Assembly: GCA_043827405.1 (NCBI GenBank)
Contig: JBDRPD010000063.1
Span: forward strand, 1 to 64,000
From: Elusimicrobiota bacterium
GTDB lineage: Bacteria > Elusimicrobiota > Elusimicrobia > UBA1565
DNA length: 64,000 bases
Direction of reading: 5' to 3'
Notes under the pieces: model-generated
Told to the model about the DNA's origin: nothing
Database searches by the model: none
The model's input: only the letters and a program-made list of their open reading frames with translations
In this document: positions 1 to 64,000 of the stretch, piece by piece
Numbering within the stretch: the stretch's first letter is position 1
How the letters are laid out: each line of letters starts with the position of its first letter
Translations under genes and position numbers: made by a program

Positions 1-3000
1 ATGCAGGCCGTTGAGCGGAAAGCCGGGGCTGGGCACGGTGATCGAGGACACCGGGGCGTCGATCTCATAGTTAAAGGAAACATCGATATCGCCGAGCGTG
101 CTGGGTTCGGTATTGCGGAAGGTCGCATTGGGCTTGGTGACCTGGTCCGCGGCATAGGCGATGATATTGAAGGTATTAGGACTCGGGCTTTGGTTGAAGA
201 AGTCAACGTCGATATTGAGCGACCAGGCGGGCAGCGAGGCCAAGGATACCGGATGGTCGATACGCGAACCCGCGTCGACCCAGCCGCCGGGCCACTTCCA
301 CACCTTGCCGTCCGAATCGCGACTGAAGCCGACGTTGAGAACGCTAATGCCGGCGTTGTTGCCGGGCGGCTGGTCGCTCGAGTTGCCATTAATCGACGGA
401 ATTCCTTCCATATAGGTAAACGGAGGGGTACAAGGATTCCCCTCGGCCAGTCCCGACTGCACATCACACGGAACCGAAACGCTGGTATTGGGCGTCTGAC
501 TGTCATACAGGAATGGGATGGACGAAACATAAACGTTCTGAATATTGCCCGCGACGTCGATCGTCCGCACCTGCAGCTTCATGCTGGCGCCTTCGAGGGC
601 GCCCCAGTCGAGGCCGCTGATGCCGTAGGTTTTCCACTGCACCGGGACGTCGGTTGAGGTCGCGGTCATCCACAGCGGCGTGGCGCTGGGATTGATTAGG
701 CCATCCCCTTGCCAACACTCCGACGGAGCCTGAGCGATAAAGCACCAGTACAAGCTCTCCGACTCATCGTGCAGGGCGAACTCGACCGTGGCGATCGCCG
801 ACTCGCCGACCCCGTCTTCCGCCGTGCCGCCCATGAGGGCCAGAGACGGTTCGGTCTTGCCCGTGTCGTAGCCGTAGGCATTGGGCAAAGCGCCGGTGAT
901 GGGATAGGTGATGCGCGAAACCGGCGGATTTTCGTCGTAGAGGAAGCTGCGGGTGATGGCGGTGTCGCCGGTATCGCCCGGCGTGCCCAGCGTATTGCCG
1001 GCCTGGTCCGCCGCCCACAGGTGCACGATATAGGTGGCGCCGTTGGTAAACTGCACGTTCGAGGTGTCGAAGCTCCAACCGGTCCCGGTCGTCGAATAGG
1101 TGGACACCTTAAGCTGGGGGACACCCGCCCATTCATTGTCGAGCCAATCCCAGAAGGCGCCGGACTGCTCGATGGTCATATAGACCTTGCGGAAGTTGCC
1201 GGGGTCGACGACGTTGTCGGTGACGCCGGTGGGGGACTGGCCGCCGATGACGGCGGCGCCGTTGAGCCAGTCGCCGTCGCCGGTCCACTGCGCCGGAATG
1301 TCGAGCGTGATCGCCGGCGGCGTGATGTCGTAGACGAACTGGCGGGCGGTGCCGGTCGTCATCTGCAGCAGATCGTCCTGGCCGCGCACATTGACCTGGT
1401 AGCGGTTGCCGTTGACCCAGCCCGGGCGGTTGTAGCAGGGGTCGGCGAAGGGGTCGACGTCGATGGTCAAGGTCCCCTGCGGCGAGCCCAAAGGCGAGTT
1501 GCCCTGGTCGGTCTCGGCCTCAAACCATTTCTCGACCCCGGGCGCGGTCCAGGCCCCGGCGCAGGCGGCGGCGGTCGGGTCCCAGAAGATGTCGTCGACG
1601 AGCGCGGTCAGCGGGTCGAAGTTGCCGTCGGCGCCGGGCCGGCGGATCATGCCCTGGACGTTCTTGATGCCGCTGGCGCCGTCGGAAGCGGAGACCTTCA
1701 CGTTGGGCGAAGTATTCTTGAACTGCTGGACGTCGGGCGTCAGGATGGTCCAGTTGGGTCCCGCTTTGTCGACGACAAAATCCTGGGCCGCGCCGGCCTC
1801 GCCGTAGCCGCCGTCGGCGGTCGTCCCGCGCGCCTCGATCCGGTACTTGTAGTTGTTTTTCTGATTGTCGCCCTCGTCCGGCCAGCCGTTGTATATCCAG
1901 GAGGCGCCGCCGGTGGCGTTTTTCCACTGCTGGGCGGCCGGCAGGCCCAACTCGAAGGCGGAGCCGTTCCAGTGCGCTCCGGTCAGGCCGCCTACGGGAT
2001 CGTCGAGCAAGGTGATGCGCACCTGGGTATTATTGAGCGCCAGGGAGGCTCCGCCGGGAGTCTTCGTCGCGGTGCCGTTGATGTCCGGAACGGTGGTGTA
2101 AAACGAGGTCGGCGCCCCGATAGGATAGAAGATGTCGGCGGCGGGGACCACCACGGTGAAGGCCGGCGACCGGTAGAGCGATTTCCGGCCGTCGCCGTTG
2201 ATGACCCGCATAGCGCGGTCGCCAAAGGGAATATTGTCCGGCAGCGTGATGCTGACATGCAGGAGGTCGGAGGTCTTGCGGGTCGTGCTCGCTATCGCGA
2301 TGTTCGGGTCCTGGGAAACGCCGAAGTTGATCTCGGCGAGTATCGCGCCGTAGGTCGCCGGATCGAGGAAGCCGGCGTCCGGCGCCCCGGCCCGGGAGAG
2401 CAGGAGGTCGCCGCTGAAGGCCGCGCCGACCTCGGCCAGACCCCCGGACGCATTCGCCTCGACGGTGTCGAAAACGGGGTCCGGGAAGGTCGACGTCACC
2501 AGCGAGTCGAAGTAGACATTGCCGTCGGAGCCCGTATAGACCAGCGGCAGCCGCTTGGGCCGCACGCCGTACATGGCCAGCGAGGGATAGTCGAAAGACA
2601 AACCGGCGGTCCCGGTGGCGACGACGACGGGGTTCGACCAGCCGTTGTAGTTGGGCGCGATAGCGCTGGTCATGTAGATGGAGTAGTTGGGGCCGCTGTC
2701 GGTGTAGACGGCGTAGATCGCATCCGGGGTTCCTTCGACCCAGGCGATCGAGGGGTTTCTCTGGTCCTGGCGGACGCTGTCGATATTGACCGCGGTCTGC
2801 CAGGCGCCGCCGGCGCCGGCATTGCGGCGCCGGTAGGTCGGATAGGCCGGGCTGCCGACCATGGCCAGGTAGTGGACGTTATACTGCGTGCCCTCCGCGG
2901 GCTCGGCGACCGCGGCATGGGTGAACGCGTCCGACTGTTGGCCGTTCATCCAGTTCGCCATGTTGTTGGTGATTGAGCCGCCGGCGGAGGAAGGCGTGTC

Positions 3001-3813
3001 CAGGTAGCGCCAGCTGCGGTACATGCCGATGGTCGCCGAGGGCTGCTTGTGGAAAACGTAGAAGGTCGTGGGCGAGTCGGGAACCAGAACGCTGAACGGC
3101 CGCTGGTTGCTGAAGGTGTTGCAGGCGTACATGGTCGACGCGCCGGTGAACGACAAGTTCGAGGAGTTGCCGACGCTGGCGAAGAAGGCGTATTTGGCGC
3201 CCAAAGTATACTGCAGGGTCACGCCGATGCGGACGTTGTTGGAGCCCAGGGCGTCATGCTTGGAGATATTGACCGAGCCCGGTCCGTCATGGACGTATTC
3301 CGTGCTCGGCCGGCCGAACGCGACCGTTCCCGCCGTGGGCTTCCAGGTGATCGTTCCGTTGGCCTGCGGCTCGCCGGACTGGATGTAGACATCCTGCATG
3401 TTGCCGCTGTCGCAGGAGATGACGTAGCAGCTGGTCCCGTCCTTGTTGGAGACGATGACGTAGACCTTGCCGTTGGCCCCTTCGTTCTTGTCGTACCAGA
3501 TCGCGCCTTGCGAGCCCGCATGCGGGTAGGTGCCGGGGTCGAAAACGCTCTGTTCGCTGGCGCTCCAATTCTGGCCGTCGGTGCCCGAGCGGTAGACGAA
3601 TTCGCTCCCGTTGTTGTAGAAGACCCAAAACCTGCCGTTGTTGTCGCGGAAAGAGTTGCGCTGGCTCGAAGCCTCGGTCGTGCCGCTGCCGACCTCCGAC
3701 TGCGCCCCGACCCGGGGGGCAAAGCCGAGCAGCAGGACCAATAAAGCCGCCGCGGCCCCGCAGGCCTTGCCGGGTTCCGTGGCGCGCCGTTTTATTGCCG
3801 CGACAGCGTTCAT
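1..3813 (-). CDS. Giant secreted/surface protein with Ig-like beta repeats (5' part; runs off the window edge)
   Basis: Not in the ORF track. ATG at 3813, 1 nt after the stop of the upstream gene. Manual translation is open to position 1 (1271 codons): MNAVAAIKRR...AAALLVLLLGFAPRVGA/QSEV signal peptide, then Gly/Thr/Ser/Trp-rich beta sequence with recurring DxAGN and FxYDxxPP motifs. Confidence 0.85.
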   Translation of the reverse strand, partial: MNAVAAIKRRATEPGKACGAAAALLVLLLGFAPRVGAQSEVGSGTTEASSQRNSFRDNNGRFWVFYNNGSEFVYRSGTDGQNWSASEQSVFDPGTYPHAGSQGAIWYDKNEGANGKVYVIVSNKDGTSCYVISCDSGNMQDVYIQSGEPQANGTITWKPTAGTVAFGRPSTEYVHDGPGSVNISKHDALGSNNVRIGVTLQYTLGAKYAFFASVGNSSNLSFTGASTMYACNTFSNQRPFSVLVPDSPTTFYVFHKQPSATIGMYRSWRYLDTPSSAGGSITNNMANWMNGQQSDAFTHAAVAEPAEGTQYNVHYLAMVGSPAYPTYRRRNAGAGGAWQTAVNIDSVRQDQRNPSIAWVEGTPDAIYAVYTDSGPNYSIYMTSAIAPNYNGWSNPVVVATGTAGLSFDYPSLAMYGVRPKRLPLVYTGSDGNVYFDSLVTSTFPDPVFDTVEANASGGLAEVGAAFSGDLLLSRAGAPDAGFLDPATYGAILAEINFGVSQDPNIAIASTTRKTSDLLHVSITLPDNIPFGDRAMRVINGDGRKSLYRSPAFTVVVPAADIFYPIGAPTSFYTTVPDINGTATKTPGGASLALNNTQVRITLLDDPVGGLTGAHWNGSAFELGLPAAQQWKNATGGASWIYNGWPDEGDNQKNNYKYRIEARGTTADGGYGEAGAAQDFVVDKAGPNWTILTPDVQQFKNTSPNVKVSASDGASGIKNVQGMIRRPGADGNFDPLTALVDDIFWDPTAAACAGAWTAPGVEKWFEAETDQGNSPLGSPQGTLTIDVDPFADPCYNRPGWVNGNRYQVNVRGQDDLLQMTTGTARQFVYDITPPAITLDIPAQWTGDGDWLNGAAVIGGQSPTGVTDNVVDPGNFRKVYMTIEQSGAFWDWLDNEWAGVPQLKVSTYSTTGTGWSFDTSNVQFTNGATYIVHLWAADQAGNTLGTPGDTGDTAITRSFLYDENPPVSRITYPITGALPNAYGYDTGKTEPSLALMGGTAEDGVGESAIATVEFALHDESESLYWCFIAQAPSECWQGDGLINPSATPLWMTATSTDVPVQWKTYGISGLDWGALEGASMKLQVRTIDVAGNIQNVYVSSIPFLYDSQTPNTSVSVPCDVQSGLAEGNPCTPPFTYMEGIPSINGNSSDQPPGNNAGISVLNVGFSRDSDGKVWKWPGGWVDAGSRIDHPVSLASLPAWSLNIDVDFFNQSPSPNTFNIIAYAADQVTKPNATFRNTEPSTLGDIDVSFNYEIDAPVSSITVPSPGFPLNGLH

Positions 3814-3814
3814 A

Positions 3815-5746
3815 TCAGCTCTTCTTCACGTCCCGCAGCAGCCGCTGCAGAGAGTCCAAATTCTTAAGCCCCGCCTGATTGGCCGGGTCATGCTTCAAGA
3901 CCCGGCGGAACTCCGCCTCCGCCTCGGCGTACATCTCGCGGCGGACGTAGACGATGCCCAGATCGTTGCGCGCGTCGATAAGCTCCGGCGACTTGGCCAG
4001 CGCCCGCCGGTATTCGGCGGCGGCTTCCTCGAAGCGCCCCCCATCTTCCAGCAGCGCGATGAGCCGGCGGTGGTCCTCCCAGGCGTACAGGTTGATCTCG
4101 CAGGCCCGCCGGAGCTCGGCCAGCGCCGCGGCGGTCCGGCCCTCATCCTTGTATATAAGCGCCAGGTAGACGTGCGGCAGATCGAAATGCGGGTTGATTC
4201 CGACGGCGGCGCGCAGGTGCTGGAGCGCCGCCTCCTTCTTCCCCCCTTTGTAGTAGACGTAGCCGAGGTTGGTGTGGGCGTCGTCATACTGCGGATAAAG
4301 CGCCAGCGATTTCCTGAACGCCGCGGCCGCCTCCGCGTCGCGCCCCCGCTTCTCATACAGCACGCCCAAGGCATTTTGCAGCAGCGGCTCCTCCGGCACG
4401 ATGCGGCTCGCCCGCTCGAAAGACGCCATGCCGTCGTCGAGACGCGCCGCGGCGAGATAGGCGGCGCCGAGATTATAATGCGCCCGGTAGCTTTCGGGCG
4501 ACGCCGCCACCGTAGACTCCCACAGCCGCACCGGGCTGCGCCAGTCGCAAGTGCGCCGCATCGAGGTAAGGGAGAACGCTCCCACGAGGACCGCGCACAA
4601 GCCCGCGCTCAGGCGGCGGCCCGCGGACGAGGGCCGGCGCAGGCCCCAAGCGGCCGCGAGGGCGAGAAGAATGCACCAGCCCGCGGAGGGCAGGTAGAGG
4701 CGGGACTCGGATATCGGCCGCGTGACGAGGAATACGATATTGGCGACCGGGACCAAGGTCCCCAGGGCGAAGAGGAGGCCGAAGAACAGGCCCCGCTCCT
4801 TGCCGGCGTAGAGCCGCCGGGCCGCCCATAGGCAGCCGCTCACCGCGGCCAGCGCGCCCACGGCCCACCCGATGGAGCCGCCGGCTTCCGCCGGCAGGCG
4901 CCGCTCCAGAGAGAAGGTGAAGGGCCAGGCCATGAGCGTCAGATAGCAGCCGACGCTCTCCAAGACGAGCTTGCCGTGATCGAGCAAGGTTATCTGGGCG
5001 GCCGCGAAGCCCGCGATCTCACCCGCGTTGACATAGGCGAACTGGAACCGTAGATAGGCCGCCGTGATCGCCCAAAAAGGAACCGTCCACCTGAGGAGAC
5101 GCCAATCGGGACGGCGCCAGGTCTCGGCGGCGAAGGCAAAGACATAGAGGCCGAGGACCGCGGGCAAGGTCACCGCCGTCTCCTTGGACAGCAGGGCCAG
5201 CAGATAGCAGAGGAATGAGCCGGCGAGGTGCGACCGCCGGTACGCCGCGCCGCGAGCGGCCCGGACAAAGAGGATGACCGAGGAGAAAAAGAACGCGGTC
5301 GCGAACAGGTCGAGGCGATTCTTCAACCAAGCGACCGTCTCCACATGCATGGGGTGGACGGCGAAGAGCAGCGCCGCGATCAGGGCCGTCTTGCGGTCCG
5401 TGAACAGGGTCCAGCACAGCACATAGAAGAGGAAGACCACCGCGATATGGGAGAGCAGGTTGGTCAGGTGATAGCCCATCGGCTTGAGACCCCACAGCCG
5501 GTAGTCGATCATATAGCTCAAAGACCGCACCGGGCTGACCGGATTGAGCGGGATGGTCTGCGGGGAGATCGTGGTCCGCTGCTCGCGCCAGTGCGAAGCC
5601 TTCAGCAGCGACCCGGAATCGAGCTCGCGGATGGAAGCGTTCTTCTGAATGTGGGCGATATCGTCCCACATAAAAGGAACGCGGAAGGTGTCCGCGAAGA
5701 CGAACGAGGACAGCAGCGCCAGGATGAGGAAGTCGACCCGCCTCAT
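3815..5746 (-). CDS. TMTC-like GT-C membrane glycosyltransferase with C-terminal TPR array
   Basis: PFMWDD loop, GYHLTNLLSH, HPMHVETVAW, LLSKET and SESRLYLPS motifs, many TM segments, then several TPRs. Confidence 0.8.
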   Translation of the reverse strand: MRRVDFLILALLSSFVFADTFRVPFMWDDIAHIQKNASIRELDSGSLLKASHWREQRTTISPQTIPLNPVSPVRSLSYMIDYRLWGLKPMGYHLTNLLSHIAVVFLFYVLCWTLFTDRKTALIAALLFAVHPMHVETVAWLKNRLDLFATAFFFSSVILFVRAARGAAYRRSHLAGSFLCYLLALLSKETAVTLPAVLGLYVFAFAAETWRRPDWRLLRWTVPFWAITAAYLRFQFAYVNAGEIAGFAAAQITLLDHGKLVLESVGCYLTLMAWPFTFSLERRLPAEAGGSIGWAVGALAAVSGCLWAARRLYAGKERGLFFGLLFALGTLVPVANIVFLVTRPISESRLYLPSAGWCILLALAAAWGLRRPSSAGRRLSAGLCAVLVGAFSLTSMRRTCDWRSPVRLWESTVAASPESYRAHYNLGAAYLAAARLDDGMASFERASRIVPEEPLLQNALGVLYEKRGRDAEAAAAFRKSLALYPQYDDAHTNLGYVYYKGGKKEAALQHLRAAVGINPHFDLPHVYLALIYKDEGRTAAALAELRRACEINLYAWEDHRRLIALLEDGGRFEEAAAEYRRALAKSPELIDARNDLGIVYVRREMYAEAEAEFRRVLKHDPANQAGLKNLDSLQRLLRDVKKS

Positions 5747-7332
5747 TCGATGTTCCCCCCCCGCTTGAAATACTGGACGGCCTTCATGGGGTCGCCGGTC
5801 CGAAAATAAACAAGCCCGAGACCCGAATGCGCCGGAGGATAAGCCGGCCCGACTTGTAGCGCGCTTTCAAACGCTTCCTTGGCCCGCGCGTAGTCCTTGA
5901 CTTTGCAGTGGGCCTCGCCGAGCAAGGTCCAGGCCCGCGGCGAACGGGGCGATTGCTTCACCGTTTGCGACCAGAAGCGAATCTCGTTGCTCCAGTCGGC
6001 GTTGCGGCGCACGGTCAGGACCGCGAAAACGAGCAGGATCGCCCCCAGCGCCGAGAGCGGGAGCCGCCCCCAATCCCGGCCCGGAGCGCGTCGGCGCAGA
6101 TACTCCGCTCCGTCCGCGAAGACCTTCCCCAGAATCAGGCAGAAGGCGAGCGAGGGCAGGTAGAGCCGGTGCTCGCCGATCGGCCGGGGCGCCAGGTAGA
6201 AAATATTGGCGACGGGCGAGAGGACAATGAGGAACCAGAAAGCGCAGAAGGACGCCGTCTTATGCCGGGGGAAGGCCCCAAAGCCGGCATAGACCAAGCC
6301 GCCGGTCAAGGCGACGGAAGCCATCATGACGGGCTCCGAGATAAGATCCGGAAGCGCCAACACCCGGTCGGCGCAGAATTGGAAAGGCAGAGAGACGAGG
6401 ACCGCGTAATAGGCGACGGTCTTGAAGACCACGAGAATATTGGTGTAGACGTCCAGTGAATGGGGCTGGGAGATTCCCGGCTTGGCGATGACGAACTCCA
6501 AATAGAAAGCTCCCAGCGTCAGCAGCCAGAAGGGCGCCGTCAAGAGCAGGCTCTTTTTCCGTTCTTCCGGGGCGACGAAGCACAAAATGTAGAGGACCAT
6601 GACGGCGGGCAGGGTGACCACGATCTCCTTCGACAGGATGGCCAGCGTGAAGCAGCCGGCCGCTCCCGCGAGGAGCAGCCCCGGCCTGAACCTCCTCGCC
6701 AGCAGCGCCCCTCCGCCCGGCGACGCCTCGATGAACAGCGTAAGCGCCGAGAGATAGAAGGCCGCCGCTATCAGGTCCACCCTGTTCTTCACCCAGGAGA
6801 CGGCCTCGGTATGCATCGGATGTACGGCAAAGAGCATGCCGGTGAACAAAGCGAGACGCGGGTCCTTGAACATCGCCAGACACAGGAGGTAGACGAGGAG
6901 AACATTGACGGCATGCAGCAGGATGTTGGTTAAGTGGTAGCCGAACGGATTGCCCCCCCACAGCTTATGGTCCAGGTTCAGCGAGAACGTCCGCAGCGGC
7001 GAGACGGGAACGTAGACATCGACGTCATGCAGGTTGCGGTAGTCGCGCCAGTACGCCTTGGTCAGGAAGAAAAACGGGTTCTTCAGATGCTTCTGGTACT
7101 TGTCGGAGGCGATCAGCCCCACCAGGCCCGCGTCGTCCCACATGAAGGGGTTCTTGAGGGTATTGCCGAATACCAGAAACGACACCGCGACCAGCAGAAC
7201 GATATGGGGAATGCCGCCCCGGCGCAGAAAGCCCTGCAGCCTGGACTCTTCGCCGCCGAAGACAAGCCGGTCCGCTCCCGCTTGCGCGGGCCCCTGCCTC
7301 GGCTTCTTCCGCTTCTCGTCCAGCGCCAACAT
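5743..7332 (-). CDS. Second TMTC-like GT-C/TPR membrane protein (short TPR tail)
   Basis: PFMWDD, GYHLTNILLH, HPMHTEAVSW, ILSKE, GEHRLYLPS and RNADW motifs; about 2 TPRs; ATGA overlap with the next gene. Confidence 0.8.
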   Translation of the reverse strand: MLALDEKRKKPRQGPAQAGADRLVFGGEESRLQGFLRRGGIPHIVLLVAVSFLVFGNTLKNPFMWDDAGLVGLIASDKYQKHLKNPFFFLTKAYWRDYRNLHDVDVYVPVSPLRTFSLNLDHKLWGGNPFGYHLTNILLHAVNVLLVYLLCLAMFKDPRLALFTGMLFAVHPMHTEAVSWVKNRVDLIAAAFYLSALTLFIEASPGGGALLARRFRPGLLLAGAAGCFTLAILSKEIVVTLPAVMVLYILCFVAPEERKKSLLLTAPFWLLTLGAFYLEFVIAKPGISQPHSLDVYTNILVVFKTVAYYAVLVSLPFQFCADRVLALPDLISEPVMMASVALTGGLVYAGFGAFPRHKTASFCAFWFLIVLSPVANIFYLAPRPIGEHRLYLPSLAFCLILGKVFADGAEYLRRRAPGRDWGRLPLSALGAILLVFAVLTVRRNADWSNEIRFWSQTVKQSPRSPRAWTLLGEAHCKVKDYARAKEAFESALQVGPAYPPAHSGLGLVYFRTGDPMKAVQYFKRGGNIE

Positions 7333-7334
7333 CG

Positions 7335-8765
7335 CTATTTTACTCCTTTTGCTCCGACCACGAGTCCATAAAACAGGGGGCCGAACCGCTCGGTCGTCCG
7401 CACCTGGAAGCTGCTCTCGGTCAGCATGGAGCGCAGCTCTTTAAGGCTGAAATTCCGGTTATGGTCGTCCGGCTTAAAACCGGTATAGGCCGCGACCTTA
7501 TCGAGGATCGGGTCCACCGCGGTGATCACCAGCAGGCCGTCCCGGCGCAGCACCCGGTAGCTCTCGGCGATCACCTTGGCGGCGTCGTTCATATGCTCGA
7601 TCGCCGAGGCGATGACGACCACGTCGAATTCCCCTTCCCCGAAGGGCAGGCTCTCGCCGACTCCTTCCAGAATCCTGATTCCGGCGTCGGTCTGCGCCGC
7701 GCGCAGTTCGGGAGAGGGCTCGACTCCGACCGCGCGGCCCAGCTCAAGGCCGGCGCGCAGGGCGCTGAGCATTTCGCCGTCGGCGGCGCCGACGTCGAGG
7801 AGCTCCAGGCCCTTGCCGCCTTTATTGGCGCGGATGGCCTCCAGCACCTTTTCCGTCCGCTTGCCGATGCGGTAGCGCAAAATCGGATTTTCCCGCCGCT
7901 TCTTAAGGTAGCTCAAAGAAGCCCCTTCCTCGGCCTCGGCGCCGAACAAGACATGCATGAGAAAAGGCTGCATGAAATAGGTCCCAAGAACGGCGGGAAA
8001 CAGCCCGTTGACCATGGAGACGATAAGCCCGGCGGCGAACAGGGTCTCGGCCGGCGCCGCGCCGGAAAACAGCAGCAGCACCGCGCCCTCGCGCACGCCG
8101 AGACCGCTGACGCTCAGCGGCAGGCTGGCGGCCATCATGGCCAGCGGCGCCAGAATCAGCAGGCTCGCCGCCGGCAAGGAGATGCCCAGCGCCTTGAAGA
8201 CCAGTATGAAGTTGGCCAGCAGGCATAGCTCGAGAATCATGGAATGAACGACGATCCGAACCGTCGTGCCGCGCAGGAGGCAGACCGCGGCCAGCCCCGC
8301 GGCGGCCAAGGCGGCGGCGGCGACCGCTCCCAAATACTGCAGCGCCGCGCCCAGCAGGACGATTAAGGCCAAGGCGCCAAAGCGGCCAAGATAGTTCAGG
8401 GCGATCGACGAGACGCCCTTGGTATATGACAAGCGGTGCTCCTTGTTCAGGTAGACCGCCCGCAGGAGCTCCCCCGACTTGAACGGGAAGACGATTTTCA
8501 AGGGCAAGGTCCCGAGGCGCAGGCTGCGCACCGCGGCCGCCGGCAGGCGGCAGCCCAGGCGGTCGAGGATGGCCCGGTACTTCTCAACCCCGGCATAGAG
8601 CGCGGCGGCGGCGGACAAGCCCAAAGCCAGCAGCACCAGCGCCGGGTTCGCCTGCGCCATAGCCGCCAGGATATCTCCCCCGGGAATGCCCCGCAGCAGA
8701 ATCGCGAAGACCGCCGCGGTAACCGCCCACGGCAAGGCGAATTTTATAAAGCGCACCGTTTTCAT
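7335..8765 (-). CDS. Flippase-like (lysylphosphatidylglycerol synthase TM/UPF0104) domain fused to class I SAM methyltransferase
   Basis: N-terminal multi-TM domain with PFKSGELLR and LPLSVSGLGVRE motifs; C-terminal LLDVGAADG...LPF...FDVV...IEH. Start set at the ATGA overlap at 8765. Confidence 0.75.
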   Translation of the reverse strand: MKTVRFIKFALPWAVTAAVFAILLRGIPGGDILAAMAQANPALVLLALGLSAAAALYAGVEKYRAILDRLGCRLPAAAVRSLRLGTLPLKIVFPFKSGELLRAVYLNKEHRLSYTKGVSSIALNYLGRFGALALIVLLGAALQYLGAVAAAALAAAGLAAVCLLRGTTVRIVVHSMILELCLLANFILVFKALGISLPAASLLILAPLAMMAASLPLSVSGLGVREGAVLLLFSGAAPAETLFAAGLIVSMVNGLFPAVLGTYFMQPFLMHVLFGAEAEEGASLSYLKKRRENPILRYRIGKRTEKVLEAIRANKGGKGLELLDVGAADGEMLSALRAGLELGRAVGVEPSPELRAAQTDAGIRILEGVGESLPFGEGEFDVVVIASAIEHMNDAAKVIAESYRVLRRDGLLVITAVDPILDKVAAYTGFKPDDHNRNFSLKELRSMLTESSFQVRTTERFGPLFYGLVVGAKGVK

Positions 8766-9751
8766 TTGCTCTTTACCAGCCGCCATACGGAACCGACCGT
8801 GCCCAGCTTAAAGGCCATGAGAAAATTCAGTTCCAGGGCGCCGCAAAATCCGCAGCCCGAGCATTGCGTCTCCGGCAGCTGCGCGAAGGCCTCGCGAAAC
8901 CCAAGCTCCAGGCAGTTGGGCAGGGCCTCCGGGTATTTGATCCGGTCGCAGGGATAGAGGTCGCCGTTGGTCTCGACGATGCAGAAGAGCTTCCCCGCCG
9001 AGCACTCCAGCTCGGGATAGTCCGGCCAGCGCCGGATATGCTCGAGCCCGATCAGGGAGTTGCGCATGGCGTCGCCGCCCTCCCGCTTGCGGCGGATCAA
9101 CCCCTCAACCGCCCGCCCGAACTCCTCCTTGGACGGATACAAATCCCCCATCTCCTTGACGCCGCGGTAGAGCCGCTTGAGCGGCTGGAAAGCGATCACG
9201 GTACCGCGGCGGCGCGCCAAGTCCAGCAGGAAGTCCAGGTGCGCGATATTGTGCCGCGTCAGAGTCGTCGCCAAAGTCACCTTGATGCCGTGTTTTTGCG
9301 CCGTCTCGACCGCCAGCAAAGACTGCGCAAAGGCGCCCTTGCGGCCGGAGAGACGGTCATGCACTTCCTCGGGGCCGTCGATGCTGATCTTGATCAGATC
9401 GAGGTTCTTAAGCTGCCCGATCCGCTTCTCGATGAGCGCCCCGCGCGAGTTCATGCTGGGCGACATGCCCAGTTCCTTGGTGTAGTCGATGATCTGCCCG
9501 ATATCCTCGCGCAGCAGCGGCTCGCCGCCGCTAAACGATATGCGGCGGGTACCCATGTCCCGCATCTCCCGCAGCAGCGAGAACACCTGCTCCGTGCTCA
9601 TGCCCCGCTGCTTGGTTTTCCAGATGCCGCAGTAGGCGCAGCGGTTATTGCACAGATCGGTCACCTGGAACCGCACGGCCAAGGGGATGCGCGTCCCCGC
9701 TTTTGCTTTCAGGACCGCGAGCGCCGAGCTCATCTTGTCCTTAAGCTTCAC
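8762..9751 (-). CDS. Radical SAM protein with SPASM/twitch domain
   Basis: CNNRCAYC, SGGEPLLR, CSAGK...GDLYPC...CSGCGFC. Confidence 0.9.
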   Translation of the reverse strand: MKLKDKMSSALAVLKAKAGTRIPLAVRFQVTDLCNNRCAYCGIWKTKQRGMSTEQVFSLLREMRDMGTRRISFSGGEPLLREDIGQIIDYTKELGMSPSMNSRGALIEKRIGQLKNLDLIKISIDGPEEVHDRLSGRKGAFAQSLLAVETAQKHGIKVTLATTLTRHNIAHLDFLLDLARRRGTVIAFQPLKRLYRGVKEMGDLYPSKEEFGRAVEGLIRRKREGGDAMRNSLIGLEHIRRWPDYPELECSAGKLFCIVETNGDLYPCDRIKYPEALPNCLELGFREAFAQLPETQCSGCGFCGALELNFLMAFKLGTVGSVWRLVKSK

Positions 9752-11294
9752 GGTTCAGCCTCCTCGCCGGCCGCAAGCCGCCGATTTTCGGGACATCCGC
9801 CGCCGCCGGCTTGGCATCGGGCCGCAGCTTCCAGTGCGCCACCCGGTTAACGATAACCGAGTCCTTGGTCGCGGCCACGTCGGTGTGGAAATAGTGGAAG
9901 ATCATGCGGATGCCGACCCGGATATAGCGCAGCAGCTCATCGAGGCTCCGCGTCCGCAGCAGCGTGCGCAGGATAAAGGAAGGCCGGAAGTAGAAGCCGT
10001 AGTAGGCCCGCTTCAGCAAATCCTCCACCTGCCGCTGCTCCATGCCCACCCAAGGCGCCGGCAGCCGCTCCTCGCCGACCTTGCCGGCGATGAATTCCTT
10101 CCAGTAATCGTAGCCGGTCTCCCGCGCCAGCCGCCGGTGCAGCGCGGAGCCCGGCTTGGCGATGGTGCGGCAGATCTGCACATAGTCGAGGCCGATGCTC
10201 TTGACGAAGCGCATAGTCTCGCGCACCGTCTCCGCGGTCTCCCCGGGATTGCCGATCATCAAGAACCCGAGGTTGCGGATGCCCAGACCCTGCGCCATGC
10301 GGATCGCGGCGGCGGTCTGCTCGCGGCGGATGCCCTTATTGACGCCGTCGAGCACCTCCTGCGAGCTCGACTCGATGCCCCAGAATATCATCCGGCAGCC
10401 GGCCGCGGCGGCCGCGCGCAGGATATCCTCATCGACCACGTCCACCCGGGTGCGGCAGGTCCAGGTGATGTCCAGCCCGCGGCGCCGGATCTCCGCGAAC
10501 AGGCGGCGGCAGCGGGGCTTGTTGATGAAGAAGGTGGCGTCGAAGAAGTCGATCTCCCGGATGCCGTACTTGTGATAGCATTCCTCGATCTCGCCGATCA
10601 CGCTCTCCCAGCTCCGTTCCCGGTAATGGTTAAGGCCGGCGATGGCGCAGAAGCTGCACTTGTACGGGCAGCCGGTCGAGGTCAGCATGACCGTATAGTT
10701 GCGCCGCTGCGAGACGAAGGAGCGGTATTTCCCGTTGGGCAGGAGGTGCCGCGCCGGGTAGGGGTAATCGTCGAAATCGGTCAGGCAGCCGGCCGGCGGA
10801 TTGATGCGAACCGCGCCCGCGGCGTCCTTCCAGCATAGGCCGGGAATATCCCGTAGGGGACCGGCGTCTTTTAAGGAGCGCAGGAAGAGCGGCAGGGTAT
10901 CCAGCGCCTCGCCGATTATCCCGTAATCGATCGCCTCATACGCCATGGTCTCTTCCGGATAGAGCGACAGATTGATCCCGCCGACCAGGACCGGAACGCC
11001 GGTGGTGAAGCGCAGGTATTTGATCCAGCCCAGCGTCTCCTGGAAATTGTAGGTATCGAGGCGGAAAGCCAGCAGGTCGGGAGCGAAGCGCCGCAGCCGC
11101 CCGCTCACATCTTCCCGGCTCAGGCCGAGCGCGGCGGCATCAAGCAGCAGCACCTCATGCCCGGCCCGCTCCAGAACAGCGGCCACATAGGCGAGGATGA
11201 TCGGCGGAGCCAGCACGAACTCCTCATCGATCACCTTGAGATTCTCGGAGAACCTCCGGTGATGGTGCGGCGGATATACTATCGCCACCTTCAT
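9741..11294 (-). CDS. B12-binding radical SAM protein
   Basis: N-terminal cobalamin-binding domain (PPIILAYVAAVL..AGHEV), GCPYKCSFC, WGIESSS, IGNPGET. Start at the ATGA overlap at 11294. Confidence 0.9.
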   Translation of the reverse strand: MKVAIVYPPHHHRRFSENLKVIDEEFVLAPPIILAYVAAVLERAGHEVLLLDAAALGLSREDVSGRLRRFAPDLLAFRLDTYNFQETLGWIKYLRFTTGVPVLVGGINLSLYPEETMAYEAIDYGIIGEALDTLPLFLRSLKDAGPLRDIPGLCWKDAAGAVRINPPAGCLTDFDDYPYPARHLLPNGKYRSFVSQRRNYTVMLTSTGCPYKCSFCAIAGLNHYRERSWESVIGEIEECYHKYGIREIDFFDATFFINKPRCRRLFAEIRRRGLDITWTCRTRVDVVDEDILRAAAAAGCRMIFWGIESSSQEVLDGVNKGIRREQTAAAIRMAQGLGIRNLGFLMIGNPGETAETVRETMRFVKSIGLDYVQICRTIAKPGSALHRRLARETGYDYWKEFIAGKVGEERLPAPWVGMEQRQVEDLLKRAYYGFYFRPSFILRTLLRTRSLDELLRYIRVGIRMIFHYFHTDVAATKDSVIVNRVAHWKLRPDAKPAAADVPKIGGLRPARRLNREA

Positions 11295-12385
11295 GACTTC
11301 ACTCCGCACAATGCGCCGGCTTTCCGGACGCCCGCCTGCGCGAGCAGCGGCAGCAGCAGTCCGGCGCTGAAAAAAGTGTTGAGCTGCAGATTGCACTCGC
11401 AGGTGCAGCAGCAGTCCGCCGCGATGCGGTCCCGCACCCGGCGGCTGGCGGCGGAAGACCACAGCCGCCGGAAATCCCAGCCCTGCTCGCGCAGGTTGCC
11501 CATTTTGGCATCCAGACCCTCGCAGGGGAAGACATTAAGGAAAGAGTCGATGACCGCGCTCAGCCGTCCCGCCCGGCACTCCATGGGATAGCGGCCGGTA
11601 CGCAAGATCTTCTCGATATGTCCCGCCACTTCGGACTTGTAGGCGGCATAGAAGCTGCCTCCGCCCTCGGCGAGCTGGTCTTCCAGGATGCGGTCATAAA
11701 GCCGGCGGTAGATATCGACATCCGCGCCCTTGAGCGCGGGATCCTTAACCCCGCCGCGGATGAAATTCAGGCCGACGACATCGGGCGCCAGCTCGCGCCG
11801 AACATGGTCATAGGTCTCGCTGAGCCGCTCCTCATTGGCCTTCGACAGCGTCATGAGGACGCCGACCCGCAGCTGGGCATGCGTCTTCTTAAGCTCTTTG
11901 AGCGCGGCCAAGGTCTCAATGGCCCGGTCGAAGCTGCCGGCACGCCCGCGCAGGGCGTCATGCGCCTCCCCGAGCCCGTCCAGCGAAACCTTGATAACGA
12001 CCTTGCAGTCCGGCGTCTTTGCCAGGAGCTTGCGGGCCAGGCCGGTAATCCGCGCCGGCAAATAGCCGTTGGTGGGAATCGATATCCGCGACACGCCGTT
12101 AACCCGGACCAAGGTCTCCGCTATCTCGGGGAGATCGCCGCGCAGGAAAGGCTCGCCCCCGCCCAGACTCAGGAAGCTGAAGCGGCCCATGGTCGGCGCC
12201 AGACGCGCCAGCTCGGCTAGAGTAAATTCCTCGCCGGCGCCGTTGAGCTCCCGCCAGTAGAAGCAGTGCCCGCAGCGCAGGTTGCAGCGACGGGTAACCA
12301 GCAAGGTGACCTGCTCCGGGAGGAGCGCCCCGCCAAGGTGGAGCATCCGCCTCGCCCAGCGTGTTTTTTCCGCCAACCCGGCCAT
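11291..12385 (-). CDS. Radical SAM/SPASM protein
   Basis: CNLRCGHC, GGGEPFLR, CRAGR...VFPCE...CCCTCEC. Start at the TAATG overlap at 12385; the longer track ORF overlaps the GT2. Confidence 0.9.
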   Translation of the reverse strand: MAGLAEKTRWARRMLHLGGALLPEQVTLLVTRRCNLRCGHCFYWRELNGAGEEFTLAELARLAPTMGRFSFLSLGGGEPFLRGDLPEIAETLVRVNGVSRISIPTNGYLPARITGLARKLLAKTPDCKVVIKVSLDGLGEAHDALRGRAGSFDRAIETLAALKELKKTHAQLRVGVLMTLSKANEERLSETYDHVRRELAPDVVGLNFIRGGVKDPALKGADVDIYRRLYDRILEDQLAEGGGSFYAAYKSEVAGHIEKILRTGRYPMECRAGRLSAVIDSFLNVFPCEGLDAKMGNLREQGWDFRRLWSSAASRRVRDRIAADCCCTCECNLQLNTFFSAGLLLPLLAQAGVRKAGALCGVKS

Positions 12386-13410
12386 TAGGCTCTCCTCTCC
12401 GCGGCGGGAACCAGATACCCGCCCGCCGCGGCCAGCACCGCCAGCTGCGCCGCCAGCATCTCGAAATAGCAGACCACGAGGCAGCGCGCGGCGGCCGACG
12501 CGCCGTGATTGCGGCGCACGACGTTCACGAAGCCGATATTGAGCAGCGCGAACAAAACGATCATCCCCAGCCCCAGCCCGGCGAACAGCGCCTCGCGGTA
12601 AACCGCCAAAAGCGCCGCGTCGGCCAGGATCAGCGCCGATAAAATGACGCTCAAAAATTCCGGTACCATGCTCCCCTTGGTGTTGAGCGAGAAAGTCATG
12701 GGGGCGGCGGCATCTTCCCGGCGGCCGAAACGGCGGTCCAAAAGCAGGCCCGCCTTGGCCCGCACCTTGCGAAAGTCCGTCCGCAGCAGGCTCCAGAGGG
12801 TATAGTGCTTGCGATGCCGCACCTGGATCTTCTTGTCGAGGACGATGCGGCGGCCCATGGCCGCCAGCCGCATGCCGAGCTCCACATCCTCGACGCCCTC
12901 GGCCCGCGGGTCGAAGCCGCCCGCGATCTCGAATGCCTCGCGCCGGACCGCGAAGCAATAGCTGTTGAGGCCGGCGATATAGCCGTCCCGCATCCGCTGC
13001 GTCTTGTGGCATTTATAATAATGCCGCGCCAAAGAGGCGGAGCCGGCGGAGTCGGTCTCCAGCGCGTACACTCCCTGCACGGCATCGGCCTCCGGATGCT
13101 CGGCGAAGGCCCGCAGAACCGCCTCCAGCCCGCCCGCCTGCAAAGTCGTATCGGCATCGAGAAACAGCAGCAGTTCCCCCGCCGCCCGCTGGGCGCCGGC
13201 ATTGCGCGCCGCCGCCGCCCCCGAGCAAGCGCCCAGGGCCACGGTCGCGCAGGAAAACTCCTGGGCGATCTGCGGGGTGCGGTCCCGGGAGCCGTCATCG
13301 ACCACGATCACCTCGAGCCCCCGCACCGCCTGGGAGAAAACCGCCTCCAGGCAGGCCCGGATATCGTTCTCGGCATTATGCGCCGGGATGATGACCGAGA
13401 GCTTAGCCAC
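12385..13410 (-). CDS. Glycosyltransferase family 2 with C-terminal TM helices
   Basis: LSVIIPAHN, VIVVDDGS, AARNAG, FLDAD and GVEDVELG motifs. Confidence 0.9.
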   Translation of the reverse strand: MAKLSVIIPAHNAENDIRACLEAVFSQAVRGLEVIVVDDGSRDRTPQIAQEFSCATVALGACSGAAAARNAGAQRAAGELLLFLDADTTLQAGGLEAVLRAFAEHPEADAVQGVYALETDSAGSASLARHYYKCHKTQRMRDGYIAGLNSYCFAVRREAFEIAGGFDPRAEGVEDVELGMRLAAMGRRIVLDKKIQVRHRKHYTLWSLLRTDFRKVRAKAGLLLDRRFGRREDAAAPMTFSLNTKGSMVPEFLSVILSALILADAALLAVYREALFAGLGLGMIVLFALLNIGFVNVVRRNHGASAAARCLVVCYFEMLAAQLAVLAAAGGYLVPAAERRA

Positions 13411-13915
13411 CGCGGCCCCCCTGTATTATGCGGCGCTCATAAGCGCGGAGTTTGGCGTAAATCTTGAGCGCATCCCCGGCATAGTCGATCTTGAAGCGGC
13501 GCTCGGTTTTCTCGCCTGTCGGCGTCACGCCCTGCAGCGTAAGATGCGAGGCGATACGCTTGTCCTTGCGGTCGGGATACTCCAGGACCTTGCCCACTGC
13601 CGCGATCTCGGCGAACAGCTTGGCGAATTCGCCTTCCGCCAGCTTCAGCTCGGCGTCCACCGGCTGCTGGAAGCCGCCGCTCAGGCGGGCGGTCTCGGCG
13701 TCCAGCGTCAGGACTTCCTGCTTGCCGGTGAGAACGCTGCGCATGCGCAGCTCGATGCTCCGGCCCTCGCCCAAGTCGTCCAGGCGCACCGAGTTCTCGC
13801 GCTCCGGCGGCGCCGCCGGCTTGACCGGCTGGGCGGACTTGCCGGCCGTCTTGCAGGCGCTCAGCCCCGACGCCAACACGCAGACGCACAGCAGTACGGC
13901 GCGGGCGCGCAGCAT
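13403..13915 (-). CDS. Hypothetical lipoprotein
   Basis: MLRARAVLLCVCVLASGLSA/C lipobox; overlaps the GT2 start. Confidence 0.6.
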   Translation of the reverse strand: MLRARAVLLCVCVLASGLSACKTAGKSAQPVKPAAPPERENSVRLDDLGEGRSIELRMRSVLTGKQEVLTLDAETARLSGGFQQPVDAELKLAEGEFAKLFAEIAAVGKVLEYPDRKDKRIASHLTLQGVTPTGEKTERRFKIDYAGDALKIYAKLRAYERRIIQGGRGG

Positions 13916-14136
13916 ACCTATTAGCGCGCGCGCGCGAAAAAAAGGCTTCGGGTTCGAGTAATGTCCCATTTTACCCAACCGCGGCTGGCCGTCAGCCAAC
14001 GTTTTATTGCGTCTCTCGGCGGTACTTTCGGTCCTGCTCGTGGTGTCGCTCGTGTTCCTTGGTCCGCGGGCCGCCCCTCAAGGACGGACCGCGACGGGGC
14101 ACGACGCTCCCTGTGGGTACGGGGAGCCCCCGGGAG

Positions 14137-14670
14137 TCACAGCAGGAGGACTTGGACGCGGACGCGTCCGGGAGTGAGGGTGAATTGCAGCGGAGATAAT
14201 ACCGGCGCCGCAGGTCCGTCCGGGGCGCGCCCGACGACGCAGGCCGCGGGCGGACGAACCTTGGGAGAGCGCTGGGGGGTTAAAGCTGAAATTTTTTCGC
14301 CGCCATGCGCCGCCGGCAGCTCGCCCCGGAGCGCCGCGGCGACGAGATTGGAACGGTCCAGGTAGTTCAGCAGGGCCTTGAGTCCGCCCATAGACGACAG
14401 GCCCGCGGCCTCATGCGCGACCGCCTGCTCGCCGGCGCGAATCTCGCGCTGCAGGTCGCGGCGCGAGATCAGGCGGTTGCGGTAATCGCGCAGCTCGATG
14501 CCGTCCGTATGCATGACCACGCGCCAGGCGTCGGTCCGCGACACCTGGCGCATCGCCGAGCGCGAAGACTCCGTCGCGAACAACGGCAGCGCCGCCGCCA
14601 AGCAAAAAGCCAAGAGTCCCAACAAAGTTAGGAACCTCTTGGCGCTGCTTACCCTTCGGCGTTTTATCAT
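14137..14670 (-). CDS. Hypothetical exported/membrane protein directly downstream of the riboswitch
   Basis: Basic N-terminus plus hydrophobic helix; Pro-rich C-terminus; 120 nt after the aptamer. Confidence 0.6.
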   Translation of the reverse strand: MIKRRRVSSAKRFLTLLGLLAFCLAAALPLFATESSRSAMRQVSRTDAWRVVMHTDGIELRDYRNRLISRRDLQREIRAGEQAVAHEAAGLSSMGGLKALLNYLDRSNLVAAALRGELPAAHGGEKISALTPQRSPKVRPPAACVVGRAPDGPAAPVLSPLQFTLTPGRVRVQVLLL

Positions 14671-14681
14671 CGCTTCAACCC

Positions 14682-14748
14682 AAAACGGAGCCCGGCCTCG
14701 CCAACTATCTTACCCCTCTATCCCGAAGATAGCAAGCCAAGGCCGGGC
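14682..14748 (-). terminator. Long hairpin with short U-tract; probable riboswitch expression platform
   Basis: GCCCGGCCUUG...CUAUCUU / AAGAUAG...CGAGGCCGGGC followed by UCCGUUUU. Confidence 0.45.
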
Positions 14749-14790
14749 CAAATCTGGTGAAGCGTATGTTGACCGGTTTTCCTTGTCCAT

Positions 14791-14921
14791 GAGCTACTTT
14801 CGGCAACCGGGCCACCCATCACGGGCCCCAGGCTTTGCGCCCCCGGCTTACGCCCTGGCGCTCGACTCCACTGCGCCAGGCTCAGCAACGCTGAGCGGGT
14901 TTGCTATTATCGCTGCAACTC
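14791..14921 (-). ncRNA. GEMM-I (c-di-GMP-I class) riboswitch, A20 variant (candidate 3',3'-cGAMP sensor)
   Basis: Minus strand: P1 GAGUUGC/GUAGCUC; CGAUAAUAGCAAACCC...GGC-GUAA-GCC-GGGGGCGCAAAGCC...CCGGUUGCCGAAA; begins just after a sigma70-type promoter. Confidence 0.85.
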
Positions 14922-14930
14922 TACAGTCCC

Positions 14931-14958
14931 AGTATAACACGATGCCTTGATTTGTCAA
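14931..14958 (-). promoter_or_regulatory. Sigma70-type promoter of the riboswitch leader
   Basis: TTGACA (14953-14958), 16-nt spacer, extended -10 TGt-TATACT (14931-14936). Confidence 0.75.
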
Positions 14959-14991
14959 GACCTAAACCCTTGACAAGCCCCCCTCCCCAAC

Positions 14992-15086
14992 AAGTTTTGG
15001 TACCGGCCTTCAACTTATTGGAATTATTCCGTCGGCCGTCGTGGATAAGTACAAAACTCTAATAAGTTGAAGGCCGGTACCAAAAC

Positions 15087-15088
<2 letters not shown>
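14992..15088. repeat. GGTACCGG-type inverted-repeat element, subtype A copy 1
   Basis: Perfect 28-bp arms AAGTTTTGGTACCGGCCTTCAACTTATT (14992-15019 and 15061-15088); overlaps the purA stop codon. Confidence 0.9.
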
Positions 15089-16370
<1,282 letters not shown>

Positions 16371-17342
16371 CTAGGTCCTCCCGAAGATTTTCTTCCACCA
16401 CGGCATATTCGACAGGCGCGGCACGGCCTTGAGCATGGTCGTCCCGCTAACGGTCAGGTCGCCGCAGACCCCCGCCGAAAAGCGCACGCGGATCGTCATG
16501 CGCCCCAGCTCGTCCTTCTCAATGGCTTCCACCGGCACCAGAAGCGGCGACCCGCCCTCCTCCGAGCGTGAGCCGAACAGCTTGCTCAAATACTGCGCGA
16601 TATCGCGCGTATCGCTGATGCGCGTATAGACGAGATCGCCGGCGCTCAAGGACGCCGCCGGAGTCCCCCCCGCCTCATCGTGCTCGAAATCCACGTCCAA
16701 CACCAGCATGCCGCCGGGAACCTGCCGCTGCGTCCCCTTCGAGCGGGATTTACGCTTGGCGCCTTTCCCCCCGCCGGACGCCTCGCCCCGGGGACGCACC
16801 TCGCGAAACTGTCCCATGTCCAGCAGATCCTGCTGGGCGAACAGCTCGACGGCGGAGCCCAGCTTGGCCGACAAGGCCGTGCGCAGGACGGCGAAATCAT
16901 CATGCGTATAGTCGCTCCTCTCATTATAGAAGTTGGCGGCTTCCGGCGAGGCGAAATAGGACGACAGCAAATGCTCGACCGACTGGCTCTCCTCCTGCAC
17001 GGTGCCGACCCACAAACGGCAGGCATAGAGACGAGCCTCGAAGTCGAACCAGTGCTGATCAAGCTCGCTGACGAAAACGGCGGGGTTATGGGAGACCACG
17101 GCCCGGGCCCGCAGCAGCGATTTTTCCTTAAGGTTGAGGATAACCAGCAGCAAGCCGTAGCGCGAAACCTCGACGGCGCGGATACGGGCCTTGAGCACGA
17201 CGATATTCTGAAACAGACGCGGGATAGCCTTCACCGCGCTCTCCAGGTCGAAGCCGCATAGCTCAAGCGCGAGTTCGGCCTCGCCCCGATCGCAGCCGGT
17301 TTCCTCAATAAGCAGGGCGACCTTATCCTGCGGCTTAGCCAC
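16371..17342 (-). CDS. Hypothetical protein with N-terminal UBA/EF-Ts-N-like helical domain
   Basis: VALLIEETGCDRGEAELALELCGFDLESAVKAI pattern; packed between xerC and purA. Confidence 0.65.
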   Translation of the reverse strand: MAKPQDKVALLIEETGCDRGEAELALELCGFDLESAVKAIPRLFQNIVVLKARIRAVEVSRYGLLLVILNLKEKSLLRARAVVSHNPAVFVSELDQHWFDFEARLYACRLWVGTVQEESQSVEHLLSSYFASPEAANFYNERSDYTHDDFAVLRTALSAKLGSAVELFAQQDLLDMGQFREVRPRGEASGGGKGAKRKSRSKGTQRQVPGGMLVLDVDFEHDEAGGTPAASLSAGDLVYTRISDTRDIAQYLSKLFGSRSEEGGSPLLVPVEAIEKDELGRMTIRVRFSAGVCGDLTVSGTTMLKAVPRLSNMPWWKKIFGRT

Positions 17343-18255
17343 TCACGGCCTCCCCTCCCGAATCGCGGTTTCGGGGATGGCTGCTCTCATAAACCTTCTT
17401 CAGGCCCTCCAGCGAGACATGGGTATAGACCTGGGTGGAAGACAGGCTCTTGTGGCCGAGCATCTCCTGCAGGGAGCGCAGATCACAGCCGCCGTTGAGC
17501 AGCTGGGTCGCGAAGCTGTGCCGTATCGCATGCGGGGATACCGCCTTATGCAGTCCGGAGGACCGCACGCAGCGCCGCACAATGAGAGCGATCCCCCCGC
17601 CGCTTAAGGCGCCGCACCGGGCGTTAAGCCATAGGGGATCCTGGTCTCCTGCTTGCGGGCGGGGGCGCGCCCGAAGATATTCCCGCACCGCCGCCAGCGC
17701 GATGTCGCCCACCGGCACGATGCGCTCGCGCGAACCCTTGCCGAAAACCCGGACCACCCCGCCCACGAAGTCGATGTCGGAGGCCTGCAGGCCGGCCAGC
17801 TCCGCACGCCGCAGGCCGCTCGAATACAGGAGCTCAAGAATGGCCCGGTCGCGCAGCTCCGTCCAGCCGCCGCCCATCCCCGCCTGATCGAGAATCCGGC
17901 TCATCTCGGAGTCGGTCAGGAACTGCGGCAGGCGCTTTTCCTTCTTGGGGATGGGGACATTAAGAAACGGATCGCCCTTGAGCTCCCCCTCCTCCAGCAG
18001 GTGCCGGCAAAACGAGCGCAGGCTGGAAATCCGCCGCAGCAGAGTCCCGCGGCTTAGGCCGCCCTGGTTAAGATGGGCGATATAGGAACGGACGCGGCGG
18101 CGGTCGATATCGCTCGGCTTCGGCCCGCCGGCGCCCTCGCCGCCGCAATAGGACGCGAAGCCTTCCAGATCCGAGGAATAGGCGCGGAGGGTATGGGACG
18201 AAAAGTTGCGTTGCGAACGGAGTCGGTTCAGGAAGCGCCGAATCCGGAGCTTCAC
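17335..18255 (-). CDS. xerC: Tyrosine recombinase XerC
   Basis: LYSSGLR, GKGSRER, PHAIRHSFAT, LGH...TQVY; follows topA. Confidence 0.85.
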   Translation of the reverse strand: MKLRIRRFLNRLRSQRNFSSHTLRAYSSDLEGFASYCGGEGAGGPKPSDIDRRRVRSYIAHLNQGGLSRGTLLRRISSLRSFCRHLLEEGELKGDPFLNVPIPKKEKRLPQFLTDSEMSRILDQAGMGGGWTELRDRAILELLYSSGLRRAELAGLQASDIDFVGGVVRVFGKGSRERIVPVGDIALAAVREYLRARPRPQAGDQDPLWLNARCGALSGGGIALIVRRCVRSSGLHKAVSPHAIRHSFATQLLNGGCDLRSLQEMLGHKSLSSTQVYTHVSLEGLKKVYESSHPRNRDSGGEAVSG

Positions 18256-20639
18256 TCCGTCTGCTCGCCGCCCTCGGCTTTCGCCTGTTGTGCGACCAGC
18301 TTTCTCTCCTGCTCTAAAACTTCCGCCTCGGCGCGGATGATCGCGGAGTTGTCTTTGGAGAGCGGCTTAAGATTGCGGCACTTGGGGAATCCCGAGCAGG
18401 CCAGAAAGTGCCCGCGCTTGCCCAGCCGCATCCACATCGGGCTCTGGCACTTATTGCACAGGCGGGGGGTGATCAGCGGCCGGGAGCCCTCGACCTTATT
18501 GCCGTTCTCGTCGAGAGAGTAGGTGTTTTTACAGGCCGGATAGCCCGAGCAGGCGAGAAACCGCCCCTTGCGGCCGGTGCGGATGACCATCGGCTTCCCG
18601 CAGATTTCGCAGACGTGATCGGTCTTCTCGGGGACGATCTTCTGGCCCTCGCTGTCGAGCTGGATTTTGCCCTTGCACTTGGGAAAATCCCCGCACGACA
18701 GATACTTGCCGAAGCGGCTCTCCCGGATGAGCATCTTCTTGCCGCAGGTCGGGCACTCCTCGTCGGTCTCGACCGGGACGAAACGGCAATCCTCCATGGT
18801 CTCGGCCGCGACCTCCAGCGCCTTGGCGAAGGGAGCGTAAAAGCTGTTCACCACGCCCTGCCAGCGCTCCGCGCCTTCGGCGACCTGATCGAGCTGCTGC
18901 TCCACCGTGGCGGTATAGGACAGGCTCATCTGCTCGGTGAAGTGCTTATTGAGCTGCTTGACGACGAGCAGCCCCAGGTCCGTCGGCATCAGGCGCCGGT
19001 CCTTAAGCCCCCGGCGGATATAGCCGCGGTCGATAATCGTCTTGATGGTCGGAGCATAGGTCGACGGACGGCCGATGCCGTGACGCTCCAGCGCGCGGAT
19101 GAGACTGGCCTCGTTGTAGTAGGGCGGCGGGCTGGTATTATGCTCCTCCGGCTTGAGCTCGATGAGCTTGAGCGCATCGCCCTCCTGCAGATCGGGCAAG
19201 CGGCTGTCGGCGTCGTTCTTGGCGTCGTCGCCCTCCTCGTCATCGCTGAGGACCTTCAAAAAGCCGTCAAACTTGAGCGTCCGCCCGGTGGCGTGGAACA
19301 ACGCCTCGCCGCTTTCCAGGTCCACGCTCATGGTATCGAAGACCGCCTCGCACATCTGGCTGGAGAGAAAGCGCTTCCAGATCAGGGTATAGAGCTTGAT
19401 CTGCTCGGCCGTCAGGTACTTGCGCATCTCCTTGGGCGTGCGGTGCACGCTCGTCGGCCGGATAGCCTCATGCGCCTCCTGCGCCCCCTTGACCTTGCTG
19501 GGGTATACCGGCGGACTCTCGGGCACATACTTATCGCCGAAATTCTTTTGCAGATAGCCCCGCGCCTCGCCCTGCGCCACCTTGGCCACGTTGACGGAAT
19601 CGGTACGCATATAGGTAATCAGACCGGTGGGCTCGTCGGAGCCGATATCCACGCCTTCATAAAGGCTCTGCGCGATGCGCATGGTGCGCTCCGCCGCGAA
19701 GCCGTACTTCTGCGAGCCCGCCTGCTGCATGGTGCTGGTAATGAAGGGCGGCTGGGGACGGCGCTTGACTTCCTTGCGCGTCACCTCGATGACCTTAAAC
19801 TCGCCGCCGCGGACCGCGTCGACGATGGCCTGCACGTCCTCGGGCTTGCGCAGCGAAGTCGATTTTACCCGGTATTCTTCGGCGAAGAGCTGGAAGGTCT
19901 GGGTGCTCTCGAGCTTCTCCCCCTTCCACCTGGTCAGCCGGGCGTCGAACTGCGGGGGCTGGCCGCTCTTCTCAAAGGTGCCGAAAAGCGAATGGTACGG
20001 CTGGGAGGCAAAGGCCTTGATCTCGTGCTCGCGCTCCACCATCAACCGCACGGCCACGGACTGGACGCGGCCCGCCGACAGGCCGCGACGAATCTTTTTC
20101 CACAGCAGCGGCGACAGCTTATAGCCCACCAAGCGGTCGATCACGCGGCGCGCCGTCTGCGCGCTGACCAGCCGCATATCGACCTCGCGCGGATTGGCGA
20201 TCGCTTCCTTAATAGCCGTTGGCGTGATCTCGTGGAAAGTGATGCGCTTAAACTTGCTGGCGTCCACCTTCAGGAGCTCCATGAGATGCCAGGCGATCGA
20301 CTCGCCCTCGCGATCATGGTCCGTCGCCAGATAGACATACTCCGCGTCCTTTGCCGCCTTCCTAAGCTCCGGCAGCAGCTTCTTGGTCCGGGTCAGCAAA
20401 GTATAGGTCGGCTCAAATTCCTTATTTTCATCCACGCCGAGCTTTTTCGCCGGCAGGTCGCGCACGTGGCCGTAGGAACTGGCCACCACGAAGCCTTTCT
20501 TGAGATAGCGCGATATCGTCCGCTGCTTGGCGGGAGACTCAACGATGACGAGGCTCTTGCCCGCCGCCGAACCCTTCTTGGCGGAAACCGTTTTAGCGCC
20601 GTCTTTTTTCTTTATTTTCTTTTTCTTAGCTTCGGCCAT
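18252..20639 (-). CDS. topA: DNA topoisomerase I with C-terminal zinc ribbons
   Basis: LVIVESPAK, ATDHDREGE, SAGRVQS, ITYMRTD, three C4 zinc ribbons. Confidence 0.98.
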   Translation of the reverse strand: MAEAKKKKIKKKDGAKTVSAKKGSAAGKSLVIVESPAKQRTISRYLKKGFVVASSYGHVRDLPAKKLGVDENKEFEPTYTLLTRTKKLLPELRKAAKDAEYVYLATDHDREGESIAWHLMELLKVDASKFKRITFHEITPTAIKEAIANPREVDMRLVSAQTARRVIDRLVGYKLSPLLWKKIRRGLSAGRVQSVAVRLMVEREHEIKAFASQPYHSLFGTFEKSGQPPQFDARLTRWKGEKLESTQTFQLFAEEYRVKSTSLRKPEDVQAIVDAVRGGEFKVIEVTRKEVKRRPQPPFITSTMQQAGSQKYGFAAERTMRIAQSLYEGVDIGSDEPTGLITYMRTDSVNVAKVAQGEARGYLQKNFGDKYVPESPPVYPSKVKGAQEAHEAIRPTSVHRTPKEMRKYLTAEQIKLYTLIWKRFLSSQMCEAVFDTMSVDLESGEALFHATGRTLKFDGFLKVLSDDEEGDDAKNDADSRLPDLQEGDALKLIELKPEEHNTSPPPYYNEASLIRALERHGIGRPSTYAPTIKTIIDRGYIRRGLKDRRLMPTDLGLLVVKQLNKHFTEQMSLSYTATVEQQLDQVAEGAERWQGVVNSFYAPFAKALEVAAETMEDCRFVPVETDEECPTCGKKMLIRESRFGKYLSCGDFPKCKGKIQLDSEGQKIVPEKTDHVCEICGKPMVIRTGRKGRFLACSGYPACKNTYSLDENGNKVEGSRPLITPRLCNKCQSPMWMRLGKRGHFLACSGFPKCRNLKPLSKDNSAIIRAEAEVLEQERKLVAQQAKAEGGEQTE

Positions 20640-21507
20640 ATCTTTGACCCGGCAGAGCGCTAATGATACCTTGACTTTCGAGATTCGTCAAGGCATGCGC
20701 CATACGGGGCAGCTCCCAACTGGTCCGGAAAAGCAGTTCTTCCAAGCTCATCTCCCCGGAGCCGAGTAATTGTAAGATTTTTTTACCCTCGAGGGTATAA
20801 CATACCGCATTCGGCGGCGGCACGGCCCCGGACCGCACCGGCCGCAGGCCGCTAAAAGCCGGTATTTCGGCAAGGATATCGCCGCTTTCGCGCACCAGGC
20901 AGGCGCCTTGGCGCAGCAGGTGATGCGGCCCCTCGCTCATGGGCGAATCCGCGGGTCCGGGCACTGCGAAGACCTCGCGGCCCTGCTCGATAGCGGCCCG
21001 CGCGGTGATCGCGGTACCCGAGCGTCTCCCCCCCTCTACGACCACGGTCCCCCACGACAAGCCCGACAGAATGCGGTTGCGGCGGGGAAAATTATGCGCC
21101 AGCGGAGGACCTCCCGGCGCGATCTCCCCGAGCAGCGCGCCGCCGGCGGCGACGATCTCATCGGCCAAGGCCTTGTTCTCGGCAGGATAGACGCGGTCCA
21201 GCCCCGAGCCCAGCACCGCCCAGGTCCGGCCGCCCGCCCGCAGGGCGGCGCGATGCGCCTCGGTATCGATGCCGCGGGCCAGCCCGCTGACGATCACGAC
21301 TCCGGCCCGGCTCAGCTCCGACGCCAGGCGGCGCGTGATGCGCCGGCCGTAAGCGGTCGGCCGCCGGGTGCCGACCATGGTCAGCGTCGGCGCGCCGGCA
21401 TCCAGCTCGCCCCGCACATAGAGCGTCTCCGGCGGATCGGGAATGGTTTGCAGCAGCGCGGGATAGCGGGCGCAGTCCCGGCGCAGCTGCCGCATACCCG
21501 AGCTCAA
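20626..21507 (-). CDS. dprA: DNA-processing protein DprA
   Basis: VGTRRPT, VSGLARGIDT, FPRRNRILSGLS, winged-helix C-terminus; lacks the N-terminal SAM domain. Confidence 0.95.
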   Translation of the reverse strand: MSSGMRQLRRDCARYPALLQTIPDPPETLYVRGELDAGAPTLTMVGTRRPTAYGRRITRRLASELSRAGVVIVSGLARGIDTEAHRAALRAGGRTWAVLGSGLDRVYPAENKALADEIVAAGGALLGEIAPGGPPLAHNFPRRNRILSGLSWGTVVVEGGRRSGTAITARAAIEQGREVFAVPGPADSPMSEGPHHLLRQGACLVRESGDILAEIPAFSGLRPVRSGAVPPPNAVCYTLEGKKILQLLGSGEMSLEELLFRTSWELPRMAHALTNLESQGIISALPGQRYGRS

Positions 21508-21971
21508 AGCAGCTCTTCTCCCAGCTCCTTGGGGATATAAGTTGTCTTGGGAGTACGCCGCCAGCTGCGCGCGCGAGGCGCGGCGGCGGGCTTGCCGTTC
21601 TCCGCTCCCGCCGTCCCCGGAGCGTTATCCGCGAAGGGGGCCGCGGGCTTCAACGCCGGCGGCGCGGCGGAAGCTCCGGCCAGCATGCCGCTGATGCGGC
21701 GCAGCAGTCCCGGCTCGCTCCACAGGCGGTGCCACTCCTGCGGTATGCGTCCCGCGGAGACGATCAGGCGCGTCGCGGGGATATCCAGCTCGGCGGCCAT
21801 CTTGAGCAGAACCTCCTCCTCGGCGGGAGGGTTGCGCTTATGCGCCAGGACCTTGGAGAAGTACGAGGGATCGACTCCCACGGAACGGCACAAGCTGCGC
21901 AGGCCGATCCCGCGCTCCTTCATGCGCGCGCGAACCAAATCCGCGAAAGGCAGCTCTTTAACGCCGCTCAT
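21504..21971 (-). CDS. XRE-family helix-turn-helix protein
   Basis: GLRSLCRSVGVDPSYFSKVL...PP...KMAAELDI. Confidence 0.75.
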   Translation of the reverse strand: MSGVKELPFADLVRARMKERGIGLRSLCRSVGVDPSYFSKVLAHKRNPPAEEEVLLKMAAELDIPATRLIVSAGRIPQEWHRLWSEPGLLRRISGMLAGASAAPPALKPAAPFADNAPGTAGAENGKPAAAPRARSWRRTPKTTYIPKELGEELL

Positions 21972-22372
21972 TATTTAAACTTAATAAACTCGTACTTCTT
22001 TTCTACCAGCTGGATTCTGTCGCCCTTGGGAAACTTCTCGATATACTGCTCGTAGACCTCGCGGGCGGGCCCGTACTTCTTTTCTTCGGAGTACATAAGC
22101 CCCTTGAAGTAAAGGGCGTCCGGCGCGTATTGGCAGGTGGGATAATCCTTCAGCAGCTGGTCGAAGGCTTGATGCGACTCGGCGTAGATATCACGATGAT
22201 ACTGCGCCCGGCCGATGTAGTATTCAATCTTGGGAGAAAATGTCGGATGGGGGCGCTTTTCGGAGACCTCCAGTACATTCATCATCGTATAGTTGGCGCG
22301 GATATAGACGATGGAGCCGATAAATATAAAGAAAATTATGAATATTTTTGTGAAGTTTGTTTCGCCTTCCAT
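21971..22372 (-). CDS. Membrane-anchored TPR protein (BamD/YbgF-like)
   Basis: N-terminal TM helix; LLKDYP...APDALY...YIEKFP TPR pattern. Confidence 0.7.
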   Translation of the reverse strand: MEGETNFTKIFIIFFIFIGSIVYIRANYTMMNVLEVSEKRPHPTFSPKIEYYIGRAQYHRDIYAESHQAFDQLLKDYPTCQYAPDALYFKGLMYSEEKKYGPAREVYEQYIEKFPKGDRIQLVEKKYEFIKFK

Positions 22373-22383
22373 ATAGGTTGTCC

Positions 22384-23328
22384 TCAGCGCTCCAGTTTGA
22401 GAACATCATTAAGCTGGACGCTGCCCCCCGATTTAAGAATCAGCGCTTGGTACTTCCCGGAATCCAACCGCTTGATAATTTCGATGAGCCCCACCTTCTG
22501 ATAATACTTGCCCCGCTTGTTCACGTCGGATTCGCTGGCGGCGGCACGGCGGTAAACCGTGTAGCGCTGGCGCTTGCTGACCGCATGCTTCGCCGTAATG
22601 CTCACCGCGACGGCATCTCCCGCGGCGACCATGGCCTCGCGGCCGCGGAACTCGATCACCTTGCCGTCCGGCGTCCAGTCATCTTCCATCATCATCCGGT
22701 ACATCGCCGGCTGCTGACCGGCCATGCCCGCGGGGAGCTCAACGGACAGGTCGTCGGGCAGAGCGATACCCTCGGCCGATTTATCGGCGTCGTAATTAAC
22801 CGGCTCCTCCTCCGGTTCGGGCGCGGGCGCCGGCTGCGGAGCCGGCTCCGACCGCGGCAGTTCCTTAACGACCGTAACCATCTTGTCGAGCCCGGGGATA
22901 ATGAAGGTCTGTCCGGGGTAGATCCAGTGCGGGTCTTTAATGCGGTGCTTGTTGGCCTCATAGATGAGGGGCCACTTGAACGGATCCTCGTAATAGTACT
23001 TGGCCATCTCCCATAAAGTATTGGCCGCCGTCACGCCGTGGCGCTTGCGGACCTTGATGGTCTCCTTCACCGCGCCGTCGTCCCCGCTGGTCACCGCCGC
23101 CTCGTCGCCGCGCCCTTCGGCGTCCGCGACCGACAGCTCAGCCGCCCGGTCAAGGGCGGTCCGCTGGGCGGCGGTCATCGCCTGCTGCAGTATCGCAAGG
23201 TCTTTTGCGGAAGGGGAGAGCACGTCCTCGGGATGAGAAAGGACCTCCTCGGAACTGGCGGGCATGCCGTCCTGCGCCCCGGCCTGCACCGCGGCGAGCA
23301 TAAACCCTACGGCCATAATTCTCAGCAT
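22384..23328 (-). CDS. LysM peptidoglycan-binding protein, TsaP-like
   Basis: Signal peptide, LysM TLWEMAKYYY.DPFKWPLIYEAN..IKDPHWIYPGQ, beta-rich C-terminus; near dprA. Confidence 0.75.
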   Translation of the reverse strand: MLRIMAVGFMLAAVQAGAQDGMPASSEEVLSHPEDVLSPSAKDLAILQQAMTAAQRTALDRAAELSVADAEGRGDEAAVTSGDDGAVKETIKVRKRHGVTAANTLWEMAKYYYEDPFKWPLIYEANKHRIKDPHWIYPGQTFIIPGLDKMVTVVKELPRSEPAPQPAPAPEPEEEPVNYDADKSAEGIALPDDLSVELPAGMAGQQPAMYRMMMEDDWTPDGKVIEFRGREAMVAAGDAVAVSITAKHAVSKRQRYTVYRRAAASESDVNKRGKYYQKVGLIEIIKRLDSGKYQALILKSGGSVQLNDVLKLER

Positions 23329-23355
23329 CGATCCTCCCTCAAACGCCCTGCTACA

Positions 23356-24876
23356 TTATATGCGCCGCAGCTTATACTGCAGCGCTTCCGACACATGCGT
23401 CTCGCGCACCTCATCGCTGCAGTCCATGTCCGCGATTGTCCGCGACACCCGCAGCAGGCGGTCCAGCGCCCGCGGCGAGAAAAGGCATTGACCCGCAGCC
23501 CATTCTACGAAGTCCCACGTCTTCTTGTCCAAGCGGCAAAGCGCTTTCAGCGCCCCGGCCGGCACCGCCGCGTTGCCCCGCACGGCTCCGCGCGCCGCCG
23601 CCCGCCGCCGCGCGGCCCGCACGCGCAGCGCCACCTCGGCGCTGGTCTCGGGCCGAACCCCGTCCCGCCCGGACCATTGCGCGAATGGCAGCGGCGCCAT
23701 TTCCACCTGCAAATCGATGCGGTCCAGCAGCGGCCCCGAGACCCGCGTCCGGTAGCGCTCGGCCGCGTGGTCCGAGCAGGCGCAGCCGCGCTGCGGGCTT
23801 CCCCGGTACCCGCAGGGACAAGGGTTCATCGCCGCGACCCAGATAAAATCCGCCGGATAGATCACCGTATTGCTGACGCGCGCCACCGTCACCGCACGCT
23901 CTTCCAGCGGCTGGCGCAGGGCCTCCAGCGAAGCCCGCGGGAACTCCGGCAGCTCGTCCATAAACAGCACCCCGCCATGCGCCAGCGAGAACTCCCCCGG
24001 ACGGCACAGCGCGCCGCCGCCGACCAGCGCCGCGGCGGACGCGGTGGCATGCGGCGACCTGAACGGCCGGCGGGAAACGAGCCCCGCGCCCGCCGCCAGG
24101 CGCCCGGCGGCGGAAAACAGCTTGGTCGAGGCCGCCGCATCCTCCGCCGCCAGCGGCGGCAGAATGCCGGGCAGGCAGCGCGCCAGCATGGACTTCCCCG
24201 TTCCCGGCGGTCCCACCATCAGCAGATGGTGGCCGCCTGCGGCGGATATTTCGAGCGCCCGCCGCGCCAGCAGCTGGCCCCGCACTTCGGCCAAATCCCC
24301 CTCGCGCTCGAGCGCCGGGCCGGCGCCGTTCCCGCTGCGCCCTGCCCGCCGCGGCAGCGCCTCGCCGCGCAGCCAGCCGGCGACCTCCCGCAGGCTGTCG
24401 ACGCCGACCGCCGTCAGTCCCGCCGCCGCGGCCTCGGCCCTATTGGCCACCGGCACGACCACGGTCCGCAGACCGGCCTCGCGGGCGGCGGCGGCCATCG
24501 CCAGAACTCCGGACACCGGCCGCACCGCGCCGTCGAGCGCCAACTCGCCTAAAAAGCAGCATTCCGCGGACCAAGGGCCGGCGGCCAGCTGACCGGAAGC
24601 CAGCAGGATACCCAGGCTGATCGGGAGATCGAAGTGCGTCCCCGCCTTGCGGCGTTCGGCGGGCGCGAGATTAACCGTGATCCGCCGCCGCGGAAAATCG
24701 AAGCCGGAGTTCCGCACCGCCGAAACGACGCGATCCCGCGCTTCACGCACGGAGCTGTCGGGAAGGCCGACCGTCTGAAAGCACGGCAAGCCGTTGGCGA
24801 GGTCGAGCTCGACCCCCACGGGGAAGCCGTCGATGCCGCGCACGGCGGCTGAGCGGATGCATGAGAGCATGCCCAT
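23356..24876 (-). CDS. comM: ComM/YifB Mg-chelatase-like AAA+ ATPase
   Basis: VGLPD..VREARDRV, ITVNLAPA, GPPGTGKSMLA, PFRSPH, AMNPCPCG, SGPLLDRID. Confidence 0.92.
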   Translation of the reverse strand: MGMLSCIRSAAVRGIDGFPVGVELDLANGLPCFQTVGLPDSSVREARDRVVSAVRNSGFDFPRRRITVNLAPAERRKAGTHFDLPISLGILLASGQLAAGPWSAECCFLGELALDGAVRPVSGVLAMAAAAREAGLRTVVVPVANRAEAAAAGLTAVGVDSLREVAGWLRGEALPRRAGRSGNGAGPALEREGDLAEVRGQLLARRALEISAAGGHHLLMVGPPGTGKSMLARCLPGILPPLAAEDAAASTKLFSAAGRLAAGAGLVSRRPFRSPHATASAAALVGGGALCRPGEFSLAHGGVLFMDELPEFPRASLEALRQPLEERAVTVARVSNTVIYPADFIWVAAMNPCPCGYRGSPQRGCACSDHAAERYRTRVSGPLLDRIDLQVEMAPLPFAQWSGRDGVRPETSAEVALRVRAARRRAAARGAVRGNAAVPAGALKALCRLDKKTWDFVEWAAGQCLFSPRALDRLLRVSRTIADMDCSDEVRETHVSEALQYKLRRI

Positions 24877-24906
24877 CTATACGACTATGGGGGCCGCTGG
24901 GTTCCC

Positions 24907-25042
24907 AGTCTGCCTATGGGGAATGCGTTATCGCTGTTCTTGGTTTATCCAGGCAGCTGGTCCCGCCGTAAGGCGGGGCAAGTCTGCCTATGGGGAATGC
25001 GTTATCGCTGTTCTTGGTTTATCCAGGCAGCTGGTCCCGCCG
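24907..25042. repeat. Perfect 62-bp direct repeat, two copies (24907-24968 and 24981-25042)
   Basis: AGTCTGCCTATGGGGAATGCGTTATCGCTGTTCTTGGTTTATCCAGGCAGCTGGTCCCGCCG twice, 12-nt spacer. Confidence 0.95.
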
Positions 25043-25046
25043 GACC

Positions 25047-25997
25047 TTAATCCGCCATCCGGCAGATATCGTTCTTGCTCGCGCCCTCGGCGGAGCCCGA
25101 CAGAACGGCGATCGCGCCCTCGCCCGAATCGCCCAGCGGGCCGACGACCTCGGCACGGCCGAGCGGCACTTCCTCATAGCCCAGCACCAAACCGGTGGTC
25201 GGATCCATGATCTCGCCACCGAGGTGGAAGCAGTCGAGCTTAAGGCCTTTCTCGACGCCCATAGTGATTCCGGCGTTGAGGTAAAGGTTCTTGCCGCGGA
25301 CCGCGGCGATGCGGCAGGACCAGGGCTTTTTGTTGACCTGGCTGGTAATATTGTCGGTGAACTGGACGATGGCCGCGCGCAGCGCCTTGCCTTCAAGCGT
25401 CTCGTCGTAGCCGCTGCGCCCGCCTAGCCCCAGCACGGCGCGCTTGGAGGCCTTGGCCCGTCCGGAGCCGGAATCGGCGTAGATCACCTGCCCGGTCTCG
25501 ACATCGACCACGCGGATGTCCACCACCACTTCGGCGATCTGCTTTTTCGAGCTCACGAGCAGATAGTCGCTCCCTTCCTTCTTGACGCCCGACTCGGATA
25601 TCGAGCCGGTTACTATAGCGCTCAGGCCCAGAATCCGGCCGATCTTGACCGCGGTGCGCGAATCGATGGCGCCGGAGGCCTGCAGCTTCTGCTCATCGAA
25701 GATCTTATTAAGCTTGTCGCGCTCGACCACGACGAACTTGCCGGTCTTGGCCAGCTCGGTGATGAGGACGTCGGACGCCGCGCTTCCGAGCCGCCCCTGC
25801 CCGTAGCCGCTCTTGTTCTCAAAATCCACGACCCCGATGCGCCGCCGCGGGCCGGTATGCTTGGACTTCACCTTCTCCGTCTCGTGAGCGCTCATCACCT
25901 GCTCGCGCTTCACGCTCGTCCGGGGACCGCAGCTTCCCAGCAAAACCGCCGCCGCGGACAGACTCAATACCATCCCGCTGATCTTCAGATTTGTCAC
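25047..25997 (-). CDS. CsgG/HfaB-family lipoprotein
   Basis: GTG start with AGGAGG RBS, lipobox LLGS/C, RIGVVDFEN, FVVVER..L.KI..EQ.L, VDIRVVDVETG. Confidence 0.8.
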   Translation of the reverse strand: MTNLKISGMVLSLSAAAVLLGSCGPRTSVKREQVMSAHETEKVKSKHTGPRRRIGVVDFENKSGYGQGRLGSAASDVLITELAKTGKFVVVERDKLNKIFDEQKLQASGAIDSRTAVKIGRILGLSAIVTGSISESGVKKEGSDYLLVSSKKQIAEVVVDIRVVDVETGQVIYADSGSGRAKASKRAVLGLGGRSGYDETLEGKALRAAIVQFTDNITSQVNKKPWSCRIAAVRGKNLYLNAGITMGVEKGLKLDCFHLGGEIMDPTTGLVLGYEEVPLGRAEVVGPLGDSGEGAIAVLSGSAEGASKNDICRMAD

Positions 25998-25998
25998 G

Positions 25999-26628
25999 TT
26001 AATGCCTCCTAGGATAATTCCGCAGCACCCGGCGAACCGCCCTGTCGGCTTCGTCCTGCAGCGCCGTATGCAGCATGCCCTCAGCCGCCTGCTCGACGAT
26101 GCCTTCAATAAATGAGCGGCCGGCCCGCTCTTTGCTCAAAGCCACCTTGACCCGCGATTCGCTTTCCACATTCTCCCATAGACGGGCGCCGCGCGACGCA
26201 TGTACGAGCTTCAGCCGCAGCCGGACCTCTCTTTTACGAAAGAAGCCCACGTTCTGATAGGTGAATTCTTCCACAATTCCGTACATCAGTCCATCCGTTT
26301 CCAGCGCGGCGCCCAGCTTTTCCGGCGCGTACGCCCCCAGCTGGCCGCCGTCGGTCAGGCCGAGCGCGTGCAGCTTCTCGTCGACCTCCGCGCCCGGCAG
26401 GACGCCGTAGCCCAGCGCCCCAAGACGCTCGCTGACCAGCGCCCGCAGCACATGCTGCGCCTGGAAGCTCATCGATTCATTGTCGAACGGCAGCACCGCG
26501 ACCGTACCGGGCACCGCCGCCGGGAAATCCGGCGCGCTGTAGCGCTCGGGGCTGCCCGCACAGCCGGCCGACAGCAGGGCGAGAACGGCCGCAGCGAAGA
26601 TAAATCTACGGCTCGACACGAACCTCAA
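25999..26628 (-). CDS. DUF799/GNA1162-like lipoprotein
   Basis: Lipobox LSAG/C, TVAVLPFDNES, KLG..L.TDGLMYG; start may be the GTG at 26619. Confidence 0.7.
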   Translation of the reverse strand: MRFVSSRRFIFAAAVLALLSAGCAGSPERYSAPDFPAAVPGTVAVLPFDNESMSFQAQHVLRALVSERLGALGYGVLPGAEVDEKLHALGLTDGGQLGAYAPEKLGAALETDGLMYGIVEEFTYQNVGFFRKREVRLRLKLVHASRGARLWENVESESRVKVALSKERAGRSFIEGIVEQAAEGMLHTALQDEADRAVRRVLRNYPRRH

Positions 26629-27655
26629 CCTGGTACGGCGTGATCGACATCGTCTTAAACTTGTAGCGCTTCATGTCCTGCAGCAGGGCCGCGAGCTGCT
26701 CGCCGGTAAAGCCTTCCGTGGTCACGCGCAGCGCGGTTTTTTCGGCGCCGTAGCTCGCCAGCGCCGCCAGGGCGATATCCGGCTGCGTCCGCAAATCGTT
26801 GAGCAGGCGCTGGACTTCTTCGAGACTCCGCATCCCCAGCACCCGCAGGCTGATATCCACCCGGCGGCTGAGCAGCGCGTGCAGCTCCTCCGCCAGCGCC
26901 TCGGCGGCCAGAAAGCCCGCCGACTCCAGCGCCTTGCCCTCGGCGATCGACGGCGCGGCGTCCAGTCCGGAAGCCTCTTTGGACCCGCCGGCGACCACTT
27001 CGTTGGTTTCCATCTTGAGCGCCTCGAGCGTGATCCGCGCGCGAAAGGAGTGAAAGCCGCCGAGGTTTACGTTCTCGATCTTGAGGGCATGCGCCTCCAC
27101 CTCGCCGCGCACGATGATCTCCGCCTCCTGCTCGCTGTCGACGACGGAGAACCCGCGCTTGATCAGGGCCTTGCGCACCGCCGCCGCCGCCGGCTCGCCG
27201 CCGCCGCCGGCCGCCTGCATCCGAACCATAACCCGGGGGTTGCCGGGAGGGGCGTCCGGCCGGATCAGACCGAGCCGGTCGAGATCCTTCCCCACCTGCT
27301 CGAAGCGGACCAGGGCGCGAATGCGCGTCTTGTGAAAGCCCTCCTCCCGCTTCTCGCCGATCACTTCGTATTTCTTGATATAGCCTTTGACGTCGGCGAG
27401 GATGTTCTGGTTGACCGAAACGGCCTGCGAGACGCGGGTCTTGGCGGAGATATAGACGCCCACCACTTTCTCCACCGCCTTCTTCTGCGCCTCCGCCAAA
27501 GAGCGCTGCTTGGTGCCGAGGAGATCCTGATCATCGATCGGGCTCCAGCCTTCGGCCTCGACCACTTCGCCGTCCTCCGTCGGTCCGACCTTGAGGCGGC
27601 CGCTCGCGCAGCCGGCGAGCAGACCGATGAGTGCCAGGATGACGAATCGGCGCAT
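26606..27655 (-). CDS. Lipoprotein with FlgT-N/LPP20-like domain
   Basis: Lipobox LLAG/C; VEAEG...A.KKAVEKVVGVYISAKT.V...GYIKKYEVI. Confidence 0.7.
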   Translation of the reverse strand: MRRFVILALIGLLAGCASGRLKVGPTEDGEVVEAEGWSPIDDQDLLGTKQRSLAEAQKKAVEKVVGVYISAKTRVSQAVSVNQNILADVKGYIKKYEVIGEKREEGFHKTRIRALVRFEQVGKDLDRLGLIRPDAPPGNPRVMVRMQAAGGGGEPAAAAVRKALIKRGFSVVDSEQEAEIIVRGEVEAHALKIENVNLGGFHSFRARITLEALKMETNEVVAGGSKEASGLDAAPSIAEGKALESAGFLAAEALAEELHALLSRRVDISLRVLGMRSLEEVQRLLNDLRTQPDIALAALASYGAEKTALRVTTEGFTGEQLAALLQDMKRYKFKTMSITPYQVEVRVEP

Positions 27656-27665
27656 AGCGCGCTCC

Positions 27666-28115
27666 TTACTTGAACTTTATGCCTTCGAGCGCGCGCAGCC
27701 GCTTCTTCGGCAGCTCCATGACGACGACCGCGCCGTTGTCCTTGGTAAACCGCGTGCTGATGATCTCGGCGCCCCGGATAACGTTCTTGATGCGGGACTC
27801 CAGCGTCGAGTCCGTCTCAATCGCGCGCGAGACCGTTATGCCGCCCTCGATCTCCACCCCCTTGATCACCGTCAGCATCTCGTACTGGGCGGCGACGATA
27901 GCGGCGTTGCGCGCCGTGGCCTTGCGCTGGGTGTCGGTCGCCAGCGCCGGATCCGAGGCGCCGATGCCGATCGAGCGGATATACTTGCTCGTAACCATAT
28001 TCTGCTCGATCACGTCGACAACCTTGCCCTTCTTCACGTATTTCTTGGCGCACGCCGCGCCGGACGCCGTCAGGGCCAGCGCCGCCGCCCAACATGCGAT
28101 ATATTTCATTTTCAT
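27666..28115 (-). CDS. LPP20-like exported protein/lipoprotein
   Basis: ATGA-coupled start at 28115 with GGAGG RBS, signal peptide, IRSIGIG...ARNAAIV.A...IKGVEI...IRGAEI. Confidence 0.7.
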   Translation of the reverse strand: MKMKYIACWAAALALTASGAACAKKYVKKGKVVDVIEQNMVTSKYIRSIGIGASDPALATDTQRKATARNAAIVAAQYEMLTVIKGVEIEGGITVSRAIETDSTLESRIKNVIRGAEIISTRFTKDNGAVVVMELPKKRLRALEGIKFK

Positions 28116-30094
28116 CCCGCCTCCTCCTTGCTCGATGGCACCGTAACCACGATGTCCTTCTCCGCCGCCGGAAGGACGAAGTGGAACCGCGTGCCCTGCC
28201 CGGGAACAGACTCCAGCCAGATCCTGCCGCCGTGCTTGTCGATCACGGACTTGCAGATCGCCAGGCCCAGGCCCGTCCCGGGCGCCTTGATCGCCTGGCG
28301 GTTCGCCGCCCGATAGAACTTCTCGAAAACATGCTCCTGGTCCGCCTCGGGAATGCCGATGCCGGTATCGCTGACCGTCGTCTCCAGGCAGTCTCCCTTG
28401 CTGGCGAGCGTTATCGTCACCTCGCCCCGGTCCGGCGTAAACTTCAAAGCGTTGGAGAGCAGGTTGTTGAAGACATGCTTGAGCCACTCGTCGTTGCCGA
28501 GCGCGCGCGGGAGCAGCGGCGGCGTCTCCAGCACCAGGCGCACGCCCTTATTGTCCGCGATGTAGCGGTGGTTTTCCACCGCCAAGCGCGCCGCCTTCTC
28601 GAGATCCACCCCGCTCATTTCGATCTCCAGACCGCGCTCGAGCCGCGACATGTCCAGCATGTCATTGACCAATGAGGAGAGCCGCTCGGAGGCCGAATTA
28701 ATGATCTTTAAAAATCGCTTTTGCTCCTCGTTCAGGGGTCCGACCTCCTGATCCAGCAGCACGGTAACGAAACCCTTGATCGACGTCAGCGGCGTTTTGA
28801 ATTCATGGCTGACGGTGGACACAAAGTCGTCCTTCATGCGGTGCAGCTCCGCCAGCTCGCGGTTGGTGTCCGCGAGCTTCTCGGCCAGCATCACGCTCTC
28901 CACCAGCACGGCGGCCTCCTCCGCGATCACGCGCACCAGCTTGAGGTCGTCGGGAGTAAAGCGGTCGCGCTCGTAACAGCCGACGCGCATGACCCCCTTG
29001 CGCTTGCCCTCCATCACCAGCGGCACGACCATGAGCGAATGGCACTTCCACAGCCGGGCGAAATGCGCGATAACCTGGGGATCGTTCTGCGCGTCGCCGG
29101 TCATGAAATGCTTGCCGGTCTTGAAGACCCGCACCGATGAGGCGTCGTCGTTATCGAGGGAAATGCGGTACAGGGAGCCCTCGTCGCCGAGCACGCCGTA
29201 GGCCCCGGGCTGGGTCACGAGCTCTCCGGTGGTCTCGTCGTAAAGCAGGAAGGCGCAGAGGTCCGACTCCAGCGTGCGCGCGACGATAGAGACGATCGAT
29301 TTCAGAATTTCCGCCTGGTCCAGGTGTTCGGAAATCGCGTCGGTGATTTCCTCCAGCGTATTCATCTCTTTGGCCCGCCGGATCAGCTTAAGGTTGGTTT
29401 CGTCGAGCCGCGCCATGGTCACGCTCAGCCCGCCCTCGAGCTGTTCGCGCGCCTGATTAAGCTCCCAGAGATGCACCGCGCGGTCCGCCAGCGAGCCGAT
29501 ATAGGCCGCCAGCAAATCCGGGACATCGCTGCGGCCGGCGCGATCCTGCGCGGTATCGGGGTCGGGCAGCATGACGAGGACGCCCCACAGCTTCTCCATG
29601 GTTCCCCACGGCAAAGTCCGCGCCGCGCGCATATTAGCGGGACCGAAGGCCCGGGCCAGAGCCCGGGGCAGCCCGGCGTCTCCGTCGACGCCGGCGGCGC
29701 TTTGGAATACCCGCTCCCAGAGGTCCTCGGCAAGCGTCAGCTCGCCGGCCTCCAGGTTCTCCAGCATGCCGGTGCGGCATACCAGCTCGCCCGCGGTCGC
29801 GGAAAAAGCCCCGACGGTCGAGCGCCGCATCCAGATGAACAGATGATAGCCGCCGCAGTGGGCGTGGAAGCGGTCCGCGGCGTACTGGACGGAGTCGACA
29901 AAAGCCTGCGGCGTGGCCGGCACGCGATGCGCGCGCAGCATTTCCTGCGCGAACGCCTTGTGCCGCGCGGCCTGACGACGCGCGGCCCGCAGCTCCTTCT
30001 CCAGCGGCAGGACCTTCATAAACTGCAGATACCAGTAGGCGCCGACCGCCACCGCCGCCATCACGAACACCAGAACGAAGACATCCTGCATCAT
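28112..30094 (-). CDS. GAF-domain sensor histidine kinase
   Basis: N-terminal TM, GAF domain, H-box VSHEFKTPL, NLLSNA, DTGIG, GTGLGL. Start at the ATGA overlap at 30094. Confidence 0.92.
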   Translation of the reverse strand: MMQDVFVLVFVMAAVAVGAYWYLQFMKVLPLEKELRAARRQAARHKAFAQEMLRAHRVPATPQAFVDSVQYAADRFHAHCGGYHLFIWMRRSTVGAFSATAGELVCRTGMLENLEAGELTLAEDLWERVFQSAAGVDGDAGLPRALARAFGPANMRAARTLPWGTMEKLWGVLVMLPDPDTAQDRAGRSDVPDLLAAYIGSLADRAVHLWELNQAREQLEGGLSVTMARLDETNLKLIRRAKEMNTLEEITDAISEHLDQAEILKSIVSIVARTLESDLCAFLLYDETTGELVTQPGAYGVLGDEGSLYRISLDNDDASSVRVFKTGKHFMTGDAQNDPQVIAHFARLWKCHSLMVVPLVMEGKRKGVMRVGCYERDRFTPDDLKLVRVIAEEAAVLVESVMLAEKLADTNRELAELHRMKDDFVSTVSHEFKTPLTSIKGFVTVLLDQEVGPLNEEQKRFLKIINSASERLSSLVNDMLDMSRLERGLEIEMSGVDLEKAARLAVENHRYIADNKGVRLVLETPPLLPRALGNDEWLKHVFNNLLSNALKFTPDRGEVTITLASKGDCLETTVSDTGIGIPEADQEHVFEKFYRAANRQAIKAPGTGLGLAICKSVIDKHGGRIWLESVPGQGTRFHFVLPAAEKDIVVTVPSSKEEAG

Positions 30095-31848
30095 GCGGCC
30101 GCTCCCGGCGCCGGCATCATGTCCAGGTAGAGCTGGGTATGCGCCGCCGAGTCCTTCAGGCGCTGAAAGCTCAGCCAGCCCAGCTCGACCGGTCCATCGC
30201 ACAGCAGGTGCGAGACCGCGTAGTAGAAATCGCTTTCATGCTCGGCGAGGCCGCTGCCCGGCGGCGGCCCCAGCACGATCGCGCCGTACGGCAGCTCGCT
30301 CAAGCACTCGCCGGCGACCGAGAACGGCGCCGCCGACGGAGGATCGAGCGCATAGGCCGATTTGCCGGCCAGCGCAAAAGGAAACGGCCACTTGCCGCGC
30401 CGCGCCGCCTCGAACATCTGCTGCCAGGCCCAGTCGGCATGGACCTCATGGCCGGCGGGGAAAAAGACGCGCACCGGGAAGTTCCCCGGCGGCGGCGGCC
30501 GCACGCGGGTCAGCGCCGCCTTCAGCTCCTCGGCCGGGGGAACGCCCGCGCCTTCCCCCACACCGAACAGCACCGAAGACGCTTCCATCAGCGTCGTATC
30601 CAGTCCGCCGACCTTGCGCAGCGCGATGAGCTTGAGCAGGCGGCCGGCATGACGCCGCAGATTGTCGAAATCCTTGACGGCAGGGGTGACGAACAGGGCG
30701 TGACCGGTGGATTCCTCGTTGAAGCCGCAGCGCTTAAGCACCTTGCCCACGATCTGCGTGCGGGAGCTCTCGCCGACCTTCTTGATCTCCACGGCATGTC
30801 CCGCATGGAACTTGAACTGCAGGGCTTCGTCGAGCCCGCCCAGGAGCTTCTGCGAGTACACCGAGGCCAGCACGATCTGCTTCTCGGCGCTGCTGAAGAG
30901 GCTGACGATATCGGCGAGCGCCTGGCGATTCTGCTCCGTCACCCCCATCAGATGCACGTCGTCGATGATCAGCGTTTTCGCTTGCTGCGCGAAATCGGTA
31001 AGCTCCGCGATGCGGGCGCCCTGCTGGGCCGCTTCGACCGCGCGCGCCAAGCGGGCCCCCGAGGTCATGAGCACCGGCTCATCCGGCGATTGCTCCTGCA
31101 GCTTGATGGCCAGAGCGTTGAGCATATGGCTCTTGCCGGAGCCGGGCGGTCCGCTGATATAAAGCGGATTATACATCGCTCCCGGGCTGGCCATTACCGA
31201 CATAACAGCCGCATGGGTGAACCGGTTGAATGCTCCGACCGCGAGCTCCTCCAGGGACTGGCCCATGTTTAGACCGATCAGGACCCCGCATAGCGGCGCC
31301 TGGGCGGGGTGTACGCGCGCCGGGGGCGCTATGACGCCCGGCTGTTCGGCGGCCGGCGGCGGCGGGGTCGGGGTCTGCGTCGGCGGAGCGAAGGGATCCA
31401 CCGAGCCCGGCGGAGCTTCGACGACCGGAGCGGGCGGAATTTCGACGGCCGGCGGCGGCGGGACTTCGACGGCGGGCGCCGGCGGGACTTCGACGGCGGG
31501 CGCCGGCTCGGGCGCGAGCTCTCCCGCCGGCGGGGACTCAAGCACCTTGTCGGCTTCGGCGGGCGCCGGCTCCGTTCTTCCGTTGGCGGGCGCCGCGTCC
31601 TCGATCTTCTCGCCGCCCATCGACTTGAGCTCGGACTCCAGCTCGGTGATTCGCTCGGCGGTGGCGCTGTGCAGATAAAGCTGATAGTTGAACTGCGAAT
31701 CGCCGTGCTCCTTCTTCGGCCGGCCGCACATGGCGCCGAAACGCCGGACCAGAGAATGCACGTCCTTGAGCGCTCCCTTCACCTGCAGCAGCCGGCGGTC
31801 CGGGTCTTTCGCGGTCGGTGCGTCATTGATGCGCCAGCGGCTCAGCAT
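30091..31848 (-). CDS. DnaA/Hda-like AAA+ ATPase domain protein (not the replication initiator)
   Basis: VGAFNR, YNPLYISGPPGSGKSH, LIIDDVH; Pro-rich linker; no recognisable DnaA domain I or IV. Confidence 0.8.
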   Translation of the reverse strand: MLSRWRINDAPTAKDPDRRLLQVKGALKDVHSLVRRFGAMCGRPKKEHGDSQFNYQLYLHSATAERITELESELKSMGGEKIEDAAPANGRTEPAPAEADKVLESPPAGELAPEPAPAVEVPPAPAVEVPPPPAVEIPPAPVVEAPPGSVDPFAPPTQTPTPPPPAAEQPGVIAPPARVHPAQAPLCGVLIGLNMGQSLEELAVGAFNRFTHAAVMSVMASPGAMYNPLYISGPPGSGKSHMLNALAIKLQEQSPDEPVLMTSGARLARAVEAAQQGARIAELTDFAQQAKTLIIDDVHLMGVTEQNRQALADIVSLFSSAEKQIVLASVYSQKLLGGLDEALQFKFHAGHAVEIKKVGESSRTQIVGKVLKRCGFNEESTGHALFVTPAVKDFDNLRRHAGRLLKLIALRKVGGLDTTLMEASSVLFGVGEGAGVPPAEELKAALTRVRPPPPGNFPVRVFFPAGHEVHADWAWQQMFEAARRGKWPFPFALAGKSAYALDPPSAAPFSVAGECLSELPYGAIVLGPPPGSGLAEHESDFYYAVSHLLCDGPVELGWLSFQRLKDSAAHTQLYLDMMPAPGAAA

Positions 31849-31849
31849 A

Positions 31850-33157
31850 TCAACCGGCCTTCAAGAGCATCATATCAACGACCAAATCGATCGCCGCGAC
31901 GCGCTTGCCCACTTCTTCAGGCTTAATGGTCCGAAAAAAGACATCCTCCTCGTCAAACAGCTCGTCGGTGGCGCTGATCAAATCATCGGGGACGCCCTCC
32001 AGCAGGCCGAGCGCCCCAACCGCATGCGACGCCTTCACCGCCTCCAGGATTTCCCGCGGCGCCATCCCCGGCACGATCACGAGGATCGCCGCGGTGTGCA
32101 CATACAGCGGCTTCTTCGAAACCTTCTGCGCGACGTCAAAGATGAACTTGATGACCTTATTAAAATTGCCGGCGTACTGGGTGGAGAACAGAAAGGCGAT
32201 GCGGCGAATCTGCTCCGGCGGGACCTGCTTGTCGATCTCCTCTTCGATAAAGCCCGTCATTAGAGTCACCGGCACCAACCCCTTGTCGGGCATGGCGGGA
32301 GACGGTGCAGCGGCCGGCGGCGCTGCCGCGGCCTGTGCGGCGGCGGCCCTTTCCGCCGCGGCCTGCGCTGCGGCGGCCTTCTCCGCCATGGCCTTCTCCA
32401 CCGCAGCTTTCTCGGCGGCGGCTTTCTCCGCCATGGCTTTTTCTGCCGCGGCCTTCTCGGCGGCGGCTTTCTGCAGCGCGGCCTGTTCGGCGGCGGCTTT
32501 CTCCGCCGCGGCCTTCTCGGCGGCGGCGTTCTCCGCCGCGGCCTGCGCGGCGGCGGCCTTTTGCGCCGCGGCCTGCTCGGCGGCGGCTTTCCGCAGCGCG
32601 GCCTGCTCGGCGGCGGCCTTTTCCGCCGCGGCGATCTGCGCTGCGGCCTGCTCGGCCGAAACCGGCGGTGGTGCGGCGGCGCTTTCGGCCGCGCCCGGGG
32701 CGCCGGCGGCCTGCCCTGCCGCCGCCCGCCTCGCCGCCGCCGCCTTTTCGATCTTCGCCTTACGCCGCGCCGCGGCTCTCCGCTCGCCCTCGGCCAGCGC
32801 CCTGGCGAACTCCTCCTGCAGCCGCTGGTCTTCCTCGTCCACGTTGGCGGCTTGACCGAGCGCCGCCTGTTCAGCCGCCGCGGCCTGCTCAGCTGCGGCT
32901 TTCGCGGCGGCGGCATTCGCGGCGGCGAGCTTATCGGCGGCGACCTGTTCCGCCGCGACCTGCCGGGCGTCGGCCTGCTTTGCCGTCTGCTGCGCCGCCT
33001 CGAGCCCGGCGGTGAGGTTATCGCTGGCGACCAGCGGCGACGGCGCATCCGGCGTCGGCGCAGCGCCCTCGCTTACGGTGCTGAGTATGCCGTCGAGGTC
33101 GGAAAGGATATTCCGAATATCCTCATCCGATTCTCCCGGTCCGCCCTGCTCGGTCAC
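31850..33157 (-). CDS. Cytoplasmic Ala/Glu/Lys repeat (AAAEK) helical protein with globular C-terminal domain
   Basis: Translation shows tandem AAAEK/AAAEQ pentapeptides; no signal peptide or TM. Confidence 0.75.
   Translation of the reverse strand: MTEQGGPGESDEDIRNILSDLDGILSTVSEGAAPTPDAPSPLVASDNLTAGLEAAQQTAKQADARQVAAEQVAADKLAAANAAAAKAAAEQAAAAEQAALGQAANVDEEDQRLQEEFARALAEGERRAAARRKAKIEKAAAARRAAAGQAAGAPGAAESAAAPPPVSAEQAAAQIAAAEKAAAEQAALRKAAAEQAAAQKAAAAQAAAENAAAEKAAAEKAAAEQAALQKAAAEKAAAEKAMAEKAAAEKAAVEKAMAEKAAAAQAAAERAAAAQAAAAPPAAAPSPAMPDKGLVPVTLMTGFIEEEIDKQVPPEQIRRIAFLFSTQYAGNFNKVIKFIFDVAQKVSKKPLYVHTAAILVIVPGMAPREILEAVKASHAVGALGLLEGVPDDLISATDELFDEEDVFFRTIKPEEVGKRVAAIDLVVDMMLLKAG
32330..32655 (-). 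repeat. Degenerate 15-bp coding tandem repeat (AAAEK pentapeptide)
   Basis: Repeating gccgccgccgagaa(a/g)-like units on the minus strand. Confidence 0.8.
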
Positions 33158-34236
33158 TCCGTTTTCAGTCCTCCGGAACTCTTGATCTTGAGAGCGATAT
33201 CGTCGGGGTTGGTGGAGTTCTCCAGCGCCTCTCTTTCGCTGATCTTCCCTTCCTGCAGCAGGCGCAGCAGATCCGAATCGAAAGAGTGCATCCCGTACAG
33301 TCCGCCCGAATCCATCGCCTTATAAATTTCGGAGTTTTTACCCTCTACGATGTTGCGGCGGATGAGGCTGTTGACGACGAGAATCTCGGTCGCCGGGTAG
33401 CGGCCCCGGCCTTCTTTGGAGACGACGAGCCGCTGCGCCACCACACCCTTAAGAACCAAGGACAGCTGCTGGCGCACCTGCTTTTCATGCTGGGCGTCGA
33501 AACTGTCGACGATGCGATCGATGGTCTGCACGGCGTCCATGGTATGGACCGTAGAGAGGACCAGGTGGCCGGTCTCGGCCGCGGTGAGCGCGGCGTGGAT
33601 CGTCTCGCGGTCGCGCATCTCGCCGATCACCACGACATCCGGATCCTGGCGCAGGATATGCCGGAGCGCGTCGACGAAGGACTCGGTATCCCGGCCCACC
33701 TCCCGCTGCACGACCGAAGCCTTGATATCCTCATGGAAGTACTCGATCGGATCTTCAATAGTGATGATGCGGTCGCTCTTGCGCTCGTTGATATAGTGCA
33801 GAAAGCTGTTAAGCGACGTCGTCTTGCCGGCGCCGGTGATGCCCGCGAACAGGATAAGCCCGCGGCTTTCCTCGCCCAGCTTCTTCATCGCGTCCAACGG
33901 CAGATGCAGGTCCTCAAACGACATCACCGAATGCGGGACGACGCGCAGGCTCAGCGCCAGAGTCCCGCGCTGGCGAAACAGATTGACGCGAAAGCGCGAA
34001 ACGCCCTTGAGGCTGTAAGCCAAATCCATTTCCTTCTGCGACTTGAAGGCTTCCGCCTGCTCCGGGGTGAGGATGGTCCCCGCGATTTTCTCGATATCCT
34101 GCGCCGACAGCTTCTGCAGATTCACCGCGGGAACAAGGCGGCCGTTTATGCGCACCGCCGGATGGGCGTCGGCCTTGAAATGAATATCCGAGATTCCCTT
34201 ATCGACCATCAGCTTAAGAAGCGCACCTAAGTCCAT
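33154..34236 (-). CDS. pilT: PilT/PilU-family type IV pilus retraction ATPase
   Basis: SDIH, RFRVN, GITGAGKTT, TIEDPIEY, LRQDPDVVVIGEMRD, ETGHLVLSTVH. Confidence 0.9.
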   Translation of the reverse strand: MDLGALLKLMVDKGISDIHFKADAHPAVRINGRLVPAVNLQKLSAQDIEKIAGTILTPEQAEAFKSQKEMDLAYSLKGVSRFRVNLFRQRGTLALSLRVVPHSVMSFEDLHLPLDAMKKLGEESRGLILFAGITGAGKTTSLNSFLHYINERKSDRIITIEDPIEYFHEDIKASVVQREVGRDTESFVDALRHILRQDPDVVVIGEMRDRETIHAALTAAETGHLVLSTVHTMDAVQTIDRIVDSFDAQHEKQVRQQLSLVLKGVVAQRLVVSKEGRGRYPATEILVVNSLIRRNIVEGKNSEIYKAMDSGGLYGMHSFDSDLLRLLQEGKISEREALENSTNPDDIALKIKSSGGLKTE

Positions 34237-34267
34237 AACTATTCCTCCGCGATATCGATATACGGCA

Positions 34268-34295
34268 ACAATAGCCCGACCCTCACAACTGTCAA
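34268..34295 (-). promoter_or_regulatory. Probable promoter of the pilT operon
   Basis: TTGACA (34290-34295), 16 nt, TATTGT (34268-34273); GGAGG RBS downstream. Confidence 0.5.
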
Positions 34296-34305
34296 TAATG
34301 ACGAA

Positions 34306-34557
34306 TTATGAAGGAGATCGGACGATCCGGATGCCCTTTAAGGCCAGCCAATCCTGGGCCAGCGGGCTGACGATCGCGTCTTGAGGTATTGTAAGGAGTT
34401 GCGTACCCGGAGTCAACGTCTTTTTGATCTCATACTCCGTCAGAAAACGGCGTCCTTTCAGGTCGGGGATGCGCGGGAACGCCCCTCCCCCGCTTCCGGG
34501 GGAGGAGGGCGCGATATGACGCCGGAGGGTATCCAATAAGTCGCTGTGCTTGAACAT
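34306..34557 (-). CDS. Small BMC-locus accessory protein
   Basis: FLTEYEI...AIVSPLAQDWL..KGIRI motif resembles small domains found in microcompartment loci. Confidence 0.65.
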   Translation of the reverse strand: MFKHSDLLDTLRRHIAPSSPGSGGGAFPRIPDLKGRRFLTEYEIKKTLTPGTQLLTIPQDAIVSPLAQDWLALKGIRIVRSPS

Positions 34558-34578
34558 GACGCGGACCGCGGTCCGTTC

Positions 34579-34872
34579 TTACACGCTTATCGAAATCTTC
34601 TTTAAATACTTCTCTAAATCGTCTGCCGGCCGCGGAATCACATGAACCGCCACCAACTCGCCGACCCGCTGCGCGGCGGAGGCTCCCGCATCGACCGCGG
34701 CACGCACCGCGCCGACTTCGCCGCGGCACAATGTCGTCACCAGCCCGGACCCGATGCGCTCATAGCCCAGCATCCGCACCTTGGCCGCCTTGGCCATGGC
34801 GTCGGTCGCTTCTATCATGCCGATGAATCCCTTGGTTTCGACCAATCCCAGCGCTTCCTTCATTTCTGCCAT
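34579..34872 (-). CDS. BMC-H hexameric shell protein
   Basis: [20 protein letters not shown]...GSG...[10 protein letters not shown]...HVIPRP. Confidence 0.95.
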
Positions 34873-34883
34873 GTCACACCCTC

Positions 34884-35174
34884 TCAGTGTTTATAGGACG
34901 AGCCGTCGCTTGCCGCCTCTTCCTTAAGCTCGATCTCCAGTTCCGCCTTGCAGTACGGGCAGTGCTTGGCCGGCGTATAGGTGCGGACGCATTCATTGTC
35001 GCCCGGCCACCATTCCTCGAAAAACATATCCGCCTTCTTCTTGCAGGGACGGCAGTAGCGGTCGTAGGACGCGCCGCAGCAGGCGCAGTACCGCGGCGAA
35101 CTGCCGCCGCGGTGATTGAGCGAGCCGCAGGCCCCGCATTGAAAATCAATATGGATGAGGACCTTCTTCTTCAC
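34884..35174 (-). CDS. Double zinc-ribbon small protein
   Basis: Four CxxC motifs (CGAC, CACC, CRPC, CPYC); fills the gap between deoC and BMC-H. Confidence 0.6.
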
Positions 35175-35175
35175 C

Positions 35176-36198
35176 TCAGTAACCCTTATTGCCCGTCGGT
35201 TTGGCGTCGGTGACGATCGCCACGCTCGCCGACGTGCCCAGGCGCGTGGCGCCGGCCTCGATCATCTTGCGGGCGTCGTTGGTGTCGCGGATGCCGCCGG
35301 AGGCCTTGACGCCCATGCGGGGGCCGACGGTGCGGCGCATCAGACGCACGTCCTCGACGGTGGCGCCGCCGGGCCCGAAGCCGGTCGAGGTCTTGACGAA
35401 ATCGGCGCCGATCTCCTTGCACATGACGCAGGCGCGCTCCTTTTCGGAATCGTTGAGCAGCGCCGTCTCCAAAATCACTTTAAGCACCTTGCCCCGCGTC
35501 GCCTCGCGCACGGCGCGGATATCATCGCGCACCAGCGCATCGTTGCCGGACTTGAGCGCGCCGACATTGATGACCATGTCGATCTCGTGCGCGCCGTTGG
35601 CGATGGCGTCGCGCGCCTCGATCGCCTTGACGGTCGGCGTAGTCGAGCCCAGCGGAAAGCCGACCACCGTGCAGACCTTGACGCCGGAGCCGCCGAGCAG
35701 CCGCGCCGCCAGCGCGACATAGCTCGGGTTCACGCATACCGAAGCGAAGCAGTAGTTGCGCGCGTCGTCGCACAGCTTGGCCACCTGCTCCTGGGTCGCG
35801 CCGGGCTTGAGCAGGGTGTGGTCCACGATGTTCGCGATCTCGTTGCAGTTCTTGGTCGGATGGCAGACGCCGATGCGGTCGGCGCCGATATCCCGCAGCT
35901 GGCCCGGGTTGAGCCCGCCGACGGCGGCGCAGTGCGGGCAGTCCGCGGCATGGGTGTGGTCATGCTCCTGCGCCCGGAAGGGCTCAGGTGCGGCGGCGGG
36001 CGCGGCATTGCCGCCGATTTTCGCAGGCGACCACTCTTCACTGAATATTTTTCTCGCCGGCGCCCCGCCGGCGCAGGGCTTGCCTGCGGCTCCGGACGCC
36101 GGACAGCAGCTGCAGTCGCCGCCGGCCTTCAGCAGTCCTTTTTCCGCGAGCACGCGGACAACGGTTTCCACCACCAGCTTAATATCGTTCTCATGCAT
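35176..36198 (-). CDS. deoC: Deoxyribose-phosphate aldolase with N-terminal encapsulation peptide and Cys/His-rich extension
   Basis: DHTLLKP, VGFPLG, EIDMV, KVILET, FVKTSTG, VKASGG; N-terminal [15 protein letters not shown]. Confidence 0.95.
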
Positions 36199-36487
36199 AG
36201 CGTTTCACTTTCCCCCGCATCGTCGCCGTATCGATGATGCCGCAGATAACCGTCCGTACCGGAGCGCCCTGATCGTCCAGGATCTGGCGCGCCGAGCCGC
36301 CCTCGTCGATGACGAGCACCACGCTTCCGGGGCCGGCGCCGACGCCGCCGTCCAGCGCCATGACCGCCTCGCCCAAAGGCTCCTCGGTCACGGGATGGAT
36401 CGGCCGCACCAGCAGCAGCACCCGGCCGTCGAGGCTCGGATGCTTGTACTGCCCCCAGACATTGCCCACGACCTCGCCGACGAACAC
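36191..36487 (-). CDS. BMC-P (EutN/CcmL) pentameric vertex protein
   Basis: VVGNVW..K...LDG..LLLVRP...ALDG.VGAGPG..VL...G.SAR...ICGIID. Confidence 0.92.
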
Positions 36488-36780
36488 TAGGCCTTCTCCG
36501 TACGCTGGCGAAATTCCTTCACCTGATGCCCCTCAATGATGCCGATGACGGCCGCGTCGACCGGCGGCAGATCGTCGAACGCCACCGCCGCCTCGCGCGA
36601 CGCCACCCAGTACACGAACTCCGAGGAGCCCGAGCCGCAGGCGTCGGCCGCCACGATGGGCCCGCCGCGCTCCTTGCCGTCTTCCCAGGCCAGGGGCTGG
36701 ATCAGCAGCAGCCTTTTGCAGTCCAGAGTCTCATATTGCCGGGTGCAGAAGACGCGGCCGATGATCCGGGCGCATTTCAT
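36487..36780 (-). CDS. BMC-P (EutN/CcmL) pentameric vertex protein
   Basis: ARIIGRV...RLLLIQP...AAD.CGSG..E.V...REA...VDAAVIGIIE; ATGA-coupled start at 36780. Confidence 0.88.
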   Translation of the reverse strand: MKCARIIGRVFCTRQYETLDCKRLLLIQPLAWEDGKERGGPIVAADACGSGSSEFVYWVASREAAVAFDDLPPVDAAVIGIIEGHQVKEFRQRTEKA

Positions 36781-37229
36781 CGGGAATACTTGGCCTCGAT
36801 AGCGGCGATTTTGGCCAGCCGCCGCTCGTTTCTTTCCCCGCCGAAGCGGGCGGTAAAAAATACCGTCAAAATCTCCTGGATAGCGAGTTCGCCGTGGGTC
36901 TTGCCGCCGAGGCACAGCACATTGGCGTCGTCATGCTCCATGGCGAAGCGCGCGCTCACCGAGTTGTAGGCGGCTACCGCGCGCACGCCGGGAATCTTAT
37001 TGGCGGCCAGGGCCACGGCGCCGCCGAAGCCGTCGAAGAGCACCGAGCGCTCGAACTCGCCCGCCGCCACGGCCTCGCCCACCAGCTGGGCGATGTCGGG
37101 ATAGTCGATCGCGGCGGTGGAATAACAGCCGAAATCCGTAACCTCATGACCCATCCCCTGCAGAAACTTCTTGGCCTTCTCCTTGGCCTCAAAGCCGCCG
37201 TGATCGGAGCCGATGACTATCCGCATCAC
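36777..37229 (-). CDS. rpiB: Ribose-5-phosphate isomerase B family
   Basis: IVIGSDHGG, DYPD, ANKIPGVRA, HDDANVLCLG. Confidence 0.92.
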   Translation of the reverse strand: MMRIVIGSDHGGFEAKEKAKKFLQGMGHEVTDFGCYSTAAIDYPDIAQLVGEAVAAGEFERSVLFDGFGGAVALAANKIPGVRAVAAYNSVSARFAMEHDDANVLCLGGKTHGELAIQEILTVFFTARFGGERNERRLAKIAAIEAKYSR

Positions 37230-37777
37230 TGCCCCATCGTCTTGAGCAGCTGCGCGTCGGGCTGCGGGATAACGACATGCTTAATCAGCATGCCGTCCGG
37301 CACCACCTGAATCCCCGCGCCCACCGCCGTGCGCACGGAGCCGACGTCGCCGGTCATGGAAACATAGCCCTTGCCGCCGGGCAGCACGGCCTTGACGTCG
37401 ATCAGGTGCACCTTGGCCGACTTGGCGGCCGCATCGGCGGCCTGGATCACGGCGACCGCGTCCTTGGTCTCGATGAGGCCGAGAGCGTCGAGCTGCTTTA
37501 CCGTGCGGCGCTTGTCCAGCGCCTCAAGGACGTCCCGGTGCACGTTGCGGATGATGAAATGATGGATCAAGGTACCGCCCACCATCTCGAGGCCGGCGCG
37601 CATGGACGACTCGATCTCCGCGACCGGGCCGGAGATTAGGATAATGTACTTGCCGCGAGCGATCACCTGCGCCTTCACCAGCTCGACCTGCGCCATCTTG
37701 CACATGGCGTCGGAGGCTTCCACGCCCAGCGCGATCGAGGAGTTTTCCAGTAGTCCGATGGCGATATTGGCTTGCAT
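37226..37777 (-). CDS. BMC-T tandem-domain shell protein (PduT-like)
   Basis: Two BMC domains: AIGLLENSSIA.G..ASDAMCK and ALGLIET...AADAAAKSA...GGKG...GDVGSV; start at 37777. Confidence 0.9.
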   Translation of the reverse strand: MQANIAIGLLENSSIALGVEASDAMCKMAQVELVKAQVIARGKYIILISGPVAEIESSMRAGLEMVGGTLIHHFIIRNVHRDVLEALDKRRTVKQLDALGLIETKDAVAVIQAADAAAKSAKVHLIDVKAVLPGGKGYVSMTGDVGSVRTAVGAGIQVVPDGMLIKHVVIPQPDAQLLKTMGQ

Positions 37778-37785
37778 CCTTCCCC

Positions 37786-39309
37786 CTATGCGATCCTGAA
37801 GTACCCGACCAGGCTGCAGTGCAGCGGCCGGACGAAGTGCGTCGCTTTGGTCAGGCCGTCGCCGGTCGGTGTGCCGATCGAGAGCGTGGCGTAGCCCTCG
37901 CCCATGCCGAGCCCGTAGTAGTTGGGCGCGTTCTTGACGTAGATTGAGCAGGCCATGCGGCGCCCCATCTTGGTCAGGTTCTCGACGTTCATGGAATACA
38001 TCGAGGCCGTATGCTTGTGGCCGCCCTCGCACTTCTGCGCCAGCTCGATGGCCGCGTCGACGTCGCGCACCGACGTCACCGGCAGCACCGGCATCAGCTG
38101 CTCAGTCCACACCAGGTCATGGTCGTTGGGAACCTCGGCCCACAGCAGCCGGGTCCGCTCGGGGACGCGCAGGCCGATGCCCAGCGCGATCACGGCGGCG
38201 TCCTTGCCCACATACTCGCGGTTGAGGCGCGGCTCCTTGCAGCCCACGCCGCCCTCCTGGATCACCAGCTTGGTCAGCTCCGCGGTCTGCGGCGGCGTCA
38301 GCTCGTAGGCGCGCGGCTCGGCCCGCAGCGCCTCCAGAAAGCGCTGGCGGATCGCCTCGACCACGATGACTTCCTTCTCCGCCGTGCACAGCACGCCGTT
38401 GTCGAAGGAGGCGCCGGAAACGATATGCGACGCCGCTTCCGGCAGCTTGGCGGTCTCGTCGACCACCACCGGCGGGTTGCCGGGGCCCGCGGCGATAGTC
38501 TTGCAGGTCTTGCCGGTGGTCATCGCGACCTTGACGATCGCCGGCCCGCCGGTCACCAGGTTGACGTTGATGCGGGGATGCGCCAACAGGGCGCGCGTCC
38601 CCTCCTGCGACGGCGGGTCGGGAGTGGTGATCAGCAGGCGCGGACCACCCGCCGAGGCGATCGCCTCGTTGAGCACCCGCATCGCTTCCCGGCTGCAGTG
38701 CACCGAAGCCGGGTGAGGAGCGAAGATCACCGAGTTGCCCCCGGCGAGGATCGAGATGGCGTTGTTGATCACCGTTGAGGTCGGGTTGGTGGACGGCGTT
38801 ACCGCGCCGACGATGCCGAAGGGCGCGTACTCGACCAGAGTCAGCCCGTCGTCGCCGGTATAGGCGGTGGAATGCAGGCACTCGACCCCGGGAGTCTTGG
38901 TCGCCGCCAGCAGGTTCTTCTGCACCTTGCACTCGTAGCGCCCCATGCCGGTCTCATCGCGCGCCATGCGCGCGAGCTTTTCGGCGTTGCGGACGGCCGC
39001 CTCGCGCATCGCCCGGATAATGGCCCGGCGCTTCTTGAGGCCCATCTCCTGATACTCCGCCTGCGCCCGGGAGCTCGCCTCCACCGCCGCGTCCAGATCG
39101 GAGAAGACGAAGTCGAGCGCCGAAGGCGCTAGTCCCGACGCCCGCACGGGCGTCGGGGCCGACCTCATATTTTCCGTCTGCCCCGCGGCGCGGGGCGACG
39201 TGCTCGCCGACGCTTCGCTTACGGCTCCGCGCGTCGAAAACGCCTGCCCCGTGGCTTCCATCCGCTTGAGCACGTCGGAGACAATCCCCGCGATCTCTTG
39301 GGTATCCAT
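37786..39309 (-). CDS. CoA-acylating aldehyde dehydrogenase (EutE/PduP family) with encapsulation peptide
   Basis: APFG..GAVTPSTNP, VTGGP, AGPGNPPV, catalytic FDNGVLCTAEKE; N-terminal TQEIAGIVSDVLKRM. Confidence 0.95.
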   Translation of the reverse strand: MDTQEIAGIVSDVLKRMEATGQAFSTRGAVSEASASTSPRAAGQTENMRSAPTPVRASGLAPSALDFVFSDLDAAVEASSRAQAEYQEMGLKKRRAIIRAMREAAVRNAEKLARMARDETGMGRYECKVQKNLLAATKTPGVECLHSTAYTGDDGLTLVEYAPFGIVGAVTPSTNPTSTVINNAISILAGGNSVIFAPHPASVHCSREAMRVLNEAIASAGGPRLLITTPDPPSQEGTRALLAHPRINVNLVTGGPAIVKVAMTTGKTCKTIAAGPGNPPVVVDETAKLPEAASHIVSGASFDNGVLCTAEKEVIVVEAIRQRFLEALRAEPRAYELTPPQTAELTKLVIQEGGVGCKEPRLNREYVGKDAAVIALGIGLRVPERTRLLWAEVPNDHDLVWTEQLMPVLPVTSVRDVDAAIELAQKCEGGHKHTASMYSMNVENLTKMGRRMACSIYVKNAPNYYGLGMGEGYATLSIGTPTGDGLTKATHFVRPLHCSLVGYFRIA

Positions 39310-39319
39310 ACGCTTTCCT

Positions 39320-39637
39320 CTACGTCCTCGAGGGCTGCCCCTTATCCTTGCTCTTCTCGAAGACGAACTTGCCGCCCTTCTCCACGTAGTCCACGATCGC
39401 CACGATCGTGCAGTCCACGGGATGGCCCTCGGTCAGCGCGGTCTGCCGCGCCGATGAGCCCTGGACGAGCAGCACCAGCTCGCTTTCTCCCGCCCCGACC
39501 GCATCCACGGCGACCAGGGGGCTTCCCTTCGCTTTATCATCAAGTTCCACGGGCTGGACAACCAGCAACTTCTTGCCGACCAGCTTCTCGTCCTTGTTCG
39601 TGGAGACGATATTCCCGACGACCCGCGCGAACAGCAC
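39320..39637 (-). CDS. BMC-P (EutN/CcmL) pentameric vertex protein
   Basis: VVGNIVSTNK...LLVVQP...VAVDAVGAG...GSSAR...IVAIVD. Confidence 0.95.
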   Translation of the reverse strand: MLFARVVGNIVSTNKDEKLVGKKLLVVQPVELDDKAKGSPLVAVDAVGAGESELVLLVQGSSARQTALTEGHPVDCTIVAIVDYVEKGGKFVFEKSKDKGQPSRT

Positions 39638-39640
39638 GGC

Positions 39641-39934
39641 TTACTTGCGGCCGCGCGCTTCCGTCAAGGAGATCGGCATCCGGCCTTCGAGGTCCGGGTG
39701 CGGCTGCGGGATAACGTGCACGGAGATCAGCTCTCCGACCTTCTGCGCCGCCGCGCCGCCGGCGTCGCAGCTGGCCCGGCAGGACGCCACCTCGCCGCGA
39801 AATAGAACCGTCACCAGCCCCGTCCCGATCTTCTCGTAGCCCACCAGCTGAACGTTGGCGGCCTTCACCGCGGCGTCCGCGGCCTCGATGCAGGCGACCA
39901 GCCCGCGCGTCTCGATCATTCCCAATGCTTCCAT
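39641..39934 (-). CDS. BMC-H hexameric shell protein
   Basis: ALGMIETRG...[12 protein letters not shown]...HVIPQPH. Confidence 0.95.
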
Positions 39935-39952
39935 GTTGCCTCCCTAGACTTT

Positions 39953-40034
39953 TCGGTACCGGTTATTAACATTAACTTTCCATCTTAAATTCCGCTGACG
40001 CTTGCGGAAAGTTAATGTTAATAACCGGCACCGA
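39953..40034. repeat. GGTACCGG-type inverted-repeat element, subtype B copy 1
   Basis: 29-bp arms TCGGTACCGGTTATTAACATTAACTTTCC (39953-39981 and 40006-40034, 1 mismatch), 2 nt from the pduL stop. Confidence 0.9.
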
Positions 40035-40036
40035 CA

Positions 40037-40675
40037 TCATACGACGTGTACGAAATCTCCATTGCTGAGCCAGGCGGCGTTCGCCTCGTCGCTGTCGATG
40101 TGAAACTCCAGGGCGAACTTGTCCGATACCCGAGCCAGCACTTCCTCAAAGACCAGCTCGCGCTGGCCGCCGATCCCGGCGCGCACGCGGACGATCTCGC
40201 CGTCGGCGATGCCCATCCGGCGCGAATCATCCGGATGCAAATGCAGGTGCCGCTGCGCGATAATCACCGCTTCGCGCACCTCAAGCGAACCCTTGGGTCC
40301 AATAAAACGAATGGGCGCCGCCCCTTTAAGATCGCCCGAACCGCGCACCGGCGGATCCAGGCCCAGAACGCGGGCGTCCGAGCGCGAGACCTCGCTCTGG
40401 GTATGGGGCCGGTAGGGCGCGACCAGACGCACCCCGTTGATGCGGCCCTTGGGCCCTTCCATGTCCACCTTCTCCTTGGCCGCCCAAAATCCCGGCTGGC
40501 CCAACTGCCGGTGCACGGAGGGTTCCGTCCCTTTGCCGAACAGAATCTCCCAATGCTCACGGGTGATATGAAAATGCCGGTGCGAGATGCCGACCGGAAT
40601 CTTGAACTGCGAGCGCCGCAAGCCTTTATCCAGGTCCGCGGCGATCCTCGCAACCAGATCCGGCGCCGGCGCCAT
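40037..40675 (-). CDS. pduL: PduL-type phosphotransacylase
   Basis: IPVGISHRHFH, QPGFWA, P.R..TQ.EVS..DA..LG..PP.R.SGD, RHLH, HID.DEANAA. Confidence 0.92.
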   Translation of the reverse strand: MAPAPDLVARIAADLDKGLRRSQFKIPVGISHRHFHITREHWEILFGKGTEPSVHRQLGQPGFWAAKEKVDMEGPKGRINGVRLVAPYRPHTQSEVSRSDARVLGLDPPVRGSGDLKGAAPIRFIGPKGSLEVREAVIIAQRHLHLHPDDSRRMGIADGEIVRVRAGIGGQRELVFEEVLARVSDKFALEFHIDSDEANAAWLSNGDFVHVV

Positions 40676-41445
40676 CAGCTCACCGCCGCGCCCTGAAACT
40701 TGATGATGCGCAGGAATCCTTCGACCTTCAGGCTGGCGCCGCCCACCAAGGCTCCGTCCAGATCCGGATTCGCCATCAAGGAGTCGACATTATCGGACTT
40801 GACCGACCCCCCGTAGAGTATTCGCACCGAGTCCGCGAAGTTTTGGTCATAGAGCTTGGCCAGCTGCTGGCGGATGAACTTGTGCGCCTCCTGGGCCTGT
40901 TCGGGCGTGGCGGTCTTGCCGGTGCCGATCGCCCAGACCGGCTCGTAGGCGATCACCAGCGTCGCCAGCGCGGCGGCAGCGTAACCCGCCAGCGCACCCT
41001 TGACCTGAGTCTCCAGCACCCGCCAAGTCTTCTGGCTCTCCCGCTCATCGAGGGTCTCGCCGATGCAGACGATAGGAAGCAGCCCTTCCTTCAGCGCCGC
41101 ACCCAACCGCTTGTTGACGGTCTCATCCGTCTCGCCGAAATACTGGCGGCGTTCCGAATGGCCGATAATCACGGCGGCACAGCCGGCGTCCTTGATCTGG
41201 GCCGCGGAAAGCTCACCGGTATAGGCCCCATTGGGCGCCCAGTGCAGGTTCTGCGCGCCAAGCATGATCGGTCCGCCCTTTATGGTCTCGGCGACAACGG
41301 TAAGCGCCGTATAGGGCGGCGCTACCAGAATATCCGGAAGCTGCTCCCCATTCTGCAGACCTCCCAAAAGCCCCTTAACCAACTCCACCGACCCTTTCAG
41401 ATCGAGGTTCATCTTCCAATTTCCGGCGATAAGCGGACGTCGCAT
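40675..41445 (-). CDS. tpiA: Triosephosphate isomerase
   Basis: [36 protein letters not shown]; start at 41445. Confidence 0.98.
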
Positions 41446-41455
41446 CGTATCCCCC

Positions 41456-41531
41456 AAATGTGGCCAAATTGGCCACATTTTCAATATTTATTAATGCTCA
41501 AAGTATAGCACCCAATATAAATAATAATCAA
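41456..41531 (-). promoter_or_regulatory. Promoter and palindromic operator-like site of the tpiA-BMC operon
   Basis: TTGATT (41526-41531), 18 nt, TGc-TATACT (41502-41507); perfect palindrome AAATGTGGCCAA-A-TTGGCCACATTT (41456-41480). Confidence 0.65.
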
Positions 41532-41558
41532 TAGAAATTTAAAAGAAAACACTGTGGA

Positions 41559-41590
41559 CAAAAAATCCGCCCGCATACGCTGCGGGGCAG
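41559..41590 (-). terminator. Possible intrinsic terminator after the P-loop gene
   Basis: CCCGCA-GCGTA-TGCGGG stem followed by CGGATTTTTT. Confidence 0.45.
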
Positions 41591-41600
41591 CTTTAAAGAC

Positions 41601-41687
41601 GGTACCGGTTATTAACTTTAACATTCGGCAAGCCGAATGTTAAAGTTAATAACCGGTACCAAACAAAGTTAATACCCGGCACCAAAC
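41601..41687. repeat. GGTACCGG-type inverted-repeat element, subtype B copy 2, plus a partial third arm
   Basis: Perfect 29-bp arms GGTACCGGTTATTAACTTTAACATTCGGC (41601-41629 and 41632-41660); degenerate extra arm at 41665-41687. Confidence 0.9.
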
Positions 41688-41702
41688 GAGGGGGCTAACG
41701 GA

Positions 41703-42689
41703 CTATGATTTGACGGCCAAAGACGCGGCGGCCAACTTCTCCAGGGCGCCCTTTAGACCCTCATGCACCGCCTTGACGTCTTGCGGCTTCCAGTCCGCTT
41801 TGTCATCACGGATGAAGGTGGTCTTGTCCACCCGGTTGTCAAAGCGGGCGATCGGCAAATGGAAAGTCTTGCCATGCGCCCGGACCGTGACCGTTCCGGG
41901 CTTCTCAGCCTCTTTTTCCTGCCAGTCCATATCGTCACAGCCGTAATCGCCCAGCATAACCTCCAACGGCACGCCATGATGCAGGATCGAGCCGGGGTCA
42001 TTGGGATCAGTGCGGGCATCATTTTTGCGGCGCGACTCCTCAGGAGTAACCCAGATATAGAGGATAACCGCTTTGCTGAGGATTTCCTCGGAGAGCTGCG
42101 CCAGGGAATACTGATAGCCGAAAGGCGCGGCCAGCGGCATGGAGGAACCGTCCTTGCCGCCGCGGGCGAACTCGATAACCAGAGTCTTCCCCCCCAGGGT
42201 ATCCGGATAGCCGGCATAAAGCTCATCCTGCAGCGCCTGCGCCTCCTTCTCCAAAGCCTTGATCAGCGGCTCTCTGATGCCGGCGTCGAGACCCGCCAGG
42301 CGCGGCGGTATGCCGACCTTCGCGGAGGCCGCCTCGAGGCGGCCCAGCAGATGCTCCGCCGCCGAAGAGCAGTCATGCTTCTTCTTGGCGACCATGTCCG
42401 TATAATCTTCGTTGACGAGCTGAATCAAGGTTCCCCAGTCGCGGGGGTCCTTAAAGGACCGGTCCGCCGCAAGGAAGAAGACCCGCCCCTGCTCGAGCTT
42501 CAGCAGCTCCTCATCAACGCGGCGCATCGCATGCACGTAGATAAAATCGTCGAGCTGGGCATTGGCGCCCATATGGAAATCTCCGCGGCACTCCTCGGGG
42601 GGCAGCAGCTTGAGATATTTACGAACCTCCGACTTCCCTGACGCGGGCAGCGCCAGCAGCAGAACAGTATCCAGGACCTTGTCTGACAT
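41703..42689 (-). CDS. Uncharacterised P-loop (NMP-kinase-like) protein
   Basis: N-terminal VLLLALPASGKSE, LVIEFARG, ILYIWVTPEESRRKNDAR lid-like helix. Confidence 0.65.
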   Translation of the reverse strand: MSDKVLDTVLLLALPASGKSEVRKYLKLLPPEECRGDFHMGANAQLDDFIYVHAMRRVDEELLKLEQGRVFFLAADRSFKDPRDWGTLIQLVNEDYTDMVAKKKHDCSSAAEHLLGRLEAASAKVGIPPRLAGLDAGIREPLIKALEKEAQALQDELYAGYPDTLGGKTLVIEFARGGKDGSSMPLAAPFGYQYSLAQLSEEILSKAVILYIWVTPEESRRKNDARTDPNDPGSILHHGVPLEVMLGDYGCDDMDWQEKEAEKPGTVTVRAHGKTFHLPIARFDNRVDKTTFIRDDKADWKPQDVKAVHEGLKGALEKLAAASLAVKS

Positions 42690-42690
42690 A

Positions 42691-43827
42691 TTATTTCGCC
42701 TCCTCTATTTCTTTTGCGGCGGCCAGCTCTTTGGAGCGCTTGCGCTCGGCGGCCGTCATAAAACCCACGGCGATGAAAATGAACATCAAGGACAGCCAGT
42801 CCTGAAACTGGGGGAACTTGCCGCCGAAGAACTGCCAGCACAACAAGGTCGCCGCCGTTCCCGCGACCAGGGACGTCAGGCGGTTGACCAGCCCGGCGAA
42901 GGTCGCCGTGCGGCCCTTGAACATAAAGATGAACACTGAAAAGAACGCCACGATGCCGAACGCCGCCCCGGCCAGATTCCCGGCAAACCAGGAAGGGTGG
43001 GGCGTCAGTATCGAACCCTGGAATTCGGCAACCTGCTCGATCGATGTCGGCAGCACGAACATCAAGCCGGCGATGAGCGCGAGCGTCGTGCTCGCCGCGA
43101 TCTGCTCGATGGCGAAGAAGCCCTTGTTGTCGTAGGGCTGGCCCTTGGGGCGGGTATTCTTGTAGTAGTTCATGATGTAGATGCGCAGGGCATAAGCGCA
43201 GACATAGCTGCACAGCACCGTCAACGCCGCCGGCGACTGGAGAATGCTGATCTTGCCGGAGGCTTTGCCGGCCGCCGCCGCGAGCGCGGCCGCATCCATG
43301 AAGAACCTCTCGACATAGCCGCCGAAGATCTTGGTCCCGACCGCCAGCAGGGCGAAGACGACGCCCCAATTCTCCTCGGCATAGACCTTCTTGGTCAGAA
43401 TACCCTGGCGGATCTGAATCGAGTCGACGAATCGGCTGATCACGATGACGCTGCCGCGCATGATCACCATGGCCACCATGACCGAGACATGCTTAAACGA
43501 GTACATCAAGGTGGTCGTGGGGATAATGACCGCGGTGCAGACGCCGGACGGGATAATGTAGAGGAACTCGCTGGGGAAGGTGATGCCGGCCCAGGTAATC
43601 AGGCGGTTGGATTTCAGATAGAACCAGCGGAAGGCGATGACCCAGCCGAGACAGATGGCCGTACCGCCGAAAGTGCTGTAGGTCAGAAATACCATCCCGG
43701 ACATGCCCGGGCCGTTGGGATCGAACTGGAAGTAACGGACGGTGACTCCGGTTATAACATAGAAGACGAAATAGCCGATGCACAGCTGGATAAGCCTCAG
43801 GGTGCTGCCTTCAGCGCTCTTCCACAT
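42691..43827 (-). CDS. Uncharacterised ~10-TM membrane protein, possible DMT-superfamily transporter
   Basis: About ten hydrophobic segments in two halves; 1 nt from the P-loop gene. Confidence 0.6.
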   Translation of the reverse strand: MWKSAEGSTLRLIQLCIGYFVFYVITGVTVRYFQFDPNGPGMSGMVFLTYSTFGGTAICLGWVIAFRWFYLKSNRLITWAGITFPSEFLYIIPSGVCTAVIIPTTTLMYSFKHVSVMVAMVIMRGSVIVISRFVDSIQIRQGILTKKVYAEENWGVVFALLAVGTKIFGGYVERFFMDAAALAAAAGKASGKISILQSPAALTVLCSYVCAYALRIYIMNYYKNTRPKGQPYDNKGFFAIEQIAASTTLALIAGLMFVLPTSIEQVAEFQGSILTPHPSWFAGNLAGAAFGIVAFFSVFIFMFKGRTATFAGLVNRLTSLVAGTAATLLCWQFFGGKFPQFQDWLSLMFIFIAVGFMTAAERKRSKELAAAKEIEEAK

Positions 43828-43908
43828 AGGCCGGCCTCCGTCGCCCGGCCGGCCGAAGTCATCGGCCGGCGCAGAAACTGCGTTAGGGTAAAACGAAACT
43901 CATACGTT

Positions 43909-44508
43909 CTAGAACTGGGTCAGCGGGATGACGATCTCACGCAGGGTCCCCGGGTGATAGTCGTCCTTGTACAGCGATTTCGGGCTGCGCTTGACGCGAA
44001 ACGTCAGGACCCCCGCCTTGCGCCCCTGGATGATATCCACGTCGGAATCCCCGAAGCACATGACGTAATTGCCGTCACGCAGGTACTTGTGCTTATTGTC
44101 GCTGCCGCCGGAAAAGATAAAGTTCGTCGCCAGCATGCGCCACTCTTTACGCAGCGCGTCGCCGCCGTAGTTCGGGCGCGAGGTGATAACGGTCACCTTA
44201 AACCCCAGGACGCGAAACACCCAGGCCATGGCATAGGGCAGGGGTTTCGGACGCTCGAGATCGTAATGGGAGTTGACGATGCGCCAGAACTGGGGGCTGT
44301 AGGGCTGCACCCCGCCGGCGAAGCCCTTGGCATAGGCGGGGGTGGAGAACACAAGCGTGTCGTCGTAGTCGAAGGCGACCTTGAGCTCGCCGATCGTCAC
44401 CAGGGAAAATATCAGCCCCCAGACGCTCAGCAGCCCGACGATCTTTTTCGTCAGGGTCCAGGTCTTGTCCGCCTTGTCTTTGACGGCCTTGGCCGCGGCC
44501 TTCAGCAT
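43909..44508 (-). CDS. HAD class B acid phosphatase (AphA-like)
   Basis: VAFDYDDTLVFSTP, ITSR, FGDSDVDI, RSPKSLYK; N-terminal TM; TGATG-coupled to the nucleotidase. Confidence 0.85.
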   Translation of the reverse strand: MLKAAAKAVKDKADKTWTLTKKIVGLLSVWGLIFSLVTIGELKVAFDYDDTLVFSTPAYAKGFAGGVQPYSPQFWRIVNSHYDLERPKPLPYAMAWVFRVLGFKVTVITSRPNYGGDALRKEWRMLATNFIFSGGSDNKHKYLRDGNYVMCFGDSDVDIIQGRKAGVLTFRVKRSPKSLYKDDYHPGTLREIVIPLTQF

Positions 44509-46025
44509 CAGTCCCTCACCGTGCGCTCGTCCGCCGGCATCCGGATGGGCGAATAGTTCCGGGTGCACCATATCAGCACGTCGCGGATCAAGGTGGAGGT
44601 ATTCGCCTTGTCCCGCCCCGTCGAAAAATCATAACCGCTGCCGCCTTGGACGGCGAAATCCGGAGCGCTGACAGAGTATACCGCTTTTGGCTCCAACTTG
44701 CGCTCGCCGACCCAGGCCTGCTTGATGCGCCGCCCTTTCGCCGCCGCCGGATCGTAGAGCGCCCGCACTCCGGAGACCTCGATCCAGCCGATGTTGCCGC
44801 TGACGCCGTGGTCGAGGATATCCAGAACCGCCGCCCCGGTCATATTCAGCGTCACGAGTCGATTATCGAACGGCATGATTTCAAACATATCGCGCAGGAG
44901 CACCGGGCCGGCCTGGATATTGCCGCGCACCCCGCCGCCGTTCTGGATCGCGATATCGGTCTTGGTCCACTTGCGCATGCAGTCGGTCATCCAGCGGCCG
45001 ACGGGATCCTCTTTCTGGTAATTGCGGCTCAAGGTGTCCTCCGCCGTCCCGATCACCTCGCTAAGCCGGCGGCCGATCTCATCCTGGTAGCGCCGGACGA
45101 TCGCGGTCATTTCCGGCGCCTCCCCCCATTGATCGACCCATAGCTTGACGATGCGGCCCTCGGAGGCGACGACCTTCTTGGTCGCGGGGTCGATATCGAG
45201 AGTGACCTCGCCGACATGGGTAAGATAGCCCCAAGCCTGGACGATCAGGGCGCCGTTGACGCGCTCCGGTTTGAAGATCGGAGAATGGGTATGCGAGCCG
45301 ACGATCAGATCAATGCCGGGGACGCGCTTGGCGATGGTCTGATCGCCCAGGGTCGTCTCATGGCGGTCGCTCCCCTCATAGCCCACATGCGAGAGCAGAA
45401 CGATGATGTCGGCCCCCTGCCGCTTGAGCTCCGCGACCATGGCTTGGGCGGTCTCGATCTCGTCGCGGAACTCGAGGCCGGCGATATTCTCGGCGAAGCT
45501 GAGGGCGGGCATCTTGGTCGTGAGCAGGCCGAAGATGCCGACCTTGACCCCGGCGATTTCCTTAACGACGTAGGGCTTGAGGTAATCCGCTACCCGGTCC
45601 ATGCCTTTGGCATAGACGTTGGAACCGAGGACCGGGAAATTCATCTGCGCGACGAGCTCCTTCACCCCGTCCTCGCCGATATCGTATTCGTGGTTGCCGA
45701 CCACGGAAGCGTCGACGCGCAAGACGTTGAACACCTCGGCCATCATTTTGCCGCGCGGTATGGTTCCCTCCGGCGTGCCCTGAAACCAGTCGCCGCCGTC
45801 AAGCAGCAGCACCGGGCCCGCCTTACGGCTGCTCGCGACAAAATTCGCCAGGGCGCCGGCGCCGCCCACCTGCCGCTCCGTCTCCTTGCGATCAGGCTGG
45901 GACATAGCCCAGCCGTGGACGTCGTTGACGTGCACGACGGTCAGGCGGATGTTCTCGGCGGCCGCCGGCGCCGGAGTCAGCGCCGGAACGAGCGAAATCA
46001 GAGCGGACAGCAAGGTGGTCTTCAT
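44508..46025 (-). CDS. Secreted bifunctional 5'-nucleotidase/UDP-sugar hydrolase (UshA-like)
   Basis: Signal peptide, HVNDVHG, LDGGDWFQG, GNHEYD, LSH.G, GSHTH, NGGGVR, PFDN. Confidence 0.92.
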   Translation of the reverse strand: MKTTLLSALISLVPALTPAPAAAENIRLTVVHVNDVHGWAMSQPDRKETERQVGGAGALANFVASSRKAGPVLLLDGGDWFQGTPEGTIPRGKMMAEVFNVLRVDASVVGNHEYDIGEDGVKELVAQMNFPVLGSNVYAKGMDRVADYLKPYVVKEIAGVKVGIFGLLTTKMPALSFAENIAGLEFRDEIETAQAMVAELKRQGADIIVLLSHVGYEGSDRHETTLGDQTIAKRVPGIDLIVGSHTHSPIFKPERVNGALIVQAWGYLTHVGEVTLDIDPATKKVVASEGRIVKLWVDQWGEAPEMTAIVRRYQDEIGRRLSEVIGTAEDTLSRNYQKEDPVGRWMTDCMRKWTKTDIAIQNGGGVRGNIQAGPVLLRDMFEIMPFDNRLVTLNMTGAAVLDILDHGVSGNIGWIEVSGVRALYDPAAAKGRRIKQAWVGERKLEPKAVYSVSAPDFAVQGGSGYDFSTGRDKANTSTLIRDVLIWCTRNYSPIRMPADERTVRD

Positions 46026-46627
46026 GCGTTTTTCGCGAGGATGTCGCCGATAATCTCGGCCGCCTCGCCTCCTTTTTCAGCGGAATCGGACAGGTGACGA
46101 TACAGCTCCCGGGTTTTGAGAATCGTTACCACATTAGGGTTCTTGCACAGCTCCGCCAACGCCCGGCGATGGACGCGCTCAGCGAGGCTGCCGGTCTTGC
46201 GAACCCGTATCACATACTCCTCGCTGGCCCGCGGGCGCCCCGGCAGATGCCGCAAGGCCTCAACCAGCTCGCCGCCTTCCTCGCGCACGACCTCGGCCAG
46301 CTTGCGCAGATGCTTATCGACCGGCACCTCGAAGAGCATTATCTCGGCAGCCGCCCGCTCGGCGTAGTAGAGCATCTCGCCGACCGCTCGCGACAAGGCC
46401 GCGACATCCTCACGCGGCAGCCGCGGCGGCGATGTCCGCTCCAGGGCCTCGAGCAGGTTGGCGCGCAATTCGTCCGCCTGCCGCTCGATAGTGCGGACGA
46501 CCATGCCCTTGGCCGGATTGGGAGCGCGAACGAAGTCGGCAAACGCCGTCAGCCCCTCGAGGGTCTTCTCCGTCTGCTCGAGCAGGAGCTGATGAAAATC
46601 GTGTTTCTGCTTCTTGAAGACAAGCAC
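46022..46627 (-). CDS. DUF47/PhoU-like phosphate transport regulator
   Basis: IE.QADE...L....PREDV..LSR..; helical; GTG start, ATGA overlap with the nucleotidase. Confidence 0.75.
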   Translation of the reverse strand: MLVFKKQKHDFHQLLLEQTEKTLEGLTAFADFVRAPNPAKGMVVRTIERQADELRANLLEALERTSPPRLPREDVAALSRAVGEMLYYAERAAAEIMLFEVPVDKHLRKLAEVVREEGGELVEALRHLPGRPRASEEYVIRVRKTGSLAERVHRRALAELCKNPNVVTILKTRELYRHLSDSAEKGGEAAEIIGDILAKNA

Positions 46628-46660
46628 AGGCCGACCGCACCGCGCGGAAACGTCATTTTA

Positions 46661-48340
46661 TCACTTTCCACCGTCGTTTTTTCCCCGCAGGCGCTCGACC
46701 TCGGCCTTCAGCCTGAATATCTCGTTCATGCGCTCCTTATCCTGGCGGGCATAGGATTCCTCCCAGGCGCGCTGCGTATCCTTGAACATCGTCTCCAAGG
46801 TGTTGTACTCGCGAACGGCCTGCGACAGCCGTTCCTCATAATCCTCTTTTTCGCGCACCCATTCCCGCTCGCTCTCGGCCTTCTTGCGATCACGTCCGAC
46901 ATCCGCCGTCAGACAGGACTTCTGCAGCTGGGAGAGACGCTCCTGCTGGACCGCAAGCTGCTCGCGGGCCTGCGCCAATTCCGCCGCCGCCGCGCGGCGC
47001 GCCTGGTCGGACTCCCCCAACTGCCGGCGCAGATCGTCGCGCTCGCCGCACGCCTCCGCGGCGTCGGCGAGCTTGCTGCGCAGCGCGGCGGCCTCAGCCA
47101 GGACCGCCGCATCCGTCGGCTCCGCGCCCTGGACCGCCGCCAGCTCGGCGCGGGCCGCCTCGGTCTCACGCTCCAGCTCATCGACGCATTTGCGCGCGCT
47201 GCCGAGCTCCTTCTCGACCGCCCGCCGCTGCGCGTTCGCCGCGTCCACCTTCTCACGCAGCGCGAGCACGTCCTCCCGCGCCTCGAACAGCGCCCGCTCC
47301 AGCCGCGTAACTTCCGCGAGGGCCTCGTCGCGCTCTTCCTCCACGCGCCCGCGCTGGCGGCTGACACGCTGGCACTCGACCTCGGCCTCCTCACGCACGC
47401 GCACCGCCTCTTCCAGCCGGGCGCGCAGCCGGCTCAAATCAAGGAGCTTTTCCCAGGCATTCTCCATCACCTGCCGCATCCGCGCGACCCGCTCCTCATG
47501 CAGCCGGTTTTGCTGCAGCGCCGCTTCGCGCAGGCGGGCTATCTCGGCGATGCTCTCCCCGGCGAGCCGCTCCTTCTCCTCGAGATCGGCGCAGTCCAAC
47601 GCCCGGGCTCTCAGCGACGCGCGCGCTTCCTCCAGCTCCAGCTCCTTTTCCCGCAGCGCCCGCATTGACGCTTCCGCGTCCTGCGCCCGCTCCAGCGCGC
47701 GCTCTTTTTCCCGCAGCGCCTCATCCAGTCCCGCCTGTTTGCCCGCCCGAACCTCTTCCAGCGCCGCGCGCGCGCCGGCGGCGTCATCCCGCGCGCGGCG
47801 CAGCGCGGTCCGGGCCGCGTCCAGTTCCTCGGCCAGCATCTTTATCCGCCGGTCACGCTCGGCGATCGGCTCGGCGAGCGCCGCCGGATCGAGCTCGAGG
47901 CGCGGACGCGCGGCATCCAGCAGCTCGCCGCGCACGGAACGAATGCGCTCCTCCTCGCGGTCGGAGCATTCCTCAAACATCCGCGTCAGCAGTCCGCAGC
48001 CCTCTTCGGCCAGCTTCAGCCGGCCCTCGTACTCCATTTCCAGCAGAACCGTACGCGCGCGGAACTCGTCCTCGCCGACGGGGCCGGACAACAGCTTGGC
48101 GCGGAAGGTCTCGGCGGCGGCTTCGAGGTTGCGGCGGGCTTCGCGCAGCCGGCGCATCAGGTCGGAGACGGCGTCCCGGTAACGGCCGGCGGAGACCCTC
48201 CAGTTATCCAGCGAACGGTCTTCGATCTGCTGCAGCCGGTCGCGCACGGCCTCCAGAGCCTGCTGCTCGGCCCGGCGCAGGCCGCTCGCCGCGGTCTCCG
48301 GGGGACCGGATTCGCTGTCGGGTTCGGTCGAAGACATCAA
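46661..48340 (-). CDS. Long coiled-coil protein
   Basis: E/R/A/L-rich heptad-like sequence over about 500 aa; no Walker motif. Confidence 0.65.
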   Translation of the reverse strand: MMSSTEPDSESGPPETAASGLRRAEQQALEAVRDRLQQIEDRSLDNWRVSAGRYRDAVSDLMRRLREARRNLEAAAETFRAKLLSGPVGEDEFRARTVLLEMEYEGRLKLAEEGCGLLTRMFEECSDREEERIRSVRGELLDAARPRLELDPAALAEPIAERDRRIKMLAEELDAARTALRRARDDAAGARAALEEVRAGKQAGLDEALREKERALERAQDAEASMRALREKELELEEARASLRARALDCADLEEKERLAGESIAEIARLREAALQQNRLHEERVARMRQVMENAWEKLLDLSRLRARLEEAVRVREEAEVECQRVSRQRGRVEEERDEALAEVTRLERALFEAREDVLALREKVDAANAQRRAVEKELGSARKCVDELERETEAARAELAAVQGAEPTDAAVLAEAAALRSKLADAAEACGERDDLRRQLGESDQARRAAAAELAQAREQLAVQQERLSQLQKSCLTADVGRDRKKAESEREWVREKEDYEERLSQAVREYNTLETMFKDTQRAWEESYARQDKERMNEIFRLKAEVERLRGKNDGGK

Positions 48341-48358
48341 CGGCCTACCTTACAAATT

Positions 48359-48991
48359 TCATGGCCGGCGCAGAAGGCTCAGCAGGCAGCAGACGTCGCC
48401 GTCCTTCTCCGCCCGGCCGAGCACGATCTCGGACTCCAGAGCCAGGCCCAAGCGCTCAAAACGTTCGCGATAGCCGCGGCGCAGGGCCCGCTCGGCCTCT
48501 CCGGCGAAGCCGTGCGCCAGCAGCGCCAGACCGCCGGGCACCAGCCAGCCGGCGAGCCGCGCGAAGACGCGCTCGAACTCATCGCGCACCAACGGCTTGT
48601 CCATGTAGTAGAGCACGTCGCCGAGCACGATCAGATCGAAACGGCCGCCGGCCGCCGGCTCCCAGACGCGCACGTCCGCCTCGAAAAACTCCACGCCGCC
48701 ATAGTCCGCCAGCGCCGCGCGCGCGCGCGACAGCGCGACCGGCGACAGCTCAAGGCCCGTAACCTGCTCGGCCAAACCGGCGAGGCTCGCGGTGAACACC
48801 CCCTCGGCGCTGCCGATCTCGAGCGCGCGCTTGAAGGTCCGGCCTCGCAGGGCTTCCCGCATGCCTTCCAGGCGCTGACGCTCATAGGCGCTGTCCTGGT
48901 AGCGGTAGGGATCGCGGCCCCGCGAGAACACGCGATTCATCTTGCGCCGGGTCGCCCAACGATGCCACAGCAGGCGCAGGCCCTCTAGCAT
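48359..48991 (-). CDS. NodS-like SAM-dependent methyltransferase
   Basis: DPY.Y..S.YE, ALEIGSAEG.FT..LA, FDLIVL.DVLYY. Confidence 0.8.
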   Translation of the reverse strand: MLEGLRLLWHRWATRRKMNRVFSRGRDPYRYQDSAYERQRLEGMREALRGRTFKRALEIGSAEGVFTASLAGLAEQVTGLELSPVALSRARAALADYGGVEFFEADVRVWEPAAGGRFDLIVLGDVLYYMDKPLVRDEFERVFARLAGWLVPGGLALLAHGFAGEAERALRRGYRERFERLGLALESEIVLGRAEKDGDVCCLLSLLRRP

Positions 48992-50859
48992 GCCGTCCTC
49001 CGCTTAAGCGCGTCAAGCCACAGGCCCAGTATCGCGACCCGGAAGAAGAGCCCGGCGTCGGCCCGGCCGCTCCCGCCGCGCAACTCTCCCCGCATCCACT
49101 GCAGATGCCCGCGGTCGAACACACCCCAGTCTTCAAGGCCGCGCGAGGACAGCAGGTCGTCGAGCGCCGGATTATCCGGCCGCCGGACCCACTCCTCCCA
49201 GGGGACGACGAAGCCGTGCTTGCGCCGCCAGGCGATGCGGGGCGGCAAGTACTTGGCCGCCAGCCGGCGCAGCAGGTATTTCCCCTTGAGCCGCCGGATC
49301 TTGATGGAAGCCGGCAGGTGCATCGCATACTCCACCAGGCGCCGGTCCAGAAACGGAACGCGCGCCTCGAGCGAGGCCCGCATAGTGGTCTTGTCGACCT
49401 TCATCAGCAGGCAGTCCGCCAGCACGGTGCGCAAATCGAAGGCGAGCGCGCCGTTGAGGCTGTGCGGCTCCTCGGGGTCCTTGAGCCACTCCCAGGGATC
49501 GACGTGCGCGGCGCGGTCGAGGAACTCCCGCCGGCACACCGCGGTAAAAGTCTCCGGATCGGTATGGCGGTTGGCCTCCGCCCAGGCGCGCAGCCCCCGG
49601 TGCGGCATGCGCGCGAAGACCGCCCCCTTCCCGAAGCGCCGCGCCACGGCGACGGCGAGCCCGCGCCCCCAACGCGGCACGCGGTCGAGACGCTCGGAAA
49701 GATAGGCCGCCTTGTAGCGGTTGTAGCCGGCAAAAATCTCGTCGGCGCCTTCCCCCGTCAATACCACCTTGACGTGCTCACGCGCGAACTTCGCCAACAG
49801 GTAGGTGGGCAGGATGGCGGAGTCCGCTATGGGCTCGTCGAGGCCGTCCACCAGCTCGTCGACCCGGCCGAGCGCGTCCCCCGGCAGGATCAGCTCGTGG
49901 TGCTGGGTCCCCAGATAGCGCGCGACCGTACGCGCGTGCGCCGACTCGTCGAGCCCGGCCGCAACGCCGGTGAAGCCGATACTGAAAGTCGAGACGGTCT
50001 TGCCCGCGGCCCGCGCCATGATCGCCGTGATCAGCGAGGAATCGACGCCGCCGCTCAAAAACGCGCCGACGGGGACATCGCTCATCAGCTGTCCGCGCAC
50101 CGAGGCGATCAGGAGCCGCTCCACCTGATCCATCGCCTCGCCGATCCCCGGCCCCCGGCCGCCATGGCCGCGCGTCTCCCACGGCGGACGCGGCGGAATC
50201 TCCCAGTACTTCTCGATCGCCAGCCCATGCGCGTTCACGCGCAGCAGGTGACCCGGCGGCAGCTTGAGCACCGAATCAAGCACGGTACGCGGGGAATGGG
50301 TAAAGCCGTAGGCCAGATAGTCGAGGACTCCCGAAGGGTCCAGCGCGCGCTCCTGCGTCAACGTCGTCAGCGCGCGCAGCTCGGACGCGAACGCCAGCCG
50401 CTTGCCGTCGAAATGATAGTACAGGGGCTTGATACCCAGCGGGTCGCGGGCGAGCAGCAGCTCATGCTTCTCCGCGTCCCAAACCGCGAAGGCGAACATC
50501 CCTTCGATACGCCGCAGCGCCGCCGCCCCTTCCTGGGCGTAGAGATGAAGCAGGGTCTCGGTATCGCAATGGGTGCGGTAAACGGTGCCGCCGCGCTCCA
50601 GCTCCTCTTTGAGCTGCGGATGATTGTAGATCTCGCCGTTGTAGACGATCGAGAAGCGCCCGGACGGAGAACGCATCGGCTGCTGGCCGCGCGCGAGATC
50701 CAAAATCGACAGCCGGCGAAAGGCGAAGGCGACAGGCCCCTCGGCCCAGTCGCCCGACTCGTCCGGCCCGCGGTGCGCCAGGGCGGCGGCCGCCGCCGCC
50801 GCCGCGCCGCGGTCCGCGCACGATCCGTCCAGCCTAAACTCGCCCGCGATGCCGCACAT
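48985..50859 (-). CDS. asnB: Asparagine synthase (glutamine-hydrolysing) family amidotransferase
   Basis: MCGIAG start at 50859, HRGPD, RRLSILD, YNGEIYN, LSGGVDSS, GEGADE, EARVPFLD. Confidence 0.92.
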   Translation of the reverse strand: MCGIAGEFRLDGSCADRGAAAAAAAALAHRGPDESGDWAEGPVAFAFRRLSILDLARGQQPMRSPSGRFSIVYNGEIYNHPQLKEELERGGTVYRTHCDTETLLHLYAQEGAAALRRIEGMFAFAVWDAEKHELLLARDPLGIKPLYYHFDGKRLAFASELRALTTLTQERALDPSGVLDYLAYGFTHSPRTVLDSVLKLPPGHLLRVNAHGLAIEKYWEIPPRPPWETRGHGGRGPGIGEAMDQVERLLIASVRGQLMSDVPVGAFLSGGVDSSLITAIMARAAGKTVSTFSIGFTGVAAGLDESAHARTVARYLGTQHHELILPGDALGRVDELVDGLDEPIADSAILPTYLLAKFAREHVKVVLTGEGADEIFAGYNRYKAAYLSERLDRVPRWGRGLAVAVARRFGKGAVFARMPHRGLRAWAEANRHTDPETFTAVCRREFLDRAAHVDPWEWLKDPEEPHSLNGALAFDLRTVLADCLLMKVDKTTMRASLEARVPFLDRRLVEYAMHLPASIKIRRLKGKYLLRRLAAKYLPPRIAWRRKHGFVVPWEEWVRRPDNPALDDLLSSRGLEDWGVFDRGHLQWMRGELRGGSGRADAGLFFRVAILGLWLDALKRRTAC

Positions 50860-51583
50860 CTCGGCGCCCTCCCCGGTCGACGAGCGCCTGAAAGCGCTGC
50901 GCGTCTTTCCACATCGCGTGGGTGGCAAAGAATACGTAGGCGGCTTTGCCGGCGCAGCGATCATAGACCGTCCGCAGCTCGTCGTCGGTATAGCTGCAGG
51001 TCCGATCATAGCGGGTCCGGCCCGCCAGGCGGAAGTAATGGACGCCGCCGCATTCGCCCGCCCCGGCGAGCGGGTCCGTCCCATGAATCAGGTTCAGGTC
51101 GCGGCAGATCTGGCGAATCATGCGGGCTTCCCATTTGCCGTCCGGCATCCAGACAAAAGACGCGCCGCCGCGCCGCAGGTCCTTGAAAAAGCGGTACATA
51201 TCGCGCAGGGGATCGGCCCCCGGATAGAAAGTCGCCGGCGTGCGAAACAGCACAAAATTAGGCCGCAGCAATTCCAGCGCCTCGCCGAACAGGGACCAGG
51301 CCTCGCGCACCTCCGGCGTCGAACGAAAGTGTCCGTAGCGCAGCATGCGGTCGCGGGAAATCCGGGGACGCAGGCGCGGCAGGATACCGCTGGCGCAGGG
51401 ATGGGTGAGCGGCCGCCAAGCACTGACGGATAGCTGCGTCTGCGGCGGGATGTCGCGCCGCCAACGCTCGAGCGTACTGCGGCGCGGCAGCTGCAGAAAG
51501 GTCGAGGCGATCTCCACCGCGCGCAAGTGCTGAAAATAGCGGGCGCGGGCCACGGGGAAACCGGAGCATCCCGTGTGGATCAT
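50834..51583 (-). CDS. DUF72 domain protein
   Basis: GCSGF, VEI.STF..LP, LTH, FRTP.TF, YFRL.G...Y...EL. Confidence 0.85.
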   Translation of the reverse strand: MIHTGCSGFPVARARYFQHLRAVEIASTFLQLPRRSTLERWRRDIPPQTQLSVSAWRPLTHPCASGILPRLRPRISRDRMLRYGHFRSTPEVREAWSLFGEALELLRPNFVLFRTPATFYPGADPLRDMYRFFKDLRRGGASFVWMPDGKWEARMIRQICRDLNLIHGTDPLAGAGECGGVHYFRLAGRTRYDRTCSYTDDELRTVYDRCAGKAAYVFFATHAMWKDAQRFQALVDRGGRRDVRHRGRV

Positions 51584-51598
51584 GAGCGCGCGCCCCGG

Positions 51599-51889
51599 CT
51601 AGCTCTCGCGCACCGAACGGGCGACGGTATCAGGAAGGAACCGCGAGAAGCGAACCAGATAGCCGGCCAGCCCCGCGCAGGCGAGCCCGTAAACGAGTTC
51701 GAAGACGCCGTAGCGGCGCCATTCCTCCCGGCTGATAAATCCCCAAGGAGAAGGGGCATAGAGGTTGGCCTCCGGCAAACCCCAGATCAAGTCGTACACG
51801 CCGCGGCCCGCCGCCAACACGCCCCAAACGCCGAACACCCAGGCGGCGAGAACCGCCAAACCCCGGATTTTGACCCTGTCCTGCGCCAA
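51599..51889 (-). CDS. Small two-TM membrane protein
   Basis: Two hydrophobic helices; 1 nt after the rpsI stop. Confidence 0.6.
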   Translation of the reverse strand: MAQDRVKIRGLAVLAAWVFGVWGVLAAGRGVYDLIWGLPEANLYAPSPWGFISREEWRRYGVFELVYGLACAGLAGYLVRFSRFLPDTVARSVRES

Positions 51890-51890
51890 A

Positions 51891-52298
51891 TTAACGCTTG
51901 GAGTACTGGAAACGCTTGCGGGCCTTCGGGCGTCCGGGCTTCTTGCGTTCGACCTTGCGGTCGTCGCGCGTCAGGAAACCCTCGCGGCGCATGAGCCGCC
52001 TGTTTTCCTCGCCGATCTTGGCGAGCGCCCGGGCTATCCCATGACGGATCGCCTCGGCCTGACCGGTGATGCCGCCGCCGGTGACCTTCGCGCGCACGTC
52101 AAATCCCTTCGCCGCCTCGATCTTGCCCAGAGGCTTTTTTACATTGTCGATGTGACGATGGTTGCCGCCGAAGAAATCTTCGATCGACTTCTTATTGACG
52201 GCGATCTTGCCGTCGCCGTTCGGGATCAGACGAACCTGCGCGACGGAAGTCTTCCGCCGCCCCGTAGCCATGAGTATGCCGCTGTTCTTATCAGACAC
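51891..52298 (-). CDS. rpsI: 30S ribosomal protein S9
   Basis: ATGRRKTSVA, GGGITGQA, ERKKPG..KARK..QYSKR. Confidence 0.98.
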   Translation of the reverse strand: MSDKNSGILMATGRRKTSVAQVRLIPNGDGKIAVNKKSIEDFFGGNHRHIDNVKKPLGKIEAAKGFDVRAKVTGGGITGQAEAIRHGIARALAKIGEENRRLMRREGFLTRDDRKVERKKPGRPKARKRFQYSKR

Positions 52299-52731
52299 TG
52301 ACTTCCTCCAGCTTTTGCGCGTCATGCGGATGGCTGTCGCCCTTGTAGATCTTCAGCCGACGCATCTGATGCTGCCGCAAACGTGTAACCGGCAGCATAC
52401 CCTTCACGGCGGCCTCGATGACTTTGCGGGGGTCCCTCTCCATCTGCAGCTTAAAGGGAATCACTTTGGCGCCCTTGGCGTATCCCGAATGCCTAAAATA
52501 GGTCTTGGTGCCGGCTTTGTCACCGGTCAGCCGAACCGCGGACGCGTTGGTTACCACAACGAAGTCCCCACAGTCGACAGAAGGCGAGAAAAAGACCTTG
52601 TGCTTGCCTCGGAGGAGAAGCGCCGCTTTCGACGCGACCCGCCCCAAAACAGACTTTTTGGCGTCGATCAACATCCAGCGCCTGCGCTCTTGAGCGTATT
52701 TTGTATTAATTTCAGTCGTTTTTTGAGTCAT
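52291..52731 (-). CDS. rplM: 50S ribosomal protein L13
   Basis: WMLIDA...LGRVAS...LRGKHK..FSPSVDCGD, VKGMLP; start at 52731. Confidence 0.97.
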   Translation of the reverse strand: MTQKTTEINTKYAQERRRWMLIDAKKSVLGRVASKAALLLRGKHKVFFSPSVDCGDFVVVTNASAVRLTGDKAGTKTYFRHSGYAKGAKVIPFKLQMERDPRKVIEAAVKGMLPVTRLRQHQMRRLKIYKGDSHPHDAQKLEEVSV

Positions 52732-52740
52732 AAGGGATTT

Positions 52741-52769
52741 AGTATACAAAATACGTTTTTGCCGTGCAA
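52741..52769 (-). promoter_or_regulatory. Promoter of rplM-rpsI
   Basis: TTGCAC-17-TATACT, ending 9 nt before the ATG. Confidence 0.65.
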
Positions 52770-53648
52770 TCAGCCTTTTTCTTTGGCGCGCTGACGCATC
52801 ACCAGCGCCATCATGGGATCGGACGGCGACAATAGATAGTAAACCTTCTCCCGGGTGGCGATCACCTGCAGGGAACTGTCCTGCACCAGCTGCTCCTCGG
52901 TCATCTTCGCGGACTTCAGGAGGAACTGGACCTCGCTCTCCGCGATCTTGACGTAGCCGGAACGCATCAGGGCATCGATTTTTGCAATGGCTTCCTTGTC
53001 CGCCGGCGGCCGCGCGCCGATCTTCTTCTTGGGCGGCGGCGGCAGCGCGCGCCGCGCGGGCGCCGTCAGGTTCGCGGGCGGACGGACGGTGCCGCTGACC
53101 CGGCCGTCGGAGTACTTCCAAAAAACGGGGAGCTTGCGCTGGACGCGATTATACGCCTCGATGCCGTGCTGGGTCAGCATCCCCTTATCGGTAAACCAAC
53201 GTTTGCCCTGAATGCTCCGAATCTCGAAGACGTACTTCGCCTCGGCGTTTTTAGTTTCGAAGTAGGCGCGCGCGTCCTGGGACAAGTAGAAGATGAAGCG
53301 GTCGTAGCCCGGCTGCGTCAACCACAGGCGCTTGGCGCCGCTGACCACCGGCTCGGCCGCCGCCCCGCGCAGCGACCCCAGCTTGGCCAGCAGCAGGTCG
53401 AACGCGCCGAGCGCCTGCGCCTCGCGCAGGCGCAGCAGCCGGGTGTACTGCGCGGGAGACCAGCTCTTTTCATTCTCGCCGAGAATCCGCCGCGCCCGCA
53501 TCTCTATCAGCAGCTGCTCGCGGTCCTTGGCGACGACATCCGCCGTCCAGCTTTCCGGACGCGGCAGAGCCGCCGGCTCCGCGCGCGCGATCCCCGTGCC
53601 GAAAAAAAACCCGGTCAGCAGCAGCGCGGCAAGGAGCCGCCGGCTAAT
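52770..53648 (-). CDS. Hypothetical exported protein (start uncertain)
   Basis: Signal-peptide-like [23 protein letters not shown] right after the dcd stop; no ATG, GTG or TTG at the junction. Confidence 0.6.
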
Positions 53649-54213
53649 TCGTTGATCCCCGGAGGATGCGCGGCAGGACGACGCCGGTCTGGTTCTGGTA
53701 TTTGCCTTTACGGTCGGCATAGCTGGTCTCACAAATCTCGCTGCCCTGGAAGAACAGCAGCTGCGCGATGCCCTCATTGGAGTAGATCTTGGCCGGCAGG
53801 GGCGTGGTATTGCTGATCTCGATAGTGAGTATCCCCTCCCACCCCGGCTCGAGCGGCGTCACGTTGACGATGATGCCGCAGCGGGCATAGGTGCTCTTGC
53901 CCAGGCAGATCGCCAAAACTTCCCGCGGGATGCGAAAGTACTCTATCGTGCGCGCCAGCGCGAAGGAGTTCGGCGGAACGATGCAGTACTCCCCTTTATA
54001 ATCAACAAAGGACTGGCGGTCGAAGTTCTTGGGATCCACGACCTTGGCCAGGGCATTGGTGAAAATCTTGTACTCGTCGGCGACCCGGATATCGTAGCCG
54101 TAAGAAGAGAGCCCATAGGACACCTTGCCCTCGGCCTCGAGCTTCTCCACGAAGGGCTCAATCATCCGGTTTTCCAGACTCTGTTTCCGAATCCACTTAT
54201 CAGACTTAATCAT
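53644..54213 (-). CDS. dcd: dCTP deaminase
   Basis: [45 protein letters not shown]. Confidence 0.97.
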
Positions 54214-54219
54214 ATGTAT

Positions 54220-54305
54220 CGGTACCGGCCTTCAACTTATTGGAATTATTAACCGCCCTCATTGTACAAAAGTGCATAAGTTGAATAAGTTGCAGGCCGG
54301 TACCG
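54220..54305. repeat. GGTACCGG-type inverted-repeat element, subtype A copy 2
   Basis: 22-bp arms CGGTACCGGCCTTCAACTTATT (54220-54241 and 54284-54305, 1 mismatch); shares 30 nt with the copy at 14999. Confidence 0.9.
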
Positions 54306-54309
54306 TGAC

Positions 54310-55140
54310 TTATAGGCGGGAGGCGGTCCAGGCCTTGAGGGCGAGGGCGGCTTTGCGCCAAGCGGGGACGCGCACCTTCTGGAAGAAGACGCGATAGTCC
54401 TCGTCGCGGATACGCGCCAGGACGTCTTCGTAAACACTCGCCATGATCTCGGCCGGCAGCATGGCCGCCCGATCACCGGGATGCAGCAGGCCGCGCGCGG
54501 CGCCGAAGAAGCCACGAACGCGCTCGCACTCAAGCGCCATGAGACGCCGGAATGCCGGCGTATGCTTGCGCGCCGTCAGCTCCTCCAGGGAGTAGCCGCT
54601 GTCGCGGATGTCCGCCAGCGGCAGGTAGATGCGTCCGCGCTCGAGGTCCGCGCCCACGTCGCGTAAAATATTGGTCAGCTGCATAGCGTTGCCCATCTCG
54701 ACGGCGTAGGAGCGGATGGCGTCGGCCGGCGTGCGGCGATAGCCGAAAATTTTGACGCACAGGAGCCCGACCGTACCGGCCGCCCCGAAGAGATAGCGTT
54801 TGAGATCGGCGAACGTCTCATAGCGGTTCTTCTCCAGGTCCAGCTCCATTCCGGCGATCAGCTCCACGAAACCCTCGCGCGGCAGGTCGAACTCGCCGAC
54901 GAAGGGCTGGAGCCGCCGAGAGATCGCATGGGTGGGATTGCCGGCGTAGAGCCGGTCGATCTCGGCGCGCCAAAAATCAAGCTCCCGCCTCGCCTCGTCA
55001 ACGCTCAGCGTCCCGGAATCGACGATGTCGTCGACGCGGCGACAGTAGGCGTAGACGGCCGAGAGCGCCTCGCGCCGGCGCTTGGAAAGGAACAGGAAGC
55101 CTAGATAGAAATTGGAGCTTTTTTCCGGCGCCTGGGTCAC
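54310..55140 (-). CDS. Squalene/phytoene synthase family (HpnD/CrtB-like)
   Basis: SNFYLGF, YAYCRRVDDIVD, QLTNILRDV..D..RGRIYLP; GTGA overlap with obgE. Confidence 0.9.
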   Translation of the reverse strand: MTQAPEKSSNFYLGFLFLSKRRREALSAVYAYCRRVDDIVDSGTLSVDEARRELDFWRAEIDRLYAGNPTHAISRRLQPFVGEFDLPREGFVELIAGMELDLEKNRYETFADLKRYLFGAAGTVGLLCVKIFGYRRTPADAIRSYAVEMGNAMQLTNILRDVGADLERGRIYLPLADIRDSGYSLEELTARKHTPAFRRLMALECERVRGFFGAARGLLHPGDRAAMLPAEIMASVYEDVLARIRDEDYRVFFQKVRVPAWRKAALALKAWTASRL

Positions 55141-56447
55141 CGCGGCCGCCCCCGCTTCGACAGCTTGGGCGGGCGCTGGGGACGCGCGTCGGTCCAGTCC
55201 ATCTCGAGCGAGCCGAGGCAGACGGTGTCGCCTTCGCACACCCCCACGGATTTGAGCGCGCGGTCCACGCCGATGCGGCGCAGGGTCTTCTGCAGACGGT
55301 AGAGCGCCTCCAGCAGCGTGATGTCCGTCATCGAAGCCGCCCGCTCGATGAAGCGTCCCGTGACCCTGAAGGTCGAGACGCCCGTGCGTTCGACCTGAAA
55401 TCCGGCATCGACCTTAACGGTGCGCAGCGCCGGCGCAGGAGCGAAGGGTTTCTCCGCGCGCGGACCGCGCTTGAGCTCGGCGAGTACGGCGTCCATAAGC
55501 TCGGACACTCCCGCTCCGGTCACCGCCGAGATGCCGAACACTTTGCGTTTGCGAAACCGCGCGCGCACGCGGCGCAGGGCTTCGCCGCCCTCGGGCAGAT
55601 CCTGCTTGTTGACCGCCAGCAGGCGCGGCTTGCCGGAGAGCTTGCAGCTGTAGCGGCGCAGCTCGTCCTCGATCCGGCGCACGCCGTCGGCGGCGGAGAC
55701 GCCGTCAAAGCCCAGCGGATCGATGAGGTGGATAAGCACGCGCGTGCGCTCCACATGGCGCAGGAAGTCGCCGCCGAGCCCCTTGCCCGCATGGGCGCCC
55801 TCGATAAGGCCGGGAATGTCCGCCGCCACGAAGCTGCGCTCCTTGTGCTTGACGATCCCCAGGTTCGGCGCCAAAGTGGTGAAGGGGTAGTCCGCGATCT
55901 TGGGCCGGGCGTTCGACACCCGCGAGAGCAGGGTGGATTTCCCGGCATTAGGGAAGCCCGCCAGCCCCACGTCCGCGATCAGCTTGACCTCGAGGACGAT
56001 CTCCACATCTTCGCCCGGCTCCCCTTTTTCGTAGATGCGCGGCGCGGTATTGTGCTGGGTCTTGAACGAAGTATTGCCCCTTCCGCCCCGTCCGCCGGCG
56101 GCCGCGCGCACGCGCGCGCCGTCCTGAGCGAGATCGGCGAGCAGCACGCCATTCTTGAATACCTGCGTTCCGACCGGGACCCGGGCGATGACGTCGTCGG
56201 CGTCCGCGCCCGTCTTATTCTTGCCTTTGCCGGCGCCGCCGGCGCGCGCTTCGATGCGCGGCCGATAAGAGAAATCGAGCAGCGTCCCCACATTGCTGTC
56301 GGCCGTGAAGACGACATCGCCGCCCCGGCCGCCGCTGCCGCCGTTAGGCCCGCCGAACTCGCGGAATTTCTCATGCAGAAACGACAGGCAGCCGCTGCCG
56401 CCGCTGCCGGCCTTCACGCGCACCCGGACTTTATCGATAAATTTCAT
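55137..56447 (-). CDS. obgE: GTPase ObgE/CgtA
   Basis: Gly-rich Obg fold, GFPNAGKST, YPFTT, DIPG, NKQD, C-terminal domain. Confidence 0.97.
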   Translation of the reverse strand: MKFIDKVRVRVKAGSGGSGCLSFLHEKFREFGGPNGGSGGRGGDVVFTADSNVGTLLDFSYRPRIEARAGGAGKGKNKTGADADDVIARVPVGTQVFKNGVLLADLAQDGARVRAAAGGRGGRGNTSFKTQHNTAPRIYEKGEPGEDVEIVLEVKLIADVGLAGFPNAGKSTLLSRVSNARPKIADYPFTTLAPNLGIVKHKERSFVAADIPGLIEGAHAGKGLGGDFLRHVERTRVLIHLIDPLGFDGVSAADGVRRIEDELRRYSCKLSGKPRLLAVNKQDLPEGGEALRRVRARFRKRKVFGISAVTGAGVSELMDAVLAELKRGPRAEKPFAPAPALRTVKVDAGFQVERTGVSTFRVTGRFIERAASMTDITLLEALYRLQKTLRRIGVDRALKSVGVCEGDTVCLGSLEMDWTDARPQRPPKLSKRGRPR

Positions 56448-56458
56448 AGGCTTTCACG

Positions 56459-56492
56459 AAAAGAAAAAGCGGGATGCGCAGGCATCCCGCTT
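56459..56492 (-). terminator. Intrinsic terminator after rpmA
   Basis: AAGCGGGATGC-CTGC-GCATCCCGCTT followed by TTTCTTTT. Confidence 0.8.
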
Positions 56493-56519
56493 CCGCCACT
56501 TAACATTGGTACCGGGTTG

Positions 56520-56780
56520 CTACTTCGCAGGAGGGTAGACGCAAATACGCTGCTTGCCCTTCTTCACCCACTCGAAGGTCACGACACCCGCGGCCGTCGC
56601 GAACAGCGTATCGTCGCGGCCGATGCCGACATTGGAGCCGGGAAGGAACTTCGTGCCGCGCTGGCGCACGATGATCATGCCGGCCTTGACGGACTGCCCG
56701 CCGAAGTTCTTTACGCCGAGACGCTGGCCCTCGCTGTCCCGGCCGTTGGTGGTGGATCCCTGCGCTTTTGTGTGTGCCAT
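56520..56780 (-). CDS. rpmA: 50S ribosomal protein L27
   Basis: [26 protein letters not shown]. Confidence 0.98.
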
Positions 56781-56794
56781 TATAAAGCTCCGGC

Positions 56795-57097
56795 CTAGTT
56801 CAAGGAAATCTTAGTAACTCGGATCTCGGTCAGCGACTGGCGATGACCGGCCCGACGGGAGTAGTTGGACTTCGGCTTCTTTTTGAAAACGATAATCTTG
56901 TCTCCCCGGGTCTGCCGGACGATCTCGGCCGTGACCTTGCCCTCACGCGAGGAGCTTTCGGCCTTCTCTTCATCCGCCGTCCACAGAGCGGCGAACGTGA
57001 TGGTGTCGCCTTTCTTGCCCGCAAGCTTCTCAACCTTGAGCATTTCTCCGGGCACTACCCAATACTGCTTTCCGCCTGTCTCGATGATTGCGTACAT
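56795..57097 (-). CDS. rplU: 50S ribosomal protein L21
   Basis: [16 protein letters not shown]...GHRQ; start at 57097. Confidence 0.97.
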
Positions 57098-57106
57098 AGG
57101 AAGGCT

Positions 57107-57135
57107 AGTATAGTAAATTCGCGCGGCACGTTCAA
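57107..57135 (-). promoter_or_regulatory. Promoter of rplU-rpmA
   Basis: TTGAAC-17-TATACT, ending 9 nt before the ATG. Confidence 0.65.
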
Positions 57136-57519
57136 GAATCTCGGGCCGCAAGCCACGTCGAAGAAACCGACGACGCCGGATTCAGCCCCCGGGCACAATC
57201 GCAACCCGCGTCCGCTGATGTGTTTCTGGTATTACTCTTTACCAGGCATATAGCGAACTCTACAAATTGGCGCTTTCCGCCAGCCCCCCCTTCGGCGGCA
57301 TTTTATTATTCTATCGTCGGCAAATACGGCATGCGCCGTGATTGTCGCGGCGCTCCCGCGCGGGATTTTCCCCGCCACGACCAGGCGCTTCGTCGGCATG
57401 GCGACGGAGTAAAATCCATAATTTACCATCCAGTGTCATCTATTATAGGTCAATTCTCTTTAATTTTTGCGCCCGTTTTCCACCTTACCGCCGTCAATGC
57501 GCTGTTCTCGTCGGGAGAG

Positions 57520-57549
57520 TTGACAAGAAAAATATTATGGTGATACACT
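57520..57549 (+). promoter_or_regulatory. Promoter of nrdJ
   Basis: TTGACA-18-(TGa)TACACT in an AT-rich intergenic region. Confidence 0.6.
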
Positions 57550-57664
57550 AACGCACGCTTTATAAATGTATCTGTCGTCGGTCGCGTAAAACTCCCCACC
57601 GCGCCGCCCGCACATGAAGCATCGGGAAGCGATGGTGGGGAAGATCATTCCAGGAGTAGTTCTC

Positions 57665-60214
57665 GTGAGACAAAAAGCCGCTATCAAGCCAGCCGTAAAA
57701 CGATTTCACAAACTGCAGGTAACCGAAAACCAGCTTAAAGTCATTAAGGACAAGTACCTCAGGGAAGCCCCCAGCATCGAAGCCTGGCTGGGCGGCGTCG
57801 CCCACAATATCGCCCTGGCGGAGCTCCTCTTCCATCCAGCCGCCGAGAAATGGGGCATTTACGACAACGTCCGCCGCACCGTCCACGCCGCCGCCGCGCC
57901 GTCTCCCATGACCCGGGAGATCGCGATGACCCTTTTTCACGACGACTGCGGCACGGTCAAGGACCGGGACCAAAATTTAAACACCTTAATACAGAATCTT
58001 GAAGCGACGGCAAAAAAGGTTCCCGAGGCCGGCAAGCTCGTCGCCGCCTGGCGCTCCAGCTTCTACGACATGATGGGCAGCTGGGACCTCCTCCCCAACT
58101 CTCCGACCCTGATGAACGCCGGCCGCGAGCTCCAGCAGCTCTCCGCCTGCTACGTGCTTCCCGTTCCGGACTCCATGGAAGGGATCAACAAGGCGTTGGC
58201 CGCCCAGTCTCTCATCCAAAAGTCCGGCGGCGGCACCGGCTTCTCCTTCAGCCGCCTGCGGCCCAAGGGCGACCGCGTCAAAAAGAGCCAGGGCGTGGCC
58301 AGCGGGGCGCTGTCGTTTATGACCCTCTACGACAAGATGACCGATGTCGTCAAGCAGGGCGGCACCCGGCGCGGCGCCAATATGGGCATCCTCCACTATA
58401 CGCACCCCGAGATCAAAGAGTTCATCCGCATGAAGAACCAGCCCGGGGTAATGGAGAACTTCAATATCTCGGTCGCCATCGAGGCGCCCTTCATCGAGGC
58501 GGTCAAGGAAGACCGGGAGTACGATCTCATCAACCCGAATTCGGGCGAGAAGGTCGGCAAGGTACGCGCCGTCGAAGTATTCGACACCATGGTCGAGAAC
58601 GCGTGGAAAAGCGGCGACCCCGGCTACGTGGTTCTCGATCGCATCAATGACTCGGGCTCCAACCCGACGCCGGCGCTCGGCACCATCGAGAGCACCAACC
58701 CCTGCGGCGAGCAGCCGCTGCTGCCCTGGGAGCCGTGCAACCTGGGCTCGCTGAACCTGGCGAACTTCGTCGAGGGCGCGCTGACCGAGGGGACCTTCAA
58801 CTTCGACCGGCTCAAGACCATCGTCCACACCGCGGTGCGCTTCCTCGATAACGTCATCGAGGTCAACAACTATCCGCTGCCCGAGATCGAACGCATGGCC
58901 AAGGGCAACCGGCGCATCGGCCTGGGCGTCATGGGCTGGGCCGAGACCTTGGTCAAGATCGGCATCCCCTACGACTCCCCGGCCGCCCTGGAGTTAGCCG
59001 GCAAGCTCATGCGCTTCATCAACGACGAAGCCCTGGCCTGCTCCGAGCAGCTGGCCAAGGACCGCGGGGTCTTCCCGAACTGGAAGGACTCGGTCTACGA
59101 CCCCAACGGCGAGCACTTCCGCGGCAAGACCGCCCTGCCGCGCAACTGCGCCCGCACCACCATCGCCCCGACCGGCACCATCGCCATCACCGCCGGCCTG
59201 CAGGGCAGCGGCATCGAGCCGTTCTTCGCCATCGCCTATACCCGCTACAACGCCAAGGCGCTCGACGCCCTCAAGCACGGCAAGCCCCCCGAAACCAAAG
59301 ACGTGTTCTTCGAGGCGAACCCGCTGTTCAAGCAGATCGCCGAGGAAAACCACTACTGGGGACTAAGCAAAAAGGACCTGTGGAAGAAGATCGACGACAA
59401 CCACAAGTCGGTGCGCGGCATCCCGGAGATTCCGCCGAAGATCCAGCGGCTGTTCCCGACCTCGCACGACGTCTCCTTCGAGAACCACCTGCAGGTCCAG
59501 GCGGCGTTCCAGAAGCATGTCGACAACGGGGTCTCAAAGACGATCAACATGCCCAACTCGGCGACCACCGACGACGTGCGCCAAGCCTACCTCATGGCCT
59601 TCGAGCTCGGCTGCAAGGGACTGACCATCTACCGCGACGGCTCCAAGTCGCAGCAGGTCCTCAACCTCGGCACGGCGGCGGTGAGCGGCGCGCCCAAGAA
59701 GAAGCGGCCCGATCCGGCCGACGCCTTCGGCGCCAAGTCCGAGTACTACCAGATCAAGACCGGCTACGGCGGCCTGCACATCCACATCAACTACGACGAG
59801 CGGGGGCCCTACCAGGTGTTCACCAACATCCCGCCGCTGGGCACCGAGATCTCGGGCCTGACCTCGATTCTGGGCATCCTGCTCTCGAAGTACCTCGCCG
59901 AGGGCGGCAACCCGATCAAGATCATCAAGCACCTCAACTCGGTCAAGGGCGACCGCCCGCTCGGCTTCGGCGACAAGCGGGTCGACTCGATCGCCCATGG
60001 CGTGTCGAAGGCCCTGCGCGAGCATCTCAAGCGCACCGGCTGGCTCGACGACGAGGAGAAGGGCACGAAGTCGGCGTCCACCGTCGACGCCGACGCTCTG
60101 ATCAAGTTCGCGACCCAGTCGCACTGCCCCAAGTGCTACTCCGGCAACGTCGCCTTCGAGTCGGGGTGCTCGGGGCCGTCCTGCAAGGACTGCGGCTTCT
60201 CCGCCTGCAGCTGA
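57665..60214 (+). CDS. nrdJ: Adenosylcobalamin-dependent (class II) ribonucleotide reductase
   Basis: PNSPTLMNAG, LSACYV, RRGANMG, TNPCGEQ, IAPTGT, SKTIN, YRDGS, TSCPD-like C-terminus with Cys cluster; GTG at 57665 follows an AGGAG RBS. Confidence 0.93.
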   Translation: MRQKAAIKPAVKRFHKLQVTENQLKVIKDKYLREAPSIEAWLGGVAHNIALAELLFHPAAEKWGIYDNVRRTVHAAAAPSPMTREIAMTLFHDDCGTVKDRDQNLNTLIQNLEATAKKVPEAGKLVAAWRSSFYDMMGSWDLLPNSPTLMNAGRELQQLSACYVLPVPDSMEGINKALAAQSLIQKSGGGTGFSFSRLRPKGDRVKKSQGVASGALSFMTLYDKMTDVVKQGGTRRGANMGILHYTHPEIKEFIRMKNQPGVMENFNISVAIEAPFIEAVKEDREYDLINPNSGEKVGKVRAVEVFDTMVENAWKSGDPGYVVLDRINDSGSNPTPALGTIESTNPCGEQPLLPWEPCNLGSLNLANFVEGALTEGTFNFDRLKTIVHTAVRFLDNVIEVNNYPLPEIERMAKGNRRIGLGVMGWAETLVKIGIPYDSPAALELAGKLMRFINDEALACSEQLAKDRGVFPNWKDSVYDPNGEHFRGKTALPRNCARTTIAPTGTIAITAGLQGSGIEPFFAIAYTRYNAKALDALKHGKPPETKDVFFEANPLFKQIAEENHYWGLSKKDLWKKIDDNHKSVRGIPEIPPKIQRLFPTSHDVSFENHLQVQAAFQKHVDNGVSKTINMPNSATTDDVRQAYLMAFELGCKGLTIYRDGSKSQQVLNLGTAAVSGAPKKKRPDPADAFGAKSEYYQIKTGYGGLHIHINYDERGPYQVFTNIPPLGTEISGLTSILGILLSKYLAEGGNPIKIIKHLNSVKGDRPLGFGDKRVDSIAHGVSKALREHLKRTGWLDDEEKGTKSASTVDADALIKFATQSHCPKCYSGNVAFESGCSGPSCKDCGFSACS

Positions 60215-60230
60215 GCGAAGCATAAATCCT

Positions 60231-60269
60231 ACGCGGCCCGGCTTGGGAGAAATCCCGACCGGGCCGCGT
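60231..60269 (+). terminator. GC-rich stem-loop after nrdJ (no U-tract)
   Basis: ACGCGGCCCGG..GGGA-GAAA-TCCC..CCGGGCCGCGT. Confidence 0.45.
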
Positions 60270-60443
60270 GACGTGTCGGCCTATTGGGAACGGGAGATTA
60301 CTGTCTCACGGTTAATCGAGGCCGCACGCTCCGACGCGGAACCGTCACATAAATAGCATAGCGGTAGAAACACCTAATTACCATGTTTTCCCTATATTGG
60401 CCGCGTAACCGGCGTCACTGCCTGATATCACGGGAAGGAATTC

Positions 60444-60472
60444 TTGATTTACCTTAAAAAACCGCCTATACT
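60444..60472 (+). promoter_or_regulatory. Promoter of the pilin operon
   Basis: TTGATT-17-TATACT. Confidence 0.65.
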
Positions 60473-60519
60473 TGCGTAGTAGCCCGGGATGCCTCCTGCC
60501 AACCTTCCGGGCGCTAACA

Positions 60520-63141
60520 ATGGATTGTCCTTACACTAATAGTCCGCATACGCGGCGGCCCGCATCCCGCTCCGGCATGACCTTGGTCGAACTGGTCATC
60601 GCCATGGCCATCCTGTCTATTTCGGTAGTGGCCTTTGTTTCCGCCTTCCGCTTCATCTCGCGCTCGATCCATATATCCCGCTCCCGGACGCTGGCCTCCA
60701 ACCTGGTACAGGAAAAAATCGAAAACATGAAGGACGTCTCGTATCACAAGCTCCTGCTTTCCACGGTCACCTTCACCGACAACAACTTCGACCCGCCCAT
60801 TGAGTACGACCAGAACAACTACGCGCCCGAGACCATAGTCATCGGCGGCCTGACCTTCAAGCGCACGACCTTTGTCTCCTTCGCCGAAGTCACCGACAAC
60901 GTGATTTCCACCATTACCTTCAACTACCCGGATCCCGGCATGAAGATGCTGCGCGTCTACACGCTGTGGGAAGAGAAGGGCCGCTGGAAGAAGCTGCTGC
61001 TGGAAAATATCTACGAGAACCCGGACATCGACCCCCTCAACACCCTCATCAAGGGCGCTGTGGCAATGCAGGGCGGCGGCGACCTGGCCAGCGCCATTAT
61101 CGAGGTCATCGGCACTAGTTGGAAGGACACCGCTGACGAGTTCGGCGACTTCGCCATATCGGTACATGCCGGGACCTACACCGTGCGGGCCACCTCGACG
61201 AGCTTCATCGCGGAATCGAAGTTTTTGGTAGGCGCGAGCACCGGAACGACAACGGTTCTAGACTTCGAGCTAACCCGTATCGCCACCGGCACCGTCACCG
61301 GCAATGTCTGGAAGAGCACGGGGCTGGTGATCAGCCAAATCGTGGCGAGCACCGTGACCCGCGTGGGCGGCGCGGGGACCCCGGTATGGGATGTGGAATA
61401 CGTGGAGCTGTTTAATCCCACGACCTTCCCCATCGACGTCAGCGTCGGCGGCTGGCACAACATGGAAGACAAGAATATCAATCTCTACTGGTACGACGAG
61501 GATATCGGCGTAGGACAGGACTGGCCCGACGACAGATTCCAATGGATTCATATCGGGACCCATGTCCCCCCCGGCGGCTACTACCTCTACGCCAACGCCT
61601 CCTTCTTCCACATCCTCGGCGAGTGGATTCATGCCGACGCCTATAATCCCAACGGTAACGATGTCTTTCCGAACAATGAAGCCGGCTCCATCAACCTCGT
61701 CTACGTGCCCAACGGCCACTCCCTGGATTCGGTGGGCTGGCGGGACAACGACAGCAATCCTCCGAGATACGAGGGAACCTCCATCCCGGACTCCACCTGC
61801 GCCGACGGACCCGGCGTCGGCACCCAAATGGTGCGGATATCCAGCCCGCCGCATGCCAGCAATACCTACGGCCGCGCCTATGACAGCAATAACAATATCA
61901 ACGACTTCTTCTACTTCGACGATGCCCTGCACTGCGCGGGCTGCGCCTGCTCCAACTATTTCCTGTACGCGCCGCATAATTCATCCAGCACCCTACAGCC
62001 GATCATATCCGGCAAGCCGATGTTCAGCGCCTTGGTCACGGCCGACGACTCCATCGGGCCCACAACCACCGCCGAACAGCTCACGGTCTCAAGCGGCGGA
62101 AAAAATATCCCCTACGCCCACTTCGAACTCACCGGTGTGGCCACGGGGACCTGGAATGTCCTGGTCTCGACCGGCACGGAATACGTGATCTTCCAAGATG
62201 TCAACGTGGCGTCTTTGGACTATTCCACCGGGGTGCCCAACGGCTCAACCTCGCCTCCCTGGGACGCCGCCGGCGTGATATCGGCCAGGCTTTCCAGCTC
62301 CTCGGTGGAAGGCTATATCTCGGGCATCGTCCAGGACATCCACAACACCCCCTTGGGAGGAGTGCTGCTCAGCGTCGCGGGCCAGCCCAAGACCACGGGC
62401 ACCAACGGCCGCTACTTCGCCCAGGTGTCGAGCGGCCTGATCACCATCGCGGCCAACGAAGGCAACGACAACTACCAATACGTCGAGGACATTAAGCAGG
62501 TAACGATCAATTCAGGGCGGATATCGGTCCAGGACTTCAGCCTCAGCGAGGGCGGCGTCATCAAGGGCTTTATCACCACCGACGGCTCCTCGATCCTGCC
62601 GGGAGTCGAGGTCACGGCAACGCGCGAAGGCGCCCAGTACGGTTCGGGAACCTCGGACGCCTCCGGCTACTTCTACATCAAAAACCTCGGCACCGCCACC
62701 TATACGGTCCAGCCCGGCCTCGACACCTCCGAGGTCTCGACGCCCAATACCTCGACCGTAACGGTCGTCGTCAACGACACGGTATTCGTGGGGACATTCA
62801 TGATAGTCGGCTCGCTCGGAGAAATCGCGGGGACCGTCAAATACAACGACGAACTCGTGACCTCGGGCGCCCTGATATTGGCCAGCACCGATCCGATATC
62901 CAATATCCCGCCGCTCATTGTCGGCTCCTCCGCGCCCGCGCAAACCTTCATTTATGCGGCCTCCAGCAAGGCGGACGGGACCTATTCCATGGAGGTGCGC
63001 GGCAGCGCGGACCCCTACTATCTGTCGGCCTATATCCCGTTTATCACCACGACCGGCTCGGTCGCGACCACGACCAAGACCTATTCCGGCATCTCGGTCA
63101 CGGCCAGCCAAACGACGCAGAAGCTCATTGAGGTTCCCTAG
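60520..63141 (+). CDS. Giant type IV pilin-like protein with carboxypeptidase-regulatory-like and lamin-tail-like beta domains
   Basis: Prepilin motif SG/MTLVELVIAMAIL; repeated I.G.V......L.G..V...G....G.Y/F units; LVISQI...EYVELFNPT. Confidence 0.85.
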   Translation: MDCPYTNSPHTRRPASRSGMTLVELVIAMAILSISVVAFVSAFRFISRSIHISRSRTLASNLVQEKIENMKDVSYHKLLLSTVTFTDNNFDPPIEYDQNNYAPETIVIGGLTFKRTTFVSFAEVTDNVISTITFNYPDPGMKMLRVYTLWEEKGRWKKLLLENIYENPDIDPLNTLIKGAVAMQGGGDLASAIIEVIGTSWKDTADEFGDFAISVHAGTYTVRATSTSFIAESKFLVGASTGTTTVLDFELTRIATGTVTGNVWKSTGLVISQIVASTVTRVGGAGTPVWDVEYVELFNPTTFPIDVSVGGWHNMEDKNINLYWYDEDIGVGQDWPDDRFQWIHIGTHVPPGGYYLYANASFFHILGEWIHADAYNPNGNDVFPNNEAGSINLVYVPNGHSLDSVGWRDNDSNPPRYEGTSIPDSTCADGPGVGTQMVRISSPPHASNTYGRAYDSNNNINDFFYFDDALHCAGCACSNYFLYAPHNSSSTLQPIISGKPMFSALVTADDSIGPTTTAEQLTVSSGGKNIPYAHFELTGVATGTWNVLVSTGTEYVIFQDVNVASLDYSTGVPNGSTSPPWDAAGVISARLSSSSVEGYISGIVQDIHNTPLGGVLLSVAGQPKTTGTNGRYFAQVSSGLITIAANEGNDNYQYVEDIKQVTINSGRISVQDFSLSEGGVIKGFITTDGSSILPGVEVTATREGAQYGSGTSDASGYFYIKNLGTATYTVQPGLDTSEVSTPNTSTVTVVVNDTVFVGTFMIVGSLGEIAGTVKYNDELVTSGALILASTDPISNIPPLIVGSSAPAQTFIYAASSKADGTYSMEVRGSADPYYLSAYIPFITTTGSVATTTKTYSGISVTASQTTQKLIEVP

Positions 63142-63142
63142 C

Positions 63143-63652
63143 GTGCTCCGGCGAAACCAAGGCTATACGCTAGTCGAGATGATGATGGTGGTCGCGATCA
63201 CGGGGATTCTCGCCTCGATCGGCCCCAAGGTCATGATCCAGCTGCAGAACTTCTATATGCTGACCACCGCGCGCGGCGAGATCCAGCGCGACGCCCGGGC
63301 GTCTCTGGAAAACATCAACCGTTTTCTGCGCCAGGCCAAGCACCGCACGATTCACATTGATACCGCCGGCGACGGCAGCAATCCCGGCGCCGGCGGACCC
63401 TACTCCTATCTCCGTTTCATCCACTTCGACGGCCGCTCGATCGCCTTCTACCAAGACGGCAACAAGCTGGTCCAGGTGATCGACGGCAATACCAATATCA
63501 TCGCCGAGAACCTGATCTACATCGCCTTCACCTTTCCGCGCTCGGACCATCCGAAGCTGGTCTCGGTCTCGATCACTATGGGCAAGACCATCTACCTGGG
63601 GAAAAAGAAGGAGCTTGAGCTGACCATTCAGAAGATTCGGGTGATGAATTAG
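63143..63652 (+). CDS. Minor pilin/pseudopilin (PilW/GspJ-like)
   Basis: GTG start at 63143; QG/YTLVEMMMVVAITG. Confidence 0.85.
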   Translation: MLRRNQGYTLVEMMMVVAITGILASIGPKVMIQLQNFYMLTTARGEIQRDARASLENINRFLRQAKHRTIHIDTAGDGSNPGAGGPYSYLRFIHFDGRSIAFYQDGNKLVQVIDGNTNIIAENLIYIAFTFPRSDHPKLVSVSITMGKTIYLGKKKELELTIQKIRVMN

Positions 63653-63656
63653 TAGA

Positions 63657-64000
63657 ATGCCCGGGATGCGCGCTATCAAGGGGTTTCTGCACCGGGCGGA
63701 TTCAGGACAGCTGCTGATAGGCGTGCTGGTAGTGATGCTCCTGATGGCCATCATGGTCCCCGCCATGGTGATGCTGACCCAGCGCGAGGCGCGCTGGACC
63801 GAAAAGCAGGCCAAGAGCACCACCGCCTTCCATCTCGCCGAAGCCGGCATCGAGAAGGGCTACCGCGCCATCAGCCTCTCGACCTCGACCTGGTATGCCT
63901 TGGTCGACAACGGCACCTCGATCGACGACTTCAAGTTCGACCGGGTCTTCACCGACGTCGACGGCGGCGACTATATGGTCTTCGTCGCCAGCGGGCCGGA
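63657..64000 (+). CDS. PilX/GspK-like minor pilin (truncated by the window end)
   Basis: Not in the ORF track; SG/QLLIGVLVVMLLMAIMV (no Glu+5) ...AFHLAEAGIE; open to the window end. Confidence 0.8.
   Translation, partial: MPGMRAIKGFLHRADSGQLLIGVLVVMLLMAIMVPAMVMLTQREARWTEKQAKSTTAFHLAEAGIEKGYRAISLSTSTWYALVDNGTSIDDFKFDRVFTDVDGGDYMVFVASGP

Follow-up and report, generated by a model that had tools for sequence, protein, structure and literature searches.

The window analysed here, 64,000 nucleotides of DNA from an Elusimicrobiota bacterium whose genome (G000) is 98% complete, carries on its minus strand a compact regulatory locus in which a riboswitch sits 5' of its gene, between a sigma-70-type promoter and the reading frame of a 177-aa protein, with a putative upstream ORF and a long hairpin in the leader and a C-rich element behind the stop codon (Table 1). 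A promoter search found one site against 0.2 expected in shuffles, and the same promoter form is common to 38 of 39 orthologous leaders; as read from the sequence, transcription would start near 14924. Between purA and the promoter lies an imperfect long palindrome (14976-15100) that is REP/MITE-like and has look-alikes at eight other sites in G000.

Table 1. Features of the riboswitch locus, with positions in the 64,000-nucleotide window.
Feature	Position	Strand	Basis or remark
Sigma-70-type promoter: TTGACA 14958-14953, 16-nt spacer, TG (extended -10), TATACT 14936-14931	14931..14958	-	11/12 consensus
c-di-GMP-I (GEMM-I) aptamer: P1, J1/2, P2, J2/3, P3	14791..14921	-	RF01051, fold
P1 strands, 7 bp	14921-14915 with 14797-14791	-	sequence, fold
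J1/2	14911-14900	-	sequence
U19, A20 (Vc2 numbering)	14906, 14905	-	Rfam consensus has G at 20
42-nt insert between P2 base pairs 4 and 5: hairpin A 14895-14881, hairpin B 14880-14854	14854..14895	-	fold
P2 tip: two base pairs and GUAA (GYRA) loop	14846..14853	-	fold
J2/3	14841-14831	-	sequence
A47	14836	-	follows Rfam consensus
C92, C93	14803, 14802	-	CC kept in 142/143 copies
CCGAA	from 14803	-	sequence
Putative upstream ORF, 26 codons; AUG at the base after P1, ends at the downstream hairpin loop	14710..14790	-	sequence
Long expression-platform hairpin, nearly invariant loop 14724-14714	14690..14748	-	covariation
Weak U-rich run behind the hairpin	14689-14682	-	sequence
Controlled gene, 177-aa protein	14137..14670	-	signal-peptide-like N terminus (by eye)
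C-rich element, 10 bases, 11 nt after the stop codon	14116..14125	-	exact complement of G000:C49:7785-7794 (L001)

By model score and anatomy, 14791-14921 is a class I cyclic-dinucleotide riboswitch of the c-di-GMP-I type. The Rfam model RF01051 (c-di-GMP-I) matches 14915-14799 (-) over its whole length (1-87) and scores 41.1 bits where the gathering cut-off is 35 (E 1.3e-4 in the 64-kb window), with the insert left in place, and it is the sole Rfam family to exceed its cut-off within the window. The original prediction had described a GEMM-I riboswitch directly downstream of a TTGACA/TATACT promoter, with P1, J1/2, J2/3 and CCGAA on the minus strand and an A, at 14905, where Vc2 has G20; each of these elements was found where it had been placed, and the covariance model passed its cut-off with no need to remove the insert. 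The A20 in question stands two positions ahead of the C in GCAAAC and is preceded by U19. The pocket bases A47 and C92 and the G21-C46 pair match the Rfam consensus, and the pair adjoining A20, G14904-C14837, is G-C as in that consensus. Once both inserted hairpins are set aside, P2 consists of 4 + 2 bp and GUAA, giving a three-helix junction with a GNRA loop. The minimum-energy fold contains the P1 and P2 arms with a modest z-score of -1.74 (10 of 200 shuffles were equally good), and a P1-type duplex of -4 kcal/mol or lower is present in all 39 orthologous leaders, whose sequences differ, a count for which no shuffled control was run.

As far as the available text of PMC1950547 describes them, the receptor-less GYRA riboswitches of the GEMM-I class share with this one the full model match, the P1-P2-P3 junction, A47, C92, the G21-C46 pair and the lack of an 11-nt receptor, as well as a position 5' of cell-envelope genes. 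Unlike typical GEMM-I riboswitches, the window copy has an A at position 20, two hairpins in P2 and, further downstream, a distinct hairpin whose loop is nearly invariant. No link between Elusimicrobia and the c-di-GMP-I riboswitch class was found among the papers searched, judged by title or abstract.

A search of G000 for more A20 aptamers was successful: the genome holds exactly one further c-di-GMP-I copy, G000:C49:7820-7896, which is also U19-A20 and has the same P2 without the insert, and a looser pattern yielded no third credible copy there. Across the order, an Rfam search found the riboswitch in 49 of 61 genomes, with 143 matches in total, all of which were examined. Three orthologous genes lie downstream of most copies, encoding a UPF0164/PorV-like protein with TPR (46 copies), the 177-aa protein (39) and a CsgG-like protein (29). 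The 12 genomes that lack the riboswitch have no orthologue-level match to the UPF0164/PorV-like protein (two have matches of 28-34% only) and none to the 177-aa protein, so the switch and its target genes tend to vanish together.

Position 20 is G in 121, A in 20 and C in two of the 143 copies, and U19 accompanies A20 in 19 of the 20. By locus, A20 is found in 8 of 46 copies before the UPF0164/PorV-like gene, 2 of 39 before the 177-aa gene (the other 37 being G20) and 7 of 29 before the CsgG-like gene. Sixteen of the 49 genomes have A20 and G20 copies together; in G000, alone among the 49, every copy detected is A20. One family retains U19-A20 at one gene in 6 of 6 loci, and in a related order U19-A20 stands at all nine orthologous barrel-gene loci fetched (five parsed, four read by eye); a quick tree of 50 barrel proteins requires at least four A20/G20 label changes, two or more of them forced by well-supported branches. 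The place next to position 20 is G in all 143 copies, a figure to be read alongside the search pattern, which forced G for 21. The GYRA loop, which the original prediction took to mark the GEMM-Ib subclass in company with A20, proved as common with G20 (85/121) as with A20 (11/20) and is not diagnostic; GYRA without the 11-nt receptor is described as a general GEMM form (Weinberg 2007, PMC1950547). A third pocket variant, C19-C20, occurs in two aptamers (L230 and L231, from G053 and G055). At the CsgG-like gene of G000 itself (G000:C3 near 92400), a promoter-like motif, TGTGAATTGAC, is kept and the aptamer is absent, and at the CsgG-like loci of relatives (the cluster of 29) the 3' end of the aptamer can pair with a segment immediately ahead of the start codon, in what looks like ON logic.

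With its outer 4 bp enforced, the insert of the window copy folds as a four-way junction with three branches and no unpaired bases (z -2.4; 2 of 200 shuffled inserts took the same shape), and we infer from this model that the extra hairpins would stack coaxially at the junction, leaving P2 with six base pairs and its GUAA loop. Inserts of 36-60 nt recur in 14 of the 143 copies, spread over the three loci and over G20 and A20 aptamers alike. Eight of the 14 fold as three branches with at most two unpaired bases; the other six did not when the 4 bp were enforced, and in three of them the insert follows the first P2 base pair instead. These different registers (after base pair 1 in L207, L209 and L212 against base pair 4 in L002, L227 and L215) suggest separate origins of one shape. 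The four-way-junction insert lowers Rfam scores, so that searches miss copies: one insert-bearing aptamer in G013 (L366, G013:C8) escaped the Rfam genome search, and the counts of insert-bearing copies are lower bounds. Among the literature matches listed, there was no publication on a two-hairpin insert in P2.

On balance, we consider it likely that this A20, insert-bearing c-di-GMP-I riboswitch reads c-di-GMP and not cGAMP, and its effect is predicted to be to turn the gene off. The predicted direction of the switch rests on the hairpin between aptamer and gene, a co-varying element with a nearly invariant loop that is new here and is also found without an aptamer. Its 11-nt, purine-rich loop motif occurs in 34 of 42 leaders. 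The G+C-rich stem is backed by covariation, with changes on both sides in 10 of 20 pairs and 97% of cells paired among 16 aligned hairpins, above all shuffles and slid controls. The U run behind it is weak and in the window starts 3 nt past the stem; most leaders are U-rich there, usually 1-3 nt away, and a terminator scan returned one site against 1.1 expected. The hairpin is single-copy in G000, and no Rfam family matched it even at a loose threshold, the only matches being to microRNA precursors, far below the cut-off and on palindromes. It may act as a small RNA or as a binding site for a protein. As a ribosome-binding site the loop was rejected, a UUG standing 7 nt behind it in only 16 of 34 leaders, and as a conserved peptide it was rejected as well, the reading frame varying among genomes; a search of G000 for a complementary RNA partner gave nothing convincing in the best 45 of 830 candidates, nearly all of which lie inside ORFs.

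In the full-length fold of the leader (-118.0 kcal/mol; -100.9 kcal/mol with the basal hairpin pairs forbidden) the aptamer helices and the hairpin coexist. According to the available text of PMC9262584, this is also so in the Cd1 riboswitch of Clostridioides difficile, an OFF switch whose aptamer can form together with the downstream hairpin, whereas in the pilM ON switch aptamer and terminator are mutually exclusive. Cd1 differs in having a G in place of A20 (G11) and a mapped antiterminator; here none is conserved. Pairing between J2/3 and the hairpin 5' arm, the candidate considered, has a probability above 0.5 in no more than 15 of the 34 leaders, its partners varying, and was rejected; in the window the 5' arm pairs with the aptamer with a probability of 0.32. 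Given c-di-GMP as the ligand, and by analogy with Cd1, the riboswitch is probably an OFF switch: the bound aptamer and the hairpin would coexist, with P1 closed by the ligand as far as the upstream AUG and formation of the hairpin unhindered, resulting in less read-through or translation of the 177-aa secreted-protein gene. OFF is a prediction because no antiterminator is conserved, because the run of U behind the hairpin is weak and because only 21 of the 39 orthologues have an ATG within 14 nt of the aptamer.

The same observations bear on an alternative, namely that c-di-GMP is read by an ON switch, with the bound ligand preventing aptamer strands from stabilising the hairpin, or acts mainly through the upstream ORF, or that the hairpin has a factor of its own and the aptamer is a second, independent input beside it. 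The missing antiterminator would suit it, as would the restriction of the upstream AUG to those 21 leaders, and so would the presence of the hairpin directly behind the promoter, with no aptamer in between, in G025, in G029 and at 5 of 22 metagenome loci (of the others, 15 have the aptamer, A20 in four, and two are too short). Since the hairpin does occur without the aptamer, it may not be the aptamer's switch. Nevertheless, hairpin and aptamer do not overlap, unlike those of pilM, and form together in the fold, and we regard this alternative as unlikely. The hairpin loci recorded are L372, L373, L378, L387, L391, L395 and L396, together with those of G025 and G029, which do not have the usual gene.

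The GEMM-Ib subclass is reportedly defined by Kellenberger 2015, Nelson 2015, Ren 2015 and Smith 2010, which may name determinants outside the pocket. Within the pocket, the available text of Keller 2018 (PMC6140456) has A20 facing the alpha base of the ligand and contacting the adenine of cGAMP, and C92 pairing with the beta guanine. According to the same text, A20 aptamers bind c-di-GMP through an N1-protonated A; the values for Vc2 G20A are 53 nM for c-di-GMP against 120 nM for cGAMP, those for the natural aptamer Cbe 1-2 are 30 nM against 463 nM, and Gs1761 is only about threefold selective in the buffer used there. The caveat in the original prediction that A20 alone does not guarantee selectivity was well placed. 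The window aptamer is like these bispecific aptamers in having A20 and C92, ordinary diguanylate cyclases in its host and an expected binding of c-di-GMP by protonated A20, and differs from them in its P2 insert.

By this analogy the window aptamer is likely to be bispecific and to read c-di-GMP: c-di-GMP from the Asp-type GGDEF enzymes of G000 would bind with one of its guanines paired to C92 and the other held by A20 protonated at N1, and A20 versus G20 would tune affinity and leave the signal unchanged. We hold it quite probable that c-di-GMP is the working ligand, because the GGDEF enzymes are Asp-type, A20 and G20 interchange at the same genes and other A20 aptamers bind c-di-GMP, and the RNA would probably bind cGAMP in the tube as well. 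The retention of U19-A20 and the coexistence of A20 and G20 look selected, which would also fit a second ligand. As a ligand, c-di-AMP was rejected, the DAC gene of G000 notwithstanding (the genome also has seven HD-domain matches), with C92 being kept.

Hypr enzymes carry Ser/Thr at GacA position 348, where Asp drives GTP specificity, as given in the available text of PMC6456294. G000 has eight GGDEF domains, seven with Asp at this site and an eighth that is degenerate, without an active-site motif, and a home-made GGDEF profile run over all six frames of the genome recovered the same eight. When 93 distinct domains from across the class were aligned (8 from G000, 28 further loci among the 30 fetched from 117 matches, 26 of 26 and 30 of 34), 91 had Asp, one Asn and one was degenerate, so that Hypr Ser/Thr with an intact GGD-type motif occurred in 0 of the 93; the 26 of 26 are the matches in five related-order genomes, 95-100% complete, all five of which carry U19-A20 aptamers. 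A DNA pattern for the Hypr motif gave seven matches in 61 genomes against seven for a reversed control, none of them a Ser/Thr GGDEF, within the reach of a pattern that requires Gly-His and misses Gly-Phe forms; one match in a GGDEF-like frame read Arg, at a contig end. As for other sources, G000 gave no SMODS match (SMODS is present in 3 of 21 A20-bearing genomes), no DncV-like match in a search run without a positive control, and no match to a CBASS cyclase in PADLOC for its five nucleotidyltransferase hits. Receiver-GGDDF proteins with Gly-Phe replacing Gly-His (L008, L009 and relatives) are conserved in all genomes examined.

The suggestion in the original prediction that this organism may use cGAMP signalling thus finds neither a Hypr GGDEF enzyme nor a CD-NTase match in the host, and the same gene is preceded by G20 in 37 of 39 copies. 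A cGAMP-selective aptamer here is improbable in our estimate; it would amount to a GEMM-Ib-like sensor supplied with 3',3'-cGAMP by an Elusimicrobiota cyclase that lacks the Hypr Ser/Thr, for example one of the conserved receiver-GGDDF proteins, of which G000 has two. The aptamer does resemble those of Geobacter (Gs1761, Gm0970, pilM) in A20, in its short P3 and in the pocket bases listed for Gs1761 (G8, A9, A11, A12, A14, A41, A42 and C75 are identical here), A20 is the very contact for the cGAMP adenine (in the available text of PMC6140456), U19-A20 is kept over long branches and a Geobacter GGDDF enzyme can be active, making cGAMP (PMC8835794). However, that enzyme has the Hypr Ser, whereas the GGDDF domains here have Asp in 22 of 23 cases and Asn in one, and most relatives have G20 at the same genes. 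The pair adjoining A20 differs as well: in Gs1761, C15-G40 adjoins A14 (so the available text of PMC6274999), a feature of the type example, and the window aptamer has G-C there. Geobacter has 17 GEMM-Ib copies against two in G000, and the overlap of aptamer and hairpin is absent here. In sum, the riboswitch is predicted, by analogy, to work most like the bispecific A20 aptamers, the cyclases of its host setting it apart from GEMM-Ib.

That the aptamer is decaying, with A20 and the 42-nt insert leaving little binding and the promoter and hairpin alone running the gene, is very improbable: the window copy does fall in the lowest-scoring tenth of the 143 matches, some genomes have lost the aptamer at the 177-aa locus and G000 has lost it before the third target gene, but the low score is due to the insert, every core position aligns, P1 has its 7 bp, and the insert folds as a clean four-way junction of a kind that recurs at all three loci.

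The orthologous G20 and U19-A20 aptamers at the same genes, in hosts in which no cGAMP cyclase was found, provide a natural test of A20 as a predictor of cGAMP. If the A20 aptamers here bind c-di-GMP, annotation based on A20 over-calls cGAMP signalling; if they prove selective, an as yet unrecognised cyclase exists.

The controlled protein has no Pfam family, and the link between gene and riboswitch is conserved across three families. The original prediction had remarked that the host does not look deltaproteobacterial, which agrees with the homologues of this protein: the five of 87 that come with an organism name are all from Elusimicrobia/Elusimicrobiota. A structure model (pTM 0.37) had no PDB match in Foldseek, and the best ESM Atlas match (0.87) was uninformative. 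All 37 of the 37 family members terminate in L-[RL]-[CIL]-stop, 28 of them in LRC, with codons varying synonymously, and the family also has a GLDVRD motif. Arrest-peptide monitoring substrates are small unannotated proteins with an N-terminal signal, a conserved C-terminal motif and a spacer of >30 aa (10.1101/2023.09.02.556018), an anatomy that the 177-aa protein shares; those substrates lie upstream of sec or yidC, whereas the 177-aa gene precedes an unannotated 198-aa ORF. In many relatives the next gene begins with an F/Y-x-R-A-R stretch. The genes behind the controlled gene in the window (13999-3815 (-), putatively co-transcribed) begin with this unannotated ORF and go on to a GT2 glycosyltransferase, three radical-SAM proteins, of which one is B12-binding, a membrane/methyltransferase fusion and a pair of TPR proteins.

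The second novelty is the C-rich element that follows the stop codon, which is complementary to the leader of the second riboswitch in G000 and co-varies with it across genomes of three families. Its complement lies near the tip of a long hairpin situated ahead of the second aptamer. Averaged over the 35 genomes in which both parts are present, the longest complementary run is 8.9 nt within and 6.3 nt between genomes, an excess reached in 0 of 100,000 permutations, also when these were made within families; runs of at least 8 nt occur in 23 of the 35 own pairs against 16% of cross pairs, and control windows shifted by 45-150 nt gave 5.4-5.9 nt. Six pairs not used before had runs of 10, 11, 10, 7, 6 and 4 nt, the last in a short leader without the loop. 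Of all 41 pairs taken together, 27 have a run of at least 8 nt, comprising 23 distinct sequences. When each of the 21 genera was represented by a single genome (200 draws), the figures were 8.3 against 6.2 nt, with 0 of 2,000 permutations reaching this in every draw, and the leaders of the other two loci have no excess of complementarity (6.9 against 6.9; 6.3 against 6.6). The co-folding gain is -10.0 kcal/mol for own pairs against -6.7 for others (0 of 20,000), and the bases that match are unpaired more often than those of the leader overall (0.61 against 0.40). Only 10 of 32 co-folds place a genome's own partner among the three best (it is seventh in G000), and the complementarity fails in G003, G009, G014, G026, G028 and G042, among others. 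A genome-wide ranking of post-stop regions put the window gene 31st of 9,698; the list held faulty, over-long rows and is not counted as evidence. The two sites occur in both relative orientations among genomes, which argues against a DNA inversion pair.

Antisense kissing-loop pairs such as CopA/CopT, like 3'-UTR-derived small RNAs, bring a short G-rich loop against a C-rich stretch over 8-14 nt, and the two change together. It is tempting to speculate, and in our view quite possible if somewhat short of probable, that the mRNAs of two separate riboswitch loci control one another through direct base pairing in this way, 14125-14116 kissing the G-rich loop at G000:C49:7785-7794 in the leader of an outer-membrane-barrel operon. 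Unlike in CopA/CopT-type pairs, both partners, as predicted from sequence, would be parts of riboswitch-controlled mRNAs encoded apart. Such trans pairing would make the output of one riboswitch a second input to the other, in a circuit for a cell-surface regulon of Elusimicrobiota and, if true, a form of cross-talk of which no matching description was found, by title, among the literature matches listed. Because related genomes are not independent and the same data gave rise to the idea, the co-variation is a strong lead and not proof.

The second riboswitch lies after a gene of more than 2,500 codons, and the region that it heads (G000:C49:7901-16429) begins with the barrel/TPR gene, followed by genes for a 660-aa protein and a proline-rich protein and by genes that, by eye, look like MotA/MotB.
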